64,000 bases of DNA from an uncultured candidatus Porisulfidus sp. (GTDB lineage Bacteria; Pseudomonadota; Gammaproteobacteria; Poriferisulfidales; Oxydemutatoraceae), in contig OZ244052.1 of NCBI GenBank assembly GCA_965215125.1, positions 1,248,001-1,312,000 on the forward strand, written 5' to 3'. Below, piece after piece: positions 1 to 64,000 of this stretch. The translations under genes and the position numbers were made by a program. The first letter of the stretch is position 1, and every line of letters begins with the position of its first letter. The notes below the pieces were generated by a model. That model saw only the letters and a list, made by a program, of their open reading frames with translations. It had not been told where the DNA came from and made no database searches.

Positions 1-1
1 T

Positions 2-427
2 ATTGCGTCGCTGGTTATTTTAGTAGATCAAATACTCAAAGCCTACGCTTACGAGATCAGTAAATCGTTATCGGTCTTCGTCGGATTGATTATTACCAAC
101 TGTATCGTGTTGGGGCGTGCCGAGGCTTTTGCAATGAAAAGCCCGGTTGCCGAGAGCTTTATGGACGGCTTGGGGAACGGTTTGGGATATAGTTTGGTTT
201 TAATCGTGGTCGGCACAATCCGGGAGTTATTCGGATCCGGCACCTTATTGGGTTATCCGGTGCTACTGCCGTTATCGGAAGGTGGGTGGTATCAACCCAA
301 CGGCTTGTTGCTGTTGCCGCCGAGTGCTTTTTTCATTATCGGTCTGATGATTTGGGTCATACGGGCTTATCGCCCGGTACAAGTAGAACAAGCCGAGTTT
401 AGGATACAAACCGCAAAAACCGCTTAG
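2..427 (+). CDS. nqrD: Na+-translocating NADH:quinone reductase subunit D (5' part outside window)
   Basis: Frame open from base 2: [17 protein letters not shown]...[20 protein letters not shown]; directly upstream of nqrE/F. Confidence 0.95.
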
Positions 428-429
428 TC

Positions 430-1038
430 ATGGAAGCGCAGTTATCGTTATTAATCAGAGCCGTCTTTATAGAAAATCTGGCACTCGCTTTCTTTCTGGG
501 TATGTGCACTTTTCTGGCCATCTCCAAGAAAATGGAGAACGCTATCGGTTTAGGGATTGCGGTGATTGTCGTGCAAAGTCTGACCGTGCCTATCAATAAT
601 CTGATTTATCAATTCGTACTGAAGAAGGGTGCCCTAGCATGGGCGGGTCTACCGGAGATAGATTTATCGTTTTTGGGTTTCATCAGCTATATCGGTATCA
701 TCGCTGCAGTGGTACAGATACTAGAGATGTTTTTGGATCGTTTCGTGCCGGTGCTATATAACGCATTGGGCATTTTTCTGCCGTTGATTACGGTGAACTG
801 TGCGATCCTCGGTGGTTCGCTTTTTATGGTTGAACGTAGCTACGATTTCAACGAAAGCGTAATTTATGGTTTCGGCAGCGGGCTGGGGTGGGCATTGGCG
901 ATTATTGCGCTTGCCGGCATCCGTGAAAAACTCAAGTACAGCGATGTGCCGGAAGGCTTACGTGGTTTGGGTATTACCTTTATCACAGTGGGCTTGATGT
1001 CGTTGGGCTTTATGGCGTTTTCCGGTATACAATTATAG
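430..1038 (+). CDS. nqrE: Na+-NQR subunit E
   Basis: [29 protein letters not shown] and FMAFSGIQL motifs. Confidence 0.96.
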
Positions 1039-1051
1039 TTGGAGTATAGAA

Positions 1052-2272
1052 ATGTTGGAGATTAGTTTAGGTGTAGGTTTTTTTATCGCTATCGTTTTGA
1101 TGCAAGTGCTGATTATCCGCGTTGCACGCGGCTTTTTGGTCTCAACCGGCAATGTCAAATTAACGGTGAATAACGAGCGCGAATTGAATGCGCAAGTCGG
1201 TAGTAAATTGCTTCCGGCACTTGCGAACAACGGTTTATTCGTATCTTCGGCTTGCGGCGGCGGCGGCACTTGCGGTCAATGCCGCGTCAAGGTGTTGTCC
1301 GGCGGCGGTGCGATCTTGCCTACCGAGGAAACCTATATCAACAAGCGAGAACAACACGAAGGCTATAGGCTATCCTGCCAGTTGACGGTTAAGCAAGATA
1401 TACGGCTGGAGTTGTTGCCCGAAGTGTTCGGATGCAAGCAGTGGTTGTGCAAAGTAAGGTCTAACGAGAATGTCGCAACCTTTATCAAGAATTTGGTTCT
1501 GGAGCTTCCCGAAGGCGAGGTTGTAGATTTTCGTGCCGGCGGTTATATACAAATAGAATGTCCACCGCACCGAGTTTGTTTTTCGGATTTTGATATCAAC
1601 ACCGAGTTCAGAGATGCATGGGATAATTTTAATCTATGGCAATACGAATCGGAGACCAAAGCGGCGGTCTCACGCGCGTATTCAATGGCGAACTATCCCG
1701 ACGAAAAAGGCATCATCATGTTGAATGTGCGTATTGCCACACCACCACCGAAGAGTGATTTTGCACCCGGTATTATGTCGTCTTATTTGTTTTCCTTACA
1801 GCCCGGCGACACGGTTAAAATTTCCGGCCCCTTCGGTGAATTCTTTGCCAAAGACACTTTGAACGAGATGATTTTTATCGGTGGCGGCGCAGGTATGGCA
1901 CCTATGCGTTCTCATATATTCGATCAACTAAAGCGGCTACATAACGACCGGCGTAAAATTAGCTTTTGGTACGGCGCGCGTAGTTATAGAGAAGCCTTTT
2001 TTATAGAAGACTTCGACACCTTGCAAAAACAGTTTGACAACTTTGAATGGCACCTTGCGCTATCGGACCCGCAACCGGAAGATCAGTGGCAAGGTTATAC
2101 CGGTTTTATACACCAAGTGTTGTACGATAATTATCTGGGGCAACACGAAGCCCCCGAGGATTGCGAGTACTATATTTGTGGTCCGCCGATGATGAACACC
2201 GCAGTGATAGAAATGCTACGCCGATTGGGCGTTGAAGACGATAATGTCTTCTTCGACGATTTCGGCGGATGA
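1052..2272 (+). CDS. nqrF: Na+-NQR subunit F
   Basis: [12 protein letters not shown] 2Fe-2S motif, [16 protein letters not shown]-terminal DDFGG. Confidence 0.97.
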
Positions 2273-3330
2273 ATGTGTTCAACTTGACGATAGTCGGTTA
2301 TCATCGTTCCGGCAAGCTCGTTTTGTCGACGGCACTCTTGTTGATGCTCGTTGCATGTGGTGGTGAACTGCCGCATAACGAGCGCCGTCTCGGCGGTGAA
2401 ACGATGGGAACCTCATGGTCTATCAAGCTATACAGTCCCATCTCCGACGAGCAATTCAGTTTAATCTCCACGGAGAGCATCGACATGCTTGCCGATCTGA
2501 ACCAAAAACTATCTACCTACAAACAGGACTCGGAGATTACCCGTTTTAATTTATCGTCCGAACTCGGCTGGCAGCCGGTTTCCGATGAATTCGCTACTTT
2601 GGTTGAAAAGGCACTTCTCATCAGCGAATTATCGCAAGGTGCGTTTGATATAACGGTATCGCCTTTGGTTGATTTATGGGGGTTCTCCAAAGATGAAAAA
2701 GAGACGATGGCCTTCCCGAGCGCAGATGAGATTGCACGTGTTAAGGCGACTACCGGGTATCGGTATTTACAAGTGCGCAAGCAACCGCCGGCATTAAAAA
2801 AAGTGCTTCCCGAACTCCATATAGATTTATCGGCAATCGCCAAAGGCTACGCCGCAGATCGCTTGGCAACAATGTTGGAAGCGCACGGTGTGATTAATTA
2901 TCTTGCCGAGGTCGGAGGCGAACTGAAGGCATCCGGTATTAGCAAGGCGTTGCGTCCTTGGCTTGTGGGTGTTGAAAAGCCGGTTCCGGGATGGCGCGAA
3001 ATCATGCGCGCCGTAGAAGTGCGCGGCAACGGTGTTGGCACTTCGGGAGACTACCGCAATTTTATAGAAATAAACGGCACGCGCTATTCTCATACCATAG
3101 ACCCGCGTAGTGGAATGCCAACCGTCTACAAGGGGGCATCGGTAACCGTAATTACGGAAAGCGCGTTGGCGGCAGATGCTTGGGCAACTGCCTTTTTTAT
3201 TCTGCCCAAGGATGAAGCACTACGGCTTTCGGAACAGCATCAGTTGGGCATCTATTATGTAGAGCAGTCCGAAGACGGATTTGTACAAACGATGAACAGC
3301 CGGTTCGCCGATTATTTGGTACACGAATAA
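2269..3330 (+). CDS. apbE: FAD:protein FMN transferase lipoprotein
   Basis: Lipobox [30 protein letters not shown]; follows nqrF. Confidence 0.93.
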
Positions 3331-3351
3331 ATGTTTCTATAGAGTGATAGT

Positions 3352-3537
3352 ATGTGGTTGACCTTTGTTATTGCGTTTATCGTGTTTGTGCTTGTAGCTT
3401 TGGCACTGGCAATAGGCTTGCTGATCTCGGGTAAAACGATAAAAGGGAGTTGCGGTGGCATAAACTGCGGGTTATGTAAAGACGAATCCACTGCGTGTAA
3501 GCGAGCAGATATGTTCAAAGATACGGCAAAAGACTAA
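3352..3537 (+). CDS. nqrM: Na+-NQR maturation factor
   Basis: N-terminal TM helix, then IKGSCGG and further Cys; position after apbE. Confidence 0.85.
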   Translation: MWLTFVIAFIVFVLVALALAIGLLISGKTIKGSCGGINCGLCKDESTACKRADMFKDTAKD

Positions 3538-3539
3538 GT

Positions 3540-4715
3540 ATGGAGAAAATAACGAAGCAAGCACTGAAAAATGTAATTGATACAAGAAGAGAAGCATCGA
3601 TTCTGGATGTTAGGACGCTTAGAGAATACATTGACTTTAGCATAAAAAACATACCGTTTATACCTCTTGAGTTGTTAGACCATATTCAACACCCGGAAGC
3701 GAAGTGGAATAAATCTAAACCTGTTTATGTCATATCTTACGCCGAGGCGCGTGCTAAAGCATTTTGTCATAAATTGGAGGCTTTAGGTTATCGCACATTT
3801 TACATAAAGGAGGGTGGAGTAAAGGCATGGTGCAGGAAAAATCTTTCTATAATAAACATAATAGATCTTCGGGACACTGATAAATCGGCATTATTGGCTA
3901 CAAACGGCACAGGATCTGATTTTGTCTTTAATTTTAAGATACTCAAACAGCAAGCAGCAGGTTGGGCAAATTATCTGAATGAGATAATAAGCATAGCGTG
4001 GGTTTTTGAAAAAATGAATTGCAATATTAAGTTTGTCTTTGAGGAAGATTCTAGTTATTTTGAAAATTCTACTCCTAAAGTTTTGCAGGAGTCTTCGTTT
4101 GAGAATTGTATAGCTTTACGATTTATCAGGAGAGCATTTGGCGATTATTCTATGTTAATTTCTTCGGAATATGCATACAGCGTAATGTCAAGACTAACCA
4201 TTAACAAAAAGATACAAGAGCAAGCCGATGAATGGGTTCGCGCCAATCTAAAAGGCAATTGGATCGGAGTTCATTTTCGGGGAACTGATTTAACAAAACA
4301 GCGCAGCAAAGATTATATAGAACCAGATACTTATATTTCTTACTTAAAGAAAGTTGTAGCTAAGAACCTTAATATTTTCGCCTGCTCCGATCAAGCCCAG
4401 TTTATTGACAAAATGCATGAGGCATTTCCCGATAGAGTGTTCGCTAGAAGTATTCGACGTTCTTACGATCAAAAGCCCTTGCACCGTCGTACTCATTATA
4501 AAGGACCTCAACAAAAAAAAGATGCGCTGATAGATATTTTAATTTTATCTAAAGCCGATCTAATCTATAAGACGGGAGGTAGGTTTTCGAACTCAACTAG
4601 ATATTTCAATCCTGAAATCAAAATTATTACTCCTAATAAACGGTGGTGTGCATATATTTCCGAGAATTTTGTCGGTATCCCTAAAGCAGATTTACCGGCA
4701 AGGTCAAATTTTTGA
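3540..4715 (+). CDS. Chimeric protein: degenerate rhodanese domain fused to NodZ/O-fucosyltransferase-like GT-B domain
   Basis: N-terminal ~100 aa resemble the rhodanese at 5656; C-terminal GVHFRGTD, FACSD, DILILSKAD motifs; AT-rich. Confidence 0.65.
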   Translation: MEKITKQALKNVIDTRREASILDVRTLREYIDFSIKNIPFIPLELLDHIQHPEAKWNKSKPVYVISYAEARAKAFCHKLEALGYRTFYIKEGGVKAWCRKNLSIINIIDLRDTDKSALLATNGTGSDFVFNFKILKQQAAGWANYLNEIISIAWVFEKMNCNIKFVFEEDSSYFENSTPKVLQESSFENCIALRFIRRAFGDYSMLISSEYAYSVMSRLTINKKIQEQADEWVRANLKGNWIGVHFRGTDLTKQRSKDYIEPDTYISYLKKVVAKNLNIFACSDQAQFIDKMHEAFPDRVFARSIRRSYDQKPLHRRTHYKGPQQKKDALIDILILSKADLIYKTGGRFSNSTRYFNPEIKIITPNKRWCAYISENFVGIPKADLPARSNF

Positions 4716-4775
4716 AACACTACTATGGGAAATTACGCGCCCGATTGACGAACATTTAGTGTTATTATTGAACCT

Positions 4776-5612
4776 ATGTATTCTACGATTATTTCAGTGC
4801 AAGAAATTGCAACACAACTAGATAACCCTAAATGGATTGTTTTTGATTGTTGTTTCAACGTCACTCAACCCCAATGGGGAAGAGAGCAATATAACGCGGG
4901 GCACATACCCGGTGCTTACTACTGCGATTTAGACCGGGATTTATCGTCACCGCCTACGCCCGATAGTGGTCGTCATCCGTTGCCCGACCCTCAAACTTTA
5001 GGCGCAAAATTAGCCTCTTGGGGCGTGTCTGCCGATAGTCAGGTCGTGGTGTATGACGAAGCGGTCGGGGCGGTTGCAGCCAGAATGTGGTGGGTGTTGC
5101 GGTGGCTCGGACATACCTCGGTTGCGGTACTAGACGGCGGTTTAAGTAAATGGGAGGAAGCAGGTCATCCGTTGAGTACGGAATTGCCTCAAGAAAGAGC
5201 AAAGGGTAATTTTCAACCGCATCCTGACGATGATTTATGGGTATCTACCACCAAGATTGAACGGATTAGAGCAGACGAACAAACGATTTTAATAGATGCC
5301 CGTTCCAAAGCTCGTTTTTGTGGTGAAGAAGAGCAGGTAGACCCTGTAGGTGGCCATATTCCCGGCGCGGTGAATCGTCCTTTAACCGATAATATGGGGA
5401 GCGACGGTTTTTTCCTCTCACCGCAAAGATTACGCGAGGATTATGAACCGCTATGCCGTGAGCGTATCATTCACTATTGCGGTTCGGGTGTAACCGCATG
5501 CCATAATTTATTGGCGATGGAGATGTCGGGTTTAGGCCTACGGCAATTGTACGTAGGCTCTTGGAGTGAATGGATACGCGACAAGGCGCGTCCGATAGCA
5601 ACGGGTGACTAA
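4776..5612 (+). CDS. sseA: Two-domain thiosulfate/3-mercaptopyruvate sulfurtransferase
   Basis: GHIPGA twice, GRHPLP, active site YCGSGVTAC, LYVGSWSEW. Confidence 0.9.
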   Translation: MYSTIISVQEIATQLDNPKWIVFDCCFNVTQPQWGREQYNAGHIPGAYYCDLDRDLSSPPTPDSGRHPLPDPQTLGAKLASWGVSADSQVVVYDEAVGAVAARMWWVLRWLGHTSVAVLDGGLSKWEEAGHPLSTELPQERAKGNFQPHPDDDLWVSTTKIERIRADEQTILIDARSKARFCGEEEQVDPVGGHIPGAVNRPLTDNMGSDGFFLSPQRLREDYEPLCRERIIHYCGSGVTACHNLLAMEMSGLGLRQLYVGSWSEWIRDKARPIATGD

Positions 5613-5655
5613 AAGTTTTAGACCAAGTACATTCCAACAATTATGGAGAATCAAT

Positions 5656-6198
5656 ATGGAAAAGATAACAGTACAAGAGTTGAAAAAAGAAATTGATGCG
5701 GGCACCTCTGCACAAATCGTTGATGTCAGAACGCCCAGCGAATACATTGGCGAGAGGATAGAGCAAGCGGTATCGGTTCCGTTGATTCATTTTGATCGAT
5801 TGGCGATGAGTTTGGACAAATCCCGCGATGTTTATGCGATGTGTCGTGGCGGACAACGTGCCTCGGAGTTTTGTCGCAAATTGGATGCTTTAGGTTATCG
5901 TACATTTTGTGTGGAAGGTGGTTTGTCGGCATGGCTTAAACAAGATTTTCCCGTGGTACGTGCCCCGAGCCAACCGTGGTCGCTTGAACGGCAGACACGG
6001 TTTGCAATCGGGTTTATAGTATTCATCGGGGTATTTTTGGCATTGACCGTACATCCTCATTTTATCTATTTATCCGGTTTTGTCGGGATCGGGCTGATGT
6101 ATTCGGGGGTCGCCGATTTTTGTGGAATGTCTTTGTTGTTGGCGAAGATGCCTTGGAATAAAGTACGAGACGAGCCTATCAAACAGGCTTTGTCGTGA
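5656..6198 (+). CDS. Rhodanese-domain membrane protein (YgaP/DUF2892 type)
   Basis: DVRTPSEY, CRGGQRA, then SLERQ and two TM helices ending CGM..LLAKMPWN. Confidence 0.85.
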   Translation: MEKITVQELKKEIDAGTSAQIVDVRTPSEYIGERIEQAVSVPLIHFDRLAMSLDKSRDVYAMCRGGQRASEFCRKLDALGYRTFCVEGGLSAWLKQDFPVVRAPSQPWSLERQTRFAIGFIVFIGVFLALTVHPHFIYLSGFVGIGLMYSGVADFCGMSLLLAKMPWNKVRDEPIKQALS

Positions 6199-6761
6199 AG
6201 TACTGCAGTGCATGTGGGTCCGATAATTTAGTTCATAAACTGCCGAGAGGCGACACCAAAGAACGCATCGTATGCAATAACTGCGGTCATATTTTCTATC
6301 ATAATCCTAAAATAGTAACGGGTTGCATACTTGAATGGCAACAACGGATTCTGTTATGCAAGCGTGCAATAGAGCCGCGAGTCAATTTTTGGACGGTACC
6401 CGCCGGTTTTCTGGAAAACGGCGAGTCGGTTATCGAAGCGGCTGCCCGCGAAGCCGAGGAGGAAGCGTGTGCGGAAAGCGAAGGTTTGGTTATGCACAGT
6501 TTTTATAACATCAGGCATGTCAACCAAGTTTATATACTCTACCGCGGCATTCTAAAGGACGGACGCTACGGTGTCGGACAAGAAAGCAACGATGCCATGT
6601 TATGTGCCGAAGCCGAGATACCCTGGGATCAAATCGCTTTTCCGGTAATAAAGGAAGGATTGAGGCTTTATTTTAAGGACCGTAGCCATAAAACTTATGG
6701 TTACCACGAAGGCGATATCTATAGGGACGGCGACGGGAAAATACAGATCACTCGTTATTGA
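6195..6761 (+). CDS. Nudix hydrolase with N-terminal zinc ribbon
   Basis: CSAC...CNNC, YHNPK, Nudix box GFLENGESVIEAAAREAEEE. Confidence 0.9.
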   Translation: MKYCSACGSDNLVHKLPRGDTKERIVCNNCGHIFYHNPKIVTGCILEWQQRILLCKRAIEPRVNFWTVPAGFLENGESVIEAAAREAEEEACAESEGLVMHSFYNIRHVNQVYILYRGILKDGRYGVGQESNDAMLCAEAEIPWDQIAFPVIKEGLRLYFKDRSHKTYGYHEGDIYRDGDGKIQITRY

Positions 6762-7075
6762 GACTCGTTTGCGGAGCCGCCCAAACAAGGCGGCGATTCG
6801 GGTACGCGTGCTTTTTTAGCCTGCCACTCATCGGGGCTTAGTGTGTGTAATGCCAACGCATGCATGCCGTCTTCCATCAACTCGGAAAGTGCGGCATATA
6901 CCGCTTGATGACGTTTGACTAATCCCAGCTGTTCAAATTCGGTTGCTACAATGGTCACCTTAAAATGAGACTCGGAACCGGACGGCACATTGTGTTGTCC
7001 GCTCTCGTCCACGACTTCAAGATAATCCGGTGCGAAACTTTGGGTTAATTTATCCGCGATCTGCTGTTGCTTCAT
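6755..7075 (-). CDS. bolA: BolA family protein
   Basis: VVDESGQHNVP.GSESHFKV, RHQAVY, HALALH. Confidence 0.92.
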   Translation of the reverse strand: MKQQQIADKLTQSFAPDYLEVVDESGQHNVPSGSESHFKVTIVATEFEQLGLVKRHQAVYAALSELMEDGMHALALHTLSPDEWQAKKARVPESPPCLGGSANESQ

Positions 7076-7085
7076 TACATTAAAA

Positions 7086-7898
7086 CTATCTGCTTGATTG
7101 TGTCGGTTCTATTATAACGTCCCCATAAAAATTACGGCTATTATTAATAGTTTGGGTGATCAAATCGTCGATTCCGATATTGCGTCTTTGTGCAATATGT
7201 TGTGCGATGTGCGGGAGGAATGAAGGTTCGTTCGGTTTGCTATAAAAGTGTTTTCCCAGCGTGCGAGGTATTAGATAAGGCGCATCGGTTTCCAGCAACA
7301 AACGGTTTTCGGGTATCGCTGCAACTGCGGTGCGCAAGTCTTCTGCCCGTCGCTCGTCGCAAATCCACCCGGTTACACCGATATATAAATCCATGGTCGT
7401 ATAATCGTCCAGCATAGACCGATTGCCGGTAAAACAATGCACGACCGCATTGCTAAGATATTTACGGTGGGGTTTCAGTATCTCTATAAAATCTTCGTGG
7501 GCATTGCGTTGATGCATGAACAGAGGCAGCCCGGTATCGACTGCCAACTCAATTTGTTTTTCAAAAACGAATCGCTGTGTTTTAGGTGTAGACAAGTTTC
7601 TATAATAGTCAAGGCCGGCCTCTCCGATTGCTATGGCTTTAACATCGGCAGCTAGCCTTTTGAGGGTGGTGTAGCTTGCATCGGTCCATCGGTCGGCATG
7701 GTGGGGATGTATGCCCACATTTGCCCAAAGCACGTTGGCATGTTGATGTGCCAATTTCAATGCTACGGCACTGTCCTCTACATCGGAGCCGGGGACAATC
7801 ATAGCCTGCACACCGGCTTGCCTTGCGCGTTTCAACACATCGAGTAATTGCGCGTTCAACGCAGTGTGGCTAAGGTTGCAGCAAATATCAATCATCAC
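7086..7898 (-). CDS. tatD: TatD family deoxyribonuclease
   Basis: GIHPH, IGEAGLDY, HCFTG, LLLETDAPY. Confidence 0.92.
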   Translation of the reverse strand: MMIDICCNLSHTALNAQLLDVLKRARQAGVQAMIVPGSDVEDSAVALKLAHQHANVLWANVGIHPHHADRWTDASYTTLKRLAADVKAIAIGEAGLDYYRNLSTPKTQRFVFEKQIELAVDTGLPLFMHQRNAHEDFIEILKPHRKYLSNAVVHCFTGNRSMLDDYTTMDLYIGVTGWICDERRAEDLRTAVAAIPENRLLLETDAPYLIPRTLGKHFYSKPNEPSFLPHIAQHIAQRRNIGIDDLITQTINNSRNFYGDVIIEPTQSSR

Positions 7899-7914
7899 GG
7901 AATAGTCGCTATCG

Positions 7915-8853
7915 TCACAGCATCAATTTGTCCAACTCAAATTGCAACTGCTTTAGACTTTTGCACTGAATCAGTTTTATCTCTTTGGTTACGTCTCTAT
8001 AACTATTTCCCGTCGGTGCGTACAAGATAATGTCTATTTTGGGTTCGCGTAGGCGGATTTTGCGAAGTAGGTTGGGTGCATCGTCGTTGGTTTCGCTGCC
8101 GCAGCTCACGAAGATAAGCACCTTAGCCGAGGCTTGGTTGATCAGGTCGGCGATATCTTCTACGGAGGTTCGGGTATCTAAATAAATAGGATGCCATTTA
8201 TACGCCGCTACCAGAGCTAAGGTCTTTAAGCCGCTTAATTCTAGATCGTCCTCCAACGAACAAACCACCGCTGTGAATCGCTCTTTTTCTCTGCGGGTGC
8301 CTAACATAATCAGATATGTTTTGATTAGGTTATTAAAAATCTTGCGGTGTCCATCCAACAGATTACCTCTGCGACATTCGTCGCGTATATGAGTGAGTAG
8401 GGGCGTTAATAGATCTTCTACCATAAACACCGTGCCTAGAGATTTCTCGGCTTTCGTTAAAGTTTGAAATAAGGTGTGTGAGTCAAAATCCTTGATTGCG
8501 GTGATACAAGACTCTATATAATCCGACACCAAAAAAGTACTCTGTCTTTGATGTCGGGTGACGATAGGTTCGTTGGTGCCTTCGTCCTGCTCGATCATGT
8601 CAACCAATTTGGCATCGGATAGTTGCACGATGTCACTAATACGCCGCCCGCCTCTGCAGGCCTTAGCCAATAAAATGAGACGTTGAATATCCGCATCGCT
8701 ATAGACGCGTTGTCCGCTTTCGGTGCGTTGAGGTGAGATGGCACGATAACGAGTCTCCCATGCGCGTATGACTTCGGGACTCAACCCGCAGTAGCGGGCG
8801 ACGACACCTATCGTGTGTATAGATGTTTTTTTCTGCTGAATCATTTTGTACAA
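7915..8853 (-). CDS. MerR-family regulator with CarH/LitR-like (cobalamin-binding-fold) C-terminus
   Basis: IGVVARYCGLSPEVIRAWETRY..PQRTESGQRVYS HTH; helical cap then Rossmann-like domain. Confidence 0.75.
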   Translation of the reverse strand: MYKMIQQKKTSIHTIGVVARYCGLSPEVIRAWETRYRAISPQRTESGQRVYSDADIQRLILLAKACRGGRRISDIVQLSDAKLVDMIEQDEGTNEPIVTRHQRQSTFLVSDYIESCITAIKDFDSHTLFQTLTKAEKSLGTVFMVEDLLTPLLTHIRDECRRGNLLDGHRKIFNNLIKTYLIMLGTRREKERFTAVVCSLEDDLELSGLKTLALVAAYKWHPIYLDTRTSVEDIADLINQASAKVLIFVSCGSETNDDAPNLLRKIRLREPKIDIILYAPTGNSYRDVTKEIKLIQCKSLKQLQFELDKLML

Positions 8854-9034
8854 GTATTATTCATGCTAATTATGCCTTTATTTGGGTAATCATAGCAATT
8901 AAATTGCTCTTGTATTGTACAAAACGCCAAAAAAAAACTTTTTTTCTTTGCAAAAAGCTATATTATTTTGTCTATGAGCAATTTGCTCTAGTCATGAAAA
9001 TAGATTTTTTAACATTTAACGAGGAGATATAATT

Positions 9035-10177
9035 ATGAATAAATTTATGATAAATGCTCGCTACATGTTGGCACCTGCCACAATACTGCTCGCTATGTGG
9101 GGCGTCTTTATCGGCGGCCCGTGGGTATGGTTGGGTGTCTATATGCTAGGTGCAGGTATTCTTATAGACACGCTAGTCCCTAAGAAAACAATGGGCGCGG
9201 GTTTTGACGAAAACGGCGATACCAACGGTATTCCGAATTTCCAAAACGGTATCATGTATTTCATGCTAGCGGTGTTTGTGTTACTGCAAATAAACTTGGC
9301 ATGGCGGATTTACGAATATGCTACGGGTGTTCCTTTGGGGACGACCGAGATGTTCGGTATCACCGTCTACCAAGGCATCACCGGGCTGCAATTAGTCGGT
9401 GCGACGATCTCGTCCGGAATCTTTGCCGGGATAGGCATTATATATGGACACGAATTGGCGCACACCAAAGGCTTCAGCTTCGTGATTGCACGCTGGATGA
9501 TGGCACTGAGCGGTTCTTCTCATTTTTGCTATGCGCATGTCTACAATCACCACCTGGAGCTAGGTTGCTCGGACGATCCGGCAACCGCACCGCGTGGTCG
9601 TAGTCTATTCGGTCATCTTCCGTTGTCTTATCTGGGACAATCAAAGTTCCTTTACGGCATGGAAAAAGATCGTTTAGCACGCAAAGGTGTGCCGTTCTTA
9701 TCGTGGCAGAACCGCTGGCTTAGAGGTTATGCAATGAGCTTGCCGTCTCTATTCCTGTTTTGGTTGGCAGGCGGATGGCTTGGTGTTGCGTGTCTTGCGC
9801 TGGTTTGGTTAATTTCCAATTTTGAATTGGAAGCACTGAACTATCTAGAGCATTACGGCTTGATTCGTGAGAAAGGTCAGCCTATAGACTACCGTCATTC
9901 GTGGGATAACTCTACTGCTTTGACCAGTTGGTATTTCATAGAAATCGGTCGTCAGGCGGATCACCACGATCGTGGTGAGACACACTTTTGGGAACTCGAC
10001 GAAGTCGGCGCACCCAACACCAACTGCGGTTATTTTATGTTGTTTGCCATCGCATTGTTCCCGATGTTGTTCCATAAATTGATGGAAACCGAACTCAAGA
10101 AATGGGACGACAACGAAGCCGTAGAAGGCGAGCGTCAAATTGCCGATGCAATGAATCAACATGCGGGTTATGCTTAA
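9035..10177 (+). CDS. AlkB-family membrane di-iron monooxygenase
   Basis: His boxes HELAH, HVYNHH, NYLEHYG, ADHH; DDPATAPRG; TM helices. Confidence 0.85.
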   Translation: MNKFMINARYMLAPATILLAMWGVFIGGPWVWLGVYMLGAGILIDTLVPKKTMGAGFDENGDTNGIPNFQNGIMYFMLAVFVLLQINLAWRIYEYATGVPLGTTEMFGITVYQGITGLQLVGATISSGIFAGIGIIYGHELAHTKGFSFVIARWMMALSGSSHFCYAHVYNHHLELGCSDDPATAPRGRSLFGHLPLSYLGQSKFLYGMEKDRLARKGVPFLSWQNRWLRGYAMSLPSLFLFWLAGGWLGVACLALVWLISNFELEALNYLEHYGLIREKGQPIDYRHSWDNSTALTSWYFIEIGRQADHHDRGETHFWELDEVGAPNTNCGYFMLFAIALFPMLFHKLMETELKKWDDNEAVEGERQIADAMNQHAGYA

Positions 10178-10204
10178 TTTATAAGTATTTATTTGTATGT
10201 TAGG

Positions 10205-10240
10205 AAGCCGCCGATGCGAGCGCGTCGGCGGCTTTTTTTA
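10205..10240 (+). terminator. Intrinsic terminator after the alkB-like gene
   Basis: AAGCCGCCGATGCG-AG-CGCGTCGGCGGCTT hairpin followed by a T-run. Confidence 0.85.
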
Positions 10241-10259
10241 TTGGGTTATAATCGTTGTC

Positions 10260-10952
10260 GTGAGTAGTGACCTAATAGATCAAATCATATCGGGTAGCGA
10301 TGAGAGGCAAACCCGTGCCGGCTTGGAAAATCACTTGCGAGAGATCGAACGAAATCTCGCACGGTTGCCTGCCGCTGCTATGAATGAACGGCAAATGCTC
10401 TCGCTTGAGAAAGCTGGGGTTTTAGTAGAACTGGAGGACAAACCACAAGCGTGGAAACTCGCCCGCACCGGCTTTGATTATTTTTTGGAAACCGATCAGT
10501 GGCAATTCGCAGTGGAAGCGTGCGAACTTGTCTACCGTTGCGACTGCGAGGATTCAATTCCGGCATTGGGTATGGCGTGCTGGCTTGCGATTACCTACCC
10601 GATTGACCCGATTTTATCAATTCGTGTTCTGCACTATGTCATAGACGAAACCCCGGATGACTCGGACGGCGGTGCCGTGGCAGCGGTCGTTGCGCATTAT
10701 GTTGCCGATTTGCGAGTATCCGGCGAACAGCGAGATAGCTTGTTGTTTATAACCAAACAGAAGATTGCCGATGTCGCTCGTCGTCATCGTAATATCACCG
10801 ACGAGGAAAGCATCAATATCTGGATGGAGATCTTGGGACTCAAAGATGCCGAGGAATTTTTACCGGCAATGGCAAAAGTAATAGATGTTATTACCGGCGA
10901 CACATGGTGGTTTGATAGAGAACGGTTGCGCGCCCGACTACCGTTCAATTGA
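10260..10952 (+). CDS. Hypothetical helical (TPR-like) protein
   Basis: Long ORF; GTG start at 10260 chosen because it lies after the terminator; no catalytic motif recognised. Confidence 0.6.
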   Translation: MSSDLIDQIISGSDERQTRAGLENHLREIERNLARLPAAAMNERQMLSLEKAGVLVELEDKPQAWKLARTGFDYFLETDQWQFAVEACELVYRCDCEDSIPALGMACWLAITYPIDPILSIRVLHYVIDETPDDSDGGAVAAVVAHYVADLRVSGEQRDSLLFITKQKIADVARRHRNITDEESINIWMEILGLKDAEEFLPAMAKVIDVITGDTWWFDRERLRARLPFN

Positions 10953-10966
10953 TATGTCGTAGCAAG

Positions 10967-12037
10967 ATGTCAGAACATCGGTGTATTATTCATTTTGATA
11001 TGGATGCTTTTTTCGCATCTATAGAACAACGCGATTTTCCCGAATATGTCGGCAAACCTATCGTGGTCGGCGGCAAGCCGGGCGAGCGTGGCGTAGTAGC
11101 AACATGTAGTTATGAGGCGCGCCCTTTCGGTGTACATTCGGCAATGCCGTCGTCAACCGCCGCCCGTTTGTGTCCGCAAGCAATTTTTGTAAAACCTCGT
11201 TTTGAAGTTTATAGGCAGGTCTCCGCACAAATACGAGAAATCTTTCATTGCTACACCGATATTGTAGAAATGCTATCGCTGGACGAAGCTTATTTAGATG
11301 TCGGCAACTCGGTAGCGGATATCAACGCTGCCGGTAATCTTGCCTACCGGGTTAAAAAACAAGTGCTCGACGAGACTCAACTCACCGTATCGGCAGGTGT
11401 TTCTTATAATAAGTTTTTGGCTAAAATCGCATCGGATATGGATAAGCCGGACGGCTGCTACCTCGTCGCTCCCGATAACGGTTTGGATTTTGTTGCCCGT
11501 CTGCCGATCGGTCGTTTTCACGGCATAGGCAAGGTTACGCAAAAGCGTATGCAGGAGATGGGAATCGAAAACGGCTCGGACCTTAGACGATGCACGCGTG
11601 AGTTACTGGTTGCAACCTTCGGCAAAGCAGGCCATTATTATTACGATGCCGCACGCGGCGTAGACCACAGAGAAGTGGTTCCGGAGCGTCCGCGTAAATC
11701 TATAGGGGCAGAGACTACCTTTAGAAGCGACCTCGTGAAAGAAAAAGTTATTCAAGAGGAGTTAAAACAGTATGCAACCAAGGTTGCCCGCATACTTGCG
11801 GCGCGCAACTTGAGCGGAAGAACGGTCACCTTAAAAGTCAAATATGCGAATTTTCAGCAAATCACCCGTAGCCATACCCTAGATCATCCGTTGAGCGGTT
11901 TGAAAGAAATGTGGTCTGTATTACACGGGCTACTGCAAAAAACGGAAATCGGCAAACGACCGATACGCTTGCTCGGAGTCGCAGTGTCTAATTTGTGTGC
12001 TTCCGGCTCGTTGCGTCAAGAACAACTAAAGTTTTAA
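10967..12037 (+). CDS. dinB: DNA polymerase IV
   Basis: IIHFDMDAFFASIEQ, SYEAR, SLDEAYLD, C-terminal clamp-binding QLKF. Confidence 0.96.
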   Translation: MSEHRCIIHFDMDAFFASIEQRDFPEYVGKPIVVGGKPGERGVVATCSYEARPFGVHSAMPSSTAARLCPQAIFVKPRFEVYRQVSAQIREIFHCYTDIVEMLSLDEAYLDVGNSVADINAAGNLAYRVKKQVLDETQLTVSAGVSYNKFLAKIASDMDKPDGCYLVAPDNGLDFVARLPIGRFHGIGKVTQKRMQEMGIENGSDLRRCTRELLVATFGKAGHYYYDAARGVDHREVVPERPRKSIGAETTFRSDLVKEKVIQEELKQYATKVARILAARNLSGRTVTLKVKYANFQQITRSHTLDHPLSGLKEMWSVLHGLLQKTEIGKRPIRLLGVAVSNLCASGSLRQEQLKF

Positions 12038-12230
12038 CCACTTATCCCTCTGTAGGTGGTTTGCGTAATTATGTGGCGCAAGACGGTTGATGATATTCCT
12101 CCAAAAATGGACAAAAAAGCCGTGTTATCTATCGGCCTGTCGAATAATCAAGAGAGTAATGAGCAATAAAGATATCATGGCTTTACCGGCGCATGCTTGT
12201 ATTATAAAAGACGGTTCTGTGTCAATTCCC

Positions 12231-13148
12231 TTAAGTGTGCCAATCGTATCCCGAGAAAAAATCATATTTTTCAGTAAGCGATGCTATAGCCTGTTTTTCG
12301 TCTTCTGTCCAATCACATTCATAACGACTCTTATGAGGTTTTTTATTAACTACAGAGGCGCAGTCATCTAGATAATCGGGAGAGGCGGGTACTTGTAAAA
12401 AATCACAAATTTTAGCTAATTCTGAGCGAGGATCTGCAACCATATTTTCATGCCTCGCTATAAATATATCTCTAGAATCAGTTTGTTTAAGTAACTTTTC
12501 ACTTTTTTTAGACAACCTCAACAAAGTACCTATCGTATCAGAACCACTAAATCTTGTCCTTGTAGCATACATATCGTAAGGGTTGCGAACCGTAAGAATT
12601 AATTTCATTGCAATGTTTCTTTTCTTAAGGGTATTTTTGAGCATTTCCAGTGTGGGATTATTATTTAGAAACTTCATATTTCTTACAGAAGCTTTATTCC
12701 CTATAATATTCAGTTGTTTGAAAGAACCTTGATGCTGATTAAGAATTAATATAGCACCCGCTATTCTAGCTCGTCTGAGAACAACTTTCGTCCGATTGCG
12801 GCTTGACAATTTTTTTTTGACTTTAGCCAAACGCAATTTTTCAAGCCACAGATTATAATCAGAGTTCAAAATATAACAAAATATTCCGTCTAGATTGGTT
12901 TTTAGTTTGATTTTTTTGTCAATATAGGGAGCTTCGTCGGCAATGACTATATTAGAATGTGCCGTTAGCAAATAACCGAGTAATGAAGAACCAGCTCGAG
13001 GGAAGCCTATTGTAAGCAACATTATCTGCACATCTCTCAAAGAGTTTTTCAAAACTACTTTTTTAGGAAAAGCGAGGAAATCATATATGTATATATTATA
13101 TAAATACCGCTTTTTTTTTATATTAATAGCGTTGTTAAGAAATCGCAT
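12231..13148 (-). CDS. Sulfotransferase family protein (AT-rich)
   Basis: 5'-PSB loop GFPRAGSSLL, LTAH, VRNPYD, RHENMVADP..ELAKICDFL; start uncertain. Confidence 0.75.
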   Translation of the reverse strand: MRFLNNAINIKKKRYLYNIYIYDFLAFPKKVVLKNSLRDVQIMLLTIGFPRAGSSLLGYLLTAHSNIVIADEAPYIDKKIKLKTNLDGIFCYILNSDYNLWLEKLRLAKVKKKLSSRNRTKVVLRRARIAGAILILNQHQGSFKQLNIIGNKASVRNMKFLNNNPTLEMLKNTLKKRNIAMKLILTVRNPYDMYATRTRFSGSDTIGTLLRLSKKSEKLLKQTDSRDIFIARHENMVADPRSELAKICDFLQVPASPDYLDDCASVVNKKPHKSRYECDWTEDEKQAIASLTEKYDFFSGYDWHT

Positions 13149-13165
13149 CTGTCAACTATTTTACT

Positions 13166-13535
13166 TTAGGTTACTTTGAAGGTGGTATACATTCGCTCTC
13201 TATTAAATACTGAAGGCTCTCGGATTATATCAAAGGTATCACCGTTCACCAACACCTCCATAGGCTTGGGTCTAGTATTGTAGTTTCCGGACATACTAAC
13301 GCCGTAAGCACCGGTTGATAGTGCGGCGAGTAAATCGTTTGGGTGTAAAACTAACCGGCACCGATAGCCCAAAACATCTGCGCTTTCGCATACCGGCCCC
13401 ATGATATCATAGTCTTTATGTGTACTTTGTGTGCTTTAACCGGCACGATGTCGTGCTACGTCTGATATAACGAAAGGCGTAACAGGTCGTTCAACGCCAC
13501 TTGCGCTACTGCAACAAGTGGCGATTCTGTGTGCT
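13166..13535 (-). pseudogene. lysA: 3' remnant of diaminopimelate decarboxylase
   Basis: ALNDLLRLSLYQT*HDIVPV, frameshift, then YDIMGPVCESADVLG...GAYGVSMSGNYNTRP; N-terminal barrel absent. Confidence 0.8.
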
Positions 13536-13563
13536 AAAATCCCTTTCGGGTAGTTTTCTTTAT

Positions 13564-13636
<73 letters not shown>

Positions 13637-13647
13637 CCGGTTCAAGC

Positions 13648-13723
13648 GCGCCCGTAGCTCAGTGGATAGAGCGCTGCCCTCCGGAGGCAGAAGTCGCAGG
13701 TTCGAATCCTGCCGGGCGCGCCA
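13648..13723 (+). tRNA. tRNA-Arg(CCG)
   Basis: GCGCCCG acceptor stem, CTCCGGA anticodon loop, GTTCGAATC, terminal CCA. Confidence 0.96.
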
Positions 13724-13731
13724 TTCAGACA

Positions 13732-15333
13732 TTATTGCGTGTTCCAATGCAAGGTTTCACGCAGTTTGACCTTTAATAGCAATAAGGCTATGAAATAAAA
13801 GCCGGCACCTAATATAATCGTGCCTGCCAGCGCGGCGACGCGATACACCGCATCCCATACATTCCAATCGGGCAACCGATGTATAAGGTATATCAGTAGT
13901 AATCCCATAAGCAAAGAGGCGACCAGTATCTTCTTGATAAGCGCGCTTGTTTCTGCATTGATACGAAATATACGATGGCGGACGAGTGCACGATACAGTA
14001 AAAAACTATTCAATAGTGCCGATAAACTGGTTGCTAATGCCAATGCAGCATGCGGCGCAAGCAAGCCTATGTATTGCCACAATAAGACCAGCACGATATT
14101 CAACGCAATGTTGCTCAGCATGGCAACGACGGCAATCCGCATCGGGAGTTTGGTGTTTTGATGAGCAAAAAAAGCACAAGAAAATATCTTAATGAGCATA
14201 AACATAGGCAAACCTAGTGCATAAGCGATTAGGCTAATGCTCACCATCAGCGTATCGTCGTAGGTGAATTGACGGTATTGTATCAACGAGATTAGTATGG
14301 GTTGCGCCAATACGACGAGTCCGACCACACAGGGGAAAGCGAGCATCATCGCAGCGCGCACTCCCCAATCCATGGTTTGTTGAAAGTACTTTAGATCGGA
14401 GGCAACCCGATGCGCAGACAGCCGTGCCAACAACACCGTGCTGATGGCAATCCCGAAAACTCCCATCGGCAATTCCACGAAGCGATCCGAGATATAAAGC
14501 CAGCTAATACTGCCGGCAACGAGGAAAGATGCTATCAATGTATCGAACAAAAGATTGACTTGTACGATTGCGGAGCTAAAGATTGCCGGAAGCATCAATC
14601 GTCCTACCCGTCGCACGCCCTTATGTCGGAAATCCAACCTAAATCCGAAAGTCCAGTCAATACGCTTTAGCCAAAGCACGACAAAAGACAGTTGCGCAAT
14701 GCCGGCGACCAAAACTCCCCATGCGAGAGCGGTTATGGGTTCGTCCATCTTGGGTGCCACCCATAGTGTCGCGGTGATCAAGGATAGATTCATCAATACC
14801 GGTGTGAAAGCCGGTGCCCCGAAATGACCATAGCTGTTGAGTATGCCGGTGGCAAGTGCGGTTAAAGAAATGAATAACACATAAGGAAAAGTGATGCGTA
14901 GCATTTGTGCCGACAAATCAAATCTATCACCTTCGTCTATAAAGCCGGGGGCAAAGACGGCAATTAATACAGGTGCTACGAGTATTCCGACGACGGTGAT
15001 AACCAGCAATATCATGCCGAGGGTGCCGGCAGCACAATCTGCAAACCTATGCAATTCGGTAGGGCTACGATGTGTTTTATATTCTTGGAACACCGGTACG
15101 AAAGCCTGAGAGAGTGCACCTTCTCCGAAAAGCCGTCGCATCAAATTGGGTAATCTGAAGGCGACTAGAAAAGCATCGGTAGCACCACCGGCTCCGAAGA
15201 CAATAAAAATGATCGCATCTCTGGTATAGCCTAAAACGCGCGACAGCATAGTCAAAAGACTGAAAGAAGCCGTTGATTTAAGCAGCTTTTTTCCTAATCC
15301 GGGCGATTTTGTATCGGTTGCGATTTGCGTCAA
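13732..15333 (-). CDS. murJ: Lipid II flippase MurJ
   Basis: SRVLGYTRD, DAFLVAFRLPNLMRRLFGEGA, DRFVELPMG. Confidence 0.95.
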   Translation of the reverse strand: MTQIATDTKSPGLGKKLLKSTASFSLLTMLSRVLGYTRDAIIFIVFGAGGATDAFLVAFRLPNLMRRLFGEGALSQAFVPVFQEYKTHRSPTELHRFADCAAGTLGMILLVITVVGILVAPVLIAVFAPGFIDEGDRFDLSAQMLRITFPYVLFISLTALATGILNSYGHFGAPAFTPVLMNLSLITATLWVAPKMDEPITALAWGVLVAGIAQLSFVVLWLKRIDWTFGFRLDFRHKGVRRVGRLMLPAIFSSAIVQVNLLFDTLIASFLVAGSISWLYISDRFVELPMGVFGIAISTVLLARLSAHRVASDLKYFQQTMDWGVRAAMMLAFPCVVGLVVLAQPILISLIQYRQFTYDDTLMVSISLIAYALGLPMFMLIKIFSCAFFAHQNTKLPMRIAVVAMLSNIALNIVLVLLWQYIGLLAPHAALALATSLSALLNSFLLYRALVRHRIFRINAETSALIKKILVASLLMGLLLIYLIHRLPDWNVWDAVYRVAALAGTIILGAGFYFIALLLLKVKLRETLHWNTQ

Positions 15334-15361
15334 TTTATCAAAGCCTTTTCAGAGTATACGA

Positions 15362-16474
15362 TTAGGCGTTTTGCCGATGGCACCACAACTTGGGGTCAAG
15401 TTGTTCGTTAAATCTGCGTATTTCAAAATACAAGCCGGTATCGCCGGAGGTTCCGCCGTTGCCTACCTCTGCAATACGCTCCCCGGTTCGCACACTATCT
15501 CCTACTTCCTTATAGAGTGTTTCGTTGTTTGCATAAAGCGACATATAACCGTCCCCGTGGTCAATGATTAATAGCATGCCGTAGCTACGGAACCAATCAC
15601 TGAATACTACATGGCCGTCGTAGATACTTTTGACTTTCGTGTCGGCAGTAGCCGGCAAAAAAATTCCCGGCAGTTTTTTATTGTCGCTTCGTATAGTGAT
15701 AGGTCTGTCCAAGGGCCAGGGTAAGCTACCCTTGAGTGTGCCGAATTGTAATACCGAAGCCGACGATGTTCCAAACCGCGCAATGAGTCGTTGCAGTTCT
15801 TCGGCATCTTTTTGTAGCGTGGCAATCGCAATCTGTTCTTGCGTGATCTTCTGCTCTAAGGTATTGATTATCTCTTGTTTCTTTTGTCGTTTCTGTTCAA
15901 TTTCTCGTACTATCCGCTGTTGTCGTGCGTGTTCCAGTTCTAGGGCGCGGTTTTGCACCTTGAGTTCCGTTCGTATCTCCGATAGATGCGATAATTGTTC
16001 CGAAAGTTCGGATAATTTATTTGCTCTTTCCCGATTAAAGTAATCGTAATAGACCGCCCTTCGTTCAAAGCCACGCCAGTCGTCGGCACCGAGTAAATAG
16101 CTAAACCGCCGGGTTCGCACATCGTGTTGCATAGAGCGCAAGCCCGACTTAAGCGAGGATAAGTGATCGGCGTGCTGCTCGGACAAGTCTTCGGCTTGTT
16201 CGGTGAGCGTGGATAATTTTGATTTCAATTCGGAAAGATTCTTAACCGATTTTTCATAACCGCGTTTGGCATCACTAAGACTGCGCGCACTGTATCCTAA
16301 TTGTTGTTGTAATTGTTCAAGTGCCTTAGACGCAGAACCTAGATCGCGTTGCTTTTCAAGCACTTGCGATTCGATGGATTGTAGGCGCTCATCGTAAGTT
16401 TGAGGGTAAGCTGCCGTTCCTGCGCATAATGCGAAAAACAATGCGATTAGCCTTAATTTATGTTGCGAAATCAT
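15362..16474 (-). CDS. envC: Murein hydrolase activator EnvC (coiled coil + degenerate M23)
   Basis: Signal peptide, long coiled coil, LPWP, IIDHGDGYMSLY, LYFEIR. Confidence 0.85.
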   Translation of the reverse strand: MISQHKLRLIALFFALCAGTAAYPQTYDERLQSIESQVLEKQRDLGSASKALEQLQQQLGYSARSLSDAKRGYEKSVKNLSELKSKLSTLTEQAEDLSEQHADHLSSLKSGLRSMQHDVRTRRFSYLLGADDWRGFERRAVYYDYFNRERANKLSELSEQLSHLSEIRTELKVQNRALELEHARQQRIVREIEQKRQKKQEIINTLEQKITQEQIAIATLQKDAEELQRLIARFGTSSASVLQFGTLKGSLPWPLDRPITIRSDNKKLPGIFLPATADTKVKSIYDGHVVFSDWFRSYGMLLIIDHGDGYMSLYANNETLYKEVGDSVRTGERIAEVGNGGTSGDTGLYFEIRRFNEQLDPKLWCHRQNA

Positions 16475-16522
16475 CGGTAACTATTATATGAGACCATTGC
16501 GTATTATAATGTAATCAGGAAG

Positions 16523-16903
16523 ATGTTATCAGGTAGTTATATGGAGATACTAGAAAGCACTACAAATATTAATAATACCATGCCGACCGGCAATATGGAT
16601 CAGATTATAGAAGAGGCTGCCGAAACCTTAAAAGCAATGGCACACCCCTTGCGTCTTAAGATACTCTGTATCTTGGACAGCAGCGAAATGAGCGTGCAGG
16701 AGCTGGTAGAAAAGGTGGGAACTTCTCAAAGTAATGTTTCGCAACACCTATCTATATTGAAAGAAAAAGGTGTGTTAGCTAGCAGAAAGGAAATCAATCG
16801 TGTACTATATCGAATCGGAGATCAGCGCACTTTGCTACTGATAGATATGATGCATAAGGTGTTCTGCTCGCATGCCTCTAACGATAACGGTACTTTAAGA
16901 TAA
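16523..16903 (+). CDS. ArsR/SmtB family transcriptional regulator
   Basis: LKAMAHPLRLKIL, TSQSNVSQHL; start uncertain. Confidence 0.88.
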   Translation: MLSGSYMEILESTTNINNTMPTGNMDQIIEEAAETLKAMAHPLRLKILCILDSSEMSVQELVEKVGTSQSNVSQHLSILKEKGVLASRKEINRVLYRIGDQRTLLLIDMMHKVFCSHASNDNGTLR

Positions 16904-16907
16904 AAGT

Positions 16908-17336
16908 ATGCAAACCGATTATATGGATTTTGTTGCCGATAATTTATTTCTGGTGACACTGTTATTGATATTGTTGACGGCGATCGTTATTACGGAAGCC
17001 AAAAAGCTGACGAAGAAATATAAGGATTTAACACCCACCGAGGTAGTGCAAATGATAAATCATGAAAATGCGGTTATGTTGGATGTGCGTGAAGCCACCG
17101 AACTCGGTGGCAGTGGAATACGCGATGCAAAGCATGTGTCGTTTAGCACACTGGGCGACCGTTTTTCCGAGTTGGCGAAGTTAAAAGACAAACCGGTGAT
17201 TGCTTTTTGCATGAACGGATTTAAGTCGCCTAAAGCGTGTGGCTTGCTTTGTAAGCAAGGTTTTACTAAAGTGTATAGCTTGAAAGGAGGTATTACGGCA
17301 TGGAAAGAGGCGAACATGCCGGTTGTAAAAAAATGA
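16908..17336 (+). CDS. Rhodanese-like membrane protein (YibN type)
   Basis: TM anchor, LDVRE, LKGGITAW; upstream of grxC-secB. Confidence 0.85.
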   Translation: MQTDYMDFVADNLFLVTLLLILLTAIVITEAKKLTKKYKDLTPTEVVQMINHENAVMLDVREATELGGSGIRDAKHVSFSTLGDRFSELAKLKDKPVIAFCMNGFKSPKACGLLCKQGFTKVYSLKGGITAWKEANMPVVKK

Positions 17337-17605
17337 GTAAAGCTAAAGTCTTAATTTATACTTCGGCAAACTGCCCCTATTGCGCATGGTCTAAGCGGTT
17401 ACTCGATAAAAAGCAAGCAAGCTACGATGAGATAAGAGTAGATCAAGACGAGGTAGCTAGAACAGAGTTGCAAGCGCGTACCGAGCGCACATCGGTGCCG
17501 CAGATATTCATAGATGATTTTCATGTGGGTGGATATCAGGATATGGTGGAACTCGATCAGGAAGGCAAACTGGATAAACTGTTGGGCGGTGAGTCTGCAC
17601 TATAA
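17333..17605 (+). CDS. grxC: Glutaredoxin 3
   Basis: CPYC, SVPQIFI, HVGG; ATGA overlap with the upstream gene. Confidence 0.92.
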   Translation: MSKAKVLIYTSANCPYCAWSKRLLDKKQASYDEIRVDQDEVARTELQARTERTSVPQIFIDDFHVGGYQDMVELDQEGKLDKLLGGESAL

Positions 17606-17650
17606 GTTTCAGGTTTAATCAATGTTTAAGAACATAGCGAGACTAAGAAT

Positions 17651-18091
17651 ATGATAGAAATAAAACACATATATGTTAAGGATGCTTCTTTTGAATCTCC
17701 GCATGCACCACAGATACTAGAGACACAATGGAGCCCCAATGTAGATATCAAGTTGCACAGTCTTAACACGAAGATGGAAGGAAATGACGATCTATACGAG
17801 TCCATTCTTCATGTTACGGTAACCGCAAAACACGACGAGACGACCATTTTTATGGTCGAAATCGAACAAGCCGGAGTGTTTCAAATATCCGAACTTATGG
17901 GCGAAGAATTAGATAAAACCTTACAGGTGGAGTGTCCTAATATCCTTTTCCCGTATGCGCGAGAAGCCATATCAAGCATGGTTTCTAAAGGTGGGTTTCC
18001 ACAGTTGCTGATGGCACCGATCAATTTTGAAAGCATATACATACAAAAGAACTACGCAAAAAACGAGCAGGTGACGAGTAAGCCCCATTAA
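17651..18091 (+). CDS. secB: Protein-export chaperone SecB
   Basis: IYVKDASFESP, CPNILFPYARE, GGFPQL. Confidence 0.95.
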   Translation: MIEIKHIYVKDASFESPHAPQILETQWSPNVDIKLHSLNTKMEGNDDLYESILHVTVTAKHDETTIFMVEIEQAGVFQISELMGEELDKTLQVECPNILFPYAREAISSMVSKGGFPQLLMAPINFESIYIQKNYAKNEQVTSKPH

Positions 18092-18109
18092 GCGGCTACA
18101 CCGCATACG

Positions 18110-19108
18110 ATGCACAGTTTAACGATTATCGGTGCAGGTATATGGGGGACGGCACTTGCCGTACAATTTGCCGAGCGTGGATGCAAGGTTAATCTATGGG
18201 GGCGCAATCAAACACTGATGAAAAAAATGGTAGCCAGCAGCTACAACGAAACCTACCTTCCGAACACCAGATTACCCGATGAAATTAAATGTCATCAAGA
18301 CTTTGCGACGGCGATTGCCGACGGTGACATCCTTTTATTCGCAACCCCGACTGCGACGATACGCCGCCTGATTGAGCGTATCAACCCGATACTCGATGAG
18401 CGACATCAAGGGATTGCTTGGGCGTGTAAGGGTGTGGAAGCGGATAGCGGTCGTTGGATACACGAAGTCGTCTCGGAAACGCTCGGCAACCAACTGCCGT
18501 TGGCAGCCGTGTCGGGACCCTCTTTTGCACACGAAGTAGCAGCGGGTCTACCGACGGCATTGGTCATCGCTTGCGAACAAAAATCTTTTGCCGATATGCT
18601 TGCCGAATTATTGCACGGCGACAGGCTGCGTGTTTATACAACCGACGATATGATCGGTGTAGAATGTGGTGGTGCGTTGAAAAACATCATTGCGATTGCC
18701 GCCGGTATAGCCGACGGACTGGCATTAGGAGAAAATGCCAAAGCGGCACTTATCACCCGTGGTATAAACGAAGCGATTCGCTTTACCGAAGCGGTAGGGG
18801 GACGCGCCGAGACGATAGTCGGATTGGCAGGAATAGGCGATATTGTGTTGTCGTGTGCAAGCAACCGATCCCGTAATCAAAATTTCGGTAGAATGATTGT
18901 AGAATACGGGGGTGCTCGCAAAGCGCGCGAGCAGAATACCAAGGTGGTTGAAGGTGTAGACGCTACAGAGGCGGTGTTGAAGATAGCCCATCGGCACAAA
19001 ATAGAAATGCCCATCTGTGAACAGATTGCATTGATTTTAGCCGATCGGATTCGTGCCGAAGCGGCGGTGGAACAACTGCTCCGGCGGCAAGCACCTTTCA
19101 AACCGTAA
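18110..19108 (+). CDS. gpsA: NAD(P)H glycerol-3-phosphate dehydrogenase
   Basis: GAGIWGTALA, SGPSFA, GGALKN, SRN. Confidence 0.95.
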   Translation: MHSLTIIGAGIWGTALAVQFAERGCKVNLWGRNQTLMKKMVASSYNETYLPNTRLPDEIKCHQDFATAIADGDILLFATPTATIRRLIERINPILDERHQGIAWACKGVEADSGRWIHEVVSETLGNQLPLAAVSGPSFAHEVAAGLPTALVIACEQKSFADMLAELLHGDRLRVYTTDDMIGVECGGALKNIIAIAAGIADGLALGENAKAALITRGINEAIRFTEAVGGRAETIVGLAGIGDIVLSCASNRSRNQNFGRMIVEYGGARKAREQNTKVVEGVDATEAVLKIAHRHKIEMPICEQIALILADRIRAEAAVEQLLRRQAPFKP

Positions 19109-19149
19109 TAACTTATGCCGTGTATAAAAAATTTCGGTGATATTTGAGC

Positions 19150-20118
19150 ATGTCAAAAAATGCCGCCCCTAAAAATCCCGAATTAGGGATAGAGTTTTGC
19201 AACTTAGATTTTAATTCCCCTTTAGTACTGTTATCGGGATGTGTAGGTTTCGGCGACGAGTATACTCGCGTAGACGGATTCTCGCTTGAAGAAGTCGGTG
19301 CGGTATGTCTCAAGGGCACAACTTTGGAAAAACGTATCGGCAATCCCACCCATAGGGTTGCCGAGACCGACGACGGTATGCTCAATGCAATCGGCTTACA
19401 AAATCCAGGCATCGATGTGTTGGTTGACGATATATTGCCGACATTGGATTTTTCTAAAACCCGCTACATTGCCAACATCGCAGGCACTTACATTGAAGAG
19501 TACGGCGAGTTGGCACGCCGCCTCGACGATACCGAAATTGATGCAATAGAGATTAATATATCGTGTCCTAATGTGAAAAAAGGTGGCACCGAGTTCGGTA
19601 ACGACCCCACGGTCTCGGCACAAATCGTAGAGGTTTGCCGTAAAGCGACCTCTAAAACGCTGATCACCAAACTTTCTCCCAATCAAACCGATATTGCCGA
19701 GAATGCGAGACGTTGTTTGGAAGCCGGTAGCGATGCCTTTGCGGTTATTAATACGATTTCAGGTATGAAGATAGACATAGATAAGCGGATGCCGGTATTG
19801 GGCAACGATTGCGGTGGTTTGTCGGGCCCGGCGATTAAACCGATAGCACTGCTTAAAGTATTTGAGGTTTATCAAGTGTGCCGTGCGCACCGCATACCGA
19901 TTATCGGGCAAGGCGGCGTAGTCGACGGACAAGATGCGATTGAGTTTATGCTGGCAGGTGCGACCGCGGTCGGCATAGGCACCGCTTTGTTTTATGAACC
20001 ACTGATTTGTGCAAAAATAAATCGGGATATTGCCGCCTATCTGATTAAACATAAATTATCAAATGTTCAAGCACTAATCGGCTCTCTAAAGACCCACCGA
20101 CTCCCGGGGCATCAGTGA
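19150..20118 (+). CDS. pyrD: Dihydroorotate dehydrogenase, family 1 catalytic subunit
   Basis: NAIGLQNPG, EINISCPN, KLSPN, GGLSGPAIKP. Confidence 0.9.
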   Translation: MSKNAAPKNPELGIEFCNLDFNSPLVLLSGCVGFGDEYTRVDGFSLEEVGAVCLKGTTLEKRIGNPTHRVAETDDGMLNAIGLQNPGIDVLVDDILPTLDFSKTRYIANIAGTYIEEYGELARRLDDTEIDAIEINISCPNVKKGGTEFGNDPTVSAQIVEVCRKATSKTLITKLSPNQTDIAENARRCLEAGSDAFAVINTISGMKIDIDKRMPVLGNDCGGLSGPAIKPIALLKVFEVYQVCRAHRIPIIGQGGVVDGQDAIEFMLAGATAVGIGTALFYEPLICAKINRDIAAYLIKHKLSNVQALIGSLKTHRLPGHQ

Positions 20119-20855
20119 TTATTTCGCATAGGCTCAAAGTAATACACATAAAGTTAATAAAGGTGGCCGGCAGTTCTTTTGAGACGGCACTCTCAAAATA
20201 CTGCGGCCCTAACGATGTGCTGTCTAGGATACATGGGCCGGACATGAAACTGCGAGAGACTTTAGGATTTCCTTCTGCACAAAACTATGAGCCTTTTATG
20301 GTAAGAAATCGCATAGATCATTTAGATGCCGATAAAATAAAAGAATTAATCGGACCGTACCTTTTTGATAATTATCTAAAGATAGCAATTATACGGAACC
20401 CATACCAAAAAGCTATTTCATGGTATTTTTGGAAAAAAAGGCGTGAAAAGCTAAGCGAGATAAAAGAAGACTTTGAAGAATTTATAGCTTCCAGCTGTCG
20501 TGAAAAAAGGATCAGATTCAGCCCCTTTCTGGATTATTATCAGATACATATTGACGGGAAGTCGGTCGCTGATTTTATAATTAGATATGAACGCTTGAAT
20601 GAGGATATCAAAAAGCTGGAAGAGAAAATAGTATGTCCCGGTTTACTGGAAACATTTTTAAGCCTTAACGCGAAAAGGAATATACGTCCTGAAAAAACGA
20701 CTTCCCTTTATGATGTATATTCCAAATATCCGAAAGCGAAGGCGATGATAGACGAGGTGTATTACAGACATTCGGACAAATACGAATTAATGCAAGAATA
20801 TTGGCCGGCGTATAAAGCCGAATTAGATGCCATTTTAGGGCGCATTTCCAAGTAG
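20115..20855 (+). CDS. Sulfotransferase family 2 protein, tandem copy 1
   Basis: IISHRLKVIHIKLIKVAGSS, IRNPY..AIS.Y, DFIIRYE. Confidence 0.78.
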   Translation: MIISHRLKVIHIKLIKVAGSSFETALSKYCGPNDVLSRIHGPDMKLRETLGFPSAQNYEPFMVRNRIDHLDADKIKELIGPYLFDNYLKIAIIRNPYQKAISWYFWKKRREKLSEIKEDFEEFIASSCREKRIRFSPFLDYYQIHIDGKSVADFIIRYERLNEDIKKLEEKIVCPGLLETFLSLNAKRNIRPEKTTSLYDVYSKYPKAKAMIDEVYYRHSDKYELMQEYWPAYKAELDAILGRISK

Positions 20856-20870
20856 TTTATTAGGGTATAG

Positions 20871-21611
20871 ATGATTATTTCGCATAAGCTCAAAGTAATA
20901 CACATAAAGTTAAAAAAGGTTGCCGGCAGTTCTTTTGAGATGGCACTCTCAAGATATTGCGATCTTGACGATATTTTCTCTAAGAGATATAAGCCGGATA
21001 TGAAACTACGAGAGACTTTAGGGTTTTCTTCTGTACAAAATTATGAGCCTTTTGTGATAAAAGGTAACATAGATCATTTAGGTGCCGATAAAATAAGAGA
21101 ATTAATCGGACCGGATATTTTTGATAATTACTTGAAAATAGCAATTATACGGAACCCATACCAAAAAGCTATTTCATGGTATTTTTGGAAAAAAAGGAAT
21201 GAGAAGCTAAGCGAGATAAAAGAAGACTTTGAAGAATTTATAGCTTCCATCTTTCGTCAAAAAAAGACCAGACTCAACCCCATAATGGATTATCATCTGA
21301 TACATATCGACGGGAAGTCGGTCGCTGATTTTATAATTAGGTATGAACGCTTGAATGAGGATATCAAAAAGCTGGAAGAGAAAATAGCATGTCCCGGTTT
21401 GTTAGAAACATTTCTGAGCCTTAATCTGAAAGGGAATATACGCCCTGAAAAAACGACTTCCCTCTATGATGTATATTCCAAATATCCGAAAGCGAAGGCG
21501 ATGATAGACGAGATGTATTACAGATATCTAGACAAATACGAATTAATGCAAGAATATTGGCCGGCGTATAAAGCCGAATTAGATGCTATCTTGAACCACG
21601 TTTCCAAGTAA
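20871..21611 (+). CDS. Sulfotransferase family 2 protein, tandem copy 2
   Basis: Same length (246 aa) and highly similar to copy 1. Confidence 0.78.
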   Translation: MIISHKLKVIHIKLKKVAGSSFEMALSRYCDLDDIFSKRYKPDMKLRETLGFSSVQNYEPFVIKGNIDHLGADKIRELIGPDIFDNYLKIAIIRNPYQKAISWYFWKKRNEKLSEIKEDFEEFIASIFRQKKTRLNPIMDYHLIHIDGKSVADFIIRYERLNEDIKKLEEKIACPGLLETFLSLNLKGNIRPEKTTSLYDVYSKYPKAKAMIDEMYYRYLDKYELMQEYWPAYKAELDAILNHVSK

Positions 21612-21612
21612 T

Positions 21613-22332
21613 TCAAAAATCACTTGTTTCTTTGAGTACTTGTTTGACGAAAGGAACCGTAAGCCGTCGTTTGCACTGAAATCCGACTCGGCTGATACGA
21701 TCAACCACCTTAGTTAAATAATCCATATCGCGAGGATAATGGTTTAGTAAATAAGTAATCGTTGTCTTCGGTATCTCCGAACCGTTAAACTTGGCATGTA
21801 GAGAGAGCGCGGTTGGCTTCTCTATATCGGGAACCGCCGTCAACCGAAAGACGCTGCCCCATAGCAAACGCGAGTGTAAGTCGGCTAATCGAAGGGTCAA
21901 ATGCTTGGGATTGCTGCGCCCTGCCATAAGCAAACAACCATTTTCGCTACGTAGCCGATTTATCAAATGAAAAAGTGGATATTCAAGTTTAAGTTCTGTG
22001 TGGGTAATTAAGTCGATGTCGTCTATACAGACTAGGTCGACCGATTCTAACCCTTTGAGAATTTGGTCGGCTTCCTGCCTCACATGTTGCAGAGGTAGAT
22101 AGATGCTACTTTTAGTGCAGTGTGATACTTCACTGCAGGCGGCTTGCAACAAATGGCTTTTACCACTTGCAGCTTTCCCCCAAAGATAAGTTTGATTACC
22201 CTTAAGGCTATCGTTTCGGCATAGACCAAGCAAATGGTCTACTGCGGTTCGGTTATTTGTCGCTAGGAAATTATCAAAGACTTTATTTTTTTCCGGGCTC
22301 AGCCGTAGCAACAATTGCTTGGGCAAACTCAT
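21613..22332 (-). CDS. hda: DnaA regulatory inactivator Hda
   Basis: N-terminal QLLL clamp motif, FDNF, GKSHLL, DL.SRL; synteny with purM. Confidence 0.92.
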   Translation of the reverse strand: MSLPKQLLLRLSPEKNKVFDNFLATNNRTAVDHLLGLCRNDSLKGNQTYLWGKAASGKSHLLQAACSEVSHCTKSSIYLPLQHVRQEADQILKGLESVDLVCIDDIDLITHTELKLEYPLFHLINRLRSENGCLLMAGRSNPKHLTLRLADLHSRLLWGSVFRLTAVPDIEKPTALSLHAKFNGSEIPKTTITYLLNHYPRDMDYLTKVVDRISRVGFQCKRRLTVPFVKQVLKETSDF

Positions 22333-23372
22333 GTTAAAAGTTCCGATGTATTAGGCAGTGAATTTTCACGCCACACTCTCAGCATTGCGAGCAGTATAGA
22401 GGCGACGGGTAACGCCAACAGAACACCTAAAAAACCGAATAGCTGTCCGCCGACAATCACCGAGAAGATTACCGCGAGCGGATGCAATCCTAGACGGTTA
22501 CCGATCAACTGGGGGTTTAAAAAAAACGACTCGACGAACTGCACGACGACGAACAATAGAACCAAATAGAGCATCTGCGTCCAATCCAATCCGAACTGCA
22601 CCAACAAGGCCATCGACGCTGCCGCCAAGCCGATTAACCAGCCTGCGTAAGGGATAAAGCTCAGCAACCCGGTGAGTATGCCTATAACCAGTGCCAGCTT
22701 TAAGCCGATAAGATAGAGGCCGATGCTATAGAGGGTCGCAAGCGACAACATCACCGTTAACTGTCCGCGCATAAAAGCCGAAAAGATTTTGTCGGTCTCA
22801 CTACCTAAGCGGCAAACGGTTGTTCGGATCGAGGCGGCTAATAAATCTTTGAGATTATCGAACATCTTGTTCCAATCTCGCAACAGATAAAAACTGATCA
22901 GCGGCGTTAATAACAGTGTTATCAGTAATGTGAAGAAAGCACCGCCGCCGATTGCCAACCATCCGATCAGTCGGTCGGTGGTAACTGCGGCACTACGCCA
23001 ATGCTCGCTTAGCAACTGCCTGATACTTTCTATACTCCATTGGCGTTCGTAAGCTGGGAACAGTCCGACAATCTTTTGTTGAAACCATTGTATGAGTTCC
23101 GGCAAATGCATCGTTATCCACCCGATCTGTGCTTGAACGATCGGAACCAATAGTAACAAGACAATACTCAAGCTAAGCAAAATGACGACGAGTATTAGCA
23201 AAGCCGAAGGTGTGCGACCTAATCCCATACGCGTCAACCAAGACACGCCCGGGGTGCCGAGGTATGCCAATAAAAAGCCCAACGCAAAGGGCGTTAATAT
23301 CGGCTTTAGACTATAAATTGCTAGAGCCGATAAAGCCAGTCCTATCAAAATAACCAATAGTTTTGAGGACAT
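22329..23372 (-). CDS. AI-2E family transporter
   Basis: FYLLRDW, RGQL, LHPLAVIF, GVLLALP. Confidence 0.88.
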   Translation of the reverse strand: MSSKLLVILIGLALSALAIYSLKPILTPFALGFLLAYLGTPGVSWLTRMGLGRTPSALLILVVILLSLSIVLLLLVPIVQAQIGWITMHLPELIQWFQQKIVGLFPAYERQWSIESIRQLLSEHWRSAAVTTDRLIGWLAIGGGAFFTLLITLLLTPLISFYLLRDWNKMFDNLKDLLAASIRTTVCRLGSETDKIFSAFMRGQLTVMLSLATLYSIGLYLIGLKLALVIGILTGLLSFIPYAGWLIGLAAASMALLVQFGLDWTQMLYLVLLFVVVQFVESFFLNPQLIGNRLGLHPLAVIFSVIVGGQLFGFLGVLLALPVASILLAMLRVWRENSLPNTSELLT

Positions 23373-23394
23373 TGTCGGGTTGCGGCAAGTTTAT

Positions 23395-23946
23395 TCAGGC
23401 TCGTGCTCTAATCGCACTACGCCCCCAAGTCCATACATAAGCTATACCGCTTAGTAAAGTCGTGGTTGCAACGATATTTATCAGCCCCCCGATCCATTGT
23501 GCGGGAACAAAATTGATTTGGCTGTATATCACGATAACGGTGAGCAACAGTTGAAAAAAAGTATTTGCTTTGCTCAGCATCGAGGGACTTGCACGAAACT
23601 TCTCGATGTATAAATAATAGGTATAACCACCGGCTACGATTATCAAATCACGCGCAATAATGAGCAAAACCAACCAAACCGGTAGCAATCCTATATAAGC
23701 TAAGGTTATCGTGGTGCCGATTAGCATAAACTTATCGCAGATCGGATCGAAGAACTCGCCGAAGCGAGAAACACAATTTAGTTTTTTAGCGAGAAAACCG
23801 TCAAATGCATCGGTTAAGCCCATCACAATAATCAGATAGAGCGCGCCGTCAAAGTTGCCGCGCAACAAAAGATATATCAGCACCGGTATCAACAGTAGCC
23901 GGATACCGGTTAATAAATTGGGTATATGTCTCGTTACGTAGTTCAT
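23395..23946 (-). CDS. CDP-alcohol phosphatidyltransferase
   Basis: PNLLT..R and DAFDGFLAK...G...DPICDK signature. Confidence 0.9.
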   Translation of the reverse strand: MNYVTRHIPNLLTGIRLLLIPVLIYLLLRGNFDGALYLIIVMGLTDAFDGFLAKKLNCVSRFGEFFDPICDKFMLIGTTITLAYIGLLPVWLVLLIIARDLIIVAGGYTYYLYIEKFRASPSMLSKANTFFQLLLTVIVIYSQINFVPAQWIGGLINIVATTTLLSGIAYVWTWGRSAIRARA

Positions 23947-24017
23947 TATAGTTAATAAAACCTAGCCTTGAATCAGGTAAAATAATTATTTTACCCTAAA
24001 GAAGCAAACATATTTTA

Positions 24018-25070
24018 ATGTCCCAAAATAACCCCAAACATTCAAGCGAACATTATCAACAAGCCGGTGTGGATATTGCCGCAGGTGAGGCGTTGGTCGA
24101 GAAAATCAAACCACTTTGCGAACAAACCGTTCGCAAAGGTGTAGTAAGCCACATCGGCGGATATGCAGGATTATTCGATATAGCGGCTGCAGGCTATAAA
24201 GCACCGGTAATGCTCGCTGCAACCGACGGTGTGGGGACCAAGCTAAAACTCGCGCAGGCAATGAATAAACATGACACCCTAGGCATAGATTTAGTCGCAA
24301 TGTGTGTCAACGATATCCTCGCACAGGGCGGAGAGCCGCTTATCTTTCTGGATTATCTTGCCTGTGGAAAACTTGAGGTAGATGCCGCGTACGAGACTAT
24401 TCAAGGCATCGTGCAAGGATGCAAGGAAGCGAATACTACATTGCTCGGCGGCGAAACCGCCGAGATGCCGGGGTGTTATCGGCAGGGTGAATACGATCTT
24501 GCCGGTTTCGCTGTGGGCTTGGCCGAACGCGGTAGCCTGCTACCCAAGAAAGACATTAAAGCGGGTGACATCATCATAGGGATTGCATCGAGTGGTTTGC
24601 ATTCCAACGGCTATTCGATCGTCAACAAACTCATTGCCGAGCACCGTGTCAAATTGGATGAACCTTTGGGAGATAGTACGCTCGGAGAACTTTTATTGCG
24701 TCCCACAACGATTTATGTACGCACATTATTGCCGTTGATACGGCGAGGATTGATAGCCGCGCTCGCACATATTACCGGCGGTGGCATCAGTTCCAACCTG
24801 CCGCGTGTTTTACCCGAACACCGCTGTGCTTATATCAATACAGATAGTTGGCAACGACCCGAAGTTTTTGATTGGTTGCAGACACAATGCAATGTGCCTG
24901 CCGAAGAAATGCTAAGTGTCTATAACTGCGGTATCGGTATGGTGTTGATTATCGCCCCGCAACAGCAAGCCGAAGTTATACGGCACTTAGAACATGCGAA
25001 GATGTCTGCATGGCAAATCGGTAAGATCGCATCGCATCAAGAAGCACAACCTTGTGTAATTTATCATTAG
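24018..25070 (+). CDS. purM: Phosphoribosylaminoimidazole synthetase
   Basis: AGVDI, TDGVGTK, GGETAEMPG, HSNGYS, HITGGG. Confidence 0.97.
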   Translation: MSQNNPKHSSEHYQQAGVDIAAGEALVEKIKPLCEQTVRKGVVSHIGGYAGLFDIAAAGYKAPVMLAATDGVGTKLKLAQAMNKHDTLGIDLVAMCVNDILAQGGEPLIFLDYLACGKLEVDAAYETIQGIVQGCKEANTTLLGGETAEMPGCYRQGEYDLAGFAVGLAERGSLLPKKDIKAGDIIIGIASSGLHSNGYSIVNKLIAEHRVKLDEPLGDSTLGELLLRPTTIYVRTLLPLIRRGLIAALAHITGGGISSNLPRVLPEHRCAYINTDSWQRPEVFDWLQTQCNVPAEEMLSVYNCGIGMVLIIAPQQQAEVIRHLEHAKMSAWQIGKIASHQEAQPCVIYH

Positions 25071-25086
25071 TACGCCGAGTTAGTCG

Positions 25087-25725
25087 GTGAAACGAATCGT
25101 TGTTTTAGTCTCCGGTCGCGGGAGTAATTTAGAAGCACTGATCGCAGCAACTAAAGCAGGTTCTATCAACGGTGAAATCGTATGCGTGATCAGCGATCGC
25201 ACTGATGCAATCGCGTTGCACAAGGCACAATACGAGCAGATTGCCACATCGGTGGTTGATGACCAAGCCGATTCCACCGACAGTGTGTATTTTGAAACCG
25301 CTTTAATTGAAAACATACGACAACATCAACCCGACTTGATATTGTTGGCAGGCTTTATGAAGATATTGAGTCCCCGTTTTGTCGACACTTTTGAAGCGCA
25401 TATTCTAAATATCCACCCGTCTTTATTGCCGGCGTATAAAGGGTTGGATACACATCGACGAGTTCTGGAAGCGGGTGAGCGGTTTCACGGCTGTAGCGTG
25501 CATTTTGTGACCTCCGAATTGGACGGCGGACCGGTGATAATACAAGCGCGTGTTGCCGTAAAAGAAGACGATAACCCCCAAACACTTGCCACACGAGTGC
25601 TTGTGCAAGAACACCGCATCTACCCGTATGCAACGGCACTGTTTTGCGAAGATCGCATCATCATGCAAGCCGAGCAATGCTGGTTGGATAATAAAATTTT
25701 AGATCGTCCACTGAGCCTAGATTAA
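25087..25725 (+). CDS. purN: Phosphoribosylglycinamide formyltransferase
   Basis: SGRGSNL, LNIHPSLLP, ELDGGP, EHRIYP. Confidence 0.97.
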   Translation: MKRIVVLVSGRGSNLEALIAATKAGSINGEIVCVISDRTDAIALHKAQYEQIATSVVDDQADSTDSVYFETALIENIRQHQPDLILLAGFMKILSPRFVDTFEAHILNIHPSLLPAYKGLDTHRRVLEAGERFHGCSVHFVTSELDGGPVIIQARVAVKEDDNPQTLATRVLVQEHRIYPYATALFCEDRIIMQAEQCWLDNKILDRPLSLD

Positions 25726-25789
25726 TGTTCACGAATTACTGCCGAGTACAGTTGTTAGTACATCCCCCTTTTGACGGGGTGGTTATCGT

Positions 25790-27022
25790 TTAATTGCCGA
25801 GCTTGCGCGGTACCCGCATTAGAAAAATAATCAACCCGAGTACCAGCATGAAAATTAACGACAACAAACCCACCCTCGGATTATCGCTGATATGCGTTGC
25901 GGTGCCGAATAGTAGCGGACCTAAAACGACTGCAAACTTGCCCAGCATGTTGTAAATTCCAAAAAATTGAGCGGCGTGCTTTTTAGGTACTAACTCGGCG
26001 TAGAAAGCGCGGCTCTGGGCTTGTAGCCCACCCTGTACTAAGGCGATTAACACCACTAAAAAATAAAAACCTGCGATGGATTCTAATAAAGCCCCCCAAA
26101 TGCAGATAACGATATAAATAATAATGCCGATTACTATCATAAGGTGCGTGCCCAAGCGTTCCGCTAGACGACCGTAAATCAAGGTCGCCGGGAAGGCGAT
26201 GAATTGCACCAGCAATAGAGCAGCTAAGAGATCATTCGTTGAAAATCCGATAACCTGCCCGTAATGCACTGCAATTCTGATAACCGTATCTACCGCATCT
26301 ATATAAAGCCAGTATGCCAATAAAAACCATGCTATGGCAGGTTGGGCACGTAATAGCCTAAGCGGTTTTAGAAAACCGAAAGCAGACGACTGGCGTTTGT
26401 GTCTCTCGCCTACCCATAGAAATAGCGGGATGCTGAATAATAGCCACCATATACCTACTCCGGCAAAAGTATCTTGCATTTTTTCAATACCGCTTTGCCA
26501 TATAATCAATACGCTAACAATCAGGGCTATCCCGCCGCCTAGGTAGCCCAAAGCAAAACCGGTTGACGAGATACGGTTGTAATAAGTGGGAGAAGTGACG
26601 CTGACCAGTAGCGAATCGTAAAAAACATTACCTGCCATAAACATAAAGACCGATAGAACATAACAAGCGATTGCCGCCTGCCACGCCCCTTCATTGATGA
26701 AAGCAAAAGCGATAGTTGCGAGAGATCCGATAAATACGCAAATGGCCAGATAAGGTTTTTTTACCGCTTTGAGGTCGGCTAAATATCCTATCACCGGTGC
26801 CGCCAAGACGAGCAGCAACCCGGACAGCGAAGCGGCAATGCCTAAAAGCAGACTAATTTGGCTATCCGCTAATTGATTCCCCCAGTAGTCTCTAAATAAA
26901 ATAGGGAAAAAACCTGCCAATACCACGGTTGCGAAAGCGGAGTTTGCCCAATCGTACAAAGCCCACGATAAAGTGGCTTTATTCCATCCCTTGCGGGTTA
27001 AACTTTCTAATAAATAGTACAT
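25790..27022 (-). CDS. MFS transporter (UMF1/ATG22-like)
   Basis: WALYDWANSAF, GFALGYLGG, about 12 TM helices. Confidence 0.88.
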   Translation of the reverse strand: MYYLLESLTRKGWNKATLSWALYDWANSAFATVVLAGFFPILFRDYWGNQLADSQISLLLGIAASLSGLLLVLAAPVIGYLADLKAVKKPYLAICVFIGSLATIAFAFINEGAWQAAIACYVLSVFMFMAGNVFYDSLLVSVTSPTYYNRISSTGFALGYLGGGIALIVSVLIIWQSGIEKMQDTFAGVGIWWLLFSIPLFLWVGERHKRQSSAFGFLKPLRLLRAQPAIAWFLLAYWLYIDAVDTVIRIAVHYGQVIGFSTNDLLAALLLVQFIAFPATLIYGRLAERLGTHLMIVIGIIIYIVICIWGALLESIAGFYFLVVLIALVQGGLQAQSRAFYAELVPKKHAAQFFGIYNMLGKFAVVLGPLLFGTATHISDNPRVGLLSLIFMLVLGLIIFLMRVPRKLGN

Positions 27023-27143
27023 AAACTGTATTAATAATTAAAAGTAAGGCGTGATTACAGAAATTTCAGTATAAAAGAACTGTATTAGAGAAAATTACAA
27101 ATATACCCTACAAAATATCTCATTATTCTAGTATTATAAGCAT

Positions 27144-28271
27144 GTGCCCCGATACAGACTTAATAACAATATCATGAATACGAATAATTTTGGGGGAATA
27201 ATTATTGATGACACATCGCTGTTCGGTATGTGTGTTTTGTTTGAAAAATCCCAAAGTATTGCGCTGGACACCGAATATGTTCGTGAATCCACTTATTATC
27301 CGCAACCGTCCTTAGTACAAATCAGCGACGGTACTGTCCATGCGCTATTAGACATCATGGTACTTAAGGATCTACATCCGTTAAGAAAATTACTTGCGCA
27401 ACCTACAATCACAAAGATCATTCATAGCTATCAACAGGACCTCATGTTATTGGAGTGCATCGCTTGTCCTATTAAAGAATCTTTATTCGATACACAGTTG
27501 GCGGCATCGTTTCTCGGTTTTGGTCGTATGATTAGCTATCAGGATCTAGTTCGGGAAAGTTTAGGCATAAAATTAAAAAAAGGATACGCAAGGTCCGATT
27601 GGCTAACTAGACCTTTGTCCAAGGCACAAATCAAGTATGCAATTGAGGATGTTATTTACTTAAATGAACTGCGAGATTTATTAAAACAACGATTGCAGGA
27701 ATCGGGAAAATTAGAATGGTTTGAAGAGGACAGCAAGCGTATTTTAGAGGATTACTATGCACATAGTTTTGAACGTGCCGTACCTAAAGTATCGGGCGAA
27801 GGCCAACTCGTTTCCGCAGACGAGAAAAGGCGTTTAAGAAAACTGGTTGAATGGCGTGAGGAAAAAGCGATGGAAGTTAATGTACCGAGACGTTGGTTGA
27901 TTAAAGACGAATTCCTTATAGCGGCCGCTAAAAACCAAATGTCGCTTCGTGCGTTGGCAGAAATTTGTAAAGATCATACAGATATAGACATAGATGATCT
28001 TGAAATGCGTCTGCAGTCTACCGAACCGGTATTTTATGATACCGCTCCTATGTCAATAAAGGACAAAAAGTTGGTAGAAAAAATAAAACTCGTCGTGTCG
28101 CAAACGGCTAAGGATCACGAAATAGACAAGTCTTTAATTGCAAGCTACAAACAGATACTGAAATTTGTCAGAGATAAACGAAACAGAAAAAATATGGCAT
28201 TATCGTCCGGCTGGCGTTATCGCATTATCCAGCCGCCGATCCAAGAACTGATCGACGATGATGATAATTAA
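27144..28271 (+). CDS. rnd: Ribonuclease D
   Basis: ALDTEY.RESTYY, FDTQLAA, SDW.TRPLS, YAIEDV; HRDC region; start uncertain. Confidence 0.9.
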   Translation: MPRYRLNNNIMNTNNFGGIIIDDTSLFGMCVLFEKSQSIALDTEYVRESTYYPQPSLVQISDGTVHALLDIMVLKDLHPLRKLLAQPTITKIIHSYQQDLMLLECIACPIKESLFDTQLAASFLGFGRMISYQDLVRESLGIKLKKGYARSDWLTRPLSKAQIKYAIEDVIYLNELRDLLKQRLQESGKLEWFEEDSKRILEDYYAHSFERAVPKVSGEGQLVSADEKRRLRKLVEWREEKAMEVNVPRRWLIKDEFLIAAAKNQMSLRALAEICKDHTDIDIDDLEMRLQSTEPVFYDTAPMSIKDKKLVEKIKLVVSQTAKDHEIDKSLIASYKQILKFVRDKRNRKNMALSSGWRYRIIQPPIQELIDDDDN

Positions 28272-28346
28272 CTACGCAAGTGCGTTACGTTTGAGATCTC
28301 CTCGTCTACGAGTGTCGAAAATAAACCACGAGCACTTGATTATTGA

Positions 28347-29009
28347 TTATGTGCGGCATAAGGTTTTTACGCCTTGCGGAGTTGCCACCAATAATTCATC
28401 GGCATGCCGTTTTGCGAATAGTCCCGATGCCACGACACCGGCCAATTGATTGATATCCGATTCGAGTTTTAAGGGGTCACTCATATCCAATGCGGTGACA
28501 TCTAAAATCGTATTTCCGTTATCGCTTAAAAAATTTTCCCGCCATCTAGGTACGCCGCCCATTTTTGATAATTCGCGCGCGACAAAACTCCTTGCCATAG
28601 GAATCACCTCTACCGCTAAAGGGAAGGTGCCGAACGGTTCGGTGATTTTTGTCTCGTCCACGATACATATAAAACGAGAGCTTGCCGTGGCGATGATTTT
28701 CTCACGGGTGAGTGCACCGCCGCCGCCTTTAATCAGACATAAGTTTTGATCGGCTTGATCGGCACCGTCTACATAGAGTGGCAAGGTGTCGGTGGTATTC
28801 AAGTCAACCACCGGAATATTCAATGCCTGCAACTGTTCGGTGGTTCTTTTTGAACTTGAGACCGCACCCTCTATACGAGTGGATATACGCGCCAATGTAG
28901 CAATGAAATAATCTACCGTGGAACCCGTACCCACGCCGACCAAATCGCCGGCTTGTATATATTCTATTGCTGCTTCGGCAGCTGTTTTCTTAAGCGTATC
29001 AACGGACAT
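28347..29009 (-). CDS. rpiA: Ribose-5-phosphate isomerase A
   Basis: [23 protein letters not shown]. Confidence 0.97.
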
Positions 29010-29052
29010 AATTTCTAATAAACTGCATATTATAAGCAGTTAGATTATACTA

Positions 29053-30627
29053 TTGTTCACTGCAACATACGATTTTATGACTCATTCCCGACAAAACATG
29101 ACTGATATATTTTCAGGCTATATTGAAGCAATTGAAAATTGCAAGGTCTACGATGTGGCCTCCGTTACGGCACTGCAAGCTGCCCCCTATTTATCAAATC
29201 GCTTCGGGCAAAACATACTTTTGAAACGAGAAGACCAACAGTCGGTTTTCTCGTTTAAACTGCGGGGCGCATACAACAAAATTGCTCAATTATCGGATAA
29301 AGAAAAACAGGCGGGTATCGTCGCCGCTTCGGCGGGTAACCATGCGCAGGGAGTTGCGTTGGCAATCCAAAGATTGGGTGTCAAAGCAATTATCGTTATG
29401 CCGTTGACTACGCCGATGATTAAAGTCAAGGCGGTTGCACTGTTCAACCCGGATATTGTGCGGCACGGAGACACCTACGACGAGGCATATGCATATGCAG
29501 TCAAACTCGCCGCAAAACACGGCTACACTTTCGTACATCCGTACGACGACCCGCAAGTAATCGCCGGGCAGGGCAGCATCGGCATGGAGATACATCGGCA
29601 ATGCAAAGAGTCCATAGACGCTGTCTTTGTTCCGGTCGGCGGCGGCGGGTTGATTGCCGGGGTCTCGCTGTATTTGAAAAAATTCCGCCCGCAAACAAAA
29701 ATCATCGGGGTTGAGCCCGATGATGCGGCAACCTTATATACTGCCCTGCAGCATGGTAAGGCTGTCACGCTGGATAAAGTCGGATTATTCTCCGACGGTA
29801 CTGCGGTACGATGCATCGGCGAAGAGACTTTCAGAATCTCAAAAGCGTTGGTGGACGAAGTTATATTGGTCAACACCGATCAGATATGTGCTGCGATCAA
29901 AGATAATTTTGACGAAAATCGCACCTTGCTGGAGCCCGCCGGTGCGTTATCGATAGCAGGCTTAAAACGCTATATCGCTAAGTACCGATGTCTCAATGAA
30001 ACTTTGGTCGCTATCGCTTCGGGAGCGAATATCAATTTTGACCGCCTGAAGCATGTTGTCGAACGTTATGAGATTGGCGAGGGCACCGAATCCTTGTTGT
30101 CAGTGACAATACCGGAGCGACCGGGCAGTTTTGTCGACTTTTGTCGGACTATAGGCAAGCGAAAACTTACCGAGTTTAATTATCGTTATTCCGACAATGC
30201 CGAAGCCCGAGTATTTGTCGGCTTAGAGTTTGAGAATCTCAAGCGCGACAAACCCGAGACCATTGCCTCATTGCGGCGCAAAGGCTATGAAGTCGTCGAT
30301 CTCTCGGATAACGAAATGGCAAAACTACATATACGACACATGGTCGGCGGGCATCTGCAAGATAAGCAAGAAAACGAGCAATTATGTCGTTTTCAATTCC
30401 CGGAAAGACCGGGTGCGTTGCTGGAATTTTTGGAGTATTTTGCCACCCAAGACCTGAATATCAGCCTATTCCATTTTTCCAGCCACGGTTCGGAATATGG
30501 ACGCATACTGGTCGGTGTGCAAGTACCGTCCAATAAAATAGATCACTTCAAAAAAGCGATGCGGGAGTCTCGTTACCAATATCAGGACGAGTCGGATAAT
30601 CCCGCGTATCAACTATTTTTACGCTAG
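29053..30627 (+). CDS. ilvA: Biosynthetic threonine ammonia-lyase
   Basis: SFKLRGAYN, ASAGNHAQG, VGGGGL, regulatory PERPG domains; start uncertain. Confidence 0.96.
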   Translation: MFTATYDFMTHSRQNMTDIFSGYIEAIENCKVYDVASVTALQAAPYLSNRFGQNILLKREDQQSVFSFKLRGAYNKIAQLSDKEKQAGIVAASAGNHAQGVALAIQRLGVKAIIVMPLTTPMIKVKAVALFNPDIVRHGDTYDEAYAYAVKLAAKHGYTFVHPYDDPQVIAGQGSIGMEIHRQCKESIDAVFVPVGGGGLIAGVSLYLKKFRPQTKIIGVEPDDAATLYTALQHGKAVTLDKVGLFSDGTAVRCIGEETFRISKALVDEVILVNTDQICAAIKDNFDENRTLLEPAGALSIAGLKRYIAKYRCLNETLVAIASGANINFDRLKHVVERYEIGEGTESLLSVTIPERPGSFVDFCRTIGKRKLTEFNYRYSDNAEARVFVGLEFENLKRDKPETIASLRRKGYEVVDLSDNEMAKLHIRHMVGGHLQDKQENEQLCRFQFPERPGALLEFLEYFATQDLNISLFHFSSHGSEYGRILVGVQVPSNKIDHFKKAMRESRYQYQDESDNPAYQLFLR

Positions 30628-30911
30628 CTTTTTGCAGTTGCCAAACCGGATATCGCTTTTTTGACCGAATAGATTAAAAAGATTGCAATCATGACCAGCA
30701 ATGCCCCGGTGAAAAAGCTAAGTGCGTATAAAGAGATGACGCCACCGATAGCGGCTAATAATATAACTGTGTTTATGGTGCCCAATAGTCCTTGGACGAA
30801 GTTTCTTTGCATTTTATCTATTAGATTATTAAAAAATAGAAATACGAACCACATAATTATTATCAGCACACTACATACTAAAAAATAAAACAAATGCATT
30901 AAAAAATCCAT
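30624..30911 (-). CDS. Small hypothetical membrane protein
   Basis: Three hydrophobic segments; AGGAG RBS upstream. Confidence 0.55.
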   Translation of the reverse strand: MDFLMHLFYFLVCSVLIIIMWFVFLFFNNLIDKMQRNFVQGLLGTINTVILLAAIGGVISLYALSFFTGALLVMIAIFLIYSVKKAISGLATAKS

Positions 30912-30981
30912 AATCGATCTCCTTGAGTTAAACGGTATTTTCGATGTTCCATAATATCATAATTAGTATCGTTCACTCATT

Positions 30982-31100
30982 GGGAATTATATAGATAACT
31001 TGACAGATTTATTAGACCGCCTTGCTACCCTATCTTTTTGACGCTTCACAGACCAGCCAACGCTGCAATCTCCACGCCCGGTTGCGGTATTCCCGACCGC
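30982..31100 (-). ncRNA. Predicted omega-RNA scaffold overlapping the tnpB 3' end (copy 1)
   Basis: Hairpin GCGGU/ACCGC with loop CGGGAAU; hairpin CAGC/GCUG; block UGAAGCGUCAAAAAGAUAGGGU shared with copy 2. Confidence 0.55.
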
Positions 31101-32195
31101 CAAAATGTTTAATGCAGCATTGACATCTGCATTGTCCTCGTGTCCGCAGTGCCGACACTTGAATATCGCTTGTGTTTTGCGGTTCGCTTTATCTACGCTT
31201 CTGCACTTGTTGCAGGTTTGACTTGTATATGCTGGATTGACCTTTCCTACATATGCTTTGTAGCTTAAGCATTGCTCCAGTTTATACCAGCCACTCTTTA
31301 GTATCTCTCTGTTCAAACCTGACTTCGCTCCCACATTCTTGCCCGGGCTGTCTATCGTCCCCTTCGCCGACTTCGTCATGCCTGCTGTATTCAGTCCTTC
31401 CATATAGACGATGTCGTATTTGTCCGCTATTAGCTTGCTGGTTTTATGACACCAATTCGCCCTCGTAAATCGCTCCGCTTGATACGCTTTCTGTAATTTA
31501 TACTTCGCTAGCTTACGCCTGTTGCTTCCCTTAACCCGTCTAACAACCATTCGCTGATAACGCTTGCGTCTTGCTTCCTTACGCTGTAAGTCGGGTAGGT
31601 AATACATGGTCCCGTCCGACAATGCTATCTGTCCCACATTCCTATCCAAACCCACTTCCTTTAGCATCTGCGATTTGTCCGCTAGCTCCACTTCATAGCA
31701 AATATATGCATACCAATTACCACATTCATACTTGACTTGACCCGATACAAACTTCTCACCTTTATACCTATCACCACCGGCAAACTTCATCCAGCCTACC
31801 TTCTGTATATACAAGTGACAACCCGATAGTTTTGCCGATTGATAATTGATTGGGAATGACGGGCTATGCGTATATTTGCCGTGAAACTTCGGCAATCCGT
31901 TGTTGCTCTTGAAAAATCCTTTGTATGCTATCTCTATCGGTTGTAATGATGATTTCACGATATAAGCGGAATAACCTTGCAACCACTTGTCGCAATGCTT
32001 TCGCAATGTCGTAAATTGCTTGCCTAGGGTGAAAAAGCTAAACCGGCTCTCGCCATAATACTCGTATTCATCCTTTAACTCAGCTACAAAGTGATTCCAA
32101 ACATAACGACACGCTCCGGCAGTTCCGTGTAATTGCCGATGCTTTTCATAGGTCGCTGGATACAAGCGATATCTGATTGTTCTATGAGTTTTCAT
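30987..32195 (-). CDS. tnpB: RNA-guided endonuclease TnpB
   Basis: N-terminal YRLYP...GACRYVWN; RuvC-I GLDRN, RuvC-II YMEGL, zinc finger CNKC/CRHC, RuvC-III NADVNAA. Confidence 0.93.
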   Translation of the reverse strand: MKTHRTIRYRLYPATYEKHRQLHGTAGACRYVWNHFVAELKDEYEYYGESRFSFFTLGKQFTTLRKHCDKWLQGYSAYIVKSSLQPIEIAYKGFFKSNNGLPKFHGKYTHSPSFPINYQSAKLSGCHLYIQKVGWMKFAGGDRYKGEKFVSGQVKYECGNWYAYICYEVELADKSQMLKEVGLDRNVGQIALSDGTMYYLPDLQRKEARRKRYQRMVVRRVKGSNRRKLAKYKLQKAYQAERFTRANWCHKTSKLIADKYDIVYMEGLNTAGMTKSAKGTIDSPGKNVGAKSGLNREILKSGWYKLEQCLSYKAYVGKVNPAYTSQTCNKCRSVDKANRKTQAIFKCRHCGHEDNADVNAALNILAVGNTATGRGDCSVGWSVKRQKDRVARRSNKSVKLSI

Positions 32196-32308
32196 CGATG
32201 TAATTTAACATTTCTTTGTCAAGTTATCTATATAATTCCCCACTCATTTATCCGAGAATTATATACTTTAAGTATGTAAATCATGTTTTACCGATTTCCA
32301 CTTTGTTT

Positions 32309-33102
32309 TTAGTTCCTTTTAAGCCACTTACATGCTAATCCATAAGTTGTAACTTGAGGCTCAACATTCTTCTTAGGGTGGATATTAGATTTTAGTATCT
32401 CAAATACAGGTTCGCTATCTAACCTAAACTTGATTTGTTTATAATGGCTTTTGCTATCATGTCTATCCTCAATCTGCCCTATTTGCTTATTATGCAATAA
32501 TGAAAAAAACACTACTTTTTGATCATCCATTTGTTTACTGTGCCTGGCTTTAGAATTGCGGAGCGAGACATTAGTGCATAAAGTGTCAACTACTTTATTC
32601 TTGTGGAATACATGAAAATGTTTTTTCTCTTTCAAGTCTTTTGCGAGACCAGGATATATACTAAGATAATCGGCATTCCCACCATCAAATAATGCCTTAG
32701 CAAGTAATGATGCTAACATTTTTGGTTTGTTTAACTCTTCTAAGAGTCTTCTCATGTGTGGCTGAAGTCGTAGCTTTGCAGCTGTTTTATTAGAAAGATA
32801 TTCATCATAAGTTGTTGGGTATGCATCAAGACAATCAATCATTATGTTTGCAATGTTCCCTAATCCTTGAAAGATAGTGTTAGTTTTAAGGCGATTTTAC
32901 TGTATAAGAAAATCTGCCACCGCTCCCCAGCTTTTACTGAGTGATACCTGTCTTGTTCATCCGCAACATCTTTTTTGTCTGTATGATGCCCTCTTTGTAC
33001 ATGACCACCAATTAGTTCAGCAAAATGCTCTTCATTTGCATGCCCAGCTCTTTTTACCATGCTTGCGTGTTCGCTGGTCATAGCTCTTCGTTTGGGCATC
33101 AT
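32309..33102 (-). pseudogene. Putative type II restriction endonuclease, split by a frameshift
   Basis: Overlaps the MTase stop; adding one A at the 32895-32898 run joins the 80-aa and 177-aa ORFs (YSKNRLKTNTIFQGLGNIANIMIDC); D..D...SVK PD-(D/E)xK-like motif. Confidence 0.65.
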
Positions 33103-34025
33103 CCCAACACCAAGAGTTCATGTGAATGTTTTATATGATTGTTTGTTCCGTTCTCTATTCTATTCTTACCTATCCTTGTTTCACCTTGCCCTAGGGTGTA
33201 TTGCCACTTTACTTCTATAATATTAAAATCAGAATACCAGTCTCTTATCGTCTCACAATCATTATATGAAAGAATAAACCCGCCCTCATGCTGATATAAT
33301 AAATCGCGCAACAGTTCATGATTGAATTGGTTATGGTGAACAGGGAAGTTTCTTTGTGGATATATTCCCTTAAACATCTTGCTATTACCATTCAAATAAT
33401 AAGGGGGGTCACAATACATGAACGAATCTATGTGTTGAGGTATAGTTCTACTAAAGTTCCCCGAACATACCGATAGATTGGGACAAGTGAAGTTTCTAAC
33501 TTTATCAAGCAACCTAATATATCTGCTCTCTTCTTCGTATATTTTTGACATCCAACCTAAAAAACCAGGTCCGTAAGATAGATTATGATTAAACCAATAA
33601 TGGGCAGCTAAAGATACTTTGTCCTCTATTTTTTGTGACTTGTCCCAATGCTTACGAAGTCTGTTCTTTACTTGTGAATATTTACTCTTTGTTGGTTTCC
33701 ATTTGCACAAGCGGCTATATAGTTCTAATGGTTTCTTTAGTTGTATTTGCCAGTAATTTGTTAATATATTGAAAACATCATAACCTTTGACTTTTAACCC
33801 TAGCTCTTTGGCGCAAGCAATTTCAACACTTCCACCACCAAAAAACGGAGATACTAATGAAGTAATATCAGGTGGCAGATGTTCTATTATGTGTCCAACA
33901 GCAAGGGTTTTACCACCAGCATATCGCAATGGTAGCCCATTATACCTAGAATACTTATATTTGCCTTTTCCATTAAGCCTATTTAATAAAAGGCTTTGCC
34001 TAGTGTCCGGCTTTAATGCAAACAT
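33099..34025 (-). CDS. Dam-like (D12 class) N6-adenine DNA methyltransferase
   Basis: LRYAGGK, SPFFGGGSV, DPPY, LSYND. Confidence 0.9.
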   Translation of the reverse strand: MFALKPDTRQSLLLNRLNGKGKYKYSRYNGLPLRYAGGKTLAVGHIIEHLPPDITSLVSPFFGGGSVEIACAKELGLKVKGYDVFNILTNYWQIQLKKPLELYSRLCKWKPTKSKYSQVKNRLRKHWDKSQKIEDKVSLAAHYWFNHNLSYGPGFLGWMSKIYEEESRYIRLLDKVRNFTCPNLSVCSGNFSRTIPQHIDSFMYCDPPYYLNGNSKMFKGIYPQRNFPVHHNQFNHELLRDLLYQHEGGFILSYNDCETIRDWYSDFNIIEVKWQYTLGQGETRIGKNRIENGTNNHIKHSHELLVLG

Positions 34026-34054
34026 GGTGACTACTTTATCAGTTTTTTATAAAG

Positions 34055-34440
34055 TTAATCTCTTGCCTCACGGACACGCCGAAGCATAAACCAAAACGAC
34101 TTCTGAGTAATACCTAGTTCCTTTGATAGCTGTAAAGACGATATACCCTTTCGCGCGGTCACTACCAAATAAATCGCTATATCCCAGCATTGCAAAGGTA
34201 GTAGCGATCTGTTCATTTCGCTATCGGTTTTTATCGTAAATGCTCTGCGACAACGATTGCAGTAATGATTGTACTTTCTAGGTTTGTATATTTTAACCTT
34301 CTCTATTTTTTTACATTTAGGACAGATAGGTTTGCTTCCCAAATCACACCTTCAATCTACCTAACTGCTTTTGTTTCAGTAGAAAATATTTTAAGTAATT
34401 CAGCTATGCTGATTGTTTGAGTCGTGTGTTTCAATTTCAT
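34055..34440 (-). pseudogene. IS1595-family transposase N-terminal remnant
   Basis: ISIAELLKIFSTE...*, frameshift, then PICPKC...CNRC zinc ribbon and RKGISSLQLSKELGITQKS.WFML.R.REA; DDE domain missing. Confidence 0.85.
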
Positions 34441-34559
34441 CTCCATATTTTGCATACTAAAATATCAAAAATGGAAATAGTGTCAAGTGTCTTACAGATT
34501 TTATTTTCAATATTTTTAGTAGGATTTTTACATACTTAAGTATATGATTCTATTTATTT

Positions 34560-35420
34560 TTAACGGGGTGTGTCGGTTTTTGCGTTTTTCCATCGCCAGC
34601 GAGGTTGTCCCCAATACCAGTTTGCAGGAGCCTGTTTTAAGCCTTGTGCTAACTTTTGCGTGTATGATGTCAGCAAGGCTCTTTCGTGTCCTTCGCCTTG
34701 GTTTTCAATAGGTTCAAGATAGATTCTATAATATCCCTTTTTAATTTTTTCGGTTCTTACGAAGAACACAGCGCATTGTGCCGTGCAGGCAAGCTGTGCG
34801 GTGCCCGAGTAAAAATCGGTATGTTGTCCTCCTAGCCATTTCAATTCAATGGATTTTTGGTGACGATCGGGTTCACGGTCCGATAATACATAAAAAAAGC
34901 ATCGTTGCTTGCGATGTTTTACTAGCGTTTTCACAAATTGTTTATGGGGTAGCGGCGTGCCACCGAAGCAGCTTCTTATGGTATACACCAAACGCTCCAG
35001 ATGAGGCGATCTTAGGGGTTTGTAGACACCGTAGAAAGGATGCCCGCAATGCAAAAATAGTACTTGAGCCGCCCATTCCCAGTTGCTTTGATGGCTGGAT
35101 AATAACAGCACCGGTCGGTTTGTATCGACATCGTCTAAGAGGTCGGGATTCATCAAACGAGCACGCTTTTGCAACCATTGTTTTCTGCACGATAACAGTT
35201 TCACCGTTTCAACCAAAAACTCGGTTTGTAAGAAATAATATCTTCTGCATAAAGCACGAATCTCGTTTGCGTCATACTCGGGGAATGCTCCGTACAGATT
35301 ATTTAATACTACCGTACGTTTAGCGCGTAGGATATAGCAATTAAAGGCGGCTAATAACCAAGCAATCGCATAGAGCAACGATAACGGCAGGCGAGATATA
35401 AGAACAGCTAAGCGCATCAT
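34560..35420 (-). CDS. Lipid A biosynthesis acyltransferase (LpxL/HtrB family)
   Basis: HQSNWE, YKPL, LSD, P.NWYW...RW. Confidence 0.85.
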   Translation of the reverse strand: MMRLAVLISRLPLSLLYAIAWLLAAFNCYILRAKRTVVLNNLYGAFPEYDANEIRALCRRYYFLQTEFLVETVKLLSCRKQWLQKRARLMNPDLLDDVDTNRPVLLLSSHQSNWEWAAQVLFLHCGHPFYGVYKPLRSPHLERLVYTIRSCFGGTPLPHKQFVKTLVKHRKQRCFFYVLSDREPDRHQKSIELKWLGGQHTDFYSGTAQLACTAQCAVFFVRTEKIKKGYYRIYLEPIENQGEGHERALLTSYTQKLAQGLKQAPANWYWGQPRWRWKNAKTDTPR

Positions 35421-35649
35421 TTGTTATATTTTAAGCCATAGCGGTTTGCGCAAAGTGATTTTTATTGCAACCCGATGAATAGGCAGCTATTGGTTTGGGA
35501 AATCCTATAGGTGGGGTATTTACCGGCGAGTTTTTGTATGTATAACGCTTTTGAGCATAGAAAATTGTCTGTTCGTATTGAATCATCGTCGTTTAACTGG
35601 TATATTCATCAATACTTTTTCACAACTTAACAAAAAGGAGGATATTATA

Positions 35650-36012
35650 ATGAGTGAAGCAAGTTTATACGAACGCCTAGGCGGACCGGATAAAATACGC
35701 GAGATTTGTACGGATATATACGATAACCATGCAAGCAACCCTAGAATTAAGAGTCGCTTCGTGGATAGTAATCGTGATGAAGTTATCCAGAGAGTCTGGG
35801 AATTTTTCTGTTCCGGTATCGGCGGACCCGAAAGCTATAGCGGCCAAGATATGAAGACTGCACATCGCGGGATGAATATCGCTGCCGATGAGTTTGTAGA
35901 GGTCTGCGATGATGTCATCGCAGCCTTAGATAAACATAATGTCGGGCAAAAAGAGAAAGACGAAGTGCTGTGCATTTTGTATTCTATGAAACCCGATATC
36001 GTCGGTGGCTAA
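35650..36012 (+). CDS. Group 1 truncated hemoglobin
   Basis: SLYERLGG, GGPESYSGQDM..AH.GMNI; AAGGAGG RBS. Confidence 0.92.
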   Translation: MSEASLYERLGGPDKIREICTDIYDNHASNPRIKSRFVDSNRDEVIQRVWEFFCSGIGGPESYSGQDMKTAHRGMNIAADEFVEVCDDVIAALDKHNVGQKEKDEVLCILYSMKPDIVGG

Positions 36013-36119
36013 AGCCTCGATATAAAAACTGCCCTAGCCATGGAGTATTTAAGTCCACAACATAGTTAAACTATGTTCATTATTTATGGAGGGAGGCTAG
36101 GGTCAGCTTAAGCGAACCG

Positions 36120-37394
36120 ATGGAGTGGCAGGTTTCACAGTACCCTCGATTATCGGCACAAACCGTTGAGTTTGCTAATAAGCTAACTCATAAAGCATCA
36201 AACCATTTAGAATTTATCTCGGGTGGGCAGCCGTATGTGCTATGCCCCGATACCACAGTACCGTCTGCCGAGTTTCCTGCCGCCGTGCAGTGCAGTATCA
36301 ACGGACACAGTGTGCGGTTCGGTCTTGATTCCGGTGTGTGCGCTTTCCTGTTGTCGGATTGGCTACCGCTAGAGGATGTTGCGGCGTTGCCGGATAATTT
36401 GAAAAAATCGGTCATAATAGCCGTCTTAAATCCAATTGCCGATTTTTTTTCTCAACATTCCGTCGGAAGTTTTAATGTGGAAGACATTGAATGTCAATCT
36501 GCCTATCCGTCCCACTCAAGTTTATTTTTTAACCTATCGTCCATGAACGGAACTGTAGTTGGTCGGATATTTGTCAATGTTGATGAGCAAACGACGGACA
36601 TGCTACATAAAATATGGCAGGCTACTGCGAAACCTGCACCGCTCGGCAATACCGAAGAATTACCTGTTTGGGTTGAAGTTATTGCTGCCGGCACAAAGCT
36701 GAGCTTGAATGAATTTAGTGAATTAAGGAAAGACGATATTATTTTGCTCGATATGGCATTTTCGGAACTAAAAGAAGTCTATGCTAGAATTAGTGATAAT
36801 ATATGCTTTTCATCCGTAATTGATGGAAACAAGTTAATAATTCAAAAACCGGGAGGGGTCGTAATGGCAAGTGACACACAACCGCCGATAGACCGAAATA
36901 TTGAAGATCAGGCAATTGATGAAGAGATTGCCTTAGGCGAAGACCAAATGCCATTTTCTAATGAAGACGAACCCGACGAGGAATCGTTGGATGAGCCTTC
37001 TATGGGTGCGGAAAATTCCGACGAGGAATCGCTGGATGCGTCTTCTGTGGAAACAGAAAATTCTGTTGAAGAGCCTTTTGATACACTACTTTCCGGCGAG
37101 ACATCCCCAGCTGTATCCGAGGCTGCCGATAGCAAACGAACCGTCTCTCAATTGAACGATCTAGGAGAGTTGCCGGTAGAATTGTTGTTCATCGTAGATC
37201 AATTCAAGACGACCGTGAAAGAGGTTGAGCGTATCAAGCCGGGCTATGTATTTGAATTGAAAAATAAAGCGATAGGGCAAGCCGAGATTCGTGCCAACGG
37301 GACACTCATCGGTGTCGGTGAGTTGGTACAAATCGAGGACCGTGCGGGCGTGCGCGTCATAAAGTTGTACGGACAGACGAATACCGAAAAATGA
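36120..37394 (+). CDS. sctQ: T3SS cytoplasmic ring protein SctQ (YscQ family)
   Basis: Two SPOA domains (ELPVWVEV; ELPVEL...ANG.LIGVGELVQI...GVRV); upstream of sctRSTU. Confidence 0.85.
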   Translation: MEWQVSQYPRLSAQTVEFANKLTHKASNHLEFISGGQPYVLCPDTTVPSAEFPAAVQCSINGHSVRFGLDSGVCAFLLSDWLPLEDVAALPDNLKKSVIIAVLNPIADFFSQHSVGSFNVEDIECQSAYPSHSSLFFNLSSMNGTVVGRIFVNVDEQTTDMLHKIWQATAKPAPLGNTEELPVWVEVIAAGTKLSLNEFSELRKDDIILLDMAFSELKEVYARISDNICFSSVIDGNKLIIQKPGGVVMASDTQPPIDRNIEDQAIDEEIALGEDQMPFSNEDEPDEESLDEPSMGAENSDEESLDASSVETENSVEEPFDTLLSGETSPAVSEAADSKRTVSQLNDLGELPVELLFIVDQFKTTVKEVERIKPGYVFELKNKAIGQAEIRANGTLIGVGELVQIEDRAGVRVIKLYGQTNTEK

Positions 37395-37513
37395 CTAATC
37401 AACCACTGCCGGTGGCAAAGTGCTACTTAATTAAAAGACGACACTAGTCGCATGATAAAGGGGGGGAAATTCTTGTATATACTCGTTGAGCGAGCTTGTG
37501 GAGGGGACTTCTG

Positions 37514-38164
37514 ATGGAAGGTCTGCCTTCTCCTTTTACGTTAATCCTGATTATAGGTGCGATAGGGATCATGCCGTTTGTGATTGTTATGGCAACTTCT
37601 TTTGCCAAGTTAGTTATAGTCTTTTCATTGATACGCAACGCTTTGGGTATTCAACAAATACCTCCGAATACGGCTTTGAACGGTTTGGCTCTGATATTAA
37701 CGGTATATATCATGATGCCGGTCGTTATCGCAAGCTACGAAGTTATTGCGAGGGAAGACCTACGCTTGGACGATAAAGAGTCGGTAATACAGGTTTTTAA
37801 GGAGGCGTCGGAACCGTATCGCAACTTTCTGCGCAAACACAGCGACCCTAGAGAGAGAGAGTTTTTTATGGAGACTGCATACAATTTGTGGGGATACGAA
37901 CATGTAGAGGAAATGACGGAAGACAATTTATTAATTCTAATGCCGTCTTTCACCGTGAGCGAGTTGACCACTGCCTTTGAAATAGGTTTTTTAATTTACC
38001 TGCCGTTTATAGTTATAGACTTGATCGTGTCCAATATCCTTTTGGCGATGGGTATGATGATGGTCTCACCGATGACTATATCCTTGCCGTTCAAGCTACT
38101 TTTGTTTGTTTTTCTTGACGGCTGGACCTATCTTATTCACGGTTTGGTGCTTTCTTATCAATAG
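37514..38164 (+). CDS. sctR: T3SS export apparatus SctR
   Basis: TSFAKL, RNALGIQQIPPN, LAMGMMMVSPMTISLPFKLLLFV; lacks the FliP signal peptide. Confidence 0.93.
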   Translation: MEGLPSPFTLILIIGAIGIMPFVIVMATSFAKLVIVFSLIRNALGIQQIPPNTALNGLALILTVYIMMPVVIASYEVIAREDLRLDDKESVIQVFKEASEPYRNFLRKHSDPREREFFMETAYNLWGYEHVEEMTEDNLLILMPSFTVSELTTAFEIGFLIYLPFIVIDLIVSNILLAMGMMMVSPMTISLPFKLLLFVFLDGWTYLIHGLVLSYQ

Positions 38165-38166
38165 TC

Positions 38167-38436
38167 ATGACCGAAGGTGAAATAGTCCAACACGCCAGTA
38201 ATGCGATGCTACTCGTGCTGATGTTATCGATGCCGCCGATTGTCGTAGCGGCGTTGGTGGGTTTGATAGTTAGTCTGATTCAGGCTTTGACGCAAATACA
38301 AGAGCAGACTATATCTTTTGCATTTAAGCTCATCGCAATAGTCGTCACGATGTTTTTAACTATGGGTCAATTAGGAGAGGAATTGTTTGCCTACGGTGAG
38401 ATTTCCTTCCGCAAGATTTCCGAGGTTGTCTTTTAA
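38167..38436 (+). CDS. sctS: T3SS export apparatus SctS
   Basis: LSMPPIVVAALVGL, QALTQIQEQT. Confidence 0.93.
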   Translation: MTEGEIVQHASNAMLLVLMLSMPPIVVAALVGLIVSLIQALTQIQEQTISFAFKLIAIVVTMFLTMGQLGEELFAYGEISFRKISEVVF

Positions 38437-39236
38437 TGGAAGTGTTGACTGCTCTTTTCAAAGACTATATCGCTATCTATAGTTTGGCGTTACCGAGGCT
38501 TATCAGTATCTTTGCCATGCTCGCCTTTTTAAGCCAGCAGACTCTAGGCGGTGCTTTGACGAGAAACGGCATACTGCTTAGTTTGGCACTGGTGTTGCAT
38601 CCTGTAGTTTCTGCCGAAATGGAAACTTTGGATTCACTACCGCACGGGATTTTGTTATTAATTATTATTAAAGAGACACTTATAGGTGTGGTTATGGGTT
38701 TTTCGGTTGCCTTAATATTTTGGTCGGTAGAGGCGGTCGGTGCTTTTATAGACAACCAGCGCGGTGCCACTATGGCAAGTTCTATGGATCCTCTGAGCGG
38801 CGATCAATCCTCACCGATGGGTACTTTTTTTGTCAACACGATTACCGCAATATTTTTCGTCACCGGATTATTTTCCATGTTCATGGCAAACGTTTATGCG
38901 AGTTATAAGATATGGCCGGTTACATCTTTTTTCCCCGATCTGAATTTTGATTTGGTGATTTTTTTACTCAAGCATTTCGGGCAAATTGTCCTTCTAGCCG
39001 TGCTGTTGGGCGCGCCGATAATTATTGCGATGTTTGTGGCAGAATTCGGTTTGATGCTAATCGGTCGTTTTGCACCGCAGCTCAATATCTTTTTTATGTC
39101 TATGTCTATAAAGAGCGCGGTATCCAATTTTATGTTGGTGATATTTTTGGGAATAATGGTTGCCTTTTTTAGTACCAAGTTGGGAACTATAACCGAGATT
39201 TACGCAGAATTGAACGAAGTATGGAGTGAACGATGA
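38436..39236 (+). CDS. sctT: T3SS export apparatus SctT
   Basis: KE.LIG, IDNQRGATM, RFAPQLN. Confidence 0.93.
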   Translation: MEVLTALFKDYIAIYSLALPRLISIFAMLAFLSQQTLGGALTRNGILLSLALVLHPVVSAEMETLDSLPHGILLLIIIKETLIGVVMGFSVALIFWSVEAVGAFIDNQRGATMASSMDPLSGDQSSPMGTFFVNTITAIFFVTGLFSMFMANVYASYKIWPVTSFFPDLNFDLVIFLLKHFGQIVLLAVLLGAPIIIAMFVAEFGLMLIGRFAPQLNIFFMSMSIKSAVSNFMLVIFLGIMVAFFSTKLGTITEIYAELNEVWSER

Positions 39237-40276
39237 GCGGTAGTAGCGGTAATAAGACCGAACCTCCTACGCAGAAAAGGCTGCGCGACGCGCGTAAAAA
39301 GGGGCAAGTTGCCAAAAGCAAAGAGGTGGTTAGTGCTTCGCTAATTATTTTTCTACTCGGTTATTTGTGGCTCTCCAGCGATTACTACATGGAGAAATTT
39401 CGCCAGCTGATCGCCCTGCCGGTGACTACCTATGGTATTGATTTTGACGCGGCACTGGGCGAAATAATAGTAGAGACTTTCAAGTTTGCAGTTGTTTTGG
39501 TTTTGCCGGTAGTCGGTATCGCGCTGATAGTCGGTATCGCCGCTAATTTTTTGCAAATCGGTGCGTTGTTTGCACCGGAAGTGATTAAAGAGGCCCCTAA
39601 AAAGCTCAATCCCGGCAAGGCGTTGAAAAATATATTTTCTAGAAAAAATTTCATTGAATTAATTAAATCTATTCTCAAGATTGTATTTCTAGGGTATTTG
39701 ATCTACTTGGCATTGCGCCACAATATTGGTAATTTAATCGGAATCCCAAACTGCGGATTAGCATGTTTGTTGCCGATATTCGGTAACCTGATGGGAAAGA
39801 TTATCACCTATGCAATCATCGCATTTATAATCGTTGCGGTTGCCGATTATTTTTTTCAGAAATTCGATTACATCAAAAACCTGAAGATGACCAAAGACGA
39901 AGTCAAACGGGAGTTTAAGGAAATGGAGGGCAGCCCGGAAATAAAAAGCCATCGTCGCCAATTATTTCAAGAAATCGTCAACAGCCAAGTTGCTAATAAT
40001 GTGAGCCGCTCAAGCGTTATTATCACCAACCCCACCCGCATGGCAATCGGCATCTATTACGATGAGGAAGAGACACCCTTGCCCGTGGTGACCCTGAAGG
40101 AACAAGGGACGATGGCAAAACGCGTCATAGAAATCGCCCGTGAAAAGGGCATCCCGGTGATGGAAAATGTGCCGCTTGCACATGCACTGATGGATCAAGC
40201 CGATATCAACCAGTACATTCCGTCCGATTTAATCAAACCGATTGCCGAAGTGCTGCGTGTTATAAAAGAGCTCTAG
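39233..40276 (+). CDS. sctU: T3SS export apparatus SctU
   Basis: KTEPPT.KRLRDARKKGQVAKSKE, KMTKDEVKREFKEMEGSP, NPTR. Confidence 0.93.
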   Translation: MSGSSGNKTEPPTQKRLRDARKKGQVAKSKEVVSASLIIFLLGYLWLSSDYYMEKFRQLIALPVTTYGIDFDAALGEIIVETFKFAVVLVLPVVGIALIVGIAANFLQIGALFAPEVIKEAPKKLNPGKALKNIFSRKNFIELIKSILKIVFLGYLIYLALRHNIGNLIGIPNCGLACLLPIFGNLMGKIITYAIIAFIIVAVADYFFQKFDYIKNLKMTKDEVKREFKEMEGSPEIKSHRRQLFQEIVNSQVANNVSRSSVIITNPTRMAIGIYYDEEETPLPVVTLKEQGTMAKRVIEIAREKGIPVMENVPLAHALMDQADINQYIPSDLIKPIAEVLRVIKEL

Positions 40277-61938: not shown

Positions 61939-63045
61939 CTAAGATCTCGCCTCGCTTAACTTAAACTGCATAAGACTGCGTCCCTCGTCGGTATCGGGAA
62001 GTTTCTTAGATTCCACATCAAAATCCACTAAACTTTCAATCTTATTCTTAAAATCGTTGCTCTCTTCGGTAAAACTCACATCCAGTTTGAGGCTGTCACT
62101 GTTTAATTCAAGTTTTTCTACACGGCAAAGCAAACAATTGGATAGTAGTTTATCAACTCGCACCAACATAGACCAAGCATTCTCCTGTCGTTGCTCGCTA
62201 TAAGACCTCAAGTATTCTATGTAGCGTGCTACCTGAGCTCGCACATCCGATACCTCGCCGCCCGGTATTTTTAATTGTTCAACCAACTGCTCGGATTGAA
62301 GTCGGGCATTCTCGGTATATAAATCGTAGCGTTGTGTATCAAAAAACATTATGGTTAGGTGTGCGCCAAAGGCGATAAATGCCAATCCTATCGCTGTTCG
62401 CCAAGGTTTGATGTATGTCGTAGCGGCATTGCTTGTGGCGTATTCGCCTTGTAGTAGGTTGATCGCATCGGGAGGTGCACCGCCGCCCATCATTTCATCG
62501 AGCGGTGCGGGTAAAGCATGAGCATCCTGTTGCCATGCATCGGGTAAGGCTTGTGCGTTATCGCTATAGATATTAAGGTGGCTGGCATGTACATGCACGG
62601 AAACCAAGGACGCGATCCAGTCTATGCTACCGGCACCACCCGAATGAAAGCTATCTCTCATCAAGCAACGTTCACCTTCGTGCCAAACCGTCAGTTGTTC
62701 ATCGGTGTACGGCAAAGCGTATAGTTCGGGAATCATTTTACGAGGCTGTACTTGTTGTTCTCGGGCCAATGCTAAGTAGTCGTCTAACTGTTGTTTGGAG
62801 ACGGCGATAACCGAAACTTGTTCGTCTGCATTTTGGTCAAACGCAAAATGTGTTTTTTCTACCGAAGTGATAAGCGAGTCTTCTAATGCAAAAGGTATAG
62901 TTTGACGCCATGATTTTTTGCTTTTTGCCGGCATGGTGGGTTGGAAAAAAGCGAATTCGTCTATCGGCAACCAAAGTATATCTTTACTTTTGCCGCTTTT
63001 TCCCGCTATTTCTACAAGTTCCGAATCCGGTGTTATTTTCCACAT
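61939..63045 (-). CDS. gspL: Type II secretion protein L
   Basis: IPFALED.L....E..HFA, PELYALP, INLLQGEY, W...IGLA. Confidence 0.85.
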   Translation of the reverse strand: MWKITPDSELVEIAGKSGKSKDILWLPIDEFAFFQPTMPAKSKKSWRQTIPFALEDSLITSVEKTHFAFDQNADEQVSVIAVSKQQLDDYLALAREQQVQPRKMIPELYALPYTDEQLTVWHEGERCLMRDSFHSGGAGSIDWIASLVSVHVHASHLNIYSDNAQALPDAWQQDAHALPAPLDEMMGGGAPPDAINLLQGEYATSNAATTYIKPWRTAIGLAFIAFGAHLTIMFFDTQRYDLYTENARLQSEQLVEQLKIPGGEVSDVRAQVARYIEYLRSYSEQRQENAWSMLVRVDKLLSNCLLCRVEKLELNSDSLKLDVSFTEESNDFKNKIESLVDFDVESKKLPDTDEGRSLMQFKLSEARS

Positions 63046-63114
63046 TGCTCTGGTGAAGTTTCTTTGCTCAAATTTCCTAAAATACAGCCTTAAATATATA
63101 AATAACTATGCGAT

Positions 63115-64000
63115 CTAACTCTCATAACAACTATCATTTAAGGACATTGCACTCGCCATAATCTCGTAAGGATTGTACCCTATATAATGCCGTTCAAGTA
63201 CATAAACCTTATAAGGCGCGTTCAACGCCTCACGGTAAAATAAACTGTGCATTTGCGTCGTAGTCTGACTTTCGCCTCGTCCTATGCCTAATTCTATATA
63301 AGCGGCAAAAAATCGGCTCTGCACATCTAGATATTCTTTATACCATTGGCGTTTTTTATTATCTTCTATATAAGGCTTTAAGAGGTTGTTTATGGCTTTT
63401 CTATTTCTCAACGGTTCTTTGCGTATATCTCTATAAAGTTCCTCTGCATTGGAACTGCCTATATATGGTAGTGTTGCAAGCACGGCAATTGATGCATTAT
63501 TGATATTAATCCGTTTACCGTTGGGGGCATCGGTAGGTAGCGCAACGAGATAAGCTAGTATATCATCCATTCCCAATTCAAAATCACCGTCGTCGGGATG
63601 TCCGCTGCTTTGCATCGGGAATTCTCTGAACACTTTAATAAGATAGAGCTCTTGTATAGAAGCGATAGGTCCGTTGGCTGCGCGATAAGAGGGTTTTTCA
63701 AAACTATAGTCGGAACTTTCGGCACCTTTAGGTCTGTAGTCATCGTTATAGTCCAACCAGTCGCGTAAGTTGTCCAAAAACTCCCCCACATCACTCTGGT
63801 CCAAGTCTATATCCTCTCTGGAATACAATTCTCTGAAACGCTGTGTATACCAGTCTGCCCGAGCCGGTGGGTTTTCCTCGGTATCAAAGTAACTGTTATC
63901 AACTTTGTTGACACCTTCTATACGAGTTACCTGTCCGCCGAGTAGCATATTATTAACATTGAGCATAGCCTGCAGGTCATAAATACAAAGTTTGGTTTTT
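63115..64000 (-). CDS. gspK: Type II secretion minor pseudopilin K (5' part outside window)
   Basis: IYDLQA.LNVNN, DWLD.ND...GAE..DY, YRAAN, ININNAS..VL. Confidence 0.88.
   Translation of the reverse strand, partial: KTKLCIYDLQAMLNVNNMLLGGQVTRIEGVNKVDNSYFDTEENPPARADWYTQRFRELYSREDIDLDQSDVGEFLDNLRDWLDYNDDYRPKGAESSDYSFEKPSYRAANGPIASIQELYLIKVFREFPMQSSGHPDDGDFELGMDDILAYLVALPTDAPNGKRININNASIAVLATLPYIGSSNAEELYRDIRKEPLRNRKAINNLLKPYIEDNKKRQWYKEYLDVQSRFFAAYIELGIGRGESQTTTQMHSLFYREALNAPYKVYVLERHYIGYNPYEIMASAMSLNDSCYES

Follow-up and report, generated by a model that had tools for sequence, protein, structure and literature searches.

The locus described here raises the question of what kind of transposon carries a solitary tnpB gene between perfect TIRs and an exact TSD, and by what means such an element could move. 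In the 64,000-nucleotide stretch of DNA that we analysed (the window), the first copy of the element is 1,259 bp long (30982-32240) and contains a single intact tnpB, which starts 45 nt from one element end and terminates inside the opposite TIR, its TAA stop codon lying 5 nt from the element end. A predicted omegaRNA scaffold overlaps the final ~48 codons and finishes at the TIR tip. The predicted guide is placed on the basis of TnpB/omegaRNA architecture, in which the guide lies just outside the transposon end (main text of PMC10691335), and of a flank bias described below. The features of copy 1, in window coordinates, are as follows.

30966-30981, minus strand: predicted guide, the TSD followed by 8 further flank bases in the direction away from the TIR; its length is assumed
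30974-30981, no strand: TSD on the tnpB-downstream side, CACTCATT, matching 32241-32248 at 8/8 positions
30982-31005, arm in (+) orientation: tnpB 3′-end TIR GGGAATTATATAGATAACTTGACA, which matches the other arm at 24/24 and contains the tnpB stop
30982-31131, minus strand: predicted omegaRNA scaffold, suggested by synonymous constraint and a covarying consensus fold
30987-32195, minus strand: intact tnpB, 402 aa, assigned from three TnpB Pfam domains, invariant catalytic residues, alignment with ISDra2 TnpB and dN/dS
32217-32240, arm in (-) orientation: TIR at the 5′ end of tnpB, 21 nt from the ATG
32241-32248, no strand: TSD on the tnpB-upstream side, 8/8
32249-32250, minus strand: TAM-like dinucleotide, TA as read on the sense strand of tnpB, adjoining the TSD on its 5′ side; a putative TAM on the strength of the flank bias

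The TIR pattern occurs four times in the window against 0.00 expected (100 shuffles), and two of these matches bound a second copy of 1,269 bp (43209-44477). Its TIRs agree at 23/24 positions, with one mismatch (G/T at position 14), and its TSD is inexact. Each of the two elements holds one ORF, on the minus strand. The features of copy 2 are as follows.

43201-43208, no strand: TSD on the tnpB-downstream side, TAGCTAAT, 7/8 with 44478-44485; empty-site contigs retain one copy
43209-43232, no strand: TIR at the 3′ end of tnpB, by TIR pattern match
43209-43368, minus strand: predicted omegaRNA scaffold (row 'copy2' of alignment A2)
43239-44432, minus strand: tnpB, 397 aa, by ORF and Pfam; its stop is 30 nt short of the element end
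44454-44477, no strand: TIR at the 5′ end of tnpB, by TIR pattern match
44478-44485, no strand: TSD on the tnpB-upstream side, TCGCTAAT, 7/8, also delimited by the empty-site contigs

Contigs of the public runs X6 and X8, which come from two studies, join 43198 to 44476 and 43202 to 44480. These joins omit 1,277 bases, equal to the 1,269-bp copy 2 plus one 8-bp copy of the TSD. Such empty-site contigs were present in two of the four runs compared; copy 2 is an insertion polymorphism, and its empty site keeps exactly one TSD copy. Separately, depth gaps were seen at 35.1-39.9 kb in three contig runs. The initial annotation had described copy 1 as a 1,259-bp element with tnpB alone, perfect 24-bp TIRs and an exact 8-bp TSD, all of which we re-measured as claimed; the second copy that it reported, with equal architecture and its own tnpB, was likewise found, and the empty sites that it had suggested looking for exist for copy 2.

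Both proteins match PF12323, PF01385 and PF07282 (the HTH_OrfB_IS605, OrfB_IS605 and Cas12f1-like TNB (zinc-ribbon) domains) above curated cut-offs. Residues 6-376 of the copy 1 protein align with the solved ISDra2 TnpB (8EXA/8H1J; E 7e-25), and an alignment of 14 relatives shows D184, E266, D354 and C328/C331/C347/C350 to be invariant, in agreement with the earlier reading of an intact RuvC D, E, D triad and CxxC...CxxC zinc finger. Over aa 1-355, dN/dS was 0.07-0.17 in the four measurable pairs with the greatest divergence and 0.39 in a pair 97% identical, indicating that TnpB is under purifying selection. We regard the window proteins as canonical TnpBs with intact catalytic residues, for which RNA-guided, TAM-dependent cleavage is predicted.

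Searching the whole source genome with the TIR pattern, as had been proposed, gave 13 matches, against 0 for the reversed pattern; the genome holds five full copies of the element, two decayed copies and one fragment. The TSD is 8/8 in two of the six TIR pairs, 7/8 in three and 5/8 in one. Copy 2 and a copy 434 kb distant are 97.3% identical; among the full copies identity is 78-97%, so that current activity in this strain is at most a possibility. A 140-bp derivative shares 98-99% identity with a full element, and free MITEs bearing these TIRs arose by internal deletion from tnpB or transposase elements. One 1,899-bp TIR pair, considered as a candidate element with both transposase and tnpB, is instead a decayed copy carrying an IS3-family insertion. 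A scan of 30900-32330 revealed no sigma-70-like promoter in or at the copy 1 element.

Beyond this genome, 533 TnpB relatives were confirmed in species-representative genomes, forming a clade of 35-99% identity in sponge-symbiont MAGs of several phyla. Under a strict rule (a TIR pair at at least 17/24), 47 of 79 loci have paired TIRs, with a TSD of at least 7/8 in 33 of these and an exact one in 28; 32 loci fail, and all seven failing loci that were inspected have decayed TIR-like ends or a contig cut. The 56 non-redundant insertions measure 1,247-1,605 bp. Their two TIR arms are not always identical, the tnpB stop codon lies within the TIR in 42, tnpB is broken in five, and none of these clean elements contains a second gene. 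No Y1 transposase or resolvase family was detected in 150 scanned flank ORFs (177 listed), and no conserved genomic neighbourhood was seen among them. Homologues of the IS1595 transposase flank 2/79 loci and lie inside 0/56 clean elements.

In a tree from which L131 was left out as too short, one branch (SH-aLRT 100) parts 99 ingroup TnpBs from 21 TIR-less TnpBs, a split that partly reflects sampling because the two groups were drawn from different collections; the same TIR/TSD caller passed none of the 21 outgroup loci. TnpBs on viral contigs are only 25-41% identical, with no such ends at the 21 full-length loci checked; a plasmid TnpB of 35% identity adjoins an IS200/IS605 tnpA; and a metagenome scan with P0001 gave three weak loci only. 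As far as these loci indicate, the whole TnpB clade carries IS1595-type ends (47/79 by the strict rule) with no tnpA beside them. A TIR-bound clade, for which the initial annotation had suggested a tree test, was recovered, and that annotation's picture of a non-autonomous tnpB family with IS1595 ends (24-bp TIRs, 8-bp TSDs, no transposase inside) extends across that clade. Close and distant homologues keep the TIR and TSD and lack tnpA, rather than mostly having IS605 ends or tnpA.

The assignment of the ends to IS1595 comes from elements that share the TIR and encode a transposase, found in G001, G004, G006 and G022. Their proteins match PF12762 (DDE_Tnp_IS1595; E 1e-37 to 1e-43) and mostly also PF12760 (IS1595 zinc ribbon). 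Their TSDs are 8 bp, the length made by the IS1595 family and the length measured here. One arm of the transposase element L136, in the congeneric G004, is identical to the copy 1 TIR (24/24), and one arm of L051, in the congeneric G001, is identical to a copy 2 arm (24/24). All eight copies fetched from G006 have an 8/8 TSD, and 26 transposase elements have a TSD of at least 7/8. When the 56 tnpB elements were compared with the sampled transposase-element TIRs, 5 matched at 24/24 and 17 at 22/24 or better; TIR variants co-vary between the two kinds of element in at least five subfamilies.

In the source genome, PF12762 matches at two places (E 1.1e-39), corresponding to two ~1.3-kb IS1595 copies of 99.8% mutual identity; their TIR is GGGACTTATAGCGATTAGTTGACA, and one of them has an 8/8 TSD. 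Their TIRs match that of the tnpB element at only 19/24, and no transposase element in this genome has an exactly matching TIR; within the window IS1595 is present as a truncated relic only. The suggestion that the ends are IS1595-like is therefore borne out by identical TIR arms on PF12762-encoding elements, and an intact transposase with matching TIRs, also foreseen, exists in congeners as 24/24 single arms and in the source genome at 19/24 only.

Co-occurrence points the same way. In family f1, TnpB occurs in 9/19 genomes and an IS1595 transposase homologue in 9/9 of those; all five distant TnpB-bearing genomes tested also have one. At 10 transposase loci fetched from distant genomes, 4 have a tnpB-like TIR type and 6 no called TIR, and none has a TIR exactly matching a tnpB element of the same genome. 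Three long TIR-bounded elements in relatives (L045, L046 and L056), considered as candidates for carrying both genes, encode an IS1595 transposase and unknown passengers, without tnpB.

On this sequence evidence the tnpB-element ends are IS1595-family ends, and the window elements are non-autonomous IS1595 derivatives rather than IS1595 proper because no transposase lies inside. With IS1595-type ends and tnpB as its only gene, the element would therefore borrow a transposase to move; the TIR match, the co-occurrence and the insertion polymorphism together suggest that it is moved in trans by an IS1595 transposase made elsewhere. We consider it very probable, and the best explanation overall, that the window elements belong to a large non-autonomous IS1595-type family whose sole gene is a catalytically intact TnpB.

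Other origins were weighed against this one. The protein is typical of IS200/IS605, the plasmid relative of 35% identity has tnpA beside it, and free MITEs with the same TIRs exist, so that one might see an ordinary tnpB-only IS200/IS605 (IS1341-group) element moved by a Y1 TnpA, its repeats coincidental or derived from a host MITE. We give this next to no credence: TIRs with an 8-bp TSD recur at 56 independent sites, there is no Y1 or serine transposase among the 150 flank ORFs scanned (177 listed), and the empty site holds exactly one TSD copy. With 21 nt from TIR to ATG at one end and the stop codon inside the TIR at the other, the space between the TIRs and tnpB is too small to house the left and right ends of an IS605 element. 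The same tight spacing, together with the MITEs being deletion derivatives of full elements rather than empty shells, excludes a nested IS605-in-MITE model, the refuting case named at the outset. We judge it very improbable that another DDE family supplied the ends and that they resemble IS1595 TIRs only superficially. The 19/24 match in the source genome would allow it, and 8-bp TSDs are made by several IS families; the identical 24-bp TIRs on elements encoding PF12762/PF12760 proteins and the co-varying TIR subfamilies speak against it.

It is also improbable that the elements are dead relics whose TnpB has been retained to serve the host or regulation (a TldR-like exaptation) instead of transposon maintenance. 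The divergence of the source-genome copies (78-97% identity), the lack of a promoter in 30900-32330, the lack of an exact transposase partner in the source genome and the frequent TnpB immobilisation reported in PMC10691335 would fit such a role. Against these stand the intact catalytic residues, the many independent insertions with perfect TIRs and TSDs in relatives, the polymorphism of copy 2, the young deletion derivatives and the absence of a conserved genomic neighbourhood.

The 3′ end of tnpB shows constraint at synonymous sites. Synonymous diversity falls to 0.13-0.26 there, against 0.40 overall and 0.49-0.54 at the 5′ end. A consensus fold of the last ~150 nt (22 sequences) has 25 pairs, with 94.5% of cells paired versus 35-46% in slid controls, and 53 compensatory cells; 0/500 shuffles came as high. 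Helices lying as far as 150 nt from the element end contain G-U pairs and compensatory changes. The covarying structure belongs to the sense strand of tnpB. Its terminal hairpin, present in 53/56 elements, takes the TIR as its 3′ arm, with a mean energy of -15.4 kcal/mol versus -9.5 kcal/mol for the other end. The upstream arm of this hairpin is matched to the TIR of its own element (-15.4 versus -10.9 with foreign TIRs; p 4e-10); at the other end the figures are -9.5 and -8.7 (p 0.085). Rfam gave no match up to E 1.

This structured 3′ end is predicted to be an omegaRNA scaffold. The structure could instead act at the DNA level, in subterminal transposase binding or as a transposition hairpin, or serve as a terminator. 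This is unlikely, although the TIR itself forms part of the structure and the omegaRNA is a sequence-based prediction: constraint and structure are confined to one end, as both synonymous diversity and hairpin energies agree, G-U pairing and compensation reach 150 nt inward, and position and size fit the TnpB guide RNAs described in PMC10691335.

The flanks of the insertions carry a further signal. A purine directly precedes the TSD on the tnpB-upstream side in 53/56 insertions: position -1 is G in 39, A in 14, C in 2 and T in 1, versus A14, C18, G5 and T19 for the complement of position +1 (chi-square p 6e-12). The transposase-only controls, 26 IS1595 insertions, have a purine at 11/26 and 9/26 ends (Fisher p 4e-7 and 1e-10). 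The dinucleotide TA occupies -2/-1 in 8/9 elements with the window TIR type and a TSD of at least 7/8, and in 4/4 omegaRNA-bearing MITEs; the bias differs by TnpB subfamily, being TA in that of the window and G in most others. An upstream stop codon (TA|A) was considered as the source of the motif and rejected, as the other subfamilies give no stop codons.

We infer a TAM-like signal resting on 1-3 informative bases. It is possible, though we lean against it, that the purine reflects a target or orientation preference of the transposase and TIRs, or some other bias, with the TSD outside the guide. The information is confined to 1-3 positions, the two TIR arms of a tnpB element can differ from each other, and the TSD of a Fanzor transposon is predicted to lie within the RNA scaffold (PMC10711439). 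A transposase preference sits less well with the 26 transposase-only insertions, which lack the bias at either end, with its tracking of tnpB/omegaRNA orientation even in MITEs (4/4 TA), and with the difference between TnpB subfamilies (TA versus G).

Taking the TAM-like reading further, the following cycle can be proposed. An IS1595 DDE transposase from elsewhere would bind the TIRs and move the tnpB element in trans. A transcript would pass through the TIR into the flank, so that the guide would consist of the 8-bp TSD and the next flank bases; that the TSD starts the guide is suggested because the flank bias puts the TAM outside the TSD. In an element-free allele the target would be preceded by the opposite flank, which among surviving insertions ends in a purine (TA in the window's subfamily), the putative TAM. 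TnpB would cut empty or precisely excised sites and spare the occupied one, in which ...TTCCC precedes the target, and recombinational repair from the occupied copy would restore the tnpB element. This would be the IS605 retention logic transferred to a TIR/TSD transposon.

A broader proposal, which we put forward tentatively as an almost evenly balanced possibility, is that of an obligately split system: a long-lived TnpB lineage that is a passenger-only parasite of IS1595, in which the transposase-binding TIR serves as omegaRNA 3′ stem, the variable 8-bp TSD starts the guide and a short TAM adjoins the TSD on its outer, tnpB-upstream side. Only insertions beside a TAM and in the right orientation would persist, and since the TIR would be co-opted as the 3′ stem, transposase, TIR and RNA would have to co-evolve. 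If so, the nuclease would give a cut-and-paste DDE transposon a filter, or a drive, that works after insertion, and the system would offer a bacterial, experimentally tractable model for Fanzor-type nucleases serving TIR/TSD transposons.

TIR-bound, trans-mobilised TnpBs are less novel than the initial annotation had supposed, having been in print since 2023. The main text of PMC10691335 (Altae-Tran et al. 2023) describes six DDE-associated TnpB branches (DDE-1 to DDE-6) with inverted terminal repeats, as well as solo TnpBs whose ends resemble those of elements with a transposase and for which movement in trans is proposed. It names IS630 among the DDE families and contains no 'IS1595'; a 2026 review (PMC13565253) names ISL2, IS630 and IS1031 for DDE-associated TnpB and suggests that the rarity of prokaryotic DDE-OMEGA pairs may reflect poor fit. 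Judged against that main text, TIR-bounded DDE-associated TnpB is already known and IS1595 ends are a new variant. As in DDE-1 to DDE-6 and the solo TnpBs, TnpB lies within inverted repeats with the tnpB 3′ end near the transposon end; unlike DDE-1 to DDE-6, which are defined by a DDE gene beside tnpB (PMC10691335), the present family has a transposase inside 0/56 elements and flanking 2/79 loci.

Like the IS1341 group, the elements are ~1.2-1.6 kb, non-autonomous and have tnpB as sole gene with a predicted omegaRNA at its 3′ end. IS200/IS605 elements lack TIRs and make no TSDs (PMC13565253), whereas the window family has both and no Y1 transposase nearby. The window protein resembles ISDra2 TnpB in its full-length alignment, domains and catalytic residues; unlike the window elements, ISDra2 belongs to IS200/IS605, with a Y1 TnpA and TTGAT as its fixed target (PMC13565253). 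With IS1595 insertion sequences, MITEs and cargo cassettes the family shares GGGnnTTAT-type TIRs, 8-bp TSDs and, by our inference, trans-mobilised derivatives. IS1595 relatives with passenger genes exist (the three long elements above), but here the cargo is an RNA-guided nuclease whose predicted RNA scaffold is partly TIR, and the tnpB lineage keeps its IS1595 ends through 35-99% protein divergence.

Fanzor1 and Fanzor2* likewise include nuclease-only, non-autonomous TIR/TSD elements with the TIR predicted in the guide-RNA scaffold, for example the Fanzor1 element of Spodoptera frugiperda ascovirus 1a (PMC10711439). Fanzor TIR/TSD transposons are eukaryotic and their TSD is predicted inside the scaffold, whereas the present hosts are bacteria and the variable TSD would be the guide start. 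How TnpB or Fanzor helps transposons that combine double-strand-break excision with target duplication is a point that this family addresses, being large, compact and rich in independent insertions, and showing clearly how a predicted guide RNA is fitted to TIR ends. It predicts the mobilising transposase, a guide start at the TSD, a TAM (TA or G) and dual use of the TIR by transposase and RNA. As sources of compact genome-editing tools, 1.25-kb elements that encode a 400-aa nuclease are natural candidates, and their spread over sponge-symbiont phyla documents horizontal traffic of a transposase/passenger pair within one habitat.

Both tnpB elements in the window lie between 24-bp terminal inverted repeats (TIRs) and carry an 8-bp target-site duplication (TSD):

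30982-31005, inverted at 32217-32240: TIR of copy 1 (30982-32240, 1,259 bp), GGGAATTATATAGATAACTTGACA
Both flanks of copy 1: TSD, CACTCATT
43209-44477: copy 2 (1,269 bp), TSD TAGCTAAT/TCGCTAAT (7/8), TIR arms 1 base apart

The perfect 24-bp TIRs and exact 8-bp TSD described for copy 1 in the initial annotation are borne out by these arms and flanks. The same architecture had been claimed for copy 2 at a separate site, and there the TIRs and the lone tnpB ORF stand, but the TSD is 7/8 rather than exact and the arms differ. Four TIR-pattern matches were found in the window against 0.00 expected. Each element holds a single minus-strand ORF (402 aa in copy 1, 397 aa in copy 2) with three TnpB Pfam domains, and the D-E-D triad of RuvC and the four cysteines of the zinc finger do not vary in an alignment of 14 relatives, in agreement with the view of tnpB as the only gene inside, its nuclease and zinc-finger motifs intact. 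The window TnpB aligns over its full length with ISDra2 TnpB, for which a structure is solved (E 7e-25). The gene fills copy 1: it starts 45 nt into the element, with 21 nt between TIR and ATG, and its TAA stop lies within the opposite TIR, 5 nt from the tip.

The host genome to which the window belongs is a single contig (2.22 Mb, 46% G+C), and the related genomes are MAGs of sponge symbionts that carry the labels Candidatus Oxydemutatoraceae and Candidatus Porisulfidus. Genome-wide, 13 TIR matches (≤3 mismatches; none with the reversed pattern) correspond to five complete tnpB elements, one decayed copy, one fragment and a 588-bp derivative that has lost internal sequence. Of six TIR pairs, two have an 8/8 TSD, three a 7/8 TSD and one a 5/8 TSD. 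The tnpB copies are 78-97% identical, and copy 2 shares 97.3% with the one located at 1,725,104 in the genome. Four measurable pairs gave dN/dS values of 0.07-0.17 over residues 1-355, and the youngest pair gave 0.39; TnpB is thus under selection. The decayed copy is interrupted, outside the window, by an IS3-family element (C1:965824-967274; HTH orfA and rve orfB, ends TGACCTTCCCCC...), and a tnpB element in the relative G003 (locus L053) has a similar IS3 insertion.

Contigs from four public sequencing runs were compared over 29900-45600. In X6 and X8, runs from two studies, one contig each bridges copy 2 and omits 1,277 bases, with 8 and 6 junction bases, respectively, fitting both sides. 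The omitted length is that of the element (1,269 bp) together with a single TSD, which proves that copy 2 was inserted and supplies an empty site of the kind that the initial annotation proposed to look for. Copy 1 was present in all four runs. The tnpB elements in this TIR/8-bp-TSD form are real.

Two places in the host genome match PF12762 (DDE_Tnp_IS1595; E 1.1e-39). They are ~1.3-kb IS1595 copies that share 99.8% identity; their TIRs are GGGACTTATAGCGATTAGTTGACA and GGGAACTATAGCGATTAGTTGACA, and one of the two has an 8/8 TSD. The window TIR pattern occurs in 22 of 61 related genomes, where it delimits transposase-only elements, tnpB-only elements and short TIR-bounded derivatives (MITEs); PF12762 matches to the ORFs of the transposase-only kind have E values of 1e-37 to 1e-43, and most of these ORFs also match the IS1595 zinc ribbon. 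A transposase with matching TIRs, as sought in the initial annotation, was found in relatives, where the copy 1 TIR is identical to one arm of the transposase element L136 of G004, and one copy 2 arm to one arm of element L051 of G001, both at 24/24; in the host genome itself only 19/24 positions agree. The shared variants confirm the proposed IS1595-type ends, and ...GCAAAATCTGCA, ...CTAAATCTACA and ...ATTCTGCACA are also common to both element kinds. A sampled transposase TIR agrees at ≥22/24 with the ends of 17 of 56 tnpB elements. IS1595 transposase homologues were detected in 28 of the 61 relatives, in all nine TnpB-bearing genomes among 19 of the family, and in 5/5 distant TnpB-bearing genomes. 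In the distant genomes only 4/10 transposase loci had the window TIR type, and none gave an exact TIR match. These data support the original interpretation of a tnpB within an IS1595-like TIR/TSD transposon that is mobilised in trans.

An alternative origin, an IS605 insertion into a free MITE shell, was ruled out because the short TIR pairs proved to be internal-deletion derivatives of tnpB or transposase elements:

L198: 46 bp from the start and 94 bp from the end of a full tnpB element, 98-99% identity
L199: 65 and 128 bp kept
L200 and L054: last ~120 bp kept
L201: derived from a transposase element

Separately, three IS1595 elements of 2.9-3.9 kb (L045 in G038, L046 in G018, L056 in G032) share the TIR type and 8-bp TSDs, and contain a transposase with passenger ORFs lacking a Pfam match.

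In species-representative genomes, 533 TnpB relatives were confirmed, from which 79 loci (35-99% identity) were kept. Their hosts include Gammaproteobacteria, Caldilineaceae, Paracoccaceae, Bacteroidota and Dadabacteria, and nearly all belong to sponge-associated MAG series spanning at least five phyla, which suggests that the tnpB element and IS1595 transposases spread horizontally across the sponge habitat. A strict rule (an ungapped GGGnnTTAT-type pair, ≥17/24) recovered TIRs at 47 of the 79 loci, 33 of these with a TSD of ≥7/8 and 28 with an exact one; all seven failing loci inspected had decayed TIR-like ends or were cut by a contig end. With extra copies from relatives, the non-redundant set with TSD ≥7/8 comprised 56 insertions of 1,247-1,605 bp; 42 of them have the tnpB stop codon within the TIR and five have a broken tnpB. 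The expectation that homologues lack an adjacent tnpA held: none of 150 flank ORFs scanned (177 listed) encoded a Y1 or serine transposase, and the neighbours are unrelated housekeeping genes. Six IS1595 transposase queries (tblastn) matched flanks at only 2/79 loci and the interior of no tnpB element. As a control, the same caller made no TIR plus TSD calls for 21 viral-contig TnpBs (25-37% identity), and a plasmid TnpB at 35% identity adjoins an IS200/IS605 tnpA. A quick maximum-likelihood tree (120 rows) separates the 99 ingroup TnpBs by a branch supported at SH-aLRT 100, a split that is partly one of sampling, ingroup and outgroup coming from different collections; clean-ended and decayed-ended rows are intermixed.

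Synonymous diversity across 16 elements was 0.40 overall, 0.49-0.54 in the first 30 codons and 0.13-0.26 in the last ~45, where amino-acid diversity rises, indicating nucleotide-level constraint at the 3′ end of tnpB only. RNAalifold predicted 25 pairs in the last 170 nt of 22 elements, with 94.5% of cells paired against 35-46% for slid partners, 53 compensatory cells against 5-11, and a covariation score reached in none of 500 shuffles; one 8-pair helix has compensatory changes in six pairs. The last 62 nt of 53/56 elements are predicted to form a long hairpin with the TIR as 3′ arm, leaving ~10 nt (..TATAATTCCC) single-stranded, at a mean energy of -15.4 kcal/mol compared with -9.5 when the opposite end is viewed in mirror image. 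Replacing the own TIR with foreign TIRs weakened pairing with the upstream arm from -15.4 to -10.9 kcal/mol (p 4e-10), and no own-TIR fit was seen at the other end (p 0.085). We read the structured 3′ end as a putative scaffold of the TnpB guide RNA (omegaRNA), with the guide predicted to start at the TSD.

With all 56 sites oriented by tnpB, the position immediately 5′ of the upstream TSD read G39 A14 C2 T1, whereas the base following the downstream TSD, taken as its complement, read A14 C18 G5 T19 (chi-square p 6e-12). Elements with the window TIR type and TSD ≥7/8 had TA before the TSD in 8/9 cases, copy 2 having AA, as did 4/4 omegaRNA-bearing MITEs of that type. The main rival explanation is a transposase-related preference; in 26 transposase-only IS1595 insertions, used as a control, a purine occupied this position at 11/26 and 9/26 ends (Fisher p 4e-7 and 1e-10). 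We favour the flank motif as a candidate TAM, the motif beside a TnpB target, with the TSD as the presumed start of the guide, because the biased base sits in the empty site at the TAM position for a guide made of the TSD and downstream flank. When the element is present, the sequence before that target is ...TTCCC.

Bacterial TnpB in trans-moved TIR/TSD DDE transposons is a kind already known. PMC10691335 describes six TnpB branches associated with DDE transposases. All have inverted terminal repeats, and the tnpB 3′ end lies ≤250 bp from the transposon end; trans-mobilisation is suggested for solo TnpBs with nearly identical ends. The paper names IS630, and 'IS1595' and 'ISXO2' are absent from its main text. 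A 2026 review lists ISL2, IS630 and IS1031 and discusses the rarity of DDE-OMEGA pairs (PMC13565253), and an ascovirus Fanzor-only TIR/TSD element is described with a predicted RNA scaffold that takes in TIR and TSD (PMC10711439). The arrangement was not found in nine full-text matches pairing TnpB with IS1595, as judged by title and abstract, and in one of these papers the two names stand in different rows of a gene table; nor was a family description in literature on TnpB with DDE/TIR/TSD, sponge symbionts or non-autonomous movement in trans. Relative to the literature examined, IS1595 as partner, the strict split of nuclease and transposase into sister elements with co-varying TIRs, the predicted role of the TIR as a stem in the RNA and the TAM-like flank appear new.

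Beside copy 1, at a distance of 5 bp, lies a decayed IS1595-type element with TIR-like ends GAGAATTATATACTTTAAGTATGTA and, inverted, TAGAATCATATACTTAAGTATGTA:

32254-34552: decayed element, also holding two ORFs without a Pfam match
33099-34025, minus strand: D12-class N6-adenine DNA methyltransferase
34064-34431, minus strand: truncated transposase N-terminus, ~42% identity to IS1595 transposases

One possibility is an IS1595 element that carries a restriction-modification passenger. Between the tnpB copies, 36120-40276 encodes a cluster of core export proteins, of type III secretion or flagellar type (FliN/SctQ-like, FliP, FliQ, FliR and FlhB families). Contigs of X2 cover ~35.7-39.8 kb, those of X6, X8 and X13 do not, and a contig of X8 links 32238 with 40289 (side 45, likeness limit 90). 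This hints weakly at a segment that varies between strains, or at another element copy beside a repeat. A ~130-bp repeat family is abundant, at 40305-40399 and ~100 other genome places (for example L043:2429-2558; 72-100% identity), and near this window copy the compared runs show depth spikes at 39856-40379.

What the first reader, a model, noticed from the sequence alone, without database searches (positions are those of the whole stretch)
30962..31100. Predicted omega-RNA pseudoknots with the TIR terminus, so the guide would be flanking host DNA
Seen: about 110 nt before the element end, the tnpB transcript has a hairpin (GCGGU/ACCGC) whose loop GGGAAU is complementary to the last 6 nt of the TIR (AUUCCC). 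Copy 2 keeps the pairing as GGGAGU (one G-U). The next hairpin differs in sequence but still pairs in both copies (CAGC/GCUG versus CGAC..GUG-GCAA-CAC..GUCG), followed by a shared 22-nt block. Known: TnpB omega-RNAs overlap the ORF 3' end and form a pseudoknot next to the guide. Inference: the scaffold ends exactly at the TIR tip, so TnpB is co-adapted to these ends and is not passive cargo. Predicted guides: AAUGAGUGAACGAUACUAAU (copy 1) and AUUAGCUAAGAAUACGGAUG (copy 2).
Basis: partly seen in the sequence, partly recalled or inferred. Interest (0 to 1): 0.88.

Follow-up and report, generated by a model that had tools for sequence, protein, structure and literature searches.

The report
TnpB guide RNA using IS1595 ends
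A 1.26-kb mobile element carries an RNA-guided nuclease gene whose guide-RNA scaffold appears to be folded partly from the element's own inverted-repeat end, so the nuclease looks tailored to a cut-and-paste type of transposon end.

Summary
On the minus strand, hairpin GCGGU/ACCGC (31100-31084) has loop GGGAAU (31094-31089), complementary to the last 6 nt of the element, AUUCCC (30987-30982). Copy 2 has GGGAGU.

The element (30982-32240) holds only tnpB. It has 24-bp perfect inverted repeats and an 8-bp target duplication. IS1595-family insertion sequences in this and related genomes carry the same or very similar inverted repeats and nothing else in common. So this is a non-autonomous IS1595-type element, not an IS605-type one.

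Across 46 related elements, the last ~120 nt fold like the solved ISDra2 TnpB guide RNA:
- 90.7% of cells are paired, against 36-48% in slid controls.
- Stems covary.
- The last stem is made from the inverted repeat and follows 14 different repeat types.
- Synonymous sites freeze over the last ~40 codons.

The loop-tip pairing holds at 6 of 6 positions in 50 of 57 elements. Only the core GGGA/UCCC is kept in a distant clade, and real covariation is weak.

An unexpected extra: the base just 5' of the duplicated target is a purine in 30 of 30 tnpB elements, against 7 of 12 autonomous IS1595 copies. This is a new variant of a known kind.

The parts
30962..30981 (-). Predicted guide: flanking DNA just 3' of the element. 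Its first 8 nt (30981-30974, AATGAGTG) are the right copy of the target-site duplication.
   Evidence: Sequence. This stretch is not conserved between copies. That it serves as the guide is inferred from the ISDra2 architecture (PMC10097598).
30982..31005 (-). Right-end terminal inverted repeat, TGTCAAGTTATCTATATAATTCCC, read as the last 24 nt of the RNA scaffold.
   Evidence: Perfect 24-bp inverted repeat with 32217-32240. In other runs, contigs from other copies diverge exactly at 30980/30981 and at 32240.
30982..30987 (-). 3' strand of the proposed pseudoknot (AUUCCC, -6..-1).
31089..31094 (-). 5' strand of the proposed pseudoknot (GGGAAU, -113..-108), in the loop of stem 1. It is codons Gly368-Asn369 of tnpB.
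   Evidence: GGG in 36 of 36 ORFs and AAT in 32 of 32 Asn codons.
31084..31100 (-). Stem 1: GCGGU (31100-31096) with ACCGC (31088-31084).
   Evidence: 94.8% of cells paired. Two pairs change on both sides (CG 29/GC 14/GU 2; UG 30/GC 15/UA 1).
31040..31078 (-). Long-range stem GGCGU (31078-31074) with GCGUC (31044-31040). It encloses the covarying hairpin AGA..CAGC (31071-31069, 31065-31062) with GCUG..UCU (31057-31054, 31052-31050).
   Evidence: 99.6%, 96.4% and 100% of cells paired. Inner-stem pair types include GC 31/AU 11/CG 4 and AU 33/GC 12/GU 1.
30991..31033 (-). Last stem ('stem 4'). AUAGG (31033-31029) and GGCGG (31021-31017) pair with CUGUC (31006-31002) and UCUAU (30995-30991). The 3' arm is the inner part of the inverted repeat.
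   Evidence: 46 of 46 elements fold to one hairpin here. 9-15 of the 18 inverted-repeat nucleotides -24..-7 are paired, across 14 repeat types. The left end is much weaker.
31111..31133 (-). Upstream hairpin AAUGCAG/CUGCAUU inside the RuvC-III codons. Whether it belongs to the mature RNA is open.
   Evidence: 95.9% of cells paired. Synonymous compensatory changes: GC 28, GU 9, AU 6, CG 1.
30987..32195 (-). tnpB ORF, 402 aa. Its stop codon TAA (30989-30987) lies inside the inverted repeat, 5 nt from the tip.
   Evidence: Pfam HTH_OrfB_IS605, OrfB_IS605 and Cas12f1-like_TNB. NCBIfam NF040570 scores 197 bits against a cut-off of 100. ISDra2 TnpB 8bf8 matches at E 7e-25 over residues 6-376.
32217..32240 (-). 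Left-end terminal inverted repeat, GGGAATTATATAGATAACTTGACA.
32241..32248 (-). Left copy of the 8-bp target-site duplication, AATGAGTG. It is preceded by A (32249), the purine position.
43209..44477 (-). Copy 2 of the element (1269 bp). Loop GGGAGU at 43331-43326, tip at 43214-43209, target duplication ATTAGCGA/ATTAGCTA (7 of 8).

Best explanation
Window 30982-32240 (minus strand) is a non-autonomous IS1595-type element. It has only the 24-bp inverted repeats of that DDE-transposon family and makes 8-bp target duplications. Its sole gene is an intact TnpB RNA-guided nuclease.

The last ~120 nt of the tnpB transcript (31100-30982) are the TnpB guide-RNA (omega-RNA) scaffold. They overlap the last ~38 codons and the whole right inverted repeat. 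The fold follows the ISDra2 plan:
- stem 1, with the pseudoknot strand in its loop;
- a long-range stem enclosing a variable hairpin;
- a last stem in which the inner inverted repeat pairs with a complement placed just upstream;
- the tip of the inverted repeat (UCCC, usually AUUCCC) pairing back to the stem-1 loop (GGGA, usually GGGAAU).

The guide would then be the ~16-20 nt of host DNA that follow the tip, beginning with the 8-bp target duplication. The complex would recognise the empty site: left flank, one copy of the 8-mer, right flank. It would spare the occupied site, where CCC precedes the target.

Shown here: the element's anatomy, the conserved covarying fold, its dependence on the inverted repeat, and selection on tnpB.

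Inferred: the pseudoknot as such, the RNA ends, the guide, any cleavage, and mobilisation in trans by an IS1595 transposase.
For: Anatomy
- 24-bp perfect inverted repeats and AATGAGTG on both sides.
- Five full-length copies plus deletion derivatives in the 2.22-Mb genome.
- Of 45 elements examined, the target duplication is 8 of 8 in 17 and at least 7 of 8 in 27. After adding 6 more, 30 of 51 reach at least 7 of 8.
- Three elements in related genomes have empty orthologous sites in this genome, where the two flanks overlap by exactly 8 bp.

IS1595 link
- The genome has two 1294-bp insertion sequences with DDE_Tnp_IS1595 (E 4.5e-39). Their inverted repeats match this element's at 19 of 24 positions.
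- Autonomous IS1595 copies in related genomes have repeats identical to the tnpB elements': 26 of 26 with copy 2's left end, and the G1 repeat on one end of L142.
- They share only those ~24-26 bp with the tnpB elements.
- The transposase family is present in 5 of 5 genomes that hold the tnpB elements.

RNA fold, 46 elements
- 90.7% of 1714 cells are paired, against 36-48% when partners are slid.
- Covariation score 0.259 against 0.05-0.07 slid. None of 500 shuffles reach it.
- 17 pairs change on both sides.
- G-U 172 cells against A.C 16 cells, so the sense strand is the folded one.

Last stem
- Present in 46 of 46 elements, across 14 inverted-repeat types.
- The autonomous IS1595 right ends read (L079, L073) have a direct subterminal repeat, not an inverted one.
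- The left ends fold weakly: mean -6.3 against -17.9 kcal/mol.

Synonymous sites
- Codon difference between ORF pairs under 75% identical is 0.42-0.72 in the 10-codon bins up to codon 360.
- It falls to 0.36, 0.26 and 0.09 in codons 361-390.

Pseudoknot
- 6 of 6 pairs in 50 of 57 elements. The core GGGA/UCCC is kept in 55 of 57.
- The position matches ISDra2, where -6..-2 pair with -102..-106.

tnpB
- D184, E266 and D357 and four Cys are invariant in 8 aligned proteins.
- dN/dS is 0.03-0.26.

Orientation-specific flank
- The base 5' of the target duplication is a purine in 30 of 30 tnpB elements, against 7 of 12 autonomous IS1595 copies (Fisher p 0.0009).
- The mirror position is a pyrimidine in only 16 of 30.
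Against: - The loop and tip columns hardly vary. For the pseudoknot alone, shuffles give 98.3% paired against 99.3% observed, and only 2 cells change on both sides.
- The tip is also constrained by transposition, so its invariance proves nothing about RNA.
- In the L043 clade (10 elements read) positions 5-6 are often unpaired: 6 of 6 pairs in 2 elements, 5 of 6 in 3, 4 of 6 in 5. The one 'compensatory' case (L043) may therefore be coincidence.
- Two elements have GAGAAU, an A.C at pair 2 (L040, a broken gene, and L116).
- A competing local helix UCGG/CCGG, which would bury two G of the loop, is kept by one-sided changes and cannot be excluded.
- The TAM-like signal is only 1-3 nt. Characterised TnpBs read 4-5 nt, such as TTGAT.
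- A cut-and-paste DDE element already leaves a break at the donor site, so the benefit of a homing nuclease is less obvious (PMC13565253, passages).
- No sigma-70-like promoter was found in 30900-32320.
- No RNA ends or cleavage were measured.
Confidence: 0.72

Rival explanations
1. The guide-RNA scaffold is real, but there is no pseudoknot with the tip. GGGA(AU) in the stem-1 loop is kept for another reason, such as a protein contact or the alternative helix UCGG/CCGG. Its complementarity to the tip of the inverted repeat is incidental.
For: - The pseudoknot columns are nearly invariant, so covariation is weak.
- Pairs 5-6 are lost in 8 of 10 elements of the L043 clade.
- The alternative inner helix is paired in nearly all 46 rows.
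Against: - The core GGGA/UCCC is kept in 55 of 57 elements.
- Synonymous sites of the loop codons are frozen: GGG 36 of 36, AAT 32 of 32.
- Most changes seen keep pairing through G-U: 18 G-U cells against 2 unpaired of 276.
- The position matches the ISDra2 pseudoknot. It also matches the IS607 one, which was tested by compensatory mutation (PMC10711439, passages).
- The alternative hairpin as a whole has two pairs broken, in 30 and in 20 of 46 rows, and no double changes beyond 2 cells.
Confidence: 0.15
2. The conserved right-end hairpin and blocks are DNA signals for the IS1595 transposase (subterminal binding sites), not an RNA.
For: The hairpin's 3' arm is the inverted repeat itself, which the transposase must bind. 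Some left ends also fold, with up to 13 paired repeat nucleotides.
Against: - Autonomous IS1595 copies with the same inverted repeats share only ~24-26 bp with the tnpB elements. The two right ends read have a direct, not inverted, subterminal repeat.
- G-U 172 cells against A.C 16 cells shows that one strand, the tnpB sense strand, is the constrained one.
- The constraint extends ~120 nt into the coding region and freezes synonymous sites.
Confidence: 0.05
3. The scaffold ends at the internal GCGUCAA (31044-31038), like an IS605-type right end. The next ~16 nt would be a fixed guide aimed at the element's own inverted repeats.
For: - The block GAAGCGTCAA is almost invariant.
- Related ordinary tnpB elements (L055-L057, about 42% identical) have TGTCAA close to the point where the three copies diverge.
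- The sequence after the block resembles the left inverted repeat.
Against: - The best ungapped match of any 16-mer upstream of the right repeat to a would-be repeat protospacer is 7-11 of 16 (median 9). The longest exact run is 3-7.
- The complementarity needs bulges, internal loops and G-U pairs, as a hairpin tolerates and a guide does not.
- This reading leaves no last stem and no 3' pseudoknot strand, both present in ISDra2.
- GCGUC is already explained as the 3' arm of the long-range stem, 99.6% paired.
Confidence: 0.03
4. tnpB is passive or decaying cargo, and the structures are relics of an IS605-type ancestor.
For: Some copies are broken: L040 has an 83-aa ORF, L043 is frameshifted and L053 has 359 aa. 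Deletion derivatives without tnpB exist.
Against: - 37 of 39 ORFs are at least 360 aa.
- dN/dS is 0.03-0.26.
- The catalytic D, E, D and the zinc-finger Cys are invariant.
- The last stem has been re-fitted to 14 different inverted-repeat types. That requires continued selection after capture.
Confidence: 0.03

Closest known systems
ISDra2 TnpB with its omega-RNA (IS200/IS605 family; cryo-EM structure, PMC10097598, passages read)
   Same: - The protein aligns over its whole length (8bf8, E 7e-25, residues 6-376).
- The RNA overlaps the 3' end of the ORF.
- The order of parts is the same: stem 1 with the pseudoknot strand in its loop, a long-range stem enclosing a hairpin, a last stem, then the few nucleotides before the guide pairing back ~100 nt upstream.
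   Different: - ISDra2 has no inverted repeats and no target duplication. It moves as single-stranded DNA by a Y1 transposase and inserts after TTGAT, which is also its TAM.
- Here the ends are 24-bp inverted repeats with 8-bp duplications of variable sequence.
- Here the last stem and the pseudoknot strand are made of the inverted repeat.
- No 4-5-nt motif precedes the target, only a purine.
Fanzor2* and Fanzor1 guide RNAs in eukaryotic cut-and-paste transposons, and the IS607 ISXfa1 TnpB (PMC10711439, passages read)
   Same: A TnpB-family nuclease sits in elements with inverted repeats and target duplications. The repeats are predicted to be part of the RNA scaffold. A pseudoknot between the nucleotides flanking the guide and a stem-loop apex is proposed as conserved, and was proven by compensatory mutation for ISXfa1.
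   Different: - Those are eukaryotic or viral hosts, or IS607.
- Their fixed target duplications or flanking nucleotide are absorbed into the scaffold. Here the 8-bp duplication varies from copy to copy, so it should be part of the guide.
- Fanzor1 RNAs lack the pseudoknot.
DDE-transposase-associated TnpB branches DDE-1 to DDE-6 (PMC10691335, passages read; summarised in PMC13565253 as ISL2, IS630, IS1031)
   Same: Prokaryotic TnpBs bounded by inverted terminal repeats. Solo tnpB genes are flanked by ends nearly identical to those of transposase-bearing elements. The 3' end of tnpB lies within 250 bp of the element end.
   Different: - IS1595 is not named in the main text of either paper (0 occurrences; list). 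Their supplements and figures could not be seen and may hold it.
- The passages read give no RNA model that ties the scaffold to the inverted repeat.
IS1595-family insertion sequences (Pfam DDE_Tnp_IS1595)
   Same: Same ~24-bp inverted repeats starting GGGAAYTAT and 8-bp target duplications: 12 of the 15 autonomous copies listed have 8 of 8.
   Different: No transposase gene inside the element, which holds tnpB plus a guide-RNA module instead. The right end has an inverted complement of the repeat, not a direct one. The insertion flank shows an orientation-specific purine.

Membership tests
TnpB RNA-guided endonuclease (NCBIfam NF040570; Pfam OrfB_IS605 + Cas12f1-like_TNB) | Profile match above the curated cut-off over the whole protein | tested here: met
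   NF040570 scores 197.2 bits against a cut-off of 100, residues 8-366. Three Pfam domains are above their cut-offs.
TnpB RNA-guided endonuclease (NCBIfam NF040570; Pfam OrfB_IS605 + Cas12f1-like_TNB) | RuvC D-E-D residues and a CxxC...CxxC zinc finger | tested here: met
   D184, E266, D357 and C328, C331, C347, C350 are invariant in 8 aligned proteins. They align with the corresponding motifs of an ISDra2-like chain. Assigning them as catalytic rests on that alignment and on recalled knowledge of ISDra2.
TnpB RNA-guided endonuclease (NCBIfam NF040570; Pfam OrfB_IS605 + Cas12f1-like_TNB) | Structured RNA from the 3' end of the gene that reaches the element end | tested here: met
   Conserved covarying fold from -119 to -1. 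Synonymous sites are frozen over the last ~40 codons. Expression of the RNA was not tested.
TnpB RNA-guided endonuclease (NCBIfam NF040570; Pfam OrfB_IS605 + Cas12f1-like_TNB) | Guide-dependent DNA cleavage next to a TAM | not testable with these tools
   Needs expression and an interference assay.
ISDra2-type omega-RNA architecture | Pseudoknot between the nucleotides just 5' of the guide and the loop of the 5'-most stem | tested here: inconclusive
   Complementarity is 6 of 6 in 50 of 57 elements and the core is kept in 55 of 57. The columns are nearly invariant, though: shuffles give 98.3% against 99.3% observed. A distant clade keeps only 4 pairs.
IS200/IS605 family (IS1341 group, tnpB only) | No terminal inverted repeats and no target duplication; asymmetric ends with subterminal hairpins | tested here: not met
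   24-bp perfect inverted repeats and 8-bp duplications. Empty sites hold one copy of the 8-mer. The family definition is taken from PMC13565253.
IS1595 family | Inverted repeats of the family and an 8-bp target duplication | tested here: met
   The repeats are identical or nearly so to those of elements that encode DDE_Tnp_IS1595. The 8-bp duplication is seen in both kinds of element.
IS1595 family | Encodes a DDE_Tnp_IS1595 transposase | tested here: not met
   The only long ORF is tnpB. The transposase is found elsewhere in the genome. At most this is a non-autonomous derivative.
Any Rfam family | Covariance-model match | tested here: not met
   Only two tRNAs reach gathering score in the window. 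In 30900-31400 at E up to 10 there are only two chance-level snoRNA hits.

The most novel reading that the evidence does not exclude
This TnpB lineage has been re-engineered by evolution to serve a DDE cut-and-paste transposon that inserts at almost any sequence. Its guide RNA is anchored on the inverted repeat and is re-fitted each time the element adopts a new IS1595 partner's repeat. Its guide starts with the variable target duplication. Its TAM has shrunk to about one purine, with the CCC tip of the element acting as the 'self' mark that protects occupied sites. If so, this is a near-TAM-less miniature RNA-guided nuclease. The tnpB-less deletion derivatives that keep the RNA module would be guide-RNA carriers served in trans.
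Probability: 0.3. Interest if true: 0.8.

Novelty: new variant of a known kind. Interest (0 to 1): 0.62.

Why it matters
TnpB guide RNAs with a pseudoknot are well known. TnpBs beside DDE transposases have been listed in surveys. A 2023 paper still asked why TnpBs are tied only to IS200/605 and IS607 (PMC10711439). A 2026 review calls DDE associations rare and offers inflexible target recognition as one possible reason (PMC13565253).

This family gives a worked prokaryotic example of how the RNA adapts to a DDE transposon:
- The transposase-bound inverted repeat is recoded as the last stem and the pseudoknot strand.
- The upstream complement has followed 14 repeat types.

It also gives a testable lead on a very short TAM, which matters for compact genome-editing nucleases. 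It offers a natural system of matched autonomous and non-autonomous elements for asking what a homing nuclease gains a cut-and-paste element.

Tried and rejected
- RNA evidence. The look-up of sequencing runs listed no RNA holder. The three RNA rows held next to none of the words. So the RNA ends could not be looked at.
- Read laying on four DNA runs. Only short contigs were laid, and no contig joined across the element at this locus. It gave no empty site here. It did show other copies' flanks starting exactly at the tips, and one internal-deletion joint (31110 to 31937).
- Rfam: no family.
- Minimum-free-energy folding of single copies. It gave a different local hairpin around the loop. Tested on the alignment, that hairpin is not supported as a whole, though its inner 4 pairs cannot be excluded.
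- An all-against-all column scan was too permissive and was not used.
- The last stem could not be counted on alignment A2, because the subfamilies are misaligned there (helices 7-8: 74.6% and 48.4% paired). It was judged sequence by sequence instead.
- L043 looked like a compensatory change in the pseudoknot. Its relatives show that this position is not kept, so it is not counted as covariation.
- Metagenome loci L055-L057 (about 42% identical) are ordinary elements without these ends. They were left out of all counts.
- L014 was left out of the counts as the orthologue of the window copy. L025 (no left end), L038 (no right tip) and L045 (fragment) were left out of the flank counts.
- Promoter scan: none found.
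No earlier findings were seen.
- Literature. Searches. 'TnpB' with 'IS1595' gave 9 papers. I saw only the listing. None is about this by title or start of abstract. Supplements are closed, so the SI of PMC10691335 (its Additional Files 10, 11 and Fig. 4) may already hold IS1595-type ends.
It was sent again with that field added.
Full report
**What is at the coordinates.** On the minus strand the window holds a 402-aa ORF (30987-32195). It has the three TnpB Pfam domains, matches NCBIfam guided_TnpB at 197 bits (cut-off 100) and aligns end to end with ISDra2 TnpB (8bf8, E 7e-25).

The ORF lies in a 1259-bp element (30982-32240). The element is bounded by perfect 24-bp inverted repeats, GGGAATTATATAGATAACTTGACA, and flanked on both sides by AATGAGTG.

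**What kind of element it is.** The 2.22-Mb genome has five full-length copies, an internally deleted 588-bp copy, an interrupted copy and fragments.

Scans of a genome collection and a metagenome collection gave 32 and 16 loci, in uncultured Gammaproteobacteria. The record titles name Candidatus Oxydemutatoraceae, Porisulfidus, Chromatiales, Thiotrichales and Pseudomonadales. Protein identity is 36-99%. Nearly all loci are bounded by GGGAATTAT...ATAATTCCC.

The 8-bp duplication:
- Of 45 elements with both ends, it is 8 of 8 in 17 and at least 7 of 8 in 27.
- With six further copies, 30 of 51 reach at least 7 of 8.
- For three elements of related genomes, this genome has the empty site. The two flanks overlap there by exactly 8 bp. 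The duplication is therefore made at insertion.

IS200/IS605 and IS607 elements have neither inverted repeats nor duplications (PMC13565253, passages). So this is not an IS605-type element.

The same genome has two 1294-bp insertion sequences that encode a DDE_Tnp_IS1595 transposase (E 4.5e-39). Their inverted repeats match at 19 of 24 positions, and one copy has an 8 of 8 duplication. In related genomes:
- Autonomous IS1595 copies carry the very repeats of the tnpB elements: 26 of 26 with the left end of copy 2, the window copy's repeat on one end of L142, and 22 of 24 for the Porisulfidus type.
- BLAST finds nothing else shared between the two kinds of element.
- The transposase family occurs in 5 of 5 genomes with tnpB elements, and in 11 of 19 genomes of the taxonomic family.

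The tnpB element is therefore best read as a non-autonomous IS1595-type element. Mobilisation in trans is inferred, not shown.

**The RNA.** I aligned the last ~215 nt plus 8 nt of flank of 46 elements and tested a structure written from the window copy.
- 90.7% of 1714 cells form standard pairs, against 36-48% when the 3' partners are slid by 1-3 columns.
- The covariation score is 0.259, against 0.05-0.07 slid. None of 500 shuffles reach it.
- 17 pairs change on both sides.

The structure was derived from one of the sequences, which favours it in the slid control. The double changes do not depend on that:
- stem 1: CG 29/GC 14/GU 2 and UG 30/GC 15/UA 1;
- the variable hairpin: GC 31/AU 11/CG 4, AU 33/GC 12/GU 1 and CG 43/GC 3;
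- its outer part: GC 31/AU 15.

G-U pairs outnumber A.C by 172 cells to 16 in these helices, so the folded strand is the tnpB sense strand.

Between ORF pairs less than 75% identical, codons for the same residue differ in 0.42-0.72 of comparisons in the 10-codon bins up to codon 360. This falls to 0.36, 0.26 and 0.09 in codons 361-370, 371-380 and 381-390. The nucleotide-level constraint therefore starts where stem 1 starts.

**The last stem and the inverted repeat.** The alignment fails here between subfamilies, so I folded each sequence alone.
- All 46 give one hairpin between the conserved GCGUCAA block and the tip (z from -0.4 to -7.4).
- With the last 6 nt held unpaired, 9-15 of the 18 inverted-repeat nucleotides -24..-7 pair with a complement lying just upstream. 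This holds across 14 different inner-repeat sequences.
- The left ends fold far less: median 5.5 paired repeat nucleotides and -6.3 kcal/mol, against 11 and -17.9.
- The two autonomous IS1595 right ends that I read (L079, L073) carry a direct, not inverted, subterminal repeat.

So the complement is a feature of the tnpB elements, and it has been re-fitted whenever the repeat changed. This is the strongest evidence that the RNA and the ends are co-adapted.

**The pseudoknot.** In ISDra2, nucleotides -5..-3 pair with -103..-105. Non-canonical pairs sit at -6 and -2 (with -102 and -106). This helix stacks coaxially on stem 1 (PMC10097598, passages). Another paper proposes the same interaction as conserved in TnpBs and Fanzor2s, and proved it by a compensatory mutation in an IS607 TnpB (PMC10711439, passages).

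Here the loop GGGAAU at -113..-108 faces AUUCCC at -6..-1.
- Over 57 elements, all six pairs form in 50, five in 5 and four in 2.
- Four more relatives of L043, read by eye, keep four or five.
- The core GGGA/UCCC is kept in 55 of 57.
- The Gly codon is GGG in 36 of 36 ORFs, although GGG is 20% of Gly codons elsewhere. Asn is AAT in 32 of 32.
- The residue after Gly varies (N, S, I, T) while the A stays.

Against this, the two strands hardly vary, so shuffling barely lowers the pairing (98.3% against 99.3%). The tip is also held by transposition. Pairs 5-6 are often lost in the L043 clade. I therefore call the pseudoknot likely, not shown. Its conserved part is four pairs.

**The guide and a TAM-like signal.** If the scaffold ends at the tip, the guide is the flank, and its first 8 nt are the target duplication. 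The duplication differs from copy to copy. It cannot be scaffold, as it is in Fanzor RNAs.

In the empty site, the base that would abut the target on its 5' side is a purine in 30 of 30 tnpB elements with a duplication of at least 7 of 8.
- Counts: A 15, G 15. Over all 51 elements it is 47 of 51, and never C.
- The mirror position on the other side is a pyrimidine in only 16 of 30 (p 1.7e-5).
- Autonomous IS1595 copies with 8 of 8 duplications, oriented by their transposase gene, have a purine in 7 of 12 (p 0.0009).

So the bias is tied to the orientation of tnpB, not to the transposase. At the occupied site the same position is the C of the tip. A purine-ending TAM, with CCC marking 'self', would explain both facts. 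This is inference.

**Rivals.** A fixed guide after the internal GCGUCAA, aimed at the inverted repeats, is rejected. No 16-mer upstream of the right repeat matches a would-be repeat protospacer better than 11 of 16 (median 9). That reading also leaves no last stem or pseudoknot strand. DNA-level transposase signals are rejected by the strand asymmetry and by comparison with the autonomous elements. Passive cargo is rejected by dN/dS of 0.03-0.26, by 37 of 39 ORFs being at least 360 aa and by the invariant catalytic residues.

**Comparison with what is known.** The RNA plan is that of known TnpB guide RNAs. Prokaryotic TnpBs next to DDE transposases, with inverted terminal repeats and solo copies sharing those ends, were reported as six branches (PMC10691335, passages). 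A review lists them as ISL2, IS630 and IS1031. IS1595 is not named in the main texts I could search. The supplements are closed and may hold it. My four searches on this point found no paper that, by listing, describes a TnpB RNA built on an IS1595 inverted repeat.

I therefore rate this a new variant of a known kind, with moderate to good interest.

Noticed in passing
Own genome outside the window: G000:C1:285800-287093 and 769526-770819: Two copies of a 1294-bp IS1595-family insertion sequence (328-aa open frame; 308 aa from the first ATG). Their inverted repeats, GGGACTTATAGCGATTAGTTGACA, match the tnpB element's at 19 of 24 positions. One copy has the 8-bp duplication TCATTTTT.
   Followed up: yes
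Left flanks of all elements, 9 nt before the left tip (window 32249 for copy 1): The base just 5' of the target duplication is a purine in 30 of 30 tnpB elements with a good duplication, and never C in 51. It is a purine in only 7 of 12 autonomous IS1595 copies. The bias is not mirrored on the other side.
   Followed up: yes
G000:C1:1627104-1627691 (L006/L008); G000:C1:965778-967676 (L011/L007/L010); L068 in genome G001: Three deletion derivatives without tnpB keep the right-end RNA module: about 186 nt, 130 nt, and a left repeat fused directly to the last ~150 nt. All retained lengths are just above the scaffold length, as if guide-RNA-only elements were kept.
   Followed up: partly
L055, L056, L057 (metagenome loci): The nearest relatives without these ends (about 42% identical) are ordinary tnpB-only elements. 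They have no inverted repeats, and TGTCAA lies close to where the three copies diverge. They may be the kind of ancestor from which the IS1595-borne lineage came.
   Followed up: partly
L108 and L073/L126 in genome G003 (=G022), C1:184652-188205: A tnpB element lies about 2 kb from an autonomous IS1595 copy. They are separate elements as far as I looked.
   Followed up: no
window 44900-58400: Large repeat families: 1.53-kb units repeated three times (53531-57171) and many 81-90-nt periodic units (49110-52501). They probably belong to very large repeat-rich surface-protein genes.
   Followed up: no
window 32309-32842 and 32860-33102 (minus strand): Two ORFs (177 and 80 aa) next to the left end of the element have no Pfam match.
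   Followed up: no
Own genome, 11 places (e.g. C1:298360-298573, 765716-765929): The left flank of locus L019 hits a ~215-nt sequence at about 85-87% identity in 11 places of this genome (two of them shorter, 103-120 nt). This is another dispersed repeat, of unknown kind.
   Followed up: no
window 13564-13636 and 13648-13720: Two adjacent tRNA genes. They are the only Rfam matches in the window.
   Followed up: no

Follow-up and report, generated by a model that had tools for sequence, protein, structure and literature searches.

The segment at 32254-34551 of the window (by which we mean the whole 64,000-nucleotide stretch that was analysed) is very probably a decayed IS1595-family transporter IS (tIS) that is not autonomous and is loaded with a restriction-modification (RM) gene pair. 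The original prediction had called it an IS1595-derived cargo element, and this is borne out by an intact IS of the parental type in one congener and by a complete element of transposase, methylase (M) and restriction enzyme (R) in a third genome. The genome holding the window is a single contig of 2.22 Mb with 46% G+C. Known tIS of the IS1595 family include tISCpe8, MTnSag1, ISPna2+ and ISNwi1+, and the RM element may resemble the ISNwi1 subgroup. Such elements encode one DDE transposase, which has a zinc ribbon at its N terminus; they have short inverted ends and an 8-bp target duplication, and their passengers lie between the transposase and the far end. The window element, before its decay, would have been built alike; it differs from them in that this copy is dead and in carrying a type II RM pair rather than a resistance gene. 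The transporter ISs are a described class, one said to occur only in the IS1595 and IS66 families. Taken alone, the RM element is an ordinary decayed tIS, a fossil that changes little; of more interest is its context, in which the RM-loaded relatives and the TnpB elements with IS1595-type ends provide two leads.

What was observed directly is the anatomy of the element, its homology to intact relatives and its lesions, a recombination tract and, in related elements, target duplications and empty sites. The RM element lies next to a TnpB element; ilvA and a small membrane-protein gene are found to the left of the two mobile elements, and a lipid A acyltransferase gene (PF03279) to their right. 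The features concerned, with a second TnpB element further along the window, are as follows (IS-C is the intact IS of congener G004, described below):

30982..32240, minus strand: TnpB element 1, with perfect 24-nt inverted ends and a CACTCATT duplication at 30974-81 and 32241-48
32246..32253: putative target duplication of the RM element, left copy ATTTATCC, read from the sequence and weak
32254..32281, plus strand: left inverted end of the RM element, distal to the transposase, recognised by its inverted arms and aligning with the IS-C ends
32309..33102, minus strand: predicted type II restriction endonuclease gene, broken, in two frames, recognised by homologues and a fold match
33099..34025, minus strand: D12-class N6-adenine DNA methyltransferase, intact, 308 aa (PF02086, E 3.6e-33, full length)
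34055..34445, minus strand: IS1595 transposase remnant, N-terminal zinc-ribbon/HTH part only, recognised by NCBIfam and by alignment to IS-C
34459..34486, minus strand: putative promoter-like site ahead of the transposase remnant (TTGACA, 16 nt, TG-TATTTT; 10/12 match, with a TG-extended second hexamer)
34525..34551, minus strand: right inverted end of the RM element, on the transposase side, recognised by its inverted arms and by DNA identity to IS-C
34552..34559: putative target duplication, right copy ATTTATTT
43209..44477: TnpB element 2, with a TAGCTAAT / TCGCTAAT duplication at 43201-08 and 44478-85

All of the RM-element genes are on the minus strand and read leftward from the right end in the order promoter-like site, transposase remnant, methylase, nuclease, with the two passengers sitting between the transposase remnant and the far end. 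A Dam-like methyltransferase and a nuclease gene had been predicted inside the ends and are indeed there, the D12 methylase intact and the nuclease gene with a 1-nt deletion. The ends themselves consist of two abutting arm pairs, one of 14 nt (32255-32268/34538-34551, 93% identical) and one of 13 nt (32268-32280/34527-34539, 100%), offset by a single 1-nt indel, for a total of about 27 nt, in good agreement with the imperfect terminal repeats of about 26 bp that had been proposed. They align with the ends of IS-C over about 25 nt, and their GGGAATTATATA-type termini are common to 18 other ends. The motif GRGAATTATATA occurs five times in the window against 0.03 expected, at both ends of the two TnpB elements and at the left end of the RM element.

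The two copies of the putative target duplication, ATTTATCC and ATTTATTT, are identical at 6/8 positions. The RM element is present in a single copy in its genome, and none of the 30 relatives searched has an empty site for it. It begins 13 bp from TnpB element 1, just as had been stated, and the overlap of the two target sites also holds, the CACTCATT duplication and the putative duplication of the RM element having 3 bp in common. The case for a promoter of its own is more mixed: the TTGACA at 34486-34481 is part of the best promoter-like match in the region (10/12) and the site is kept in the IS-C of G004, but the number of such sites is no greater than in shuffled sequence (10 vs. 9.3).

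The transposase remnant represents the N-terminal third of the protein and, being only a fragment, falls below the cut-off of its family model (NCBIfam NF033547, E 1.9e-10, 41 bits against a cut-off of 75). Alignment to IS-C reveals a TGG-to-TAG in-frame stop and a 1-nt deletion, and everything beyond about residue 128 is gone, that is, the entire catalytic DDE domain. IS-C, present in two identical copies of 1410 bp in G004, has ends GGGAACTATATACTTAAGTATGCAA, an 8-bp GTGATTT(T) duplication and 79% DNA identity to window positions 34065-34545, which reach from the remnant into the right end; its transposase is an open frame of 325 aa, 84% identical to the remnant, with a DDE domain (PF12762, E 6.3e-43). 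The only intact IS1595 transposases of the window's own genome are those of two 1294-bp IS copies, 99.8% identical to each other, one of which has a perfect TCATTTTT duplication; an intact transposase of this kind is encoded at genome positions 285800-287093. Had their ends been unrelated to those in the window, the proposed link would have suffered; in fact they are identical to the TnpB element end at 22/27 positions.

The methylase carries readable DPPY and FGGG motifs, belongs to the same Pfam family as the Dam-type (D12) methylases and finds Dam-type methylase chains in the PDB with E values of 2.4e-10 to 4e-6. Relatives 64-83% identical to it are present in metagenome-assembled genomes (MAGs) of many phyla. 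Among 80 methylase loci examined, the nuclease gene adjoins the methylase in 31 and a transposase match lies within 5 kb in only four.

Comparison of the nuclease gene with that of the close relative L009, whose open frame runs for 264 aa and shares 4 nt with the methylase gene, shows that one A is missing from an A-run at about position 32894 of the window. The frameshifted allele is found in contigs of two runs from two studies, and the intact allele, together with the L009 SNPs, in those of two other runs; the frameshift is therefore a real allele and not an assembly slip, although one of the first two runs may be the window's own source. The longer frame has 66 homologues, mostly of 255-265 aa and devoid of a Pfam domain, and searches of Pfam, NCBIfam and PDB sequence profiles with the nuclease gave nothing meaningful. 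An alignment of 24 of the homologues has invariant D41, K42, D44, D47 and H53-S54-V55-K56. For one full-length homologue, which shares 85% identity with the longer frame of the window, an AlphaFold model (mean pLDDT 92.5) matched HinP1I best in Foldseek (E 3.4e-5, TM 0.53/0.56), followed by MspI, and a VIA search, which is independent of Foldseek, gave HinP1I (Z 9.8, rmsd 3.7, 178 residues aligned), MspI (Z 8.3) and HhaI (Z 7.7), the next row being at Z 5.0. The fold match to these three enzymes identifies the modelled nuclease as a predicted type IIP-like restriction endonuclease. Their fold is common to it, but sequence identity is just 13-17%, and they are partnered by C5 methylases whereas the nuclease of the window is partnered by an adenine methylase.

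A complete element of the kind from which the window copy could have decayed is found in L022, an alphaproteobacterial MAG of the Paracoccaceae. This transposase-M-R tIS of 3926 bp has ends GGGGATTATATAC/TTTGAATACCCAA, which match at 24/26 positions and lie at 2964 and 6889, and a perfect (8/8) target duplication, ATTATTTT. Its transposase is full-length (PF12762, E 3.3e-33; PF12760, E 1.2e-7), with a stop codon that overlaps the start of the methylase gene; the D12 methylase is 70% identical to that of the window (PF02086, E 5.8e-34), and the nuclease only 35-50% identical. The element also holds a DUF7946/7947 gene on the opposite strand, and the same MAG has cargo-less IS copies of 1596 bp with the same ends as its tIS. 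Partial relatives are seen elsewhere. The congener G002 has, in order, a C-terminal fragment of the transposase, M (92% identical), R (74%) and an IS1595-type end, GGGAATTATATACTATTCTGCACA; L050 has an end-like motif directly after R; and in L048 M is preceded by a truncated transposase.

The ancestor of the window copy would have been laid out as a single operon between its ends: end, promoter, transposase, methylase, restriction enzyme, end. The DDE transposase would bind the inverted ends of about 25 nt and insert the unit through an 8-bp staggered cut in the target, the methylase would shield the DNA of the host, and the nuclease would restrict unmethylated DNA and kill cells that lose the unit, which would thereby be stabilised. 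What we infer here is that an IS1595 enzyme moved the unit, that its genes were expressed as one operon, that the two passengers restricted and methylated DNA, and that they were addictive. In the window copy the transposase is dead, the nuclease gene carries a -1 frameshift and only the methylase is intact, so that the unit would now be at most a solitary methylase.

The reading of 32254-34551 as one unit has to be weighed against others. The region might simply be an RM islet beside a pseudogene, the inverted ends being a chance match in AT-rich DNA, and it is true that many inverted pairs of 13-20 nt can be found in the 4-kb region; but the 13-mer arm is present exactly twice in the window, once per strand, against 0.00 expected in 100 shuffles, and the alignment of the ends over some 25 nt is to an intact IS of a congener, so this explanation can hardly be credited. 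It is also conceivable, though in our opinion unlikely, that M and R were resident genes, on either side of which two independent IS1595 fragments happened to land, the start of a transposase on one side and a solo end on the other, and that the unit never moved as a whole. The imperfect duplication and the failure to find an empty site would fit such a history, as would L024, where the M-R pair has an IS1595 tIS next to it rather than around it, and the absence of IS1595 traces from most M-R loci. Against it, the two ends match not only each other but both ends of a single IS type, IS-C; the order transposase-M-R-end, with the overlapping stop and start, recurs in L022; an end follows just after R in G002, L022 and L050; and many other RM systems lie inside similar ends.

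A different question is raised by L009, which differs from window positions 30982-34551 at 20 of 3570 bp (99.4% identical), with flanks only 75-93% identical (L009 and G003, which may be one genome, were counted once). Here the mobile unit could be the whole 3.57-kb block of TnpB element 1 and RM element, which would move as a composite transposon by way of its outermost ends or else home into empty alleles under the guidance of TnpB. The contrast between block and flanks, and the fact that identity changes no more than about 40-90 bp away from the outer ends, are what such a unit would lead one to expect. On the other hand, the high identity does not stop at the elements but continues for about 36 bp on the left and for about 90 bp on the right, into the last acyltransferase codons, as ordinary homologous recombination predicts; each element has its own duplication; the outer ends diverge past 12 nt; and the genome has no second copy of the block. 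Movement of the block as a unit therefore seems very improbable. Because near-identity spans the block and extends into both flanks, the comparison fits a recent block import, in which the RM unit and the adjoining TnpB element would have been exchanged between two species by homologous recombination.

The single tIS with an RM cargo, which remains our reading of 32254-34551, belongs to a much wider set of IS1595 elements loaded with RM systems. A search of genome contigs with the L022 transposase gave 219 confirmed loci, 80 of which were taken for analysis. Inverted ends were detected by blast in 63 of the 80, nearly all of them starting GGG(G/A)ATTATATA and lying 1.5-5 kb apart, mostly far above the need of a 1-kb transposase gene; the arms as printed are flanked by an exact 8-bp repeat at 12 loci. 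Cargo was scanned in 31 representatives, chosen so that each end type or genome contributed one; two of them carried none. DNA methylases are present in 16 of the 29 that do, the other 13 giving no methylase match, and 11 of the 16 have a nuclease domain, fused or adjacent. The combinations seen include

an N6_N4 methylase with HNH
an EcoRI-type methylase with GmrSD_N/HNH
a C5 methylase with an NgoFVII-like enzyme
an N6_N4 or MT-A70 methylase with a BglII-like enzyme

and one further methylase carrier has a type I-like M-S fusion and lacks a nuclease domain. Several elements have transposase and methylase genes that share 1-4 nt. Some are present in many copies: the EcoRI-type element has 21 full-length copies in one MAG, 99.7-100% identical, and the MT-A70/BglII element recurs at 99.9-100% identity, four copies apiece, in MAGs whose labels name two different genera. 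For the question of RM mobility, this amounts to one transposase family with recognisable ends that is associated with at least seven methylase/nuclease architectures in many phyla, the form of carriage being a compact transposase-M-R operon, sometimes in more than 20 copies per genome. Going by the record titles, nearly all of the 80 loci are in MAGs labelled as sponge symbionts, from many phyla.

The other lead concerns the TnpB elements of the window. As a protein, TnpB is itself a member of the IS200/IS605 family (NF040570, E 5e-58); in element 1 the stop codon of its gene is 5 nt short of the element's end. Elements of that family have subterminal hairpins and a Y1 TnpA partner, and they lack inverted ends. 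They make no target duplication, according to a review (PMC13565253), and an IS200/IS605-type element was rejected for the two window elements in view of the perfect 24-nt inverted ends of element 1, the 8-bp duplications and the empty sites with a single 8-mer. The latter were found for element 2, whose site is uninterrupted in all four congeners searched, each with a single TAGCTAAT, direct evidence that it inserted with an 8-bp duplication.

A genome-wide search by blastn-short found six element-like pairs of GGGAATTATATAG-type ends, four of them 1259-1269 bp in length, one 1899 bp and one 588 bp, with flanking 8-mers that match at 8/8 positions (two pairs), 7/8 (three) or 5/8 (one). There are five further G[AG]GAATTATATAC sites for which no inverted partner is found within 8 kb. 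One of these, at genome position 1127796, is of the end subtype seen in G002 and G001 and lies beside two N4/N6 methylase genes; the other four are intergenic, beside housekeeping genes, and were not counted as elements. They may be promoter-like, since the reverse complement contains TATAAT.

That end subtype connects the two kinds of cargo. In G001 it is found on an autonomous IS (IS-D), as a perfect 24-nt end, GGGAACTATATACTATTCTGCACA, and on a TnpB cassette, with the end GGGAATTATATAC(C/A)ATTCTGCACA and the duplication CAATCAAT; in G002 it is the surviving single end of the M-R unit. IS1595 DDE domains are present in 20 of 31 related genomes, including every listed genome with TnpB-element matches, although these relatives are not independent samples. 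With the settings used, blast found no inverted ends around the TnpB copies of L187 and the more distant L192-L196; those of an L189 TnpB element, likewise missed in the first blast, were resolved afterwards.

The original prediction had described the ends of the RM element and those of the TnpB elements as related. This is true of the terminal 12 nt, of which 11 are shared, while the inner part of the RM-element ends is that of IS-C, the inner parts coming from different IS lineages. The broader proposal that the same transposase family moves both defence cargo and TnpB is supported indirectly, by the 8-bp duplications, the empty sites of element 2 and the single end subtype in G001 and G002. 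The place given to the RM element as the link between the TnpB elements and that family is likewise upheld by its RM-loaded relatives, by the ends and empty sites of the TnpB elements and by the type of end in the congeners.

One may go further and suppose, tentatively, that IS1595-family transposases serve a shared pool of inverted-end cassettes, some RM-loaded and others with TnpB alone, the former representing a mutualism of transposase and addictive RM pair and the latter a bacterial counterpart of the Fanzor-bearing DDE transposons; we regard this as possible but would not call it probable. If true, it would explain the burst to 21 copies and the 99.9% identical copies across labelled genera. 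In the TnpB cassettes the tnpB frame, and presumably the guide-RNA scaffold, runs into the inverted end, so that the guide would be the flanking target; a transposon that leaves 8-bp duplications would thereby acquire RNA-guided retention or homing. The TnpB-only cassettes with such ends and empty sites would add IS1595 to the few DDE transposons that carry RNA-guided nucleases in bacteria, and an autonomous IS with its cassette offers a simple pair of substrates for laboratory testing.

Fanzor proteins are carried in eukaryotic DDE transposons. The TnpB and Fanzor DDE transposons resemble the window TnpB elements in having a nuclease gene between inverted ends with target duplications and no IS605-type hairpin ends; the window cassettes differ from the known TnpB examples in their IS1595-type ends and in having no transposase of their own. 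Prokaryotic DDE transposons with TnpB are reported in ISL2, IS630 and IS1031, and the review in question makes no mention of IS1595 (PMC13565253). For the RM element there is precedent in a report of IS on either side of RM or solitary M genes, and of RM units bounded by inverted repeats and 8-bp duplications (Furuta, Abe and Kobayashi 2010, PMC2853133). The Xanthomonas oryzae units described there have RM genes between imperfect inverted repeats, as here, and an 8-bp duplication, to which the putative one of the window would correspond; for the authors of that report, a transposase supplied in trans remained a possibility. The Xanthomonas repeats are 65 bp long. For the window element a transposase family can be named, and other genomes hold complete autonomous forms. 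Searches of the open-access literature, supplements aside, brought up no study of sponge-symbiont IS1595 tIS that carry RM genes and none of TnpB inside IS1595-type ends.

The suggestion that this spot is an insertion hotspot is weakly supported. A mechanistic hotspot would rest on a few adjacent insertions; what does stand is a permissive, IS-prone junction, as judged from the 13-bp spacing of the two elements, from an insertion in L009 and from a break in synteny. In G001 and G004 homology on the ilvA side ends at window position 30959 and that on the acyltransferase side begins at 34585, the two flanks being far apart in those genomes. The L009 insertion, at the equivalent of window position 34504, is a 761-bp IS of the IS1595 family with its own 21-nt ends and a TATTGAAA duplication.

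Across window positions 30945-34645, the block composed of a TnpB element and the decayed IS1595 element carrying restriction-modification (RM) genes is 99.4% identical to its counterpart in the close relative's locus L009, and this island is sharply bounded, with flanks of only 75-93% identity. Such a pattern points to a recent recombination event between species that took in the TnpB and RM elements together. The L009 copy of the RM element is itself interrupted by a small IS1595-family insertion sequence of about 753 bp (L009 3761-4513), which encodes a transposase of about 230 amino acids, has perfect ends of 21 nt and a TATTGAAA duplication, and lies at the point corresponding to window position 34504. 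No copy of it was found in the window's own genome, where a PF12762 search detected only the two copies of the 1294-bp IS.

That genome contains six TnpB-only cassettes, bounded by IS1595-type inverted ends with 8-bp duplications:

window 30982-32240, TnpB element 1
window 43209-44477, TnpB element 2
genome 965778-967676, TnpB-only cassette
genome 1153214-1154472, TnpB-only cassette
genome 1627104-1627691, TnpB-only cassette
genome 1725104-1726371, TnpB-only cassette

TnpB element 2 has clean empty sites in all four congeners. The tnpB stop codon lies 5 nt from the cassette end, so the inverted end must be part of any guide-RNA scaffold.

RM genes are also carried by multicopy IS1595 transporter elements (tIS) in other MAGs. 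In one Paracoccaceae MAG a 3478-bp tIS (L113-L133 and L145) occurs 21 times at 99.7-100% identity, its cargo being a methylase of EcoRI type together with a GmrSD_N/HNH nuclease; the flanking 8-mers are exchanged in several copies (e.g. L115 and L129), which suggests inversions between copies. A 2578-bp tIS (L160-L168), in which an MT-A70 methylase is paired with a BglII-like nuclease, is 99.9-100% identical in MAGs labelled Roseovarius and Limibaculum, with four copies in each. The complete transposase-methylase-nuclease element of another Paracoccaceae locus, L022, also contains a DUF7946/DUF7947 protein gene (3073-3855, minus strand).

Outside the window, at genome 1126820-1129170, a pair of divergent N4/N6 methylase genes and an ORF of 152 aa adjoin a solo end, GAGAATTATATACTATTCTGTAC, whose subtype is that of the congeners G001 and G002; the region is probably another RM-carrying element in decay. 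Within the window, rightward of the acyltransferase gene (35551-38164), are a small globin-like ORF and genes resembling SctQ/FliN and SctR/FliP, components of type III secretion or flagellar export, all read from their translations only.
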